A stretch of 64,000 nt of DNA from NCBI GenBank assembly GCA_965112155.1, contig OZ218101.1; one strand, written 5' to 3'. Positions 1 through 64,000 of this stretch are shown one piece after another (the stretch's first letter is position 1; the number at the start of each line of letters is the position of its first letter). A program made the translations under genes and the position numbers. The notes under the pieces are model-generated. The model ran no database searches and was not told where the DNA came from. It was given only the letters and a program-made list of their open reading frames with translations. The DNA comes from Podarcis liolepis. Lineage: Eukaryota.

Positions 1-1030
1 CAAATAAAGTGGCAAGGAGAAAAAATAATAATCGTTGGGATCTACGCACCAAATGGAAACAAGACAGACTTTTACAAAAATCTAGAAGAAAAACTGTTTG
101 AATATATGGATCAGAAAATCATAATAATGGGAGACCTGAATGGAGTGGTGTCAATGGAAATGGACAGATTGAAATCAACTGGAGTGGGTAAAGATGGAAA
201 ATTACCTAAGACTTTCTTTTCAATGATAAAGAATTGCAACCTGATTGATATTTGGAGACTGAGACACCCGCTAGAGAAACAATTTACGTTCTATTCTGAT
301 CCAAATCAATCTCTGTCAAGAATAGATCAAATTTGGGTCTCAAATGAACTAACCCCAAGAATCTCAAAAGTTGAAATTCAGCCAAGAGTGATTTCAGATC
401 ATAGTGCAATAAAATTCGAATTAAAGGGTTTCGAAGAAAGAATGTTTAGATGGAGAATGAATGACTACCTTTTGGACGATCAGAAGATAGTTGAAAATGC
501 TCAAAAATATTTGTCAGAGTACTTTCTGAATAATTGCAATAAGGGAACAAAAATGAACATGGTGTGGGACGCCAGCAAAGCAGTGATGAGAGGTTTCTTT
601 ATCCAGCAGAACGCTTTGAAAAATAAGAACAGAGAGAAGAATAAGAAGGAAATATTAAAACAGATAATGGAGAATGAACAAAAATTGATAAAGAAACCGA
701 ATAATGAGAAGATAAGACAGAGTATAAAGACCCTACAAACACAGTTTGCAATGATGATAAATAAGGAAGTAGAAGGGAATATAAAAAGAATGAGACAAAG
801 GAACTTTGAATTCGTGAATAAATCAGGAAAATGGCTGGCGTGGCAGATTAAGAAGAGAAAGGAACAGAATACAGTAAACAAAATCATTATCGACGGCACA
901 GAAATAGAAAACCCGAAACAAATTAGAAAAGGATTCTTGGATTTCTACAGACAACTATATAAAAGCAAGGAAAGGAATAATATGAGAAAGATAGAAAGAT
1001 TTTTAAAGGAAAAAGAAGTGCAGAAGATTG
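1..1030 (+). mobile_element. L1/Tx1-clade LINE ORF2 fragment (APE endonuclease domain plus linker), ending before the RT domain
   Basis: Frame 1 is open from base 1 and shows IVGIYAPN, IMGDLN, DIWRLRHP, FTFYS, SRIDQIWVS, ISDHSAI, WRMN, WDASKAVMRG and NKSGKWLA, all L1 ORF2 motifs. The strand is A-rich. Homology stops near 1030; the rest of ORF 106..1239 is read-through into unrelated sequence. Confidence 0.9.
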
Positions 1031-1069
1031 CAATTGCTCTTTCCTGGGGTAAGGAAGAGGGGGAAAGCA

Positions 1070-1620
1070 TGAGGAGATTTCACCCCTCCCATACCCAAGA
1101 ATCTCCTGACCATCTCCTGATGATTTCTGCTGACTCCACAGAGAAGAGGAGGCGTGTCCTGCCTATTAACTTATTCTGCCCAGCAACATATCTGTGTGTG
1201 AGAGAGAGAGTCAGTCAGTCAGTGTATCGGAGAGAGTGAGAGTGTTAGAGATCCTAGAGATAATATTGCTGCTAAGAGCAGCTGCAGACTCTCAGTGTAG
1301 CATTGCTTTATGCTCAGAATATTTAGCTCTGTATATAGTTTTGTACCATAGTTGTAGTTATAGAATAAAAGGAAGATATTTTACAGAGCTGCTCTCCGAG
1401 TGGTTTATACTCTGCAAGACTCTGCAAAACTCTGCTGCGCAACGACTGAATTATTGAGACAGTGAATCCGGTGCTCTCAGCTCTAAGCTGTGAGTCCACA
1501 GCACTGTGACCGTTTCCTGTGGGAAGGAGGTCTCTGGCGGTGCTACCCAGCTCGCCCAGCCCAGTCGGGGTTGAGGTGCAAGAGTCCAGTTGGTGCACTG
1601 GCTCTAGGGCGATGCTGACA
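1070..1620 (+). repeat. 5' LTR of the Copia element
   Basis: TGAGGAGA...GCTGACA, a direct repeat of 4799-5349. TATTAA at 1164-1169 and AATAAA at 1364-1369. Confidence 0.96.
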
Positions 1621-1622
1621 TC

Positions 1623-1636
1623 GGTTATGGGCCCAG
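1623..1636 (+). promoter_or_regulatory. Primer-binding site complementary to the internal anticodon-arm region of initiator tRNA-Met (half-tRNA priming)
   Basis: GGTTATGGGCCCAG lies 2 nt after the 5' LTR. It is the reverse complement of CTGGGCCCATAACC in tRNAiMet, the PBS type used by Drosophila copia. Confidence 0.9.
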
Positions 1637-1979
1637 TCGTTGTTCCAGTCATCTGACCTGACGTTGTCCCAGGTGTCCCAGTCGTCCCAGTCGCCAGAGG
1701 TTTCTGTTGCTGATTGCCGGACGGTGGAACGGACGCTGCATGCTGGACTGATTTGTGGTGCCCAGAAGCAGAGCTGTTTTGGAGCAGAGTATTCAAGCTG
1801 CCGCTGTTGCTGTTGCTGCTGCTTGATTTATGGAGGTATGTTTCTGACTGCCAAAGGAAGAAGATAGCATCCCTGTTTGCCTGTTAATTGCGCTGTGAGT
1901 GGGAGAGAGAGTGGCTGAAGGAGTCAAGGCTTTATCTGTGTTGCACGAGGGAAGTGTCTTGCTCTAAGTAATAGCAGAC

Positions 1980-4520
1980 ATGGCCTGTGCACATTCTGGC
2001 CAGATGGCTCTGTCCTTTCCCCTCCTGACGCCTGTAAACTATGGAGTTTGGCAAGTAAAGATGAAAGTGCTTTTACAGAGGGAAAAGCTATTTCACACGA
2101 TAGAAGATGACCCTCCAGATAAGGATGATGATGATTGGGCTGAGTGGCATGCTGCAGATATGAAAGCCCGAGGGACAATTGTTTTGAGTGTTTCAGACCA
2201 CTTGCTGGTGAACTTAGAGGGTCAAGAGACTGCACAAGCTGTTTGGCATAAGTTGAGAGATATGCATCTGAGGCAGAATGCTGGTTCCAGTGTGATTTTC
2301 TTTAAGAAGCTGTGCAGGCTGCAGTTGGAGAAAGGTGGTGATTTGCCTAGCCATCTATCTCAATTAAAGCGTCTCAGACAAGACCTTGTTCAGCGAGACC
2401 TGGCTATTTCAGAGGCTGTGTTTGCAATGCTAATGATCAATAGCCTGGATGAGTCTTATGATGGAGTGGCTGCCCAGATTTCTACAATGCCTTCTGACCG
2501 GCTAACAGAAGATTATGTGTCTAGCGTGCTCCTGAATGAGTGGGATCGCAGACAGACTGTTAAAGAAAGCCGGGAAAACTGTGCTATTAAAAATCTGCTT
2601 GAAAAAGTGCCTGAGTCTTCAGCAGGGGAAAGTGAAAGTAAAACTGCTGCTGTTAAAGCTTTGAAATTGAAGCGCTGCTTTTCGTGTGGAGCACAAGGCC
2701 ATTTGAGTTTCCAGTGCAAAAAGTCTTCAAAGAAGAAGGGAAACTTCAGAGGCAGAGGGGGAGGAGGAAGAAATCCCCAAGGACCTGCTACTTCAAAGGC
2801 CTTGATCTCTTGCTGTTCCAGTCAACGTGGGCGGAGTTTCTTCGTGGTCGACTCTGGCTGTTCAAACCACGTGGCCAAAGATAAGAATCTCTTTGTTCAG
2901 CTTGAGAAGCAAGAGAAAGAAATTCATCAAGCAGATGGGACAGTTCTCACAAGTGTGGCTCAGGGAACTGTGTTCTTAAAGAGCCTGAATGCAACTATTA
3001 AGAATGTCCTGTATGCACCTGATATTCAGGACAATTTATTGAGTGTTTCCCAGCTTGATCGTCAAGGGTTTAAGGTGGTGTTTGCTAAATCTCGCTGTGA
3101 AATTCTTAGAGATGGCAAGCTCATTCTGTATGCAAAATGTGTAAATGGACTGTACCAATTGCCTTTTGTTTCAGGTACAGGCACTGCAGAAGCAACTGAG
3201 AAAGAGTGTTGCAATTTATCTGTAGATAAGAATGAGAAGTTGCATGACCAATGTATTCATTATTATCACCGTATTTATGGTCATTTGGGTTTCCAGGCTG
3301 TGGCAAAAATGCCTGATATGGTTCAGGGTATGAGGTTGAAAGAGTGTCCCTACCACATGAAATGTGTTTCTTGTGCTGAGAGTAAGGCAAGGCAAGCTCC
3401 CAAAGGTACAGAGTCTGGGAGAGAGGCCAAGAAACCATATGAAGTCATTCATGCAGACTTAGTGGGGCCTCTAGCGCTCTCTAGAGGCAATTCAAGGTTT
3501 TTCATGGTTCTGATAGACTCCTATTCAAAATATGTTTGGGTCTATGTGCTGCAGAAAAAGTCTGAAGCCTTTACCAAGTTTCGCCAGTTTTGTAAATGGC
3601 TCAGAAATGTACATAATGAGAATGTGCGTTTTCTTTTCACAGACAAGGGTGGAGAGTTTTGTTCAGAAGAGTTTGAGAGTTTTCTTTCTGAACAGGGCAT
3701 TGAGCATAGGACCGCCACGCCCAGATCACCCTGGCAGAATGGTTTATGTGAGAGAGTAAACCAGACCCTGCAGCAAGGAATCAGAACGCTGTTACATGAT
3801 TCAGGACTGCCCAATCCTTTTTGGGCCGAAGCTCTTTCGTTTTTCTGTCACGTGTATGACAGGAGGTACCAGTCTAGTGTAAATTGCACCCCATATGAGA
3901 TGCTTCACGGAAGAAAGCCATGTGTAAAGCATTTTAAAATTTTTGGTTCAGAGGTTTGGGTGCACACCTCGCAAGGTGACAAACTGAGCAAGCGTGGAGA
4001 ACATGGTATTTTCCTAGGATATGAGAAAGGGTCTTATCGTGTTCTGATCACAGACACGAAAACCATAAGGCTGACCAGGAGTATTGATGACAATCCACAA
4101 TGGGACAGAGTTGGCGTTTTTCAGTATCATCCCATTTGTGATGATGGTGCAAAAGGGGCAAAGAAAGTTAAGAGAGAGGCAAGTGTTATTGGTGGTGATA
4201 ATCCTGATGCCAATGTATTTCCAGATGGTGGCACAGATTATCAGAGCCCAAAAGCCTCAGGTGAGTCTGATGCTGACTCAGACTTAGCAGCTTCATATAC
4301 TTTAGCTCCCCATTCTCCCAAAGAGGAGGAAGCACCAGAACAAGAGAATCAGAGAGTTTTGCGCAGATCCGAGAGAACAACCAAGGGTGTACCACCGAAA
4401 AGGTTTTCTGAAGAGTTTGCAAAGACTGCGGTCACGAGCAACTCTGGTGGAGTTTTTAAACCAGGCATGAAGTGTGCTGAGAGTGGTAGCACAAAACGCT
4501 TTATTTATTTCCTTACCTGA
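1980..4520 (+). CDS. Copia Gag-protease-integrase polyprotein, 846 aa, with no RT/RNase H
   Basis: Gag N-terminus (LTPVNYGVWQVKMKVLL, KARGTIVLSVSD), CCHC knuckle CFSCGAQGHLSFQC, protease FVVDSGCSNH, HHCC (HRIYGH...CVSC), integrase D,D-35-E (HADLVGP / TDKGGEF / QNGLCER), SH3-like GIFLGYE and linker LRRSERTTKGVPPKRF, followed by a stop. No YVDD or other RT motif. Confidence 0.95.
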   Translation: MACAHSGQMALSFPLLTPVNYGVWQVKMKVLLQREKLFHTIEDDPPDKDDDDWAEWHAADMKARGTIVLSVSDHLLVNLEGQETAQAVWHKLRDMHLRQNAGSSVIFFKKLCRLQLEKGGDLPSHLSQLKRLRQDLVQRDLAISEAVFAMLMINSLDESYDGVAAQISTMPSDRLTEDYVSSVLLNEWDRRQTVKESRENCAIKNLLEKVPESSAGESESKTAAVKALKLKRCFSCGAQGHLSFQCKKSSKKKGNFRGRGGGGRNPQGPATSKALISCCSSQRGRSFFVVDSGCSNHVAKDKNLFVQLEKQEKEIHQADGTVLTSVAQGTVFLKSLNATIKNVLYAPDIQDNLLSVSQLDRQGFKVVFAKSRCEILRDGKLILYAKCVNGLYQLPFVSGTGTAEATEKECCNLSVDKNEKLHDQCIHYYHRIYGHLGFQAVAKMPDMVQGMRLKECPYHMKCVSCAESKARQAPKGTESGREAKKPYEVIHADLVGPLALSRGNSRFFMVLIDSYSKYVWVYVLQKKSEAFTKFRQFCKWLRNVHNENVRFLFTDKGGEFCSEEFESFLSEQGIEHRTATPRSPWQNGLCERVNQTLQQGIRTLLHDSGLPNPFWAEALSFFCHVYDRRYQSSVNCTPYEMLHGRKPCVKHFKIFGSEVWVHTSQGDKLSKRGEHGIFLGYEKGSYRVLITDTKTIRLTRSIDDNPQWDRVGVFQYHPICDDGAKGAKKVKREASVIGGDNPDANVFPDGGTDYQSPKASGESDADSDLAASYTLAPHSPKEEEAPEQENQRVLRRSERTTKGVPPKRFSEEFAKTAVTSNSGGVFKPGMKCAESGSTKRFIYFLT

Positions 4521-4784
4521 TATTTGAAAAGGAAAGCGTGTATTTGAGTTCTGTAAAATGGTTTGTTCAAATCTGCCTAATTAGAAATGTCAATTTGTAT
4601 TTGAGAGGAAGAAATGTGTATGAAGATTTTTCTAGAAGCTGCTTATTCAATGGTATTGTAAAAGTGTGTTATATGCTGGGAAGAGAGATACCTGCATATG
4701 TTAACCAAGGTTGTAAGCAGAGAACAACTTTTGGAGTGTGTGTGCAAATTGCAGTGATGTTAAAGATTCTTGAAATGGTCGGAT

Positions 4785-4798
4785 GAAATGGGGGAGGA
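4785..4798 (+). promoter_or_regulatory. Polypurine tract
   Basis: GAAATGGGGGAGGA immediately precedes the TG of the 3' LTR. Confidence 0.85.
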
Positions 4799-5349
4799 TG
4801 AGGAGATTTCACCCCTCCCATACCCAAGAATCTCCTGACCATCTCCTGATGATTTCTGCTGACTCCACAGAGAAGAGGAGGCGTGTCCTGCCTATTAACT
4901 TATTCTGCCCAGCAACATATCTGTGTGTGAGAGAGAGAGTCAGTCAGTCAGTGTATCGGAGAGAGTGAGAGTGTTAGAGATCCTAGAGATAATATTGCTG
5001 CTAAGAGCAGCTGCAGACTCTCAGTGTAGCATTGCTTTATGCTCAGAATATTTAGCTCTGTATATAGTTTTGTACCATAGTTGTAGTTATAGAATAAAAG
5101 GAAGATATTTTACAGAGCTGCTCTCCGAGTGGTTTATACTCTGCAAGACTCTGCAAAACTCTGCTGCGCAACGACTGAATTATTGAGACAGTGAATCCGG
5201 TGCTCTCAGCTCTAAGCTGTGAGTCCACAGCACTGTGACCGTTTCCTGCGGGAAGGAGGTCTCTGGCGGTGCTACCCAGCTCGCCCAGCCCAGTCGGGGT
5301 TGAGGTGCAAGAGTCCAGTTGGTGCACTGGCTCTAGGGCGATGCTGACA
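4799..5349 (+). repeat. 3' LTR of the Copia element
   Basis: Matches 1070-1620 except C5249 versus T1520 (by eye; the ORF track also shows PAGNG versus PTGNG). AATAAA at 5093-5098. Confidence 0.96.
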
Positions 5350-5848
5350 AAGCATCCCTTTGCCAGAGGCTTGGTGGAGAATGCGGCTGGAGGAAAAACC
5401 CTTTGTGTGTATGAAATGGAGGTTGCCAGGGTGATGATGAGTAATGATGTAACAAAAAAAGGGGGGTTGTGTTTGGCAAGGTGTTCTTGGAAGAAGTCAG
5501 AAGTAGGGGGACGTCATGTGGGGGCTGAGGAGAAGAAGCCAACAGCATGAGGCACAGGAAGCATGCACTGCTGAATCAGCTCCTTGCAGATTGGAGCTGG
5601 CTGCTCTTAAGAACCCTCTCTATGTGTATATATGTGTGTAAATAAAGCCATAAATTGTGTAAATAAAGACACAAAAAGTCGGACACAACTAAACGACTAA
5701 ACAACAACAAATAAAGCCATGCATCTTAAAAACACTACAGCTTCCACCATGCCTAATTTTCTAGATGAAAACACAACCTTTGGTGAGTGTCTGGAACCCC
5801 CTGGAGTCTTCTCACCTCTTGGAAGAGATTGGGGGTGGTGTGTAACAT
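5350..5848 (+). mobile_element. Older LTR-like remnant (Gypsy-type) interrupted by the Copia; its left part is about 1030-1069
   Basis: Ends ...GTGTAACA. Its TGTAAATAAAGCCAT and GTGTCTGGAACCCCCTGGA segments resemble the minus-strand LTR at 33588-34157. Confidence 0.5.
5652..5708 (+). mobile_element. Extremely 5'-truncated Bov-B (RTE) insertion
   Basis: AGTCGGACACAACTAAACGACTAAACAACAAC matches the Bov-B 3' ends elsewhere in the window. Flanked by the duplication AAATAAAGCCAT (5640-5651 and 5709-5720). Confidence 0.8.
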
Positions 5849-6039
5849 ATTTTAACACTTGCTGAGTCCAGGGGTTAGAATGGATCTGGCACCCCCCTTC
5901 TCTGTCCCGAGTATATCAAGGTCTTTCAGGGAGAGGGGAAAATCAGGGGGGAGAACATAATTTCCCCCTCCACATTCTTTCCCCCTCCCTGAAAGAGCCT
6001 GACATACAGGAGGGGTTTGTGTGATATAGCCACTTTTGC

Positions 6040-6580
6040 CCTATAGAGGTGGTGGGGTTGTGGGCTTTACACTCCCACCATGTGCACGTTGGCTGGAGCC
6101 CAGCCCCCACACGATTGGGGGAATCCCCGGCCGCGTCACTCCCTGGCCAGCCAATCGGTTGCAGGTTTGAGGGTATTGACGGCGAGCCTTTGCTCAGGTG
6201 GCGGTTAGGCATTGATATTGGTATTGTTATGTAGATGGAAGAGGGGAGGAAGCTCCATCACCTGCCCCACATATTGAAGGATAGTCCGATAAAGGATTCG
6301 GGGGGGGGGTGGCCCTGCCCAAAGCCTATGGAGGTGAGGGCCTAAGGCACGCCCCCGAGCAGTGACCCCGGGGGAGTTCCTAGTTGATGTGCATCAGCAG
6401 GAATCCCCCTACTGGTGGTTAACCCTTCCCGGACTTCAAGCGGATGGGCTGAAGCCGGATATAGTCGGTTAGGACCAATGCCTAAGCCAATACCGCTCAT
6501 TACCTGTAACCAATAAAGTTGTGGCCTTATTTTGCCCATTAACCTTAATAATTGTGTCATGTGTCTTTATTTCCACTGGG
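6040..6580 (+). repeat. Unclassified GC/CpG-rich interspersed repeat, possibly a DIRS/Ngaro-type terminal repeat
   Basis: G-rich block that retains CpGs and ends in AATAAAGTTGTGGCC. The family assignment is from recollection only; no coding domain is seen. Confidence 0.3.
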
Positions 6581-8358
6581 GAGTGGGGGTGGGAACTCGC
6601 CACGCAACCAGTGTTTCCCTGGAAGATATGTGTGTGTGGAGATGGAGGATGGAGTTACAAGGAGAGAGAAAGAGAGAGAGCACAATGCAAATGGAATCTA
6701 GCTCCTGGAGATGGCTACATATGCTCATAGCTATGCTGTGAGATGCTGGGAACCACACAAGCATAAGAAACAGTGGCTGGTGGCACAGGGTGGGGCGGTG
6801 TTTCTTATGTGGCTTCCTAACACAAAGGTTGCTGCCAGTAACAAAGGAGAAGGGTGAGGTGGAATGATGCTGGTGCAGCAGTGGAGCCAATCCAGTTCTC
6901 CCACCACTGCAGCTACACCACCCTGATTGCTCTGCCACCTCACTCCTTCTCTCTCCCTCTTGGTTATCTCAAGCAATCTTCACATTTGGAATCCAAGTAA
7001 ACAGCAGTGTCCCGCCCCTCTGCACCCCACCAGCCACTACTGCAACAGGGTCCATGGATGCTGGGACCCACAAGAGCAACATTTCCCATTACTCCTGCCA
7101 GCTTTTTAATGCTGCCATGAAAATCTACCGTGGTGTTCATGGGCCCATGAGTATTCAGAGCAATTCCCTGAAGTCCTCTAGACCGCAATAAATTTGAGGA
7201 AGTTTGGAACTACTACAAAAGGTCTGAAGCCCCAGTTTATCATGGACTCGGCTTAAAGTTCATTTGTTTGCCTCCAGCAGACGTTCAATAAAATAATTCC
7301 GTTTTCCTGAATTATTTTCAGAACACACTGAGCTTGATCCATCCATATGTAGATGGAATGCAACTTTTCTCTTTTTTAAAAAAACAAGAGGTTCTCTAGT
7401 GCATTCTTGTTTTGATGCGTAGGCCCTGGAGATAAACTGCATACTGGTACTTTGTCATCTCTGAACATGCTTTTCTTCTGATTACAGGTATTGTCTAATG
7501 GGCAATCTTTGTAGTGTTTGGTTTTTTTAAAGAAAGAAAGAAAAAGAAACAGCCTGTTCTCAACAGAATAGGTGGGGGAAGAGTGAAAATTAACCATCTG
7601 TTTGGAATGTCTGACAGCTACTAGATAAATAATGAACTCGAAGTTCATATTTGAGAAAACAAAATAAACAAATGGCTATCTGAGAGCACACTGTTTTCTT
7701 TTTTAGTGGAACACTTCATCCATACAGCTGATTTTTAAAGATAAAAGAATACACGTGAGACCTAGATTTTTATGAAGGCTAAAGGAGATTGGGCTCCCAA
7801 ATTTACACCATTAGAAAGAGATTGTTTTCTAATTTCCCTAAGGAAAAGGGGGCAAGGGGTGGTCTCACATTAAACCTTACAGTGCTGCACTCAACCTCTT
7901 GATTGCTCACTGGGGGTATATGAAAGTGTTAAGAGACTCGGTTTTCTTCCAAGCAGAATCATCTGCAGCAACTATCATCTTAAAAACATAAACAAAAACC
8001 TGGATGTCGGCTTAAAGCCCATGATGCCTAAACAATGTAAAATGTTACAATTGAGAAAGGGCCATTTAGCCTATTTGCTAGCTCTTAAAAGAGCTAATGG
8101 TGAGCATATTAGCCTTGCTTTATTTACAGGAGCATATAAAAATCTCTGCCAATATGTGTATGAGCTCAGTGAGGCACTGTTTCCCAACAGAAAGGAACTT
8201 TCCCACATTCAAATAAAATGTGAATTATTATTTTAAAATTTATATGCTCCTTTAAAAAAGTGCACAAGACAATCTAGCATAGGCATAGAAGATGTGACAT
8301 AGTAAGTGGTTTTTATTTTATATTCAAATCCCATTTCTTGGAGGAAGGAGTCAGGGAA

Positions 8359-8428
8359 TAATACCTATACGTCTATTAAAGTACCCCAATTCCTAATACC
8401 TATACGTCTATTAAAGTACCCCAATTCC
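8359..8428. repeat. Perfect 35-bp tandem duplication
   Basis: TAATACCTATACGTCTATTAAAGTACCCCAATTCC occurs twice in tandem. Confidence 0.9.
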
Positions 8429-8659
8429 TAATCCCGTGACATGACTTCTCTTCCTTTTGAGCTGTCCATGGTATCTGCTACACATGTAGCTCTGTTACTT
8501 CCTCTGACACCACCTGGATCTGATCTACTTTTGGAATTCCTGGGACTAACGCTCCACTTGCACTACAGTCACTGTCATTGCCATCTCTTTCTTTCCTTCC
8601 TTGAAGGTAATGTAACTCTAAGTGATCCATGCTGTGGGAACTTCCAGGTTAGACCAATG

Positions 8660-9055
8660 CAATGAACTCTAAGTGAAGCGCCCTATAAAGATGGCCACCT
8701 GAGCTAGTGAAGACAATTCAGAAATTGCAGGTACTTCTGAAAGTGGTGACTACATTCCTAACTGGGACTGGGCATCATGCTGATGCTATGCCAATTGCAC
8801 TGCCTGCAAGTCCATTTCTGGATCCAATTCAAAGCCCTTCATGGCTTAGGAATGACAGACTCAAAGGGCCCTCTGTGTCTTTCTGTATGCTAAGATCTTA
8901 CATCTGTGGGTGCCCTTGCTACAAAGAAGAAAGCCTTTTTACTGTTGACATCCCAATTGGGGAATACCTTCCTCTAAGAGGTCCACCTAGTGCCTTATTT
9001 GCTCAGCCTCTTGACACAGGCAAGACCTTTCTACTCTTCCCATGGCTTTTAGACA
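8660..9055 (+). mobile_element. Degenerate L2 LINE 3' fragment
   Basis: KTIQKLQV..K..T..LTG and the TGCACTG...CAATTCAAAG segments resemble the C-terminus of the L2 at 26724-27855. Confidence 0.55.
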
Positions 9056-10636
9056 TCATTTTAGCTAGGGCTGTTAGAGGATCCAGTCCCCAATTTGCTT
9101 TGAACCTCCCCCTGCCCCCCTTTTTTGTCCTGTCACATGAATTCTTGGAACTGAGCATGGGCTACACATAACTTCCTGTGTAATATATTCGTGTGAAAAT
9201 TACATGCAAAAGCTGTCTGCCCCATCAGTTCAACATGAGGGCATCTGTAATGTTTTCAGATGCACCAGTAAAGACGGGTGTCATATTTCTTCAACACAGT
9301 TTTCATATTTTGTTTTATTTCTATACCACCCTATGCCCAAAGGTCTTTACTTTACTTTAACATGGTTCTGTTCCAAGATAGCAACCTCGCCACAACTCCC
9401 ACCTGCAGTCTCTCTTTGGCTGGGGCTCCACCCTCCTACTTAAAGCACCCAGAGGGTGTCTCTCTAAAACAAAACAAGCCTCTTAAAGAGATGTAACACT
9501 GGCCATTTGTATGCATAGCCCTTTATGCATAGAATTACACATTAAGTGACCGCACACCACATTTTAAAGGGCATTAAAAGCTGCTCCAAGCAGTTGTACC
9601 CTATTAAGAGGCAGGAAAGAAAGAACAGCCCTCAGTATCCCTCCTAACAATATCTCATTTTGTGTCTCTGTGCTAAGGTTGGTTTTTCTTTTTTAAAAAA
9701 AAGGATTTCCTGCATTTATCCTAAAAATATTGCACAGAAACAGGACAGGAGTACTTTAAGAAAGCCAAATGTGGAAAAAAGTGTGCAAGAGACTGGGACA
9801 GATTCATCCATCCCCTAATGTTAGTCCTTACTGTTATCTGGCTTTTAAGATCCCGCTGCCTTTTAGTTCTTGTGTCTTTTATTATCCAGCTGTAATATTT
9901 TTAATTTAATTGTTTTTTCAATTTTCTTTTATGAAAATTATCCATGTACTTTTTATTTTTAACTGACGGATAGTGTAATCATCATAATTGTTGTCATCAA
10001 CATAACCATCACCGACATCCATTATTTCCTCCAGCCAAACCAACCACTTTGCCAAGGTGTGAGATTGGGAGTTGGAGAGAAGCACATCAAAGAGAGAGGA
10101 GAGGGGATATTTTCTATCATGGACCAGCACAGTGACTCACCAGGATGGTACTGACATTGTGACCTCATTACAGCTTTGTGTAATTTCCCACATTAGCACA
10201 GAAATCTAATGAGTGGCTACAGCTTCTCTACTAAAGCTATTTCTAGTACTTTTGTTGCTTCTCCTCCCCCATTCAAAGCACATGCATGAGATGGTGGCAA
10301 TCTTTGCCCCTAACCTATTACCTAAACATGATCCACATGCAGAAACATATTTATAAGAGGGCAACTCAGGGTAGTTGCCTGGAGTGGCAGATCTGAGTGG
10401 CATCAGTAGCACCACCACTACCACCAACACATTCCCCTCCACCTATTTTCTCTCATTCTGGAGAAAATAGTTCTGGAGGGCCACAGTATTTCCCCTTGCG
10501 AGCATCCTGAACAAAGTACATGGTGGGTAGAAACTGGGCAGCCACTGGGCATTGACCAATGCAGAAAGCAACAGAATGTTTCTGGATGACCTCAGGATGG
10601 CCAGCTCAGCCTTCAAAAAGCCTCTTGAAACACTGA

Positions 10637-11062
10637 TGTTGTTGTTGTTTAGTCGTTTAGTCGTGTCCTACTCTTCGTGACCCCATGGACCAGAGCACGC
10701 CAGGCACTCCTGTCTTCTACTGCCTCCTGCAGTTTGGTCAAACTCATGCTGGTAGCTTTGAGAACACTATCCAACCATCTCGTCCTCTGTCGTCCCCTTC
10801 TCCTTGTGCCCTCCATCTTTCCCAACATCAGGGTCTTTTCCAGGGAGTCTTCTCCTCTCATGAGGTGGCCAAAGTATTGAAGCCTCAGCTTCAGGATCTG
10901 TCCTTCCAGTGAGCACTCAGGGCTGAATTCCTTAAGAATGGATAGGTTTGATCTTCTTGCAGTCCATGGGACTCTCAAGAGTCCAGCACCATAATTCAAA
11001 AGCATCAATTCTTCGGCAATCAGCCTTCTTTATGGTCCAGCTCTCACTTCCATACATCACTA
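10637..11062 (-). mobile_element. Bov-B (RTE) LINE 3' fragment
   Basis: LRVPWTARRSNLSILKE...LKLRLQYFGHLMR...LEKTLMLGKMEGTRRRGRQRTRWLD, plus a (CAA)n tail. Confidence 0.93.
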
Positions 11063-14000
11063 ATGTGAAAACCAGTGATATGCCAGAGCAACTCAAGTGA
11101 CAAGCAAGGTGCCTATAAAGCTGAATCAGGTTTGCCCTTTTGTCCATGCAACAAGAAGACTTGGATTTCTTCCTCTGACTTCTCCTTGTTTTGCATGACC
11201 ACATTTACCTTTGCTTTACCTTTGCTGAGCGCTTCCTTGACTTTCCCTCATTAGGAGACCCAAGTCTGAAAAGTATTTTTTAATATAACTTGGGGTGGGT
11301 GGAGATAAAATGTAAACCATAAAGTTATAGCTCAGAGGAGACGTCAAATCCAGAACTTGCTTCTTCTCTGTTGCAACTGAGCCTGGCTTTATGACCTTGA
11401 GATCCTTTAGCAGGGCTTATCTGTTCTCCCAGAAGTGCTTGAAAAACAGAAATGTTATTATCCCCTAGTTTTGCAGATGCTGTTGTTCTGTCAATTGTCA
11501 CTGGGCTATCACCTAGCAAAAGCATACTGGAGTGTCAGTGCTGTCTGCAAACCTCAGAACAAACATCACTCATTCTAATTAAACAGCACCCAGGGATTAT
11601 TTCTCCTTCTTTGTACCCTGCCATCACAAAATAAACTCGGAAAAGACCAAAACCTGCTGCTTAGATAACACATGCTAAAAAGACCTTACTGCTGTTGCAC
11701 ATGGAGCTCCCAACTGTCACACCGCCAGCTTTTGTCCTGCTCCAACCAACTATTAAATAAAAGAGGCCCATTAGAGACTGAAAAATCTCAGAATGATGCA
11801 AAAACAGGGACAGGAGACAGTGCACAGGAAGATGCTTTGAATATAGCAATGCCTGAATAATCAGAATGACTGGGTGTGTAAACAAAGACTCCATACTCCT
11901 GAATTTTTTACTTCTAGTATCTAGTCTAGTTTTCCCCAACAAAATGTTCCCATCATCCCTTTATGGATGTGGCTAATGGGAGTTATAGTCAAAAACATCC
12001 TTCAACCATGAGGTATTTCATACTGTTCATCTAAACTGAATTAAAATCTAAATCAAAACAGAACTCACTTCCATACACATTTTCACTGTATATTTTGAAT
12101 TCATGCCATCCAATGTTTGAACCCTATTCTCAGCCATCATCTATAATGTTTATAGTGATACATATTATATAAGCCAGGCTTTTGCTCTTTCCAATATGGT
12201 GCCTTCTGGGTGTTGCTTGACTCCAACTCTCACCATGGACAATGATAAGAGATGATGGAATTTATAGTCCAACAAGGAGACCAGGTTGGGGAAATACTCG
12301 AAGGGCTTGTGACAAGATTCTCAACTTAGCCACTGTATCTTGCATCTTTTAAGGATGAAGAGAGACATTCTAGTATGCAATGGAGGCTCTTTGAACCCAT
12401 AGCCACTGCATTTTGTCACATTTATTTTCAGAGAATATGAGTTCAAAAAGTATTTATCACATTTTGTCATCAGTTTTACCAGTCTGCCTGGGCAGACCTG
12501 CCCTTGAGCCCGCTGTCATTGGAAAACCTAATGGGGCCATTCCAGGTCAAGAATCAGTCTTTCTCCTGTGACTTAAACCTCTGTCAACTTAACTTTATTA
12601 CGAAGTTCTTGTTCTGTATCTCCCAACCTACAGTCCTGTCCAGTTCGCCCTTAGGTTTGTGCTATTCCCCCCATTCCACAGCTATGATTTCACTAACTTT
12701 GTCTCTGATCCCATCCCATATAGATGAACATTTGTGATGCATTCCTAATTTGTCATTCTTCCTCTTTCCTCCAGAAAGCCAGTCTTGAAGCGTTATTCTT
12801 AAGCAGCACAACACTATGTAATAGCAATGAAGAAAGCCAGCTGGCAGGTTTGTTATTGTTGCTGTTGTTCCTTATATTATTGTAGCAAATGCATGCTTAG
12901 TCATTCCTGCCATCTGCTGCACAAGCATTATTTAATAGAAGCACGGCAACTACCTGGCTATGGCTGGTGTTAAATTGTCTATAGAAACGGAGGTGGGGGG
13001 AGCAGGAAGAGGCAACATGACAGCATAAAAATAGAGTGCCTGAAGATGGAGGCACACAGTAAAAATGAAGCAAGGGGGAATCACCTGAAGAAAGCCAGAA
13101 TGCAGGTTTCCTACTATTTGAATGATGCTTTTTCTTTTACCCGTTAATGAAGAAATATTGCTGCTGTTACACTTGTAGAAAATCAAAATCAAGACTAAAC
13201 ATGTAGAATTGCTCTCTGACTCTAAAATCAGTGGGACATATGAAGGGGATAATTATGTGCTGGCAACTTTACTTGACTCACTGATTCAAGGATGATTTCC
13301 TAAAAATTGCTGGCAGTTGTCATCTAGTTCCTCTTAGCTACATTTTCTTCCCTGACAGGATAAGAAAATTACATGAGGGAAAATGACTTTTAAACTTTCA
13401 GGGCAAAAAAAAAAAAAGCAGCTGACTTTTTCAAAATATTAGCGAACAGGCCGCCATCGTGAGAGTTGCCACTGGGCAACAGCACCCACTGCTTCAATAT
13501 ACCCATGATAATTGCTGTAATTAACATAGAAAGTGATGAGACAGAGATGAATGCATGCAAAATAGGCAGATCTAGGCAAAAGTCCTTAATCCTGGGTTGT
13601 CTGCTGCTAGTGATGTTTGAGCTTTCCCGCTAGCTATTGCAAAGGCGGGACACGTGTGCTCTGTAATTGTAAAGGCTGGGCTACTAATTCATGTCTCTTT
13701 CACATGTTTTCACCCATAAACCCATCCTCTTCATTTCTGCACAGATTTGAACGAAATAAAAACTATGCTTGGGTATTTGAAATTAAACAGTGTTTTTTAA
13801 AAAATACAATTTTATCACAACACATGTTTTAAAATGTACTTTTATGCTTTTTCAGCTTGGAACATTTGGGAAATGTAAAAGCTGAGAGAAAAGTAAGTTT
13901 CATCTGCACATCAGTCTGAAACCTGTGGATCGGGTCAGCTCATATCAGAATTTGCAAAGATCAAATTCCTCACGCATCCCTATTTATGTATTTCTTACAT

Positions 14001-16903
14001 TTATATCCCTCCTCTCTCCCATCAAGAAACCCAAGGCAGAAAATATGGTTCCTAGGCAGTCACCCATCCAGGCATTGACCAGACCAAGACACGCTTAAGT
14101 TCAGTAAGGTGGTCACCTCAGGTACATTCAGACCATACACTGTGACTTTTCCACGTGTCTCAATTGCTGTAGTCTTTCTCCTCCTGCTGCTGCTGAATTG
14201 ATTTACCAGTGTGTGCAGAAGAGCTATTGCCTGAAAACTCAGGAGATAATGAATGAATGTGTCATTCACTCACTCTGTATGTAAAATAAAACTAGATAGT
14301 AGGCCATTGATTATGGAACAAGCAAGTCCTTTTCTAATGTCCCTCTAAGACACTCCTCTTCTAGGTCTCCAGACCCATATTTGTTGCACTGCCTGGGTCT
14401 GGGATCACTCAGATGACACCTTTACCCAATACAGAAGGATTTGTGCCTGCTAGTCAGGTTTCTTCCCTTGTCACATCCAGCCTGGCTCCTACACTTTGGC
14501 AGGAGTGTGGCGATCTAGGTGTGTTCTGATAGGAGAATAGAGTCATGATTGTCCTTGATTCATTTTCATGAAAAGACCTATGCACATGCATCTGTGTATA
14601 GGGCTTTCTGACAATGCACAGCTGGCGGGGGGATCCTTGGCATCTGGGGTCATGACCAATGGGCAGAAGGCTTTGACAGAACAATGGCACCATGGGACTT
14701 GTAAGGCAGTACTGCATAAAAATCAAAACATCCCCCTATTGTTTAGTGGGTGCACCTGGTTTGTCACAAGGAGATGATGGCCATGGGAAATCATTTAATG
14801 CTGCAATCCTATAACAACTTACATGTGATTAAGCACACTGAGCTCAGTGGGACTTATTTCTGAGTAGACAAGTTTAGGTTTGTGCTGCAAAGCACTGTTT
14901 ATGTGGTGGCAACCACTCATTCTGTGTGCACCACCCTAAACACCAAAGTTATACAGCAGCAAGTAATTGGAGGGGAATGGTACGTATGTCTGGCAATATT
15001 TCACAGCTTCAGCACTGGGAATCCCAGTTCAGGGTCTTTTGGCTACCCTATATTATCAAACACTGCATGCATATTCTGTTCAGCAGAGCTGCGGCAAAAT
15101 CTCTCTTATGCAACCAGTTGAAATGCCTATACCAATGACAAGCATTTATTTCCAATTTTCTCATCCAGCTGTCTGTCTGCAACACACATATTTTAAATGT
15201 GGTTCTGGGTTTTTTGTTTTTTTTAAACAATTTTACTTGTTTTCTAAGATCTGTAAAATATATCTATTAACCACATTTTATTACAGGTTTTTCTAGGGCA
15301 GGTAGCAAAGGAAAAATGAAATCACTGCGAACCACAGGTTGTATCCAGGCATTCTTATTCTAGAAGGGCTTATTTTTTGAACGCAGACACCTGTCCCAAA
15401 CAAGCATGGTAGCAATGGTTTGGACTGCAGAGGCCACTCTTATAACATATATCTTTGTATGCATAGGAAATCTTTTTATGTGGGCATGGGAAAGCACCTT
15501 TGTGTGTAATACCTGGCATAAGGAGCATAGCACCTTATTTATTCTTTAGGGGTCTGGTTCAACTAAACCAGTGTGCTAGCAGAAGTCAATGAAAGGACCC
15601 CTACTAGCACAATAGAGCTTTCCCCCCACCTCCTCTCAATGCCCCCTGCAACTCCCCAAAAACTTCTCTGGGAGGTTGGGAAAACTCCCAGAACAGTACA
15701 ATGGCAGGAGGGGGTGGGGAGCTGGTTCCGTCCAGCAAGTAGAAATGGTTGCACTAATGGAATGATCATATTACTGTGACATTGAATTCCACCCTGAATT
15801 TATATCCTCTTTGTCAGAAGACCTCAGAGCAGGTTACAAGATTAAAAGCAGTAGAATAACAACCAGCTAACAAAAGCACACAAGAGCAACAACCCACATC
15901 CAGAGCTGGGGAGTTATTAAAGATGAGGAGTATAAGCCTAAGTAATTAATGTAATATCCAAACTCCTTAAGAAATATTAGCTATACTAAGTTTCATGCTA
16001 CTGTAACTGGATAGATGGGAAAAAAACCCAAGCCTCTCTTTCTCTCTTATGGAGCATCTTCAGCCGAGGGCCTAATATTTAGAAAGCATTAATGTGATCA
16101 AGTGGAGTAAAATGAAGATTAAAATGTGTCTAAGCTGCCTACTGAAAAGAATAAAATATTTCTCAGCTTCATAGCCTCTACCTTTATGAGAATCTTAAAA
16201 ACCTGTTCGCAATGGAAAGCTATAATTCTCCTCCTCCTAATAGCCTCAATATGCATCAGAAACAGTACAGCAAGGTTAAGGGAGTCTGACAAGCATTAAG
16301 TGAGATTATCTTCTACATACCAAACAGTGGATAGCAACTGTTGTATCTTAAAATGTGGATGAAACTTGAAATCGAAACTGTCAGAACCTTCTTCTGTAAG
16401 AGAGATAGAGCCTCAGCCTCTTTCATTCTTACCGATAATTGTCAAAACGGGGATATTGCTGTGTGGGACAAAGAAGGGCAAAAGAAATTTGAAATAAATG
16501 GAAAACTGTTGCTGGAGAGAATGTGGTATGCGTAACGAGGCACAAGAGTCATGGAATTTCATGTTAATGAGTTGGGGTTGTCGGAGATGGGAGCCCGCGT
16601 GGGAATTTGGGCACATGGAAAGAGCATTTCAAGGAAAGATATTTCTGCTATAGACCAAGCAGATGACCTGCCTTGTCACCCTAATCATCATCTCTTTGAT
16701 TTATGTGCCTAATGGCCTTCTTTACCCAGCATCTGGTCTGAATGAACATTGTGAGCTTTCTGCTAATTAGTTAGAAGTACAAACCAGGGTCAATCTTTTC
16801 AAAGGAGCTTCCTTTGAAACTTCTCTTCTTGGTTCCTGGGGAAGGAACCAAGGAATTATTTTCCTCAAACACCAAGAAATACTTCACTAAATGTACACTT
16901 GAC

Positions 16904-16929
16904 GTGTGTGTGTGTGTGTGTGTGTGTGT
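16904..16929. repeat. (GT)n microsatellite
   Basis: Seen directly. Confidence 0.9.
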
Positions 16930-17188
16930 CTTAACTCAGTGGTGAATGCATCATATTGTAGAATATAGACTGGTGACCAAGTACAGAAAAATGTTGAAAC
17001 TGACCAATTGGATTCTTAAAATAGATGTAGGTTATGTCATTAGCAGGTCACAGATTTGGCATCTAAAATGGTTACAAATTATGCCGGGAGCTTCCAGATA
17101 TTCATCATTTGTGGTTGGGATTCAATCACAAATGGTATGGGATTCAATCACATACCAGTAGATTCAGGTTGTGCTAATAAAGTTGACT

Positions 17189-17550
17189 TAGAATCATAGA
17201 ATCATAGAATCATAGAGTTGGAATAGACCACAAGGGCCATCGAGTCCAACCCCCTGCCAAGCAGGAAACACCATCAGAGCACTCCTGACATATGGTTGTC
17301 AAGCCTCTGCTTAAAGACCTCCAAAGAAGGAGACTCCACCACACTCCTTGGCAGCAAATTCCACTGTTGAACAGCTCTGTCAGGAAGTTCCTCCTAATGT
17401 TTAGGTGGAATCTTCTTTCTTGTAGTTTGGATCCATTGCTCCGTGTCCGCTTCTCTGGAGCAGCAGAAAACAACCTTTCTCCCTCCTCTATATGACATCC
17501 TTTAATATATATTTGAACATGGTTATCATATCACCCCTTAACCTCCTCTT
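17189..17550 (-). mobile_element. CR1 LINE 3' fragment
   Basis: (ATTCTATG)n tail, and ORF2 C-terminus RTRSNGSKLQERRFHLNIRRNFLT. Confidence 0.92.
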
Positions 17551-17685
17551 AGGACCAACTGAACTGAACACGCTTAGGACCAACTGAACCATGTTCAACC
17601 ACTGTTCACATGGAATAACAAATGCATTTCCCACTCTAAACTGAACTTTTTGTGTTAAGGAAAGTGATGGTAAAATGGACTAGAA

Positions 17686-17821
17686 CAGGCACCCCCAACC
17701 TGTGGCCCTCCAGATGTTTTGGCCTACAACTCCCACAATCCCTAGCTAACAGGACCAGTGGTCAGGGATGATGGGAACTGTAGTCCAAAACATCTGGAGG
17801 GCTGAAGGTTGGGGATGCCTG
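17686..17821. mobile_element. hAT (Charlie-like) MITE, 136 bp
   Basis: Termini CAGGCACCCC.../...GGGGATGCCTG, a near-palindromic body, and a perfect 8-bp TSD GACTAGAA with central TA. Confidence 0.9.
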
Positions 17822-18604
17822 GACTAGAAGGTAGTACTTGACACAATTTCATTTAAACTCCATGCAAACAAATCAAAATGAATGTTAAATAAATAGCCCT
17901 CATCATCTAACCCCCTCACACATTTTGGGCATATAAGTCAGACTGAATGCTCAAGAAAGAGGTCAGCTGCAAGCAGACTCATGCTGTGCCTTTCGAAACA
18001 ATAAATAAATAAATAATTCTAAAAGTCATTTTCTTGCCTTAAAGAACAATATGCTGCAAATCTCCATATTGCCCCAAATGTAATCAAACCAGTTTCTACT
18101 TCAGGTTCATACATTTATCTTGAACTTTATCCGAAGTACACAGGGTTATCCTCATGACTTCCAGCATGCTCAAATTCCCACAATAATGCATCATGCAATT
18201 TATTTATAATTGCTGCCATTCCACATCTTCTCACTTTCCCATTTCTTGGTCTGACCTTTTTCAATGAGCTCATCATCACAGCTACCAGGAAAACGAACAT
18301 ACCAAAAGATGCTAAATTATAGCCAGAATTGCCTATTAATGAACTCCCTGAATATTGTTGTCTTGCTTCATAAAGTGCTGGTTTATTCAGACTGACAGAA
18401 TGTCCTTCAGATTAGGTCAGCTCTAGTGATTGTGAAACCTGGAGGAATAATTCTATTTTCAAGCCTTATTGCCTATTTGAATTTCTGCAAATCTGTTTGC
18501 TCCATCATTCCTCAAATATCAATTCTTCACTTCAGTTAAAGATCCAAATGGATTTTTCCACATATTGCTTTTGCAGGTCAATGTTCCTTAGGTTTATTTT
18601 ATGT

Positions 18605-18790
18605 ATAACATTTATATCCCACCTTCTCTTCATGAAATTCTACCCTCCCTACATGTTACCCCTCTGCTGTACCTACATAATAACCCTACGATGTAGATTA
18701 TGCTGCAATGTGACTGGCCCAAGGTTGCCCAATGAGCTTCCTGGCTGAGTGCAAATTTGAACCTGGCTCTCTCCAACCACTACACTATAT
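18605..18790 (-). mobile_element. Old MIR/Squam3-like CORE-SINE remnant
   Basis: Reverse CORE-like GTGACTGGCCCAAGGT and reverse B-box TTTGAACC; resembles 42833-43096. Confidence 0.55.
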
Positions 18791-19269
18791 TGCATCTCAT
18801 GCAGAGAGTCTGCTATTATGGACTGCGTGATTTGGCTGGCATAGCTTGTCTGCCAAAAATTGTGGTCACCATGGCCTGGACCCTCTCTGAACTTGGTGGG
18901 ATATATTCTTTGATGTAACATGTTTAGACTGTGAGGTGAGAAATTGTGCATTATCCCCATCTCAGGAAGGACACAGACACTCATCCTTATTGTGCTGCAA
19001 TTCAGAGACTGAGACTACTTCAAAAACACAGTATGAGGTCAGGTTGGCATAAGTGTGTAGGCCCATAAGACTTACTAGAGGTGGAAGGCATTCACCATTA
19101 TGGGGAGTGTGATATATAAATATTTTTGCCCCAGTCTTACTGAGTATCAAGAAATAAATGACTGAGAATAATAACCAAATTACTTTTACTGGTGCAAAGG
19201 TACTATTAGCCATCTCATATAGATGCAACCAGAAGGTCTGTCTCCACACCAAGGAAAAGTGAAGTAACA

Positions 19270-19480
19270 TAGGTACGCAAACAGCACTCATGCAATTGCT
19301 CATAGGTTGCATCTTGTGCAGATGTCAGATGATGTGAACAAACTTCCTTGGGGAGTGCATTCAAATGGGGAGCCACCACAGAAAAGGCCTGTTCTTGTGT
19401 TGCCACCCTTAGGATCTCAAGATGATCATCATGGGGTATGGATTGGTTCATATGGGGAGAGGCAATCCTTGAGATATTTG
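19270..19480 (-). mobile_element. Degenerate L2 3' fragment
   Basis: VATQEQAFSVVAP..NALPKEV resembles QRAFSVVVPALWNALP in the younger L2. Confidence 0.6.
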
Positions 19481-19657
19481 GACTTCCAGGGTGTTTTGGA
19501 CTACAGCTTCCATCAACCTGGCCATGCTGGCTGAGGTTGTTTTGGGAGCTGTATTCCAAAGCAGCTGGAAGGCTATTCCTAGGTTCACCACACAGTGTTT
19601 AGGGAAATTTATCTCTGTTCCAAAGCTGCTATCTAAGCAGCAGGATGTGAAAGTTTA

Positions 19658-20009
19658 AAAGGTAAAGGGACCCCTGACTATTAGGTCCAGTCGTGACCGA
19701 CTCTGGGGTTGCGGCGCTCATCTCATTTTATTGGCCGAGGGAGCCGGCGTACAGCTTCCGGGTCATGTGACCAGCATGACTAAGCTGCTTCTGGCGAACC
19801 AGAGCAGTGCATGGAAACACCGTTTACCTTCCCGCCAGAGCGGTACCTATTTATCTACTTGCACTTTGATGTGCTTTTGAACTGCTAGGTTGGCAGGAGC
19901 AGGGACAGAGCAACAGGAGCTCACCCCATTGCGGGGATTTGAACCGCTGACCTTCTGATTGGCAAGTCCGAGGCTCTGTGGTTTAACCCACAGCGCCACC
20001 TGCTTTCCT
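19658..20009 (-). mobile_element. Sauria SINE, full length
   Basis: ACCTTT-type tail, tRNA-related head, and 12-bp TSD TGTGAAAGTTTA (19646-19657 and 20010-20021). Confidence 0.9.
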
Positions 20010-21887
20010 TGTGAAAGTTTAGGGCAATGTTAATCTTTGCCACTAGTCCCTCCTGAACACCAAGAGGTCAAGATGTTCAAAGCCTTAATTCTACTGTTCA
20101 TGATGCTTCTGCAGGTCATCTGACCAGCACATGTGAGGATCCTGCTGCAGGTACCCTCATGATTGCATGACAGAGACCAAGGAATCTGTCAGCTACAACC
20201 TAGGTTGCACAATCTTATTATTACTATTACTATTACTAATCTCATTGGCTTTTTATTCTTAAATTGGATTTTCTTTCTTTCATCTGTGTATTTTATTCCA
20301 GATTGCTGAATCATGTCACCAAATATCATGGAATCTGATGACACAGGAGACATGTGGAAATGGTCAAGTAGCCACCATGCTAATTAACAGCAGTGGCTAT
20401 AAAACTCTCTGATATTTCAAAAGTGTAAGTGACTTGGTGATGTCCAGAACTTTCAAAGCAGGGATCAAAACAGCCGAAACTGCAATTCAGTTTGAATTCC
20501 TTGCTTGATAATATTTGGCAAAAAGTCTAGCTATCTGTGACCAAACCTTTATCCATCTTTGCACGCAATAAGTAGTGGGCAATTATGGAACCACCTTAAG
20601 GAATGTAGATTGCACAGAAGAAACATGTATTTTTCTTCTTCTTTTTCAAGGTATGTGCTTTTATTGTATCCACTGTACTTAGAACATGGTACAAAAATAA
20701 GAGATGGGAGCCATACAAGCTGGCAAGTTAAAATTAGTTTTGAGAAAGTGGAAGTGTTGATTACTTTGAATGCTCATTCTTTTAAACTTTAAAGGTTTAA
20801 AAAAATTCAGCATGGGTTTATGTCAGTGCTATACAATGCAGTCATAACTGTTTGGAAATCCATATTAAGCAAGGTAAATGACAGTCATTTTTAATTACGT
20901 AAACAGTATGAATGTGATCAGTAGTTAGTTATGCAGTATGATATTTCCTTTGCTTCTTAAAAGTGAAAGGGGGGGAAGTATAATGACTCCTTGGGGAAAG
21001 TTATCTGTTCTAAGCATCTATACTCCGTGAAACCGTGGCTTTGTAAGACTTCATGCATTAGAAACAGGAGTGCTGAGAGCTCTTGATTTAAGCATTGTTT
21101 CCTTGTAATCAGAAGACAAACACAATGGAATTAAAAACTAATGGTTGTTTTTTTCTGTTTGACAGCGAGTGAGAAAAATGTTTTGTTTTGTTTTTGAACA
21201 TTAGCTGGTATGGAAAAGTACAAATGCAAATTAAGCAGATGCCTTCAATACTTTTTTCACAGATTCCACTGTGTGTTCTGTCTTTTTCAAATAACCACTT
21301 TAAACATTGTGCCAGAAAAGCAAAAAACAAAACAAAAAATCCTGACAATTGTAGTAGGAAAACACAAGGTAGGTCCCCCACCATTTTTTTTTAATGAACA
21401 AGAACTGTAGCCTTTTATATCTAATTTTGTAGTGTATTTTGTTTAAAACTGGGTTTACTCCCAAGTATGTAGTGTTAGGATTGCAGCCTTAATCTGCTTC
21501 TCACTGTGAATTTTTGTTCCTTTCACATTGGCTCAAAACGAGTTTTAAAGCTGTCAGACACAAAATCATGTTTACTACAAATATTTATAACATAAGTTAG
21601 CTCGGGCATTATGTTTCAACACACACACAAAACCATTTTCCTCATTGAAATATACATTTATGATATAAATAAAATGTTACAATAAAGCATGACTTATTCA
21701 TGGTTAAATGGCATTACACTGACTGAAGGAATAATTCAAAGAATTCAAGACACAAAAAGCAAGCTATCAACGGTACGCTAAACAAGACAGGATAACATTT
21801 ATATACAGAATTGTGAAATTGAGCTAGCAAGATCAGCTGAAATCCTAGCCTCACTTACCTGGGAATAAGCCCCACTGAATTCAATGG

Positions 21888-22069
21888 CACCTTAAAGACC
21901 AACTAAGTTAGTTCTTGGTATGAGCTTTCGTGTGCATGCACACTTCAGATACACGAAAGCATGCACACGAAAGCTCATACCAAGAACTAACTTAGTTGGT
22001 CTTTAAGGTGCTACTGGAAGGAATTTTTTTATTTTGACTATGGCAGACCAACACGGCTACCTATCTACT
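21888..22069 (+). mobile_element. Penelope-like element terminal remnant with an inverted partial copy
   Basis: Perfect 53-bp inverted repeat (21887-21939 and 21959-22011), ending ...GCAGACCAACACGGCTACCTATCT. 14-bp TSD ACTGAATTCAATGG (21874-21887 and 22070-22083). Confidence 0.75.
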
Positions 22070-22289
22070 ACTGAATTCAATGGGACATACTTCTGAGGAG
22101 AAATGGTTAGAATGATAGCCATAGATAGCTTTGTGATAGGCCTTTAGCCACATATTTAAGTTTGTATTTGAGGTACTACAAGACTCTTTGTATTGCTGTA
22201 AAAGACTAAAAGGGTGACCCCTCTGGAAATTGATTAAGTTTGAAAGGAAACACACATGAAGGGTAAGTGATTTATAAATATCCATTGAT

Positions 22290-23103
22290 GGGGTGTGTGG
22301 GGTGTTATGGAAGGGGTATTACCTTCGGTGGGGGGACACATTGTGCTCCTTTTGGGATAGTTAGCTTATCTTTGGTCCCCACCTTGCACTCAGCTCTCAC
22401 TTGTAGCTCATAGAAGCTGTCAGCATGCAACAATGGTCACACCCCAGGAACAGCTTCAACCGGCCGGCAAAATCAGGTGAGGATAACTGATGAGTCTTAA
22501 ATGCACCGTGAATTAGGGACTACCCCTGCATGCAAAGACAGACTCTAGCAGATGGCACATATGAGATTAATACTGGGTCCAGTGGTCAAGAATACAGTTT
22601 CTGCATGTACTGTAGTGGTAACTGAGGGGTAGATGGGGCTCGTTAACCTGAGATGGTAGCCCATCTAGGATGGGGAAAAGGCTAAGGAAGAAACCCTACA
22701 CAAATCCTGAGTGGAGTCCCTAAAATAGATGGATGATGTATTGTACGTCTTCTTCTCGCAATTCCTACATCCAAGCTCTGCTTTTCTTTGGATCACATGA
22801 GTGAGGTCGAGGGGGGAGGAGATGTCTTGTCATCTGGGCAACCCAGGACCCCCATACACACTGCCTAGGCTTGCATGCCTGGGAGGTTGCTTCAGTGCTG
22901 CTAATGTAGCAGTTTGAGGTGCACTCCATTGTAAGGTTACCAGATTTTTTTCAATGAATCTGGGGACACTTTTCAACTTCATTCGAATTCAGTGGATTTT
23001 GTCAGGTACCTGATTTGTAAATCCGGGGACTGTCCCCGGGAAACAGGGACGTCTGGTAACCTTACTCCATTGTCTCTCAAGACAGACAGATGTCAACAAG
23101 AAG
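22290..23103 (+). mobile_element. Non-coding LINE-derived retroposon (RTE/Vingi-like), interrupted by a MITE
   Basis: Homologous to the minus-strand copy at 48694-49080 (AGCCCATCTAGGA, AACCCTACACAAATC, CCATACACACTGCCTAGG, GCACTCCATTGT). The clade assignment is tentative. Confidence 0.5.
22932..23064. mobile_element. hAT (Tip100-like) MITE, 133 bp
   Basis: TIRs TAAGGTTACCAGA / TCTGGTAACCTTA and a perfect 8-bp TSD CTCCATTG. Confidence 0.9.
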
Positions 23104-23286
23104 TTTATGGCAGAAATATAAGTCTGTTTTGTGCTAGGATGTACACTAAAATATGCATTTGAATGTCAGTCTACAATGAAATGGAAGACAGCAAAATAAA
23201 CTGTCCATTAAACTTTAATTAGTTTAATGTTAAGTAAATGTCCAGTGTACTTCCAACGCCATAAATCTTATCTCAGCAGAGAATTT

Positions 23287-23782
23287 TGTGCAGTGGTTAA
23301 AGAAGGCAGGAGAGTCAGTACCTTTCAATGAAGAATCCTGGAGCAAGCACTTTGGAACTCAGGAAAAAAACTTTATTTACAAAAGAAAAACCCTGGCGAT
23401 AAAGCACACATGCTTTTATCTCTGGCATAAATAAAACTTTACTGTAAACTTAACTCATATTAGCAGACACACCCATGGCCACAAACTGAGTCTGTGAGTC
23501 AGGTCAGGGGGGGGAAAGAAAACACACGGGTGAACTGACTATTTATACAAACTAACTCACATTCCTGGATGCTTAATGACTTCCAGCTGCTCAGTGATTA
23601 GAGCGACTTGTTACCTCTTAACCCTTTAGTACCAACATAAACCATTTGCTGTTGAACGGAAAATACCAAATGAAAATACGGATGGATGAATGTCAGAACT
23701 GACTGATTCATGTTTGTACACCTTCAAGTCAGATATACCCAGCCTGCGTTTGTGCATCTGATTATTCCTGTCTAACACTACA
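23287..23782 (-). mobile_element. Possible solo LTR
   Basis: TG...CA ends with a weak terminal inverted similarity, and minus-strand AATAAA and TATAAA in LTR-like order. No clean TSD. Confidence 0.35.
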
Positions 23783-23924
23783 TTTATTTCTGCTTATAAT
23801 CATGTCACTTATCTTGACCTGTTTTCCATCCGCTCAAGATCGTATTGAATCCCTTTTCTGTTATTATAAAGTACTAGCTAACCCAGGCACTTTGATGTGT
23901 ATCACCTCCATTCTTTTTCCAAAA

Positions 23925-24095
23925 GTATTTTAAAGATATTTAATAACAACAGGCCCCAGACAAAGCCCTGTGGCACTCCACTTATCACTTCTCTTCAGGT
24001 TGATGAGGGACCATTGATTTGCACTCTTTGAGTACAGTCCATCAACCACCTTGAAATCCACCTAACAGTAGCATAATCTAGCTCACATTTCACAC
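23925..24095 (-). mobile_element. CR1 RT internal fragment
   Basis: The reverse strand reads ...VQINGPSST*REVISGVPQG.., the CR1 RT motif region. Confidence 0.7.
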
Positions 24096-24632
24096 CATCT
24101 GTTGCTTGGAAATGACTATCAATGTAATACAATATTAAATTAAATTATATTTCTATTAGCAAGTTGTGGTTAAAAATGTTATTTTAAAAATGGCCTCTCT
24201 TCTTAGTGTGTTTCATAAGTGTTGGGCTCTCTATATGATTCATTTTATTATTAGTGCTTCCTTTTTATTTCTTTGTTATTATTTTGTTATGACCTACAAT
24301 CTGAACAAATAAAACCTGCTACTGCTACCGATATTACTATTGGTCCTGCTTATTTTTTATACAATGTAGGTTTTCACTGAATGTATGTAATAAAAAATAC
24401 AGGACTATAACAGCTGAAAAGACAATCCAACATAAGGAGCACATGCAAGTTATGTGAACTGGTAAAGATATAAGCCACAAATGGAAGAAAAGTATCTTTT
24501 TATGGAAACAGAAGAGGAAGTAATAGATGACACCAACATTTTGGAGAATAAAGTTGTATTTAAAAATGCATAAGAGTAACATCATGTTTCAGGTATGCAT
24601 AAAATTTGGAAAACAAACACCTATATGAAGAA

Positions 24633-25139
24633 ACCTAGACAGCATTTTAAAAAGCGGAGACATCACCTTGTGGACAAAGGTCTGTATAGTTAAAGCTATT
24701 GTTTTCCCAGTAGTGATGTATGGAAGTGAGAGCTGGACCATAAATAAGGCTGATTGCCAAAGAATTGATGCTTTTGAATTATGGTACTGGAGGAAACTCT
24801 TGAGAGTCCCATGACTGCAAGAAGATCAAACCTCTCCATTCTGAAGGAAATCAGCCCTGAGTGCTCACTGGAAGGGCAGATCCTGAAGCTGAGGCTCCAA
24901 TACTTTGGCCACCTCATGAGAAGAGAAGACTCCCTGGAAAAGACCCTGATGCTGGGAAAGATGGAGGGTACAAGGAGAAGGGACGACAGAGGACGAGAAG
25001 GTTGGACAGTGTCCTCGAAGCTTCCAGCATGAGTTTGACAAAACTGCGGGAGGCAGTGGAAGACAGGAGTGCCTGGCGTGCTCTGGTCCATGGGGTCACG
25101 AAGAGTCGGGACATGACTAAACGACTAAACAACAACAAC
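24633..25139 (+). mobile_element. Bov-B (RTE) LINE 3' fragment
   Basis: Same ORF C-terminus as 10637-11062, a (CAA)n tail, and TSD ATATGAAGAA (24623-24632 and 25140-25149). Confidence 0.93.
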
Positions 25140-26723
25140 ATATGAAGAATTTAAGACAACACGATTTAAGAAAGTAGGATTTTCAATTAAAGCTAAAATT
25201 TCATAACAGATTAAAAACTGCCACTTTACAAAAATATGTTCATCTACTTAACATTAACAGTGTAAATGAAAATACATCTATCAATGAGAACTGATTTTCA
25301 TCTTGAGCTGATATGTAACATCTCAACAGTGTCAATAATCATATTAAGCAAGTATAGGGGATACACTTCAGGAAATGTAAGGCTCTTCAAATTTGAAGAG
25401 TGGGTGTTTGAATCAAACACAGCTACAAGTGTTTACACAAAGATATCTATCTGGATTAATTGATAAGAAAAGTCTCTAAACTGATGTCTATCCAGAAGGT
25501 TTGCTTGTCCTTTTAAGGCCACCTGAACAGTTTTCAAATAAGCATTTATCTCCCTGCTATCACTAAAAAGGGAGATAATTATATAAACCAATTAAAGCAC
25601 ATTATTTTGGTCAGACTGGTTGAATTAATAATTCAAGAGCTGACCACCTAACCTTTGTTTTTGTCAGCAAACCGTATAACAACACACCCACCTCACCAAG
25701 GCTTATTGCAAGACTTTGGCCATAAACACACAGAAGCAAGGCATAGGCAGTCTTGTATTCAAATTTTATTGCAACTTTTTGGATTTGACATGATGTTTTA
25801 TCCTAATGGCCTTTATATCCCTAGTATACATTTTAATTAAACAATAAATAACTATATGTGGAACATGGATAATTACAAAAGGTATGTTAGAATTGAAATG
25901 CCCTCACTATAACTCTGTCTAGGAGCCAATGAAAATGTTTTTTATATATATAAATAAAAGTGCAGTTCATCAAAGGATTAAATTATTTACATGGGCACAT
26001 TTAATCAGTGGGAGTGCACTGCTTACTAATAGAAAGATGCTAAAGATTTAAGGGACCTATAGAACAGAGAATTAATGGCGGGAAGGAGTTAAGAATTTTA
26101 TGTGAATACTGAGTTTTTCTTCTTTGTCTGATCATTGCCAGGTATTTAAAAGGAAGTAAATACACAGGAAGAAAAACAAGGGCAAATTTATAAGATCAGC
26201 CGAGATGATAATAATCCATGATAAAATTAAAATGAAACCCTATGCATATCTACTCAGAAGGCAGTTCCATTAAGTTAAAGAAGACTTTCCCCCAAGTAAG
26301 TAGATATATAGGGTAGCAGCCCTAACTTGTCACAGTTGGCCAAGCTCTTGTGACATTCCTAGGACATGCTCATTTCATTACTCATGAAATGGATTTTAAA
26401 TTTAAGTGTTTAAGTGGCTGACCATGGGCATAATGGATTAATTCCAGGAATATAGATATGGTTTACCTTCAATAAGTGGAATGACATTTTGAGATAAATG
26501 AAACCATTTCAGTATGATCTTTAGAACACAATTCTATGGTCCCTGGGAGGGCATCTTGGAGGGTATAGGATTTTGTGGCTCTCCCTCTTCACAGGCAGTG
26601 AGAGCGCCGCTGCAGAAAGGCATGTTGGTGTTGCTTCTACACTTTCAGTGTTCTGCTGGCGGAGAGGGCAAAAGGGTGGTGTTCTGGGGGCAGGTTGGAC
26701 TCCAAACCCTGCTGTTCCCCTAT

Positions 26724-26724
26724 C

Positions 26725-26772
<48 letters not shown>

Positions 26773-27855
26773 TTATTTATACCCCACCCATCTGGCTGGG
26801 TTTCCCCAGCCACTCTGGGTGGCTTCCAACTGAATATTAAAAACAGTACAGCATCAAACATTAAAAACTTCCCTAAAGAGGGCTGCCTTCAGATGACTTT
26901 TAAAAGTAAAATAGTTGTTTATTGCTTTGACATCTGTTGGGAGGGCGTTCCACAGGGCAGGCACCACTACCGAGAAGGCCCTCTGTCTGGTTCCCTGTAG
27001 CCTCACTTCTCGCAATGAGGGAACCACCAGAAGGCCCTTGGTGCTGGATCTCAGTGTCCGGGCTGAACGATGGGGGTGGAGACGCTCCTTCAGGTATACT
27101 GGACCGAGGCCATTTAGGGCTCTAAAGGTCAGCACCAACACTTTGAATTGTGCTTGGAAACGTACTGGGAGCCAATGCAGACCTCTCAGAACCGGTGTTA
27201 TGTGGTCCCGGCGGCCACTCCCAGTCACCAGTCTAGCTGCCGCATTCTGGATTAATTGCAGTTTCCGGGTCACCTTCAAAGAGCGTGTTGCAGTAGTCCA
27301 AGCGGGAGATAACTAGAGCATGCACCACTCTGGCAAGACAGTTCGCGGGCAGGTAGGGTCTTAGCCTGCGTACCAGGTGGAGCTGGTAGACAGCTGCCCT
27401 GGACACAGAATTAACCTGTGCCTCCATGGACAGCTGTGAGTCCAAAATGACTCCCAGGCTGCGCACCTGGTCCTTCAGGGGCACAGTTACCCCATTCAGG
27501 ACCAGGGAATCCCCCACACCCGCCCGCCCCCTGTCCCCCCAAAACAGTACTTCTGTCTTGTCAGGATTCAACCTCAGTCTGTTAGCAGCCATCCATCCTC
27601 CAACAGCCTCCAGGCACTCACACAGGACCTTCACCGCCTTCACTGGTTCTGATTTAAAGGCGAGGTAGAGCTGGGTGTCATCTGCATACTGATGAACACC
27701 CAGCCCAAACCCCCTGATGATCTCTCCCAGAGGCTTCATATAGATATTAAAAAACATGGGGGAGAGAACGGAACCCTGAGGCACCCCACACGTGAGAGCC
27801 CAGGGGTCTGAACACTCATCCCCCACCACCACTTTCTGGACACAGCCCAGGAGAA
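26724..27855 (-). mobile_element. L2 LINE 3' fragment containing part of the RT, relatively young, with one frameshift
   Basis: GVPQGSVLSPMFFNIYM, QYADDTQLY, NRLRLNPDKTE, ISRLDYCN, KLQLIQNAAARLVTG, LHWLPV. (TAA)n/(TTA)n tail at about 26724-26770. Confidence 0.93.
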
Positions 27856-30800
27856 GGGAGCATGCCTTAGAACAGATGGTGGAGTAGTGAATAAGTATGC
27901 CAACCCTGTAGCTAGCATACTTCCTGCTATCCAGTGGAGATATGCATTGTTTTTAAAAGGAAGCAGAGGTGGCAAGGAGATAAAAGGGAACAATAGCACT
28001 CCGCCATCTTTTCCCCTGTTGGAACCAATGAAGTGGGGCTCTGAATATGGCAGTTTCTCCATTTTAAAGTCCCCTCCCATGTAGGATTTATCTCAGCCTA
28101 TACTACCTTTTATTTGGCTGGGGTCCCAACATGCTGAAATCACCTCAAAATTGCCCCTAATTTTCCATTTCCCATGCTAAGTATTTCTTTTGATCACACC
28201 CTGTCAAATGAGATCTGAAATCTGATGGCCAATCTATCCAACGATAACTCTATCAGAAGAGCATCGCTTCATATTATAATGCAAGTGAGCATCCTAAGAA
28301 TGGTATTATCATAAGACAGATGGAGTTTCTTGGCCCTCAGCTGACTGTTCTAAACTTTTTATAACAGAAGAAAAAAAATCTGTTATATTTCAGATACAGT
28401 AGAGGAATGTTCCCACATATTTTAGAAGGGAACAAAGCAGACTGTTTATAATGTTTTCAAAACCAACTTGATTGTTCATACACATGGACAGGCTATATGT
28501 TTTGCACACAATTCACTGTATTTCCAAATTACTTTTAATGACCAATTATTTTTATTTCTCCAGTAGTAGTAGTAACAGCAGCAGCACTTTTAATGTACAA
28601 ATAAATTAGTTTGACATTTTGTATTCATCCTTACAAGAACTCTATCAGGTAGTCAACCTAATTTTTTTAAAAAAAATGTTATTAAAAAAAATCCAGGGTT
28701 GCAAAGTACATACCCCATCTCTATTTTCAGATCATAAAATCATTTCTACAGATCAGTTATATTTGATATGAGACTTTGATATTTTGATACAGTATAAGGT
28801 TGGGGGAGAAGAGAGGTGGGGAGAGAGAGAGAGACCAGGTGCGGGGAGGGGATGTAGTAAACTTTCATTCTTTTAGCTGTGTGCAATGTTTTTGTGTCAA
28901 TTTTTTCCCAGGATGATGAGGAACCATTAGTGAGCACCCTTTGGGTTCAGTAAGTCAACCAGCTACAATTCCACCTAAAAATTATCTCATCCAGCCCACA
29001 TTTTACTAGAAAGTCAATGGACTTTTCTTCTGAGTAGATACTTATAGGATTGTGCTGTTACTCCCAAGTAAGTAGGCATAAGATTATAAACCACTTTTAT
29101 TGCTAGAGACACCAAGACTGAGTGATAACTCCTATGCAAGTCAATATATAGCAGAGTAAACCCAGCAAGGAAAAAGATGAGGCAGCGCATATTACATTAA
29201 GCATCTAATTTGGTTGAAGGACGCTTGACTACAGGTACCACTTTTTAAAATCAAAACGTAATTGGATACATTAAATATCATTACTTTATTCAGTTTTAGT
29301 TAAATCACAAATATATCTTGTCACTATGTTCCTCATATTATAGCAAACACTTATATGTTTGGAAGTACTGTACAACTCATTTTAAAAACACATTTTACCA
29401 TGTAATAACAGATGCATTTCTGTTGAAATTGCAAGTGCGCAGTTAGACTTAAGGGATAGCGATCAGCAAGCACTGTATTCCAGTGCAACTTAATTTCCTC
29501 CATAGACTACTTGATAAAGGTTACATATACCTCAGTAAGGAGAACTTTTCTGAATTTAAGGCTCCTAGCAAAAATCGTAAGATGCTTACTAGCAAGTATG
29601 TTCCATGGAGTTTAATAGGATTTACTTCTTGGTAAATATGTTCAAGGTTGGGTTGTCAATTTAAGAACAGATTGCACAAACATCATTTAGCTGTGAGTGC
29701 TTCCTGTAAGACTGCGGCAAAAATATTATTCATCTTTAAAATCAGTAGATGTATTAGCTCTATAAATTTACTTTGAGGATGGGTTTATTTTTTTTAAAAA
29801 AACTTAGAATACACCAATTCTTGGAGCAATGAGCAAACATGTGAGGAAATAACCACTGAAAAGGCTGCCCTGATCCTCCCAGACGTTCTCTTTAGCAAAT
29901 CACCCCATTTGAAAAGAAGAAGAAATCTGGTTTTAGAAGTCTAGTGATGATTTTGCCTGCAAGCTTATAAGAACTGCCTTCAGAAAATGTACTGAGTCCT
30001 ATTCTTCCAATGTAAATCACTTTTAAACATCAGCATTTTAATCTAAAGGTCACTTTGTCCATGGTATACACAGTAAGGATTTTCTTTTTAAAAAAAGTAA
30101 TTGGGACTGAGTAATTCTACTGATTGTCCTGCCTTAGTTTTGCAATTTCATTCTGCAGTTCTATAGTACTTTAAGACTTACAGAGAACTCATATGCATAT
30201 CTACTCATGTAAGGCCCATTGAGTTCAATGCGACTCCTTGTTAAATGTGTATACCAGGGCTGGATGTGGCCTCTCTATCCAGACCTCAGGACCCTCCTCA
30301 GTCCTCACCCCTCCCTGGGCCACAACCCTCACATACACTGATCCACACCCTCCCTGAGAACTTTTGCCTACTAAGAATGTGTCACTGAACTGCGGTCATT
30401 TATCTTGCTTGCCTAGATGGAAGGGTCTTGTGTGCATGTGCAGGAAATTAGGGATGGATGAATCCATCAATTTCATTTTCTCATTTTTACAATGTGTCTT
30501 CTGAATGCCTATATAAGTATACCCAGTCAATCTAGAATACATTTTCAGGACATCTAGAAAATTTCACTACTGTTATTTTTGGTGCTGTTTTCTCCAGTAT
30601 TCTGGCTGTGAATAATGGTCCTGCAGATTTGGATGAGATAAATGATGATTTATGAAGCAGGGAATGAGCATTGGGGCTGAGCATTTCTCTATAGCCCCTC
30701 CTCTTCTCCCTACATATACCACTCCAGAGCCTCCTAGGTTGTATTAAGCCAGAGTTTCCTATTATGTCAGAACTGGGGATTGTCAGTTAACAACCTAGAA

Positions 30801-31829
30801 TAGTGAGCCAAGCTCTGATCATGGTTTATGAAGCCTTGAATTATCGTCTGAACCAAGGTATTGAACTGAATTCTTTCTTTGAATTTCCCAGCTGCATGGC
30901 CTGTGAGTTTATTTTTTAAAGATTAAAAAAAACCCCACATGATTTATGTGACATGTCCTACTTTAACTCTTTCCAAAGTATTACTGTATAAGATATTGCT
31001 TCTTATAGGAAGCAGTGCAGCTGTAGAAACTTTCCGTTGTCATAAATAATATGCTGGCGCATTAAAACGCACTTTCACATCTCATTGATGATAATAAAAT
31101 ATCTAAGAAGATTCAATCGAAATCCATTCTTTTTTACAACAATGATATCACGATTACACCTTTAAAATATATAGTCCATGTATTCAATAATACAGTAGTA
31201 GTAAATCTATCACGAGCAGTCAGCAAACCCTTTCATATAGCTGGAGGGATCTCCTTTTCCATTAAAATAAGAACCATGTCAACGTCTGAATGAAAATGTA
31301 TTGTTTCATATTGACATTGCAAACATAAGCATTCATAATATAGGGAAATCAGTAACTATCCTATTCTCACATTCTTCCCTAGAAATATTATGTTATAACG
31401 TTATGACTTTATGTTTCATAGGCTATTCAAACATTCTCTGAGCGATTTCGTTTAAGTGCTCAGACTGTTCCTCCCCCCCCCTTATTTCTTTTTCTTTTTC
31501 ATTTTGTCCTGAATGTTTTCAGGGTTAACTATTGATTCTGAGTGGCGTGAAAACCCTATAACTCTAATTGGGAGGGTGGGCACCTGTATGAACAACCTAA
31601 TCTGAATGGTGCTGCTTTAGCACTATCCTGCACCCACCATTTTGTTAGGATTGTTGTTCAGCTGGTGGCCAGGAATTCCCCTCTCTGCTTGCTTCCAGCA
31701 TCTCTGGAATGCCTCATGGACACACACAAAGGCAGGTAGCCTCCCAGTTGCTCTTGCTGCCAAAGCTCAGGGGTCCCTGAGTGACCCTGAGCAACATTTT
31801 CTGACGAAAGTAGGAACATCCTATTCCAT

Positions 31830-32334
31830 AATAGGTTTGAGCATATTACACCAATCCTGGTCCGACTGCACTGGCTGCCAATTAGTTTCCGGGCCCAATT
31901 AAAAGTGCTGGTTTTGACCTATAAAGCATTAAATGGCTCAGGACCCCAATACCTCAAGGACCTCCTCTTTCCATATGAACCTACCCAGACCCTGAGGTCA
32001 TCTTCTGAGGCCCTCCTTCATGTGCCTCCTCCTTGAGAGATCTGGAGGGTGGCAACACGAGAAGGCCCTTCTCTGCAGTGGCTCTCTGTCTGTGAAATGC
32101 TCTCCCCAAGGAAGTTCGCTTGGCACCTTCATTATACACCTTTAGGCACCAGGCAAAATTTTTCCTTTTTAACCAATCCTTTGGTGGATTTGATTGACAT
32201 CCTATGCCCTTTTAAAAGGCTTTTTTTAAGGGGGTTATTGGGTTGTTGCTTTTATTGTGATTATGTATTTTGTGGTGTTGTGTTCTGGTTTTGTTCTGTG
32301 AGCCATCTCCAAGTATATGGCAGAATATAAATTA

Positions 32335-32335
<1 letters not shown>
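31830..32335 (+). mobile_element. Older L2 3' fragment
   Basis: HITPILVRLHWLPISFRAQ.KVLVLTYKALNGSGPQYLKD. Confidence 0.85.
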
Positions 32336-32338
<3 letters not shown>

Positions 32339-32393
<55 letters not shown>

Positions 32394-32560
32394 CCCACCA
32401 TCTGACTGGGATGCCCCAGCCACTCGGGGCAGCTTCCAACATATATAAAAACATAATAAAGCATTTAACTTATTTTTTTAAAAAAAACCTTTCCTATTCA
32501 GGACTTTCTTCAGATGTCTTCTAAAAGTTGTCTAGCTACTTATCTCCTTGGCTTGGGAAT
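32339..32560 (-). mobile_element. L2 3'-terminal segment with (TAA)n tail
   Basis: Aligns by eye to 26776-26930 (CCATCTG.CTGGG..CCCCAGCCACTC...CTTCAGATG). Confidence 0.75.
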
Positions 32561-32570
32561 CACAAATCTC

Positions 32571-32751
32571 TATACCCTCCAACATTTCTCACATGAAAAT
32601 AGGGACATCCTACCATACCCTCCAATATTTCTCCAGTGACGATGGCGACATCCTAAGGAAAAGCGGGACATTCTGGGATCTGATCAGAAACCAGGGTGGC
32701 TTCTGTAAATCCTGGACTACCCCTGGAAAATAGGGACACTTGGAGGGTCTA
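32571..32751. mobile_element. hAT (Tip100-like) MITE with a duplicated left end
   Basis: (T/C)ATACCCTCCAA at 32571 and 32614, right end TTGGAGGGTCTA, and internal GGGAC motifs like those in 22932-23064. No TSD. Confidence 0.65.
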
Positions 32752-32909
32752 TGGCTGCTGGAGCCTGCTTAAGGGCTGCACCCAGTATAGGGACAAGTCC
32801 CCCCCCCCAAGAGCATATTAGGGCACCCAAGGGCAAAATTTATATGAGGTATCTGACCCAATTCAGCAGGAGGCCACTGCTCCTCTAGTACAGGAAAACA
32901 CTGCCTTTT

Positions 32910-34157
32910 CCTCAGGCACACGGGGAAGTATCACCTTTCTCTCTGGCGCTGGCTGCTGCTGCTGTTCTCCTAGCACACACACACACTCCCAACCCATTGA
33001 GCTTTTCATGCTTGTTCTCACACATCTCCAATTCTTCCTGCTGTACCCCTTTTCTGGCAGGTTCCCAGGGAGCCAATAAATCTATCAGAAGAGGTTCATT
33101 TCCAGCCAGCCAGTCCTTCTCCACAACACTCTTCCTTTTCCACAGCAGGCACCCAGGCAGTGGAGAAATCAGTTAGCAGCAGCTCCACATTTCCAACCAG
33201 CTAGCCCTTTTCAGAGCCACCTGCCTCCTTGCCTTCAGCTACTGACTGCAATGCTTTGGAGTGACCATCCATGTTCTGGATCTCCAGCAGGGCACCTGGG
33301 TCACTCTTAACCCCTTGTAGCGTCTCATCAAAGAGGGCTCTCAATTGGCCTAGAGTCAAACTTTCCTCTCCATGAAGGTTTCTCTCGCACTCTGTCAGCA
33401 GGTGGTCTGTTTTATCAAACCACTGGCTCAGGCATTGGATCATTTGCTCTAGTTGCTTCATTTGTTCCTGCTGCTTCTGCTGCTAAAGCATCCTGACCTG
33501 CTTCAGAAATGTTGCTGTTCCTTGACTCGGGCACATCTTGCTCAGGAGTCTTTTCTCCAGGAAACACAGATCCAACTTCTAACGCCAGTATTGGTGTCAG
33601 AATCTCTGAGTGGTGTTACAGTCCAGGGGTTCCAGGCACACTTGCCTAGGGTCGATGTTTCCTTTTGGAAATGAGACACAACAGACACTATGGTGTCTTT
33701 ATGATATATGGCTTATTTACACCTATATGCAACCTGAGCCTACCATGGAAAGGTGCACAGCATTCACACCTCAAGATGTTTGTGCTTCTCCGATATCTGC
33801 AGCCTTGAATTCATTTTTTTTCTGATATCTGGCTCTGCCCCTCTGCATCTTGCTGCATTTTACAGCCTGCAACACCACATCCTAAATTCTCCAGTCTGCT
33901 TCAGAAAAGTCTCTTACTGTCTTCTGCTCAGAGCCACAGTCTGAGTTCCTCCCATTTTTCATCTGGCACAGAGTATTTGCTTTCTTAAAAGTTTTCTTAA
34001 TGAGTCATCACCCTTCCCTTCCCCCCTCTTTTAATGGCCAATCTCCACAGGTGACTACTTCATCAGGAAGCCAGCCCGGCTTATATTTTACATGGTTTAA
34101 ATTTAAAATCTGCTGGGTCCAGAGGTTAAAAGGTCTGGCACCCACAAACTCATAACA
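32910..34157 (-). mobile_element. Gypsy-type LTR element remnant: LTR (about 33588-34157), tRNA-Leu PBS and decayed gag-like leader
   Basis: The minus strand starts TGTTATGAG. TGGCGTTAGAAGTTGGAT (33570-33587) approximates TGGTGTCAGAAGTGGGAT, the complement of a tRNA-Leu 3' end. A helical 86-aa ORF follows at 33201-33461. The left boundary is uncertain. Confidence 0.55.
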
Positions 34158-34263
34158 ACAAAATGGCCAAACTCAGTTCTCCATTTCAGAAATAAAGCAA
34201 CAAAATTTGAGTAGTGATGAATCATCATGTTCATTCTCAGTGGAACCACGTCCTATGCCATAT

Positions 34264-34868
34264 TGTTATCAATGAAACTGGACATGTTTGCAATGTTAAC
34301 TCTGTTATTTTGGAGGATATCATACCTTTCTTGATGATTTGTTTGTTGGGAACCCAAAACGAAAACAAAGCCTTCTCCTGTATCAGTCCATGAAGGTTTA
34401 ATGGATGGCCTTGTCAGTTCCAAGTGGAGACGGGGTGGCAGATCTGGGTCTTATCTTATAGGTTGTAACTATCCTGATCACGCTGATGCACAGACCTTGC
34501 AAGACAGGCCTGTCAGCCCCCGCACCCGGGGATGGTGCCAGGAGTACTCCTATAGTTGGGTGACCTTTTTACCCCAAGATAATAGTACAGAAACAGGAAT
34601 TTCTGTTCATGCTCAAGGATGTAAACTTACGTGTACAAGCTCATGAGGCTGGATTCCTGGGAGGGGGAAAGGGGACCTGAAGAGGATATAAACTGTATGT
34701 AACTGCTCTTTAACTGTGCTTGCTGTGACTGATCACGCAGTGCCTTTCTGCTATCTGGAAAGCAGAAATAAACTCTTTCTCTGAACCAACCCTCGGTGTC
34801 TATTGACTCCTTCCTCCCTCCTGAGAGCAACGCTCACCCAACCAATGGGAAAAGTCTGAAAGGCTACA
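34264..34868 (+). mobile_element. Probable ERV-like solo LTR
   Basis: TATAAA near 34687, AATAAA near 34767, then a U5-like GTGTCTATTGACTC. Boundaries and TSD are unresolved. Confidence 0.45.
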
Positions 34869-36670
34869 ACCTTTTAAAAATCCAAATATTGTCTGTTGAC
34901 ATTCCTTTGGACCCATCAACAAAATAATTCCCACCAAAGGATTTCACTGTAAATTTGAGACACATGACCCAACAGCCATATCTGCAGAAAGCCCTGGTTG
35001 CTCTACTACAAAGTGTCCTTTGGAGAAGGTCAACCTATACTAGAGGAGACAGAAAGGGAGTACTTAACCCTTCCTCTTTCTGCCATCTTCTCCTTCATAC
35101 ATTATCCAGAGCTTTTTTTCCCAGCCAGTAATCTCCTACACCTGTGGTTATTTTCCCTTGTTTGAAATCCTGTGGTACTGAGGCAGCTGGGTTAATTTCA
35201 GAAGAAAATGGGCTGGCAGGGAAAGGTTAAGCATCCCAAGTGTTAGCAATAGAGAAGAAGCTGTTGAGTCTTTGTAATATTCATTGTTTTTACAAAAAAA
35301 TGCATGAAAATATTAACAAATTATAATCTGTTGCTTCATTTTCTCACATAAACAGCATACAGTAAGGCTCTGGGCTGCAGCTTGTCCATTCGGCATATTT
35401 GTGAGTTGTTCATCCTTTCTTTAAAAACAGGTTTACCACATTTGGACTCATTAACAAGCATATAATTTTAAAGTCTCACAATAGATAAGCAATCAGCTCT
35501 GACAGGAACAAGACAGAGGACAAGCACTTCAGTATCGGGGAATTGAAAACACAAAAACACAATCCTAGACTGATTGTTGCTGGTTTAATAAATCCTAGCG
35601 TAAGCTCTGTGAAGCACTGAAATGTCCATTCAGATTTGGACAGGAATGTTGAAAAGCTACTTTTTTTGTTTAAAAGGAAGGAGGCACTATGACTCCAGGA
35701 AAGAATAATCTGCTCCACAAATGTAGCTCTTTGTAGGTTATACTCAGATCAATTAGTTTTGATCCATTGGTTATGCACATCATTAAGCAGATTGTGTAAC
35801 TGATCCAATAATCACAAATGAAAAATATTTGAGATGCTACCTCTTTAAAAGGTTTGAAACATATAAGGTTTAATTTAACATTGTGTTTTTCCTATTGTTC
35901 TGCTGCACAAGCGTTTCAACTTGCCACATGGAATGACCCCCCCCCCGACCCCCATGTGCTGTTTTTGGGGATCTTCATTTTAACATGAGCCTACCTAATT
36001 TGCACGTCTCAAAACAATGCATTGACAAAAATCCAGCTGTTCGTCAAGATCTGCACCTCTCTGAATTTTGTGATGCAGCTCTCCAGCCAAAAGAATATGT
36101 ACAAAAAGAATGTCTGCTAGGAGAATGTCTGCAGAAATAGGTGTACATTGGTGAAAACAACATTCAGACATGTTTTATATTAGGAAAAATTGCTTGCTAA
36201 TCAATTTTCAGGAGGAGTTTTTTGAACGCAAACGGATGCCAAAAATGTGGGAAATGGAACTTAAGATTGGAAAAATGAGAACTTTAGAGAAACTGAAAAT
36301 GATAGATTTGTCCATCTCTAGTTGGAATATAGTGTTCTGCTTCAGGCCCTTACAGATTGTGGCATCCTTGAGGAGGGCTTGACTGTTTGGCTGACTCCCT
36401 GAACAGGAGTACTCCTCCTAAAAGATGAGGATAAATGGCTGCATTTTGTTGCTGGTTACTCATGCATCTTTCAAAGCAAAAGCTGACTGTGATATGTTCA
36501 ATTGCTTCTAAATAAATAAATGAATAAAATATGTTCAATCGCTTCCTTCCTCTGTCAGGCCTCCTATGTCTCTATGCAATCCTAGGTTTCATTCTATGCT
36601 CTTGCCTCTCATGTAAACTTCCTATTTTTATTAACTTTACAACAGAACTCTATACCTGTTTGTGTGACAT

Positions 36671-36857
36671 TTCCGTGTGCTCTGGTTTCCTGTTGCGCCA
36701 GAAGCGGTTTAGTCATGCTGACCAAATGACCCGGAAAGCTGTCTGTGGACAAACGCTGGCTCCCTTGGCCTGAAAAGTGAGATGAGTGCCATTGCCATAG
36801 TCACCTTTGACTGGACTTAACCATCCAGGGGTCCTTTACCTTTACCTTTTACCTTTA
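36671..36857 (+). mobile_element. Sauria SINE, 5'-truncated
   Basis: Body matches 19658-20009; tail (ACCTTT)3. Confidence 0.88.
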
Positions 36858-37889
36858 ATTCTAACACTGCATTGTTACTTTACATTTATTGTAATCTTAG
36901 GTCACATAAACACTATATATTTTACACCATCAAATAATTATAGGTGCTGCTGTTTGTTAAGTGCTGCTGGGAATTATAACTCTGTGAGGGGTAAATACAG
37001 TGCCCAGAATTCTTTGAGGGTGAAAAATGTGCTTTGGATGTGCTTTCATGATATTGTTGACTTGTTCCTAGTGTTTATTCTTGGAGCCCACCTCAGATTT
37101 TCAGAGAAAAACAGAACACTGATAACTCTTCAACATTTTGACACAAGCATGTGATGTCTGATGCTTTCAAGTTAAAATCTCGAAACAATATATTGAAGAA
37201 TTACTATAAGGGTTATCTCAGAAGAAAATCCTTTTAGTCACATCATTCCAATATGAGTTTCTTAGTATATATAAACCTAGGGAGCTATGCTCATAACACT
37301 ATTAATATGCCACAAGTAATAAATGTATCAGATGGTTGTCAATAAAACTTGCAAATAGACAGTATCTGCGATAAAGATCCTAGGAATTAAATGTAGCATT
37401 TCCCCCAAAGAATTGTACTCTATTAACAGATTTTACTGCATTATGTTACCAACTGTTGCTTTTAGCACCTCTTCCTTTTGTAAGAAAGGAATATCCTCAC
37501 CTAGCATTTTGCTAGTGCTCCCAAGGAAGAATAAAACATAAATAGTATGTTGTTAAGTCTGCCTGCTCACAATGATATATATTTTTTTAAAAAAAGAATC
37601 TCACAAATCAATCATTCCTATATCTTATTCCAATAGCTAATTAGCCCACAGCAAGGGGACAAAAAGAGCTGTCATTACTTGGTACCTGAGCAATTAAAGA
37701 TGAACCCCCCACCTCTATGAGTACAAAAATAAATATACACACATTTAATGATTAATGAGAGACTTTCTCAATGGCAAGAACATTATCAGGGAAATGATGC
37801 ACACAAGCTTATTATCTGTTGAGTGGCTTAAATCCAGCATCTTTGACTTCAGGAGGACCTTTTAAATGTGAAGGGAGATATGGTTTTTT

Positions 37890-38330
37890 AAAATGTTTTT
37901 TATTCTTATTTTGACAAAGTAATAATCATAAATTAATGAGAATAAAAATGTGCACCCTACCCTCGAGACCATTCCATTGTAACTATCCAACCTCCCAAAA
38001 TTTCAACACCTATTGCGATGGTTTGACCCCTTTCTGTTTTAACAGTGCAAATTCTACAAGCACCTTTCAAGTCTCCTCAGAATCATTTCTCCTGCATATT
38101 CCACGTCTTACCTTAATGACACATGTTAATTTGTCATTAGTAGCTATATCCCACACCTCTGTTCCAAATCATTGAATCCTATGATCCGTATCCCATAACA
38201 AGACAAGTCTTTCAGAAACTCTTCATAGCTTTAATTATACATCCCTGGTTAGCTATCTCTACTTTCCACTTCAGGTGATTCCACCTCACACTCCATATGA
38301 AGGAAGTGATTGCACATCTATATGACCTAT
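37890..38330 (-). mobile_element. Old L1 3'-end fragment
   Basis: The reverse strand gives VWDIATNDKLTCVIKVRRG, like an L1 ORF2 C-terminus, followed by AATAAAAAA. Confidence 0.55.
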
Positions 38331-38429
38331 CAAAGCCCACAGAGTTCTATAAGCTTTGCTCATTATGCTTCTCCATTTTTGAATATGTAGACATAACCAT
38401 TTAACTTGGCATGGCCTTTCTCACTGGCA

Positions 38430-38547
38430 AAGGGCTGCAGCTCAGTGGTAAATCACTGCGTTTTTCATGCAGCGAATCTCAGGTTTAGTTCCTGGCATCT
38501 CCAGGTAGGCCTGGGAAAGAATCCTGTCTGTTTCCAGTGTAGACAAT
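38430..38547 (+). mobile_element. tRNA-derived SINE remnant
   Basis: A box AGCTCAGTGG and degenerate B box GGTTTAGTTCC; same family as 46567-46754. Confidence 0.65.
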
Positions 38548-40214
38548 AATGAAATAAATCAAGTGGTCCACAAGCTTTATACAGTTGGTCTGCACCATGT
38601 ATATTGATTTTAATTGTATTTTATTGCTTCTTGTATTTCAGTTTTGTAACTTATGGTCCCTGTCCCTGTCCCCCACATTCTCTGTGCCTATCTTTCAGCT
38701 GCTTTGAAGAATTGTATTTTATCATACTAATACTATATATTAATATAACAAATAAAATTCATAATTATTTCTACTTAAAATGACTTCTGAGTAGATCTGA
38801 GTGGTGTCAGGACCATATAGCAAGCACAATGACATCTCAGTTCCACATAGCCACATGGTTATGATGATGCCGTGCCCTAAGGATCCCCTCTTTCCTTCTG
38901 CTTATTATGTTCCTTGTCTTTCAGATTATTGCCTTTGTTCCTCTGTAAATTTTCTCTGCTACACGGCTAAAGTCTGCTGCCCATGTATTATGACATGGGT
39001 GTGTCAGGTTATATGTGGATTATGGACCCAAAGACTTTTAGATGCTAGATATAGGATCAATATAATCTCTGCTACATAGCCATGCAAATAGATTTATTTA
39101 CAGTCAATCAAATATTAAAGTTTTGGTACAGGTTTATGTGAATAATTTGATATTTTCCATCTTAAATAAAGAAGAAACAGATGACCGAAGAAGAAGAAGT
39201 ACATTGGTTATTGTGAAAGAAAGAAAGACTGTTAAGAAAATGAAGACTATTATTATTTTAGTTAACAGAAGGGTTGTTCAATGATAAACACTGTTGATAT
39301 CTAGCTGCATTCCAGGACTATTTTTTGTTTATCTTCTGTAAACACATAGATAGTGACTGGGCAGTAGAACAATGGCAAAGTTTGCCCTGGGTTTTTGTGT
39401 AATAATAGCCTGCATCTGCTCACTACCAAACTGCCATCTTGGCATCTGTTTACAGAACACATGGAGCATGAAAAAATCAGGCCATTTCTCTTTGTGGCTC
39501 AGATGTGGGTGACTTTGGCTACGTAAAAACTGAGGGGGGAAAAGCAGAAAAAAGCTGAAAAAACAATTTATGTAATTATAGTTTATTTTGAAAAAGTACA
39601 GTGACTTTTATCTATCATTAAACGTTACCATAGCAAACAGTGCTTTGTGTAGCTCTACCTTTGTGAAGTACCAGCCTCCATGTGGAAAATAATCAAACAG
39701 AAGATGGTGTTCCCTACATTTCAGTCTCTATAGGAACTTGTAATTATAGTGGCACAAACTCCAGCTTGCACCTCATAGCTACATACAGAGCCAGCCCACA
39801 TATGTCTTAGGTAGGGTGGAGAAGCCACCTCAGGCAACAGAAGCCACCCATGGGCATCCTGCCTGCCTCGCAGCTTCCATTGCTGCTGGAGAAGCAACCC
39901 AGGTAAGGGAGGCAGTGGCGGTGGCAGAGTGGCACAGTGTTCTTCCCCCTGGGTTTGCTGCTGGTCTTCCTTATCCCTAGTGGCAGAAAGTGACCAGTGG
40001 CAAAGCTCTCTAGCAAGAGGGAAGCATTCCAGAAGCCTTTGCAGAGTCCTCCCCATCCCTGGTGGCATGTGGGTGGGTGGTGGTGAGATGTTTTGCCTCA
40101 GGCACCAAAAAGGCTCCAGTCGCCCCGAGCTACAGAGGGGTTTCAGGTTGGGGGGCAGTTAGAAGATCTTCTCCCCTTCCTGCCACCCACGTACTGATTA
40201 GAACAGCTGCCTGT

Positions 40215-40400
40215 CTAAAGTAGAGGGCCTTCTATGGGCTCTTCTGCCATCTGAGGTGAGGAGGCAGCTATCAGAGAGGGGTTCTACTCAGGGACAGCAT
40301 CTCAGCTGTGGAATTCTTTCCCCAGCAAAGATCACCTGGCACCTACACTGCATTATTGGCACAAGGCAAAGACCTTTATAATTCCCCAAGACGTTTAGAC
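40215..40400 (+). mobile_element. Degenerate L2 3' fragment
   Basis: Resembles the C-terminal L2 segment at 31990-32190. Confidence 0.5.
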
Positions 40401-42832
40401 TTGATTTCCTTTTGTTGATGGATTATATGCTATGTTAATAATGGCTACTGCCTGGCCTTTTAAAAAAGCACAATTACTTTAAATGTTTTGTTGATTCCCC
40501 CCTCTCAGAAAAGAAAAGTCCCCCTGGGAATTTGAATGATGCTTATAATAAATGCATTCTAAATAATTAAATGCTTCTGAAGGCAACCTGGGGGCATACT
40601 TGCACCAGGTTAATTACATTTGTTTTAAGCAATTTCTAGCCTGCCTTTCCTAGACAACAAATCCCAGGTAGGGCACAATAAAAATAAATTTTTAAAAAAC
40701 AACAACAGAATAATAACCATCCATTAATATCAAACAATGGGTCAGATTTAAACGTTTAAGTGGAAGTAGAAAGACAATGCTAGTGTCTTTACCTATCACC
40801 ACTTGTGGGGTGGGCAAGGACACAGCACCCTAGCACCGATTTCTACGGTTACGAATGACTGCTGCCAAAATGCCACCAATTGTGGCATGATCTATAGAAG
40901 GCAAAGACAATGAGAATGAACACCAAACACCTTCCTCAAATGTCAGAGCTTTACATTGATTTTCTATTGGAAGTATTAGACAGTTATAAATTATTATGGC
41001 AAGTCTTTTCTTATTTCAAGACACTCCTGGCTGCTACATCAAAGGGATAAACAAAAGTGATTGTTCTTATAACTTTGTGCAGGTATTTGCAGGACAAAGT
41101 ATAATTGACAACTTATGTTTGATCACAGCCCTTTTAATTAGGAACATATTGCATCTGCTTAACATTGCTAGTGTTTGGGTGCAAAAGATTTTCAGTGTCA
41201 ATTAATCTCGTAATATCCCTAAGCAAGCTGGAATTGTTGAAGAAGATGGAAATTGGCTGATGAATGTATTGGTCACTTCAGAGGCATGTTCAAATCTATC
41301 TTCTTGCTGTCCTAATGAATATGGAAACCTGCCCAGTGTGTGATTGGATTTTAATGACTACAAGGTCAGGGACTTTGCAAGGTGTGAATCTGCTTGCAAG
41401 GTCGTAAGTGGCAAGCGGCGCATGGATCTGAAAATAAACAAGGGGCTGTCAGGGATATTAGCTTTTTTGTAGAAAAACCCATGGGATGAAAAGGTTAACA
41501 GGTGATTGCATTGTAACTTGTTTTGAAACTCAGAATGAGCTCTAAAGGTACGTGCATTATCCTTCATTATACTTTGCATGAGAAATCATGGTAATTTAAA
41601 ATGCAAGCAATGTTTGATTATAATAGCACACTAGCTTATCACAAGACTGCATTTATCACTAGGCAAACCAGTCCACTGAATCAACATATGCTCAAATGGT
41701 AGCACCTTCGGAGTAACAGGTAAAATTACCTGGTCAAAAATGCCTGTGGGTTGGAAGAAAATATCTGCCTCCAATAGATAATCCAAGCCAGAAATTACTC
41801 ACAAAAATGCAGGTCATGTGCATTGCTACCCTAAATTAATTTGATTTTCAATGAGGAATAATTCAGGTTGTTGGGAAAGAATAATAGGAAATGAGTTTAG
41901 AAATATTAAGAAAAAAATATTAATAGCTTGTCAGAAGGAGTATGAATTATTGTGGAACAATGCACAGATTGCTTCTGGAGAAGAAAAACAGCAAAAGAAA
42001 CTGCAAATGAGGGAAGACGGATAAAGGAAAAAGGAAAAACAGAACACATTGTTCTGAGTAAATCAAAATAAAAAAACTACCTTCTAAAATCTGAGCACAA
42101 AAAGAGCCAAATCTTGGGTGTGCCTCATCTGGCATTTTGTGAATCTTTGTACTTTTGTCCATTTACTGTACTTATTTTTCCTGATTTGAACTAGTCAAAA
42201 TGAGTCAAAATGAGAGTGCCCCTAAACATTTATTTTAGAAAAAAGGACTGGGTAGTAGTGAATACACCTTTTGCTTGCAAGCAGTTTGCATATCTGTTCC
42301 AGGAGGGGTCTGCTTGGACCGAAGGACACAAGGAATTATAAAGGGCAACTTAGTAAGTAGTGGGATACAGCCTCAACCTCACCAGGCTTACAAATACAAA
42401 GTTTCTGGTGGGTTGGAATGTTTTTCACCCTCTCATCTAAAATAAATAAATCAGAGGACACACATCAGACACATAAAGAGGTGAATGCTTTTCTTAAAGA
42501 AGTTACAGTAGATTTATAAAATAGTTCTCTGGTAGCAATGCATTGGGGGCTGGCCCGACATGCCGTTGAAGAAGAGGAATCCTCTTCCAGGTCCCTGGCA
42601 GTGTGTGTGTGTGTGGTGCGAGTTGGTAACTTATAGCAGCTTAATGTAAAATGAGGCTGATCTGGTCTGTATCACTGAGGCAAGGATGGGTGAGCTGGGT
42701 GGAGCTGGTCTCACCCAGAAGTGCCCATCTGGTGCAGCAAACAAGAGGGTTAAGGACACCTCTGAACAGGCATGGTTAGAACTGTACTGTAAGTTATCTG
42801 CTGTCTTTCACACTTCCTTAATGTCCTGATGC

Positions 42833-43096
42833 AGGGTGGTATAGTGGTTAAGAGCGGTAGTCTCGTAATCTGGGGAACCGGGTTCGCGTCTCCGCTCCTC
42901 CACATGCAGCTGCTGGGTGACCTTGGGCTAGTCACACTTCTCTGAAGTCTCTCAGCCCCACTCACCTCACAGAGTGTTTGTTGTGGGGGAGGAAGGGAAA
43001 GGAGATAGTTAGCCAATTTGAGAATCCTTAGGGTAGAGATAAAGCGGGATATCAAATCCAAACTCCTCCTCCTCCTCCTCCTCCTCCTCTTCTCCT
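42833..43096 (+). mobile_element. CORE-SINE (Squam3/MIR-derived type), full length
   Basis: A box TGGTATAGTGG, B box GGTTCGCGTCTCC, CORE TGGGTGACCTTGGGC, and a (CTC)n tail. Confidence 0.82.
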
Positions 43097-44235
43097 CACT
43101 AAAAAACAAAGGTATCAAAATACATTTTAAAATGCAGATTAAGAAAAAAAATCCCATTTAGAAATGCCTGTTCTTAGAGAAATAAATATTAAAACATGTA
43201 TTTAAATTCTATGGCCATGAATACCTCCTATTTGCTACAAAGAAAGGCACAAATGCAAAACATAACCTGAAATACTTTCTGTTCCGCAATCAAGGCAATT
43301 GAATTTGTGGATATAAGATTTTCATTTAATTCTACAGGAGCAAGAACCTGGCACTAATACTATAATTCTCAGTAGACTGCACTGAGATATAATCACTTGT
43401 TTTCTTTAACACTTGTATACGTACTAATAACCTATTCTACCGCTGAAATAAAATAAAAATGAAAACGTAAGACTTTGGTGTGTGTGTTTTTTAGAAAAAA
43501 GTACTGAAGGGCCTGTTGCTGCTGTCCCCCGTAGCTTTTTGGCATTGCTATTTGCTTTTGTAGGTCTCATTCTGACAGCTACATTAGTATTTTCTGGTTG
43601 AAGTAAAATGGGAAAGCAAGCCAGGCCTAATGTTTTTAAAAGGCTTTCTGACCATTACAAGGGAGGGGGTGGCTGTTTAATTGGCATACAGTGGCAATTA
43701 CACGGTGGCAATACAATGAATCTCTCTGTAGAGTCTCCAATTATTGCACAAGAACAGGTATAAAATACTATTTCCAGTGGACAGAATGTTGTGGCTTGTC
43801 TTCACTACCTTTACACAGCATTAATAAGGGAAGGAGGAAGTATGGTTTTCCTTTAACTAAACAATGAAGTGCTTTTCTCTCGGAGATGAAGGTCATAATG
43901 CAAGGCTTCCTGGAAAGCTTAAACTGGAACTATTCGAGGGAAACAAAATATAAATTAGATATTGCTAGTTTTCAATGTGGTTTTATTTAATATTTATTTA
44001 TTTTATTTAAAATATTTATAGGTCACCTTTCCAAATCAAAATCTCTCTCTTGGATTATATATGAACCTAGCGTTTAAAAACTTCGATGTCATGTTGTATG
44101 AAATGTTCCCACCATTTATGTCAGCATACTTTCATGCCTGGGGTCAAAACCCAGCAGGGTGCAGCAAATGCTGTTGGGGTATAGTAGGGTAAGACGTTTA
44201 TTTCATGATATGTGACTTTTATTTTCAAGAAGTTA

Positions 44236-44878
44236 CCGTATTTTTCCATGTATAAGATGAGCTTTTTTTGACCCAAAAATGAGGTTTAAAATTTAGGCTC
44301 AGCTTATACACAGGTTGTGCTGAGGGGGGTGGCACAAGCCTGAGATTGTAAGTGGGGATTGGCCGCTTGATTGTTGGGGGGGGGGGAATGCCGAAAACCA
44401 CTCACCCGCCAGAACGCAGCACACAACCCCTCACATCACTTACAATTGCTGCTTACAATCTCGGGCTCACACTTCATTCCGACGGGTGCGCAATTTTCGG
44501 CATCTCCCCCCCCCCCAACAATCAAGCGGCCAATCACCGCTTAAAAACTCAGGCTTGTGCTTTGTTCTGGCGGGTGAGTGATTTTCAGCATTGGCTGCTT
44601 GATTGTTGGGGGGGGCGGAATCCCAAAAATCACTCACCCGCTGGAACACACACAACTGCTCGCATCGCAGCTGCTTGATCGCAGCCATTAGCCCTCCTGC
44701 TTGCCATTGCGACAGCCAATAGACAGCTGCCCCAATGTTCTGCCGGGTGAGCAATTTTTGGCATTCCCCCCAAATAACCCTTCCCCAAAGCTCAATCCCC
44801 CCTATTTTCTAAATTTTGAGGCCCCCAAAATAAGGTACGTCTTATAGACGAGGGCGTCTTATAGACGGAAAAACATGG
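44236..44878. mobile_element. Tc1/mariner-superfamily (Tc2/pogo-like) non-autonomous element
   Basis: TIRs CCGTATTTTTCCATGTATAAGA / TCTTATAGACGGAAAAACATGG, with TA on both sides. Confidence 0.85.
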
Positions 44879-45429
44879 TAATATTTATTTCCTTGGATTC
44901 ATATTATCATAGAGAACCCCAATTTCCACCCACCCCCTCACAAAGTTGTTTTCATAAAGCAATCAGTGGCATGGTATTTATTTCTTTTGCATCTTCGATG
45001 GATCTTCTATTTCATTAGATCTGAATCTGCAGATGTTTAGAAAGCTAAAACAAGAATCATATTTGGCATAAGCCATGTGCTAGGAAATAAGGTTGCTGAA
45101 TAGTGTTTATAATGATAGCAATTTATTTCAGGGTTTAGAGTTTCTGTCCTGGCAAAGTGCAGTTCTGAGACATTAAATGTTATAGTGGACAAGGAAGTGT
45201 CCATCCTGAAATTTTATCAGAGGAAAAGGCAGGCTTTTATTAATCTATCAAAATCCTATCCTGATCGCCAGACTCTGTCGAGGTCCTACTTGGTGCACAT
45301 AGATTGAAAGGTTTGGCAACTATATTTAGCTGCATTACATTTGATTTGGTTAGAACTTCGCACAAGTCATATTTTCAGCACCATCTTAGGCACAGTCCCT
45401 CCATGTTCTGTCAGGCTTACCCAGAATAT

Positions 45430-45775
45430 AAAGGTAAAGGTAAAGGACCCCTGGACAGTTCATTTCACTTTCAGGCTGAGGGAGCTGGTGTTTGTCCACA
45501 GACAGCTTTCCGGCCCATGTGGCCAGCATGACTAAACCGCTTCTGGCACAACAGGACACCGTGACGGAAACCAGAGCGCACAGAAATGCCATTTACCTTC
45601 TTGCTGCACTGGTACCTATTTATCTACTTGCACTGGTGTGCCATCAAAGTGCTAGGTTGGCAGGAGCTGGGACAGAGCAATGAGAGCTCACCCCATTGCT
45701 GGGATTCAAACTGCCAACCTTCTGATTGGCAAATCCAAGAGGCTCAGTGGTTTAGACCACAGCGCTACCCACATC
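45430..45775 (-). mobile_element. Sauria SINE with an internal deletion
   Basis: AAAGGTAAAGGTAAAGG tail and an approximate TSD CCCAGAAT. Confidence 0.88.
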
Positions 45776-45869
45776 CCAGAATGTATGTATAGATTGCAGC
45801 TGTATAGATTGCAACCCTATATATGTCTACTGAGAAGTTAGCCTTACTGGATCAATGAAAGTTACTGTC

Positions 45870-46103
45870 AAGTTAAAAGAGGATTAGACAAATTCATGAA
45901 GGATAAGGCTATCAATTGATACTAGCCATGATGACTATGTTCCACCTCTTAATATGTCTCTCAATACCAGCTGCTGGAAATCACAGATGAGAAGAATGCG
46001 GTTGCACTCAGGTTTTGCTTCGGGCATTTGGATGGCGCCTGTGGGAACAGATTACTGGACTGAATAGGCCTTTGGCCTGATCAAGGAGGGTTCTTATATT
46101 CTT
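45870..46103 (+). mobile_element. Old CR1 3' end
   Basis: KRGLDKFMKDKAI ORF end and a TTCTTAT.TTCTT tail. A related copy lies at about 58085-58240. Confidence 0.7.
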
Positions 46104-46566
46104 TTGAGAATAAGATTGCAGTTTTGAGGTAATAAAAAACTGTGACTGGCTCTGTGAACTCTGTAAATATACATTAAAAGGCAGATTTGCATATGTAGAA
46201 TAACTAAATAGAATAACTAAATAAGCATGTTTCCCTTCACTCAATTGTGATTTGATTATTCAACATTTAACATACGTATTCTGCACTGCAAAATACTGAG
46301 TTTCAGTTATCCCTAGATGATATGAAATGTTTGTCTGTGGTGATAAATTTTTGACATCTCATCCCCACATGCAACATATCACTTGATACTACAGTTAATG
46401 AGTGTCAAAAGTGCATGTATGAACTTGCCCGGTGTCTTTTCTTGTTACTTGATAAACTTTAGGTTGCTTCTGAGATTCAAACTCTTGTAAATGAATATAT
46501 CACACTCTAAATACACACATAGAATGGGCTGCTTTTAGCTTATAGTTCTAAACACACTTCAGAGAA

Positions 46567-46754
46567 AGAGTCTAAGCTCAGTGGTAGATCATCTAACTTA
46601 CATGAAGAAAGCTCCAGGTGCAGTCCCTGGCATTCCCAAGTTGGGTTGGAAGAAATTCCTCTCTGACATCTTGGAAAGCCACTGCCAGCCTCTGTGGACA
46701 ATACTGAACTAGAGGCCAATGGTTTGACAGTATAAGAAAGTTCCTATGTTCCTA
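46567..46754 (+). mobile_element. tRNA-derived SINE with a CR1-like tail
   Basis: A box AGCTCAGTGGTAGA, B box GGTGCAGTCCC, and tail TTCCTATGTTCCTA. Confidence 0.7.
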
Positions 46755-48693
46755 AGCCTCACAGTGGGATCCCCCCCCCCGAGCAGTCATGCATAGGGTT
46801 GATCTACACAGACTGTCAGCCATTTTAAGTATAAAGAGGTACAGGGGTTGGGGAGGTAGGGTTCATTTTTATTTTAAAAACCAGCAATAGCTGAGTGAAA
46901 AACTTTTTTTCCTATATGATAAAAAAACAACATGAATAGAAAAGTATTTGTAACTGGTTTTTGGTTTTTTTAAGTAAAAAGGAACTGCTCTTTTTAGCAA
47001 TACTTTCCGATTGCGTGTTCAGACCTTTAAACCTTCCCCTTAAATAAATTCAGACAAGACTCAAAATTTTGGTTTGGTTTTTTGGCAGAATTTAGGCCAT
47101 AACTTTATTGATTACAGCAAGTGAGTGGTTGCATAGGCTCTGGTTTGACTAGCTTCCTGCACCGTTGTGGATAGCGCTGACCCAGGGCACCAGCATAGGT
47201 CAGCCTAGAACACCTGGATAGGCGGAAAGCCGGGAACAGGCTATGTCCACCACCCAGATGTCCCCCTCACAGGGTTGACCAAAGCATTGAGTCCCTGGAT
47301 TCCTTTAATGGAATACCCTTCACATAGGGATGGCAAGAGCATTCCCCCATCCCTATCACCTGAACCAGTGCAGGCGAAGCCCAAATGGCACCAGCCAATC
47401 AGCCAAGTGGGGAAAATTCCTGCCCTGCTCCTGTCCCAACGACTGATGACACACAATGGCATAGCAAGGTCAAACGCGCAAGCCCTAAATATATGGAGAA
47501 GTGGGCGGGTGTTCCAATGCACGCACTGAAAGAAGAAGCTCTGGGTCACGTGCAAGTGTATATAGGTCCCTTGATCCATTTAGCTTGCATCCCATTGGTC
47601 TGATTAAACCCTGCATCAAGGGACCTGCCAATTGGATGTTGTGGCTATCCAAATGTACCCACCCACAACACAGGGTTTGGTTGCCAGGTCTCAGCGCAAC
47701 ACGTGCCCTCTTTAAGGGAGGACCCAATGAACAAAGGGCAGACCCTGAGGGTATAATAGACTGGATGTTTCTGAGAGTTAAGTGCATACTGTTCCGAAAG
47801 ACTTTCCTTTGTAAATTGAACATCGAACTGTGTTCTACCTACACTGCATTTTGCATATTCATCTGTGAAACAATCAGAACAGGAGAGCACAGTGTTTAAC
47901 ACTGCAGCAACACATTTCCAATGCAAAAAGCAGCACAATGGACAAGAGCACTCTACAGTTTCACTGAGCAAGCTCGAAACAACATTCCCTTCCAACACAA
48001 GGCAACACAGATAATATCATATTGCCTACTTCTGCCCTACATGATATGACTTTACGTCATTCAAAAGTAACGAACTGATGCTGTAATTTACTCCTTCCTC
48101 TGTAGTGTTGCTATTCTGAGCGATTACTTTTGATTTAGACCCTGATAAACCCAATTTGGCTGACAAATTATCATTTTATTTTTAAATCAGACTCAAGTTT
48201 GTTACTTACAGTTGTCATAATATAGGGGACCACGTTCATTTCTGTTTGCACTAATGAAGTTTTTGAATGCATTTTCTGACCTTTTGGGGTGAACAGAATC
48301 ATTAGCAGCAAGTATTTTACCAAATGCCCTATTTGCCAATGAAATAGGCTATTAATAAGAGCCTTTTCACCTTCATTGCTAATTGCTCTCTTGAAAAACA
48401 GTTTTATTTGGATTTCCAGTTTTCCATGCCAGCTGTAAATAGATATATGTTGTATCACATTCTTCATTTAAGGAAAGAAATAGCTTAAGATGAAGAGCAA
48501 CAGGAAGTCAGCAGGGATTCACCAATGGATGAGGGAAATGGGTTTTAAATCTTTCATTAGTTGTAATACTGCAAAATCTAATGCCATGGCTTTGAAAAAT
48601 GTACACTGTGCTTGCTGAAAAGTTTTGGGAGACAGAATTCATTCATGAGGAGATCCAAATTGTGGAATGGTCACAGGTGTCTCTTAACTGGCA

Positions 48694-49080
48694 TTCTTGT
48701 TTTTGGCATCCGTCCATCTCAGGACACAATGGAGTGCACATCTGGGGGTGAAGTCAAACCACTGTGTTAGCAGCACTGAAGTGACCTTCTTGCCACCTAG
48801 GCAGTGTGTATGGAGGTCCTGGGCTACCCGGACGACAAGAGCCTCCTCTCGGCCTCACTGCTGTGGTCCAAAGGAAAGCAGAGCAATACGTTTGGCACCA
48901 GCTTGGCTGCATGAATTGTCAGATGAAGGCCTACATGGCACCATCCAACCATCTTAGGGATTCCACTTCAGATTTGTGTAGGGTTTACTCCCTAGGCTTT
49001 TCTTCTCCTGTAGAGATTACACAAGGCAGCAAAGGTCTAGGATCAGAGTTTTCCTTCTCCTAGATGGGCTGCCTGGATCA
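48694..49080 (-). mobile_element. Second copy of the RTE/Vingi-like retroposon
   Basis: Reverse-complement homology to 22650-23103. Confidence 0.55.
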
Positions 49081-50022
49081 GAGGAGGTTCTAATTTCTTG
49101 TGCCAATTTAAAGTCTTGAGTGAAGAGACGGAGAAGAATAAAAGGGTCCGTGCTAAAGACCTCACACATAGGTTGGGGGAAGTCCACCAAAACCACAAAC
49201 CACAACTTCAAAATTGTAAAAAAAAACCACCCATATTTGACACATACTGTGTACAGTGTGGAAATAAACCTTGGAAGGGGGAGAAAAACAGATAACTGTG
49301 TTGTTCTTGTGGCATTTTACCGACTGCACAAATGTCCTCACTATTCCGTGTCTGCTATGGAGAGGGAGGTGTCTCTTCCAGATTCAAGAATAGATGCAAA
49401 GCTGAGGAAAACTGCAGCGTCTTCCCTGGCCAGGAGCCCACAGAAGCTGCTTTCCTTCTGGATAGCAATTAAGATTTTTAATCATGCATTTGGAAACAGT
49501 GCAATAATTACCAAAAAGTGAGGAGATTCTTTGATGAGAAGACAATCTTAAATGCTACTGAAGTTGCTAGCAATTCCAAAGTAAATTTAATAGGGTTTGC
49601 TCACTACAGTACATGATGCCATTAGCTAAGGAGTGAGCAATGTTTCTGGGGAACAGCAGGGCGCTTTGCATGCAGTTCGATAAAAATGTGTAAGTACCGC
49701 CTCAATGCGAGAAAGTCATCCTCATAAAAAGAGAGAAACACCAGAAAATCCAGCTCTCTCAGCCTTCCCTGCTTTTGTCCTCTAAAATAAAATCAAGTAT
49801 TGTTTATGAGAGATGGATTAAGGAAATAAAGTACAGTAACTGACAATGTTATGTGGAGGCGTTTCATGAAATTATCCTACTCACTAGGAAAAAAATGATT
49901 GCTTCAGCACAGAGACCAACGGTAGGCTGAATAGCATGAACGGATAACAAAATCAACCTGTGCTGATTGCTAGACCTGTACAAGAGCACAGTGTGGTTAC
50001 ATTCAGATGTAATTCTTAAAGT

Positions 50023-50380
50023 CAGGGGTGGCACATCCTATTTTGCCCCTTGAGGCAAAACAGGTGGTGCCGCACTTCCATTGCCACCTTGCCACTACCA
50101 CCATACCCGCCGCCGCCACCACCTACACCACCTGCTCTGATGCCTCCACTACTGGCAGAGAAGCAGCACTGGAACTGGCACCAGTTTCAGGTAAGATCTC
50201 ATCTAAATCATGTGAGATCTTGTGTGTTTTGCAAGATCTCGTGAGATTTTAGTGAGATCTGGCCCAAAATCTGCATCAGTGCCACTTCTCTGCCACTGTT
50301 GGAGGAAATGGGGCACCCACAGGGGTTTCTGCCACCTGAAGCGATGGTCTCATCACACCTAATGGCTGGGCCAGTCCTGG
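50023..50380. mobile_element. Degenerate hAT-type non-autonomous element
   Basis: CAGG...CCTG ends and subterminal TGCC.CCTGA motifs. A related remnant lies at about 39810-40130. Confidence 0.45.
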
Positions 50381-53300
50381 CTAAAAGTTATCAAAGCTTG
50401 AGCTTCGCAAAGCTGTCTGTGAAGGGGAAATGTCCATTTGCAGGCATGGTTTCAATCTGGAAAGCCCCACTTAACAAGAGAAAATTGAGAGCACACTTTA
50501 ATATCCTGATTGTTCCTTTGCATCCATGCCTTTACCTGTCCTGCACAGGTACATATTCCTATGTAAGTGCTGTACACCAGGCATAATAATTAATATTAGA
50601 TGTGAGACAAGTGAGCATGCTTTGGAGGAAATGGAATCTTGGGACAAACCACAGAGTATGCCTTCTTTGTTTTGGATATTGCCATCTCCCAAAAAAATCA
50701 TTTTCAATATATCCATCCTCTGTCTTCAGAAGAGCTTCTGTGTTTGCTGATGGAATTCTACATGTTAAACTTCTTTATATATTCTGGTCCATTTCTAATG
50801 CTTTCTTAGCTACAATAGAGTATAATTTACTCACATTATGCTACTTTTACTTAATCTGTGACATTATTAACTGTAATGCTTTCTATGCATGTTAAAGCCC
50901 CTAAAAATCATTTTAAGTTATTCTGAAACCCTCTTCTCATTTGGGATTTTTGAGGAAGTGCTTAGTCATCAAAAATAATCTTTGTTGCCATTTTTATAGC
51001 TGCTGCTTGTGTTAATGCAATGCATATTAGGGCTGCGTGATACCATTGAAAAGGTTTTGCTTCGTTGTGACTCAACTGTGCAAAATATGGCTAATAACAA
51101 CATCACCTTTTCAACTGTTCACTAAGATCCTTAGCTCTCTATTTAAGAAGTTGTGCTTTGCTGTACAGAAAGATAAGCACCGAAAACTGGAATAATAGAA
51201 ATTCACTATAGGCTAATGTCTTACAAATGCAGCAATTAGGTCTTAACTTCATGCTCTTGTTCATGTGATTAGCTGTATCCAAACTGATTAAAAAAAAATC
51301 TTACAGAAATCCATATATGTTGCTGTATATAATTTTGAGAATGAAAGCTGTGTCTAATTTTCAGTGTTGCAATTCAGCATTTTCCAAGATGGCACAATTT
51401 TAAGATACCAAATGTATAACAACTGAAATGAATTTGCAGTTCAGCATCTCTATCACTCTATTCCAGCAGTATTCAGCTTCCAATATTATTATTTGACAGC
51501 TGATATTTTATATTTGGAAATTTTTGATTTTTGATTATCAATATTTTATACCTGACATGTTTTGATCACTGATCAAAATGCCCATGGCCCCATCATTAAT
51601 ATTAAATATTAAAGGAAAAAAATAACATTTTTATTTTAGCCTCCTGCTAATTAATGGCTTTTTAAAATAACTGCTGTTTCTATATGAATTAATTGCTTTA
51701 ATAATAAATTGTATATTTAAGGGGTATAATGTGGTTTTTAACTGGATGGTTTAATGGGTTGTAGCCAACTCACTTCTGTTCAAAGGAGATCCATTAAATA
51801 AAGCTAATTTAGTCATGTTTATTAACTTCCATGGGTCTACTCTTAAGTAGGCCTAGAATATGGCTATAGTCCTATATTTTTATGGTCTATTATTACTGTG
51901 CTGCCTTGGGAGGACAACTGTGCCATTAAAAGCAATATATAAAACAGTTAATAACTAGATGAGAATATTGCATTTTTCTTATTTATTTAAAATATCTATA
52001 TACCCTGTAAATTTCAGAGTTACAAGCAAATTCACAAGGCATCTTCCAAAATGTAACTGAATAGAAAACATCATAAACAACACAATACAGTAATACAAAA
52101 CCATAAGAGAGCAGCATAAAATCAGAGTAAAACAGCACTAAAAAACCTCGTAGAAATCAAATTCAATTGCAGCAATATCACTGCTCATTAAAAGCAGAAA
52201 CAACAAGAATTGTTTTCACTTAGCAGAGATACTGACAAAGCAAACATCTCTAGAAAGAGCATCCCACAACTGGGGTACCATCACAGAATATACACAACCT
52301 TCAGTTGTTATATGTGGGAGAATATTATATCTGACAACTAGTGCATGTAAACAAGCATTTTCAAAATTTGATCAGAACCCTGCCCAGGAATCTTCATGAT
52401 TCCAGTCAACTGCTTTTTGTATTTTTACTGTTGCTATGATAACTGCTTTTGTTTCTGATGTTTTTAATCTACTTTATATTTGTTTTATAGTTGTAGGCTA
52501 TCTTGGAAATCTAGATTAATAAAATTGTGGGGGTTTTTTGTTTTGTTTTTAAAGGTTCCCTCCTGGGAGGCTGCTCCATTGGGCAACATCCAATATTTTA
52601 CTATATCCACACTTCTCTCAACCTTTAAACCTATTGAACTGAGAAAATGGTCACAAATCCACTGACTGCTTGCTTCACTAGTTGGCTCATATATGCTTCA
52701 CTGCCAAATAGAACATATCTTTTTTTAAAAAAACACACCCAATGGTAACTAGGCAAAATGAAACTTTAATTCCCCCCCCCCCTCCTGCATGCTCAGAAAA
52801 TCTGCCCCAGAAACTTTAGGGATCTCAAGATCAGATTTGGGGGGCATGCAAGGACTGGGGTGTGTGGATAGGAAGGTGAAATCCTGTTGCACAAGTTGAA
52901 GGCCACTCACTCAACACTGAATTCCACCCAAAGATGATAATTAAAACAAGATTTGTGCACACATCTATTATTTCATTCTCCTATGCATTATTTCATTTTT
53001 GCAACACGATTTAAGGATTTACAAATGGAAGAAAAGCACACTGCAAGCTCTTATCTTCAATTATAGGATTCAGTTGTGGTTCCAAATACGTCAACAAAGC
53101 AAAAAAGCATCTGATGGAAACTTAGGTAGGGCTCTAGTTGCTATGAAGGGGGGGGGGACTTTTTGAGGGAAATAAAACATCTCATGCTGTTGTTCGGAAC
53201 TTTTCTTGTGACATTCTTTTCTTTGTTCTCTAATATTATGTACTAGAAATGCCACTAAAGCCATAAGTCTCTTTCCAGTTACACCCAAGAGCCGAAGTTA

Positions 53301-55943
53301 AGCCGTGCAACTCTGACTTCAGAGGTTATGAGTATTACTCACCAAGATCCCCCAAACCTCTTATATCAGTATTTTTGAGTCCGGGTGCTTTTTTTTTTTT
53401 TTTGGTCAGAAAGCACTCATGAAAACTTATGCAATATTCCTCCAGGGGGTGAAAAGTACAAGACAGAAATGCTTAAAGCTGTACATAACTGAACATGAGC
53501 TGTGCTGCAGGAAAGAAGTTGACCTTCTCAATGACAAAGAAGTAAAAAAAAAAAAAGTAACAAAAAATCAGTGCTGCGGAAGAATGGGGAGGGGGCAGAT
53601 CAGTAACTCAGAAAAAGTGACTGACTGCAAAATCCAGATAGGATATATATTAGCCGTATTCAATAAGCAGGTGATGGGATGGGTAAACAGTGTTAAGTGG
53701 AAGGGAACGATTTCACATATGTTATTGGATTCTTTCCCAGTTGATTGGAAAACCCTGAGGGGAGTAGCTTGGAATTTGGAATTGAACAGGCAGGGTTAAA
53801 AACTACCATTTGTTCTCTAAACATATTCAATTCTGACTGCCCACTCTTATTAACCAGCTTGTCGGCATATAAGTGTTCTCATTAAATTGCCCAGGTATTC
53901 AATTAAACCGTTTGTCTATTGCTGTTTGGGAGGAAAAATAGAGATGGAGAGGGCAGGCAAGCAATGGCTGGCATTTCCTGAGCTCTGACCTTTTAAATGA
54001 AGGTATTCTCTAACAAAGTTTTATTTCTTTCTTAATTTCAAAAGCTAGCTTATGAACGGCAAAAACCATCCCACAACGCCTCCATCACTATCTGGGTTGC
54101 TAGGAAACTTTTCACCCACTTAAAGCAAGCAAATCTTACCCCTTCAAGATGAGAAAAAGTTTGCACCACAGCACCATTTCACAGTGAGCAGCTGCTGGCT
54201 CAGTGCAGATGGGACACTGGAATGATCATGTGTCAATCCTTTGCCACACTAATGCAAATATGTCTAGGAAGGGCTGGGCAATGTGTCCAGTTCCATGGGG
54301 GGGATGTGTATGGCCTCCCTTTCACATAAGTAACACAAAGAGGGGACTTGGGTGTAGTTTGACTCATCACGTTTTGCCCGTTGGTGCCAAATATTTATCA
54401 GGGCTGTGCACAGACCCCAGTCTGCCCTCCCTGGTATCCCTTCCCAAATTAACTTGGAGGTGCCGTTCCAGCCTCATGCATAGTGCTTGTTTGAAAGCAG
54501 CTTTTCTGCAGCGAAGGCACTTGCTGATGGACATCCTGCACCACACAGGAGAGTCAGGAAAGAGGCTCCTACCTTGTTCTGGATAACACACCGAGCAGTG
54601 AGGGTAGCCCTTTTAGCAGTTTCACTGCCAGGTGTCTGCTTCTCTTTCCTGTCTGACGTCCCACTACCAGACAGTGAAGGATCACTCTGGGCCATACAAT
54701 CCTGACCTGTAGCAACTGTGGCTGTCCGCACCCAACTCAACTGAGCCCGCATCTAAGTCCCTCTGAATATGCCAGTTTTTCTGGTTCCGGACTCAGCTGA
54801 ATCCAGCACGCAGCACTAGCAATTATTTTGTATATTCATGCAAGAATATGTTCAACCAATATACTATTCTTGTAACAAAATGTAAAGTTTGATTCCAGGA
54901 ATGTGTCACCAGCTTAGGAAGAAATACAAAATATATTTAGGAACAAAAGCTTTGCATATATTATTCTTTTGTAAATGTGATCTTAGACTTAGCAACATTT
55001 GATCAAGTTACTTTATGATCTCACTGTCACCAACTGACAACTACTGCTACCCAGTAGATCACTGTGGCTGTGCTGCAACAGATAACCGAGCTCGTCTTAA
55101 TAAATGTGTCTGTTTGACAGACTGGTTACCTTAATGTCACAGCACTGCCACACATGATTTTTTTCTTCTTCACATTAGTTACTGATGGTGCCATTTGATT
55201 TAAAACCCAGAAAGATGCTTGGTGAAATCCTAGTATTTTAATATGGATCTTGAACAATGTTTTGTTTGTTTGCTTACTTGCTTGTTTCTAAGTATCAATA
55301 ACCAGCTCTTCACTGAGGGACAATGTTATGAAATAATATTTAAAATTACACAGAAAAAGAACAAGAATATACAAAAATTACAGAACCCATAAAAAACCCA
55401 AGTCCAATAATTAACACAAACAACTTCACAACTTAATCATAAAAGAAGCAAAACTAAACTCCATTAGAGACGACAATCAGAATTTCCAGTTGAACCAAAT
55501 ACCTGGGTAAGAAAAACAGGACATCTAAGAGACTGAAGCAACCAAACAGCTTTAGCAGCATTCCCCATCCCCACTTCTCATTCAGGCAGCCAACTCACAC
55601 CCCCTCTGTCTCTCACACAAAGCGGTCCCCATTCTGTGCCAACAGACTCTCACTCTGTCGTAATGCCCCTTAAGCAGTGATCTCTGGCAGAAAGTTGGTC
55701 AGTAGCCCAAAACAGATTTTCTCTCCTCTTTCCAGAGCTGCCAATGCTCACAGACTTCAAGATCAGTAGGTTTATTAGGGTGTACAGGTATAGTTTCTCA
55801 ACCAAATCATTGTTCATATTTTGTCAGTTAAATTCAGGTGAACTACAGCACAAAATATGGGATTCTTGGGTTGGCAGAAATGGTAGCCTAGGGTCCAAGA
55901 TTTTAATGGAAGCCCAAGCAATGACTCTATCTCTCCAGATGTA

Positions 55944-56320
55944 AAGGTAAAAGGTAAATGTAAATGACCTTTGGATGGTTGAGTTCAGTCAAAGGCGACT
56001 ATGGGGTGCGGCGTTCATCTCGCTTCAGGCTGAGGAAGCCAGCGTTTGTCCACAGACAGCTTTCTGGGTCATGAGACCAGCATGACTAAACCACTTCTGG
56101 TGCAATGGAACATTGTGACAAGTGTCAGAGCACACAGAAATGCTGTTTATCTTCCTGCTGCAGTGGTATCTATTTATCTACTTGCACTGGTGTGCTATCA
56201 AACTACTAGGTTGGCAGAAGATGGCACAGAGCAATGGGAGCTCACTCTTTCATGCGAATTCAAACTGCTGACCAGCAAGCCCAAGAGGCTCTGTGGTTTA
56301 GACCATAGCGCCACCTGTGT
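55944..56320 (-). mobile_element. Sauria SINE
   Basis: Body homology to the other copies and TSD TCTCCAGATGTA. Confidence 0.88.
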
Positions 56321-57140
56321 CTCCAGATGTATATAATAACATTGTATAACATTGTTTGGATGCTTCCAGCACACAATTGTAGCAGAGTCCAGGGCCCTGA
56401 CTTATACAGGCAATGGGCTGAATACATCCCATAGTAAATTCTGTTGGAATGAGTAGTACCTACCGGTATCTATTTATGTCACCTTCTTTCCCCTCAGTGT
56501 TGTAAAAAGGAAATCTTGTAGACTGTAGGTGTGATTTGGAGCAAATGGCAGAAAAGAAAAGGTTTAAGCAGTCCCTGGTCTGATCTCAAGTTCTGCTTCC
56601 TACAATTCCATTTTATTAAGTTTTACAATGAAAGGAAGTATCTCAGAAATGTCCATCACATGCAGTTTGCCCCTCTCCCCTGCAATCCATCTCCCCTCCT
56701 GATGATCTTTCCTCTGTCTGCTTACTTGCTTCAAACTGAACGATTCCTCCTCCTGCATATGTGCTGAGACTTATTCTGATTGATTCTTCCAGCTTCTCCC
56801 ACCCTTCTTATGGATATTAGCACCTCAGAAATTACCAATATGAATCTCACTTTTTCTCTTGCAGTTGTTTATTTTTCAATCTTACCTTGGACAGCGACAG
56901 CATCTCATGAAGATTAATTTATTTGGATATTCCTGTTTTTCCTTCCTTCCTGTTTCTGTTAGTTTCTCACCTACCACAGCTAGTTGTAGGCTGCTCCTTA
57001 GTAACATTTCTGCCCACAACTGTAATTGCTGAAAATATTTGTGCTGGTTTCCTTCAGATCTCCACAGGTCTGGCTGGCTACTGGAAGGTGACCTCTTCAC
57101 TTGTTAATTAATCACAGTATCTTGTTTCTTAGCGACATAG

Positions 57141-57272
57141 TCTGGATAGCTCAGTTGGTTACAGCGTGGTGCTGATAATGCCAAGTTTGCAGGTTTGATC
57201 CTGCTTCATATTCCTGAATTTCAGGGTGTTGAACTAAATGATCCTCAGGTTCCCTTCCAACTCTATGATTCT
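57141..57272 (+). mobile_element. Short SINE with a tRNA-Ile-derived head and a CR1 3' tail
   Basis: TAGCTCAGTTGGTTA.AGCGTGGTGCT.ATAA.GCCAAG..GCAGGTT.GATCC follows vertebrate tRNA-Ile. Tail is CCCTTCCAACTCTATGATTCT. Confidence 0.8.
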
Positions 57273-58515
57273 GGGTACTATTTTCCCTGCAATTCGCCTT
57301 TTTAAAAATGCATCTGGTAATTGAGCATTTACAGGTCAAAAGGAGCTCTGCAGAAGCACAGCAGTAAAGTTCTATATCTGAGCAATGCTGAATATTATTT
57401 TGTAGCTTTAAAAACAGGTTGCAAGACATATTCCATGATTAGCTATTCTGTCTGAGTGGATTACATTAAGCCTTTGGTGCCCAAAAAGGAATGCACTTGA
57501 TCAACAAGCTCAGGGCCGATGCCATAATATTGTCTCCAATCAGTGTCAGTCTTCCTTGGCCATTCTTTGCCATGGACAATGCAAACCAGGAAATCATGGA
57601 AATGGACAGCAGCAATTAACATGATTACAGCTTTTTGATTCCTTTTTTCCCTGTCTGCTGCAAAGGCAGGAATTTCCAGCAGCCATATGCACAATTGTTT
57701 GTTTCACATGTTAATGCTGACCTACATCAGCCTTCACCAGTTGGTGCCCTCTAGAAGTTCTGAACTACAACTTTCATCAACCCCAGCCTACATGGAGAGT
57801 TCCTGTTGGTCAAAGGCTGGTCTACTACACGATTGCATGTCCAGGGTTTTCTAGGGCTGGTCACTGACAGGAAAATGTGCGAATTGGCCAAGGGTTTCTG
57901 TTCTTTTTGAACTGTGGCTTGAAATAAGTTATTGCACTATTTTATTGCATATAAGTTATTGTTGTAAAAGGAGTCAAGCACAGGCCATGCAATAATAAGG
58001 TACAATTTGTACCTTGTGCACAATTTCAAAAATCTGCAAAATACACAACCACACAAATTTCAAAGTAATGACATCTCAAGGCCATTTAGATCATGGAGGA
58101 TAAGCTATGCTTTCCCTCCAGTGTTGGGGACAGTGTGCCTCTGCATACCATCTGCTGGGAATCACAAGCAGTGTTAGTGCTATTGCACTCAGGTGCTGCT
58201 CAGAGGCTTTCCATGGGCATATGGCTGGTCACTGTAACATTTCCAGAGAATGAATGAATGAATGAATGAATCTTTATTTGTGTCAGCCATCAGCCATAGC
58301 AATAAAACAACAATACGATATACAAAGATTAGAAATGAAAAGTCAGACCTTTGAGCCAATACTATAGTGTGGGACCCACAATGGAGGCCAGCTGGTGCTC
58401 TCTCTCGTGTTTCTGTCCCTTGTTAATGATAACAATATAGGCTCAAAGATACCTCACTAGAAAACTGTACATCCCCTATGATGGATTACCCCCCCCCCCA
58501 ATTTCTCTGTGTGCG

Positions 58516-58517
<2 letters not shown>

Positions 58518-58568
<51 letters not shown>
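58518..58568. repeat. (GA)n microsatellite
   Basis: Seen directly. Confidence 0.92.
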
Positions 58569-58570
<2 letters not shown>

Positions 58571-60248
58571 CATTCTATCCTTTATTTGGTCCTTGCCTAA
58601 TTCTCCAAAGCACTCATTTGCATTTAACTGATTTGATACATTTGTCCATCTGTTGCATAGATGAAGCAATGTAGGAAGGTATCATTGTCTCTTTGTTTTA
58701 AGATGGCATCAGGTTTTTTGGTTTTGTTTTTTGTTTAGAAATTCCCAATTGTTCTTTCATCCTTATGGATGGGGTGCACTCACTGAACAATGGTAATGCA
58801 AGTCATGAACGTCAGGCACTGAAGTAAAATTTGGTTTTTAGATTTTTAATCAATGGGATGGTAGCTATAAATAACGTTTGCACTATTTAACTATTTTATT
58901 TGAACTTGAATGTGCTTTTACTAGAGAAACCTTAATTGCACATCCAGCATATAAATTATACCATCTACAAAACAAGCCATATTACAGCCAATAAGTATCT
59001 TTTTGTGTTTCAGCTGATGAGATTCCTGCTTAAGCTGGAAAAGTCTCTTTCATTTCAAATCCAGTCACAAGAATGCTTGCTATATTTACTTCTCAGTAGC
59101 AATATCTTTCTTAAATCCTTTCACAGTAGCTCCTTTGAACATAGTAGCAGGTCTGAAATGCCCTGTGATTTAAATCCAAGTACTATACAAAGAATTCTTC
59201 AAACGCAGAATTCTATTTAACTGAGCATTAGAAGCATTTCCGCTACCCTAAACATCTGAACTGGAAAGAGAAATCTGCAAGTGTTTGTAATATCTCAATT
59301 CTATAACCACGCTGGCTGTTAATCTCTAATCTTCTTTGCCCAACTTTTCTTTTCTTTGAAAACTTGGTCACGACTATGTTCATCGTAGCTGTAGCTCCGG
59401 TACATTTTAAATATGATAAGCTTACAGGTGTTTACTTCTTCCACCCAGAGAGCCCACATGGAGTTGTCCCTTCATCCTGAACTTACCATATTGAATAACA
59501 CAGCAAACCGTAGTATGAGGGGATGGGGATATTGTCAGACAGTGTGTGCAGGCTTGGATCAAAAGGTACACTTCTGTAAGTGGAAGCCACTTCTGCTTAT
59601 GTAAAAAGCTGTTTTGATTTAGTGGGACAGTATTGCTAGAAATTCATTGATATTCTCTGCAGTTAGCAGAGGCCAAAAGTGGAGATCCTCTTTCAGACTG
59701 AGGGCCAGATTTGTATCTGGCCAAGCTTCCAAGGGCCAAGTGAGCAAGGCTAGAGGCAAAAGTTCTTGCGCAACCACTGTACATTTTTACCTAATTTATT
59801 CTCAATCACTTTGCAGTTTAAATTCTCCACACATTCACAAAACCACCTTTAATGGCTGAAGTGCGAAAAGTTCCATACTACAAAGCCATGAGCAAACTGC
59901 TAGTGCTTCATGTTCTTTTGGATTTATCCCATAGTTGCGAAGTAGAGAATAAGTACTTTGAGTAGTGGCCAATTGACATTATACCATTGTGCATATTCTC
60001 CATCATCACTTATGGTCTATGCCAGTTGGCAGGGATACCTGTGCACATTGTCCATGCGTATGCACATCATCAGCAGTTATGTATATTCCTCAGTGAATTC
60101 ATTTTAGCTACAACATATATATTACTGTTTCTTCAACAGTACTGCCAAACCACAAACATGCAACTGGTTTAACAACTATCTACACCCACTGTTGCTTTCC
60201 TACCTAGGCAACTGTGAAGATCATATTGCATGTACCTACAGTTTCTGC

Positions 60249-60329
60249 ATGGAAGACAGGAGTGCCTGGCGTGCTCTGGTCCATGGGGTCACGAAGAGTC
60301 GGACACAACTAAATGACTAAACAACAACA
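60249..60329 (+). mobile_element. Bov-B 3' terminal fragment, about 80 bp
   Basis: Matches the Bov-B 3' end; TSD ACAGTTTCTGC (60238-60248 and 60330-60340). Confidence 0.92.
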
Positions 60330-60456
60330 ACAGTTTCTGCCTGAGAGGGGATAACTTAGATTTCATGTAACAGTGTGCTTATGACTCTGAATGATACATG
60401 ACATGTCCCTATTCAGAATCTATTGTAATATGATGCTGAGGACCATGCTTCCAATA

Positions 60457-60681
60457 CAGTGGTACCTCAGGTTAAGAACTTAATTCATTCTGGAGGTCTG
60501 TTCTTGACCTGAAACTTTTCTTAAACTGAAGACCACTTTAGCTAATGGGGCCTCCCGCTGCTGCCGCGCCGCTGGAGCACAATTTCTGTTCTCACTCTGA
60601 AGCAAAGTTCTTAACCTGAGGTACTATTTCTGGGTTATCAGAGTCTGTAACCTGAAGTGTCTGTAACCTGAGGTACCACTG
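60457..60681. mobile_element. Tigger/mariner-type MITE
   Basis: TIR CAGTGGTACCTCAGGTTA / TAACCTGAGGTACCACTG, with TA on the left and TT on the right. Confidence 0.85.
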
Positions 60682-61761
60682 TTTAGTGGTTCAAAAAGAG
60701 TCATGGGTGATGAGAATGGGAAACAGCTGGTAATGCAAACAGATTGTGCAAGTTCTTCAGATATTCTGCTGCAAGTACAACTAGGGGGGAAGCTCATCTC
60801 GCTTGACCTGTCTCTCCTCCTGCATCTTTAGAAACCCAAGCCACTTGCATTGTAGATAAAACCCCTTTTCACATACTTGCAGGCAATATATTTAAGTGAC
60901 CCTGTTTGATATACTTGCCTTCTGAGAGACCTCAAGAAATGAGACATGTGTCTCAAGAGATAATTTCTGGGGTGTGGGGGATGTTAGATAAAATCAATAA
61001 ATTATGTGCCCCAGAGGCAAAACAAACTGTTTCACATGTTGGTTTGCATGGGCAATTCCTACAGTTTCAGTCACTTGTCTAGCAAGTTTCAGCACAAATA
61101 TGAATAATTGAGCTGGACACAGTATGACTACTGAGCCTAAAGAAAACATTACATTTGTACCTGTGATATGTCAGGAGTCGTAAACTCCCAAGTGCAAGGT
61201 AGCCAAAATGAAAGTAACATCCAGGGATTGCTTACAACACCTTTTTGTGTGTCATTTCAAAAAACAACAGGAAAGCAATTTATTTCTTTTGAACTTTGTC
61301 TTTGATAAGTGGTTTTTATCTGGATCAAACCCTTCCATTTTTTTATTTTTTTAAAAAAATGCTTGTCAAAATTTCCATATATTCCTGTCTTGTTATTTTT
61401 GGATAATACTGAGCTCTAAGAAACATCAGTTCAATTGAAATCGTATTGAAAAAAGAATAAAGAAACAATGTAACCAACTAGGGATGAATGAACATTTCAC
61501 CTCCCCAGTACAAAGCTTTGAGTGTGTGCAACAGGCTTACAGGCACTCAGAAAGTACCCACTACCTATGCTTTCCACTTATCCTACCCCAAGCACTTGTG
61601 TTTTAGTATAGGGGCAGGAGACTGTGGCAGCAAAAGTGGGGATAGGTACAATACAGGCCCTGGTGAAGCTTGCTTCTCTGCCAATGAATGCTCTAGATCT
61701 ATAATGCTATAATCACCAGTAGGAACTAAAGCTCCTCATCTTTCCTGGCATTGGCTTACAC

Positions 61762-61956
61762 CAGAGCTTTTCAAATTGCATGTCGTGACACATTAGTGTG
61801 TCAGCTGCAGTGTGTAGGTGTGTCACACGAATGCTCCCGGGGCTGGAAAGGGGTTAGTTTTAACCTCCGGTTTGCTAGTAAAACCGAATTACTGTGTCGA
61901 AAAATGATGCATGTCTAACAAGTGTGTCACCAACATGAGAAGTTTGGAAAGCTCTC
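61762..61956. mobile_element. hAT (Charlie-like) MITE
   Basis: CAGAGCTTTTCAAA / TTTGGAAAGCTCTC termini and TSD GCTTACAC / GCTTACAT. Confidence 0.82.
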
Positions 61957-63016
61957 GCTTACATATTAGTAGGTTGCCCAAATATGAACTTCTGCTGTCA
62001 TCTTCATAGTATGTTTATTGGCACAAAATATATTGGATGTGGACTGGGGATACCACATTCTGTGTTGGTTGTGTGGATGAAGTGGAATAATCCTCCTACC
62101 CTATATACTCCTCTCCCAAGCTTGGATGAAGCTTGGGAGGCAAGTATCATAAAAAACAATGTGTGGCTGAATACAGTAAGTCTGCATTCATCTTAAATGC
62201 TTTCTAAAGTAATTTGATGCTTTCAATAGATCCCCCCCCTTTCTTTTAAAATAATATGTTGCATTTCTCACTCATTGGGGAAAGCAAAATGCTCCATAGC
62301 TGAGTGAATGTCAAAGGATACATCTTATACATTCAGTGCCTGCATTAAGTGGAAGGAAAACAATGAGCAAAAAGAATGGCTTATGAACAGAAGCATCTTG
62401 CTATCTTTTATTGAGAGACAGATCTCCTAGGACTCTTCTCTGCCCAGCTCCACATATATACTGCTGGTTGGTACCAATTTTCTAGAGAGTCATTACCTCC
62501 TAAACTCCAAACTGTAGATTCAAGCAATCAGTGCCAAGGGCACGAGGAGGGGGAAAAACTGTTCTGCTCTGCTAGAGTATCTGTCACTTCCAGCGCTTAT
62601 CCCTGGCCAGAAGAATTTTATGGAGACAGTATTTCTCAAGGCCCCAGAGTTTCAGTCTTATTTTTACACAATTCTCTCCTTTGTGAAACTCTAGGGAAAG
62701 AGTGTCACTTTCACAGCTTAAGAGCACCAGAAATATAGATGTTAAAATTATATTCATTTTATTGTCCTGAGTGTCTGCACGCACACACACACACACACGC
62801 AAATATTTTCTATATTTTTTTCAGAGTGAAGCAAAATGGGTTGGGGTTTTTTAGTGGAGAGAGAAAGGAGAAAGGCTCTTGAATACATATATTCCTTGAA
62901 CAACTGTGGGAATGAGCCACAGCACCATAATGTGCCCAGTAAGTGATTGGATTCCATCTAAGTCTGGCACTTGTCAGATGCAATCCTACTATCATGTTAG
63001 TATAGTGAATTTAGTT

Positions 63017-63154
63017 TAGGGATGGGGAACCTTTGGCCCTCCAGATATTGCTGCAATTTAACTCTCATCAACCCCACCAAGCATGCCCAGTGACCAGGAA
63101 TGGTGAGAGCTGTGTTTCAACAACACCTGGAAGGCCAAAGGTCTCCCCCACCTG
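63017..63154. mobile_element. Older hAT MITE related to 17686-17821
   Basis: TGGCCCTCCAGAT...CTGGAAGGCCA palindromic body. Confidence 0.7.
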
Positions 63155-63535
63155 ATTTAAAGGCATAATTTTAAGGGCTCCCACTTTTTAGCTTTATTGG
63201 ACAAAGTTCAAGAGGGTGGTAGCTCTTAATAGGCAGAGTGCTTAATAGCAGCAAAGTGAAACAACTGCTGTTAGAAGTTCATAGTAAAGCACCATTCTGA
63301 TTTCTGTTTAATACCTCCTGATACCTCTTTCATGGCAAGTCTATTAAGCAATGGGTGGAATCCACTGGGTATCAATCTGCTTAGAGAAGGCATTCAGCAG
63401 GAGGCTTCTATAGTTGATTCTTCCTCTGCTTTAGATCTGCTCCAGAGGGAGGAATGTAGGAGGCAAAGGAAACGCTGAAAATTGCCTTCCTCTTCATTCT
63501 ACTGACATGCAAATAGGAGGTAAAATGAAGTAAGA

Positions 63536-63603
63536 AGCATGCAGGGGACTAGATGACTCTCTGGGTCCCTTCCAACTCTCCAGTTCTATGATTCTATGAT
63601 TCT
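63536..63603 (+). mobile_element. CR1 (or CR1-tailed SINE) 3' terminus
   Basis: GGACTAGATGA...GGTCCCTTCCAACTCT...TTCTATGATTCTATGATTCT. Confidence 0.8.
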
Positions 63604-64000
63604 GTAATGCACAATAATACATGGATTCAATGTATTAACTTAACCTTGGATTGCTAACCCTGAATAAAACTTACATGGTTACTAACCCATTGTATTGTTT
63701 ACAGCTTGCGTAACTAGATAGATAGATAGATAAATAAATAGATATTCACTTTTATTTTTTTAAAAAAACAACAACACAAAACTGATCTACTGTGGTATAA
63801 TATGGAGATGCAGGGTTTTTAAAATAGCATCTGATTTAATGTGTTTAAACCGTATTTCATTACTTCTAAATTTGTATTTGTGAAAAAGTTACAATTTCAT
63901 GTTTCTCGCCTTGGCTGAAGGAAATTCATCTACTATGGCATCTATGCTCCATAGTCTGCGCAGTCAACCTTCATATTACCTTGCCATTTCTCCTACCACT

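Follow-up and report, generated by a model that had tools for sequence, protein, structure and literature searches.

The element at positions 1070-5349 of the Podarcis liolepis DNA analysed here (a single 64-kb stretch, the window) encodes Gag, protease (PR) and integrase (IN) in one frame and has no reverse transcriptase (RT). This raises the question of how it was copied: does it belong to a lineage that propagates with RT supplied by another element, or is it a single damaged copy? Our analysis indicates that it very probably belongs to a propagating RT-less lineage of squamate Ty1/copia elements that is mobilised in trans. A further question is whether the proteins encoded by the retained frame take part in this mobilisation.

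Architecture of the insertion

Read directly from the sequence, the element begins with TG, ends with CA and is bounded by a target site duplication (TSD). It is composed of the following parts outside its coding region.

1065..1069, plus strand: TSD, 5' copy, AAGCA; the same 5-mer stands at 5350-5354
1070..1620, plus strand: 5' LTR, 551 bp, TG...CA, 550/551 match with the 3' LTR
1332-1337, plus strand: TATATA in the 5' LTR, putative promoter motif
1364-1369, plus strand: AATAAA in the 5' LTR, putative poly(A) signal
1621..1979, plus strand: untranslated leader
1623..1636, plus strand: candidate primer-binding site (PBS), 14 nt, read from the sequence, starting 2 nt past the 5' LTR
4785..4798, plus strand: polypurine tract (PPT) adjoining the 3' LTR, with a strict purine run at 4790-4798; function predicted from its position
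4799..5349, plus strand: 3' LTR, 551 bp, 550/551 match with the 5' LTR
5350..5354, plus strand: TSD, 3' copy, AAGCA, read directly

The sole mismatch between the two LTRs (T1520 versus C5249) is located at a CpG. The original prediction, made from the sequence of this locus, had described LTRs separated by one CpG transition and flanked by a perfect TSD, all of which are present, and with one mismatch in 551 bp its view of a very young insertion holds as well. It had also described an intact PBS and PPT. The motifs themselves were found at 1623-1636 and 4785-4798, and the candidate PBS may be complementary to the anticodon arm of initiator tRNA-Met, like that of Drosophila copia. Priming by tRNA-Met in the copia group is on record (Kikuchi 1986, cited in PMC7773854).

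The octamer CCCAGTCG occurs three times in the leader (1632, 1677 and 1686) and once in U5 (1560). Across the window it has five matches, every one of them within the element, where 0.31 would be expected. Rfam detected no RNA family within the element, including no tRNA-like U5, and ARAGORN detected no tRNA gene anywhere in the 64-kb window. A second copy of the element is absent from the window, as judged by tblastn, and no helper with matching LTR termini or PBS was seen there. The insertion site is a LINE fragment.

A complete Gag-protease-integrase frame

The coding capacity of the element resides in a single ORF, whose domains are arranged as follows.

1980..4520, plus strand: single 846-codon ORF, stop codon at 4518-4520
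Within 1980..4520, plus strand: Gag, aa 28-193, copia-type according to Pfam
Within 1980..4520, plus strand: CCHC zinc knuckle, aa 233-246 (C233/C236/H241/C246)
Within 1980..4520, plus strand: protease, aa 288-364, with DSG at 291-293 (D291-S292-G293)
Within 1980..4520, plus strand: integrase zinc finger and core, aa ~422-602 (H430/H435/C462/C465; D493, D555, E591)
Within 1980..4520, plus strand: SH3-like domain, aa 643-702
Within 1980..4520, plus strand: linker with the RRSER..PPKRF motif, aa 795-809, followed by 37 more codons

Pfam recognised copia-type Gag, the zinc knuckle, Pol_BBD (protease), rve and SH3_retrovirus on this ORF, with PF14223, PF22936, PF00665 and PF25597 occurring in that order along it. 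In an alignment of 12 diverse Copia polyproteins, the CCHC, DSG, HHCC and D,D-35-E residues fall in invariant columns (at least 90% conserved in the case of G293). Both observations agree with the predicted 846-aa ORF containing all catalytic residues, and the stop is located about 37 codons past the RRSER..PPKRF motif, as had been proposed. In addition, the integrase of the window copy carries the substitution N627D at a position that is invariant in 11 other Copia proteins (alignment A3).

Loss of the reverse transcriptase and decay of the pol tail

The expected lack of RT was confirmed by Pfam, which reported RVT_2 neither in the main ORF nor in the tail ORF 4538-4783, and no domain at all in the latter. 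For comparison, the RT-bearing relative P0002 (1,338 aa, 67% identical) contains the integrase followed by RVT_2 at its aa 861-1103 (Pfam); the best named match of its RT is a lizard (Elgaria) protein, at 57%. Relative to P0002, the element has lost about residues 845-1240 of that protein (alignment A2, tblastn), and two regions mark this loss.

4464..4537, plus strand: deletion junction zone, where P0002 homology stops at its aa 830-845, just ahead of RVT_2
4538..4770, plus strand: remains of the C-terminal end of pol (RNase H end), decayed and in a frame other than that of the ORF

Past the junction, homology resumes only over the ~100 last residues of P0002, and out of frame. The tail matches P0002 aa ~1241-1272 and 1300-1316, with ~25 codons gone between them, then shifts frame near 4712, beyond which it corresponds to aa 1317-1338 and reaches the stop of the ancestral pol. 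What remains of the pol C-terminus downstream of the integrase is an RNase H remnant of ~75 decayed codons. The predicted spacer of 278 bp between the stop (ending at 4520) and the 3' LTR (from 4799) is exact in length, but it is this remnant and not anonymous sequence.

Because the tail has both a frameshift and the ~25-codon gap, the immediate parent of this copy could encode no functional RNase H. With no RVT_2 and no intact RNase H, the element is a derivative of Ty1/copia and not an autonomous member of it. Low identity of the tail was considered as proof of an ancient deletion and rejected: the tail and P0002 share ~44% identity, and P0002 shares ~49% in this region with another, more distantly related lizard element, so that substitutions alone are indecisive and the argument has to rest on the frameshift and the gap. 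A second tail match, in the ORF's own frame (4524-4547), was also rejected, because its position does not fit the order of the stronger one.

RT-less relatives share the deletion junction

Four other distinct proteins of 845 aa (P0001, P0042, P0043 and P0044), all from independent assemblies and 96-97% identical to the window protein, end in the same junction, C-terminal peptide and stop as the window ORF. They differ among themselves at 2-5 sites, and the alignment of the five RT-less proteins contains a single indel, which preserves the frame. These relatives are known as proteins only. Their contigs measure 3,146-3,172 bp, near the 3,178-bp interior of the element, and one of 3,766 bp approximates the interior plus one LTR. 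All five known members have an unbroken frame with no catalytic residue lost, in a sample that is biased by detection through intact ORFs.

The clade is isolated, and the next cluster shows at most 35% identity in a search of cluster representatives. Among 5.8 billion clustered proteins there is no near-identical RT-bearing one, the closest found being 67% identical, and a query with the C-terminal 207 aa returned no short fragments possibly running on into RT. No relatives were found in the viral contigs or JGI metagenome contigs scanned. Many Gag-PR-IN ORFs of 650-900 aa exist in other Copia elements; as proteins they are indistinguishable from ORFs cut short by a stop.

Since the same junction is found in four distinct proteins, the deletion predates the insertion in the window, and RT must therefore have come in trans. 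The order of events, transposition after loss, is seen in the LTRs (1/551), in a junction shared at ~3.7% protein divergence and in the already decayed tail. The original prediction had set an RT-less lineage against a private deletion or an assembly collapse, and had proposed RT supplied in trans; the shared junction sustains the former, and a deletion older than the insertion sustains the latter.

Three other origins were weighed against such a lineage. RT-less copies may be made anew each time from a full-length master element, through splicing or a template switch during reverse transcription, as a recurrent by-product with no lineage behind it. Spliced subgenomic RNAs are known from Drosophila copia and barley BARE, and a splice would likewise produce a fixed common junction. 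However, a master with that tail, including its frameshift and gap, would itself lack a working RNase H end, and no near-identical RT-bearing protein is present among the clustered proteins. Moreover, a splice dropping only RT and RNase H gives no excess of Gag, which such splicing serves, and we consider this origin very unlikely. A deletion in the window copy after its insertion, or an assembly collapse near 4430-4540, is exceedingly unlikely and already largely refuted, with nothing found in its favour: the junction peptide and stop recur in non-identical proteins from independent assemblies, the tail bears additional old lesions, and the near-identical LTRs leave little time for both a post-insertion deletion and tail decay. 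The long intact ORF without RT would also suit a host gene domesticated from a Copia Gag-PR-IN. Such a gene would have no LTRs or TSD, yet both are intact here; the ORF is flanked by near-identical LTRs, PBS, PPT and TSD and set in a LINE fragment, and several slightly different copies exist, with contigs breaking at LTR borders. We regard the probability of domestication as practically negligible.

Is the retained frame in use?

Yeast Ty1 elements without any ORF can be mobilised in trans, and an ORF is thus dispensable in principle. Judging from sequence comparison, we lean slightly towards an RT-less lineage mobilised in trans in which the retained ORF is functional and contributes. It is also quite possible, though less likely than not, that the lineage is a passive passenger, an ordinary Copia deletion derivative mobilised in trans with an ORF intact only through its youth. 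Its proteins would then play no part in mobilisation or might even inhibit it, and the frame would be bound to degenerate. An intact ORF alone was rejected as proof of selection, because the lack of stops is not significant: under neutral simulation the frame would remain open in 21% of cases over the observed 31 amino-acid differences (P 0.21), and this speaks for a passenger. So do the nucleotide divergence of just ~1.7% implied between the two RT-less subgroups, the replacement of an invariant integrase position by N627D in the window copy and the skew of detection towards intact ORFs. In addition, LTR families commonly contain deletion derivatives and 'dead on arrival' copies (PMC9744471).

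Against a passenger stand the full frame and catalytic residues kept in five of five known members, and the single indel being in frame. A frameshift has arisen in the ~250-nt tail but none in the ORF, which is ten times as long. Variable sites among the RT-less proteins modestly avoid conserved columns (mean 0.37 versus 0.455, one-sided P 0.035, a weak signal). Against a functional ORF, three differences strike highly conserved columns, N627D of the window copy's integrase included, and the nearest RT-bearing protein found is only 67% identical.

Proposed history and cycle

In an ancestor of the RT-less lineage, an internal deletion of ~1.2 kb would have removed the coding sequence for RT and for the larger part of RNase H. 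Decay of the remaining RNase H end would have followed, with the upstream Gag-protease-integrase frame staying complete. In the cycle that we envisage, the 5' LTR would drive a ~3.7-kb RNA, which would be translated into Gag-PR-IN. Alone or together with the Gag and integrase that it encodes, this RNA would enter particles holding the Gag-Pol of an RT-bearing Copia in the same cell. The helper RT/RNase H would copy it, starting at the tRNA primer site and the PPT, and thereby yield identical LTRs, and the integrase of the element or of the helper would insert the cDNA with a 5-bp duplication. Particle entry and copying by helper RT/RNase H necessarily follow in outline; the production and use of the element's own Gag, protease and integrase, and the identity of the helper, we only infer.

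A more far-reaching possibility, which we hold to be rather doubtful, is a two-component vertebrate Copia, in which a long-lived RT-less partner, whose Gag, protease and functional integrase are maintained by purifying selection, borrows only the polymerase. Equally doubtful in our view is its corollary, that this partner would supply its own particle and integration machinery and the helper would be a distinct RT-bearing Copia. If true, this arrangement would be a division of labour, or the RT-less partner would be a hyperparasite competing with the helper for integration. The literature searched contains no description of such a split between Gag-PR-IN and polymerase for any LTR retrotransposon. 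The two-component idea of the original prediction is nonetheless not new in kind, given the plant Gag and Gag-protease elements (PMC9744471, PMC11302176, PMC13570524). The parasitic type is not unprecedented; what is unusual here is the intact integrase and the vertebrate host.

Most described non-autonomous LTR elements come from plants, and they retain nothing, Gag, or Gag-protease. A vertebrate Copia lineage that dropped only its polymerase and kept a complete integrase would mean that the functions of a retroelement can also be divided elsewhere, and would allow a natural test of proteins acting in cis on their encoding RNA. Surveys based on RT/RNase H miss such copies, including a large metazoan survey of 2025 in which squamates were richest in Copia, so that counts may understate how much Copia lizards and snakes carry and how active it has recently been.

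Comparison with known systems

Among vertebrate LTR elements, the most active forms of mouse ETn/MusD and IAP I-delta-1 are deleted and depend partly or wholly on full-length relatives. They are endogenous retroviruses, with gag, pro and pol parts removed differently than in the lizard element, and we know of no ETn/MusD or IAP I-delta-1 form that retains exactly Gag-PR-IN and has lost RT. Barley BARE-2, without functional Gag but with pol, is the mirror image of the RT-less lizard element. BARE-2 and BARE-1 form a Copia pair in which the defective element depends on its autonomous relative (cited in PMC13570524).

Drosophila copia resembles the element in having one gag-pol ORF with the order PR-IN-RT, and differs in being autonomous and in its far lower protein identity. 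Its PBS pairs with an internal part of initiator tRNA-Met and not with the 3' end (Kikuchi 1986, cited in PMC7773854). Squamates contain abundant, recently active Copia elements reported as the Mtanga clade (PMC11889832). The element is similar to these in host group, copia-type Gag/PR/IN, 5-bp TSD and recent activity, and differs in having no RT/RNase H. Since that survey classed elements by RT/RNase H, RT-less copies were invisible to it (PMC11889832).

In sugar beet, 15 non-autonomous families have at least one partly decayed POL domain (PMC13570524). TR-GAG and other non-autonomous plant LTR elements with POL remnants likewise retain coding capacity, but those remnants are partly decayed, whereas the protease and integrase of the element are complete with every catalytic residue present (PMC13570524). 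The semi-autonomous Triticeae elements RLG_Sabrina_SA (Gag-protease) and RLG_Quinta (Gag) have RLG_Wilma and RLG_Cereba as partners, assigned by PBS, LTR-terminus and timing criteria (PMC9744471, PMC11302176). Like the element, they are RT-less, have an intact structural ORF and recent amplification, and presumably depend on an autonomous element. They are plant Gypsy elements without integrase, whereas the element described here is a vertebrate Copia with a complete integrase.

Structure of the element and its insertion site

The complete LTR element spans 1070-5349 (4,280 bp). The features in and around it are as follows.

106-1239, plus strand: LINE endonuclease-domain ORF of 377 aa, extending into the 5' LTR
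1065-1069 and 5350-5354: 5-bp target-site duplication AAGCA, flanking both LTRs
1070-1620, plus strand: 5' LTR of 551 bp, starting with TG and ending with CA
1623-1636: candidate primer-binding site (PBS) of 14 nt, 2 bases beyond the 5' LTR
1980-4520, plus strand: ORF of 846 aa in a single frame
4785-4798: purine run, directly adjoining the 3' LTR
4799-5349, plus strand: 3' LTR of 551 bp, starting with TG and ending with CA
1560-1567, 1632-1639, 1677-1684, 1686-1693 and 5289-5296: octamer CCCAGTCG, the last occurrence in the 3' LTR

The LTR pair contains a single mismatch over the 551 bp compared (T1520 vs C5249, within a CpG), corresponding to a K of about 0.0018. An assumed squamate rate of roughly 1e-9 substitutions per site and year puts the insertion age on the order of 1 My, within a very wide interval. 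The age may be less than 1 My, because the sole LTR change is a hypermutable CpG transition. The 64-kb window contains neither a further copy nor a solo LTR of the element.

The target of the insertion is an older LINE fragment. The ORF at 106-1239 covers the C-terminal half of a LINE endonuclease domain (Exo_endo_phos). Since the element lies just after this ORF, no host gene is visibly affected. In addition, a 119-aa ORF on the minus strand at 10649-11008 resembles, its translation being judged by eye, the C-terminal end of ORF2 from a LINE of the RTE/BovB kind, which is common in squamates.

The candidate PBS would be complementary to the anticodon arm of the vertebrate initiator tRNA-Met, not to its 3' end. 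Such priming from an internal part of tRNA-Met is described as an unusual mode of Drosophila copia (Kikuchi 1986, as cited in PMC7773854). No tRNA genes are present in the 64-kb window. All five occurrences of the octamer CCCAGTCG in the window (0.31 expected) lie within the element; the octamer is located in U5, over the 3' portion of the candidate PBS, and as a tandem pair in the leader. It might provide extra primer-tRNA contacts, or serve as a packaging or dimerisation motif.

The retained Gag-protease-integrase ORF

In the domain search, the 846-aa ORF comprises a copia-type Gag, a CCHC knuckle, a Pol beta-barrel protease, an integrase core and a retroviral SH3-like domain, whereas a reverse transcriptase (RT) domain is absent. 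The ORF was aligned with 11 other Copia polyproteins (alignment A3), of which ten show 22-29% identity. The zinc-binding positions C233, C236, H241 and C246, the protease residues D291-S292-G293, and the integrase residues H430, H435, C462, C465, D493, D555 and E591 are all kept in invariant or near-invariant columns. The complete catalytic set (CCHC, DSG, HHCC and D,D-35-E) claimed in the original prediction is thus present. Its other particulars are equally correct, including the 37 codons following the RRSER..PPKRF motif, the 278-bp spacing from the stop to the 3' LTR, and the lack of RT in the ORF.

At codon 627 (3858-3860), this copy encodes Asp, while Asn is found in four other RT-less proteins and in the 11 other A3 integrases. 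Compared with its relatives and the outgroup, this copy also carries R278C and C716Y. It may be slightly impaired and may not be a master copy.

Extent of the loss

The protein search identified P0002, an RT-bearing full-length relative of 1,338 aa from an ENA assembly, which is 67% identical to the window ORF and has RVT_2 at residues 861-1103. Homology to P0002 extends from its residue 8 to about 830-845, equivalent to window 1974 to about 4463-4496. The 278-bp tail between the stop and the 3' LTR aligns with about residues 1241-1272 and 1300-1316 of P0002 in a frame other than that of the ORF, shifts frame near 4712, and then matches residues 1317-1338 up to the ancestral pol stop position. 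By this break in homology and the tail matches, the element lost about 395 codons, from the first RT residues to the middle of RNase H.

Since the deletion, the tail has gained at least one frameshift and a gap of roughly 25 codons. The tails of P0002 and a more distant protein from the lizard Elgaria are colinear at about 49% identity with only a one-residue gap, and neither a frameshift nor a 25-codon gap separates them; the lesions in this element therefore represent real decay. Counting substitutions only, identity between the tail and P0002 is about 44%, not far below the 49% or so of that pair, and this value does not serve to date the deletion.

A deletion junction shared by related proteins

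Four distinct 845-aa proteins from Logan assemblies (P0001, P0042, P0043 and P0044) were retrieved by the protein search. Their identity to the window ORF is 96-97%, and all four possess the same stop and the same peptide after the junction, the deletion border near the ORF end. They show 2-5 differences among themselves and 30-32 from the window copy, relative to which they have one in-frame codon deletion. Their contigs are 3,146-3,172 bp long, with one of 3,766 bp; the element has an LTR-to-LTR interior of 3,178 bp, or 3,729 bp with one LTR included. Judged from length only, these contigs seem to stop at the LTR borders of an element whose interior is equally short. Contig scans found no relatives in viral contigs or JGI metagenome contigs.

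Because the junction and stop are common to proteins of 96-97% identity, the deletion is older than both this insertion and the split between two subgroups. The nearly identical LTRs indicate that the cDNA of this copy was recently made. As RT had been lost and the RNase H tail broken before this synthesis, RT/RNase H had to be supplied in trans. As to the two conditions that would have refuted the original prediction, the deletion is not confined to this copy, for the junction recurs in four other distinct proteins, and with independent assemblies agreeing on the junction an assembly collapse is very unlikely. The interpretation originally proposed is partly supported: the protein-level evidence speaks well for an RT-less lineage mobilised in trans, and particle formation by the element itself and use of its own integrase are a reasonable hypothesis.

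Possible constraint on the ORF

The ORF of an RT-less element could also be a passive passenger, intact and not contributing. In a neutral simulation that added substitutions to the window ORF up to a total of 31 amino-acid differences, about 44 substitutions were needed and 21% of runs were still stop-free, so intactness alone proves little. Moreover, the protein database can return only intact relatives, and the Asp at position 627, where all compared proteins have Asn, counts against constraint. However, the only indel among the RT-less five (the window ORF and its four relatives) is in frame. Their variable sites have a mean conservation of 0.37 vs 0.455 in the Copia-wide alignment (one-sided permutation P 0.035), and 3 of 33 fall within the 141 most conserved columns, where 5.5 are expected. 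In addition, the sole frameshift seen falls within the tail of roughly 250 nt and spares the ORF, which is ten times as long (about 0.09 on position alone). These three features are weak pointers towards constraint. We lean slightly towards a retained ORF that is functional and contributing; a passive passenger is a substantial possibility that we consider somewhat improbable.

Other Copia proteins and known systems

An unrelated Copia (27% identity) encodes P0004, an 826-aa Gag-protease-integrase protein without RVT_2, on an ENA contig whose 4,728 bp would roughly fit an entire short element. P0004 may represent a separate RT-less lineage or just an ORF ended by a stop; similar ORFs of 650-900 aa were numerous in the representative-library search. 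P0197 (NCBI, Elgaria multicarinata webbii), annotated as 'uncharacterized protein', is chimeric: pieces of Copia RT-RNase H, interrupted by an internal gap, make up roughly the first 390 residues, and LINE endonuclease/RT domains come after them. It is probably a gene-model artefact across nested repeats.

The present family is isolated, the next cluster in a 1.84-billion-representative protein library sharing at most 35% identity, and the best named match of the P0002 RT is a lizard protein (57%). Copia is present in reptiles and absent from birds and mammals (PMC4350176). In a 2025 survey of 263 metazoan genomes, squamates are the richest Copia hosts: 23 of 24 species carry Copia, copy numbers reach 7,000, and Mtanga is the sole clade reported from them (PMC11889832). 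This survey classifies by RT/RNase H, so that RT-less copies are invisible to it, and does not mention non-autonomous forms (PMC11889832).

In the open literature searched, no report was found of a lineage losing only RT/RNase H with its integrase complete, or of any such element in a vertebrate; the curated repeat libraries Repbase and Dfam may already list the family. Semi-autonomous LTR elements are established in plants, where partner elements were identified through common PBS, LTR termini and timing (PMC9744471, PMC11302176), and in some families of sugar beet POL remnants persist in a partly decayed state (PMC13570524). Among the plant elements, RLG_Sabrina_SA retains Gag-protease and RLG_Quinta retains Gag (PMC9744471, PMC11302176), whereas the window element retains Gag-protease together with a complete integrase.
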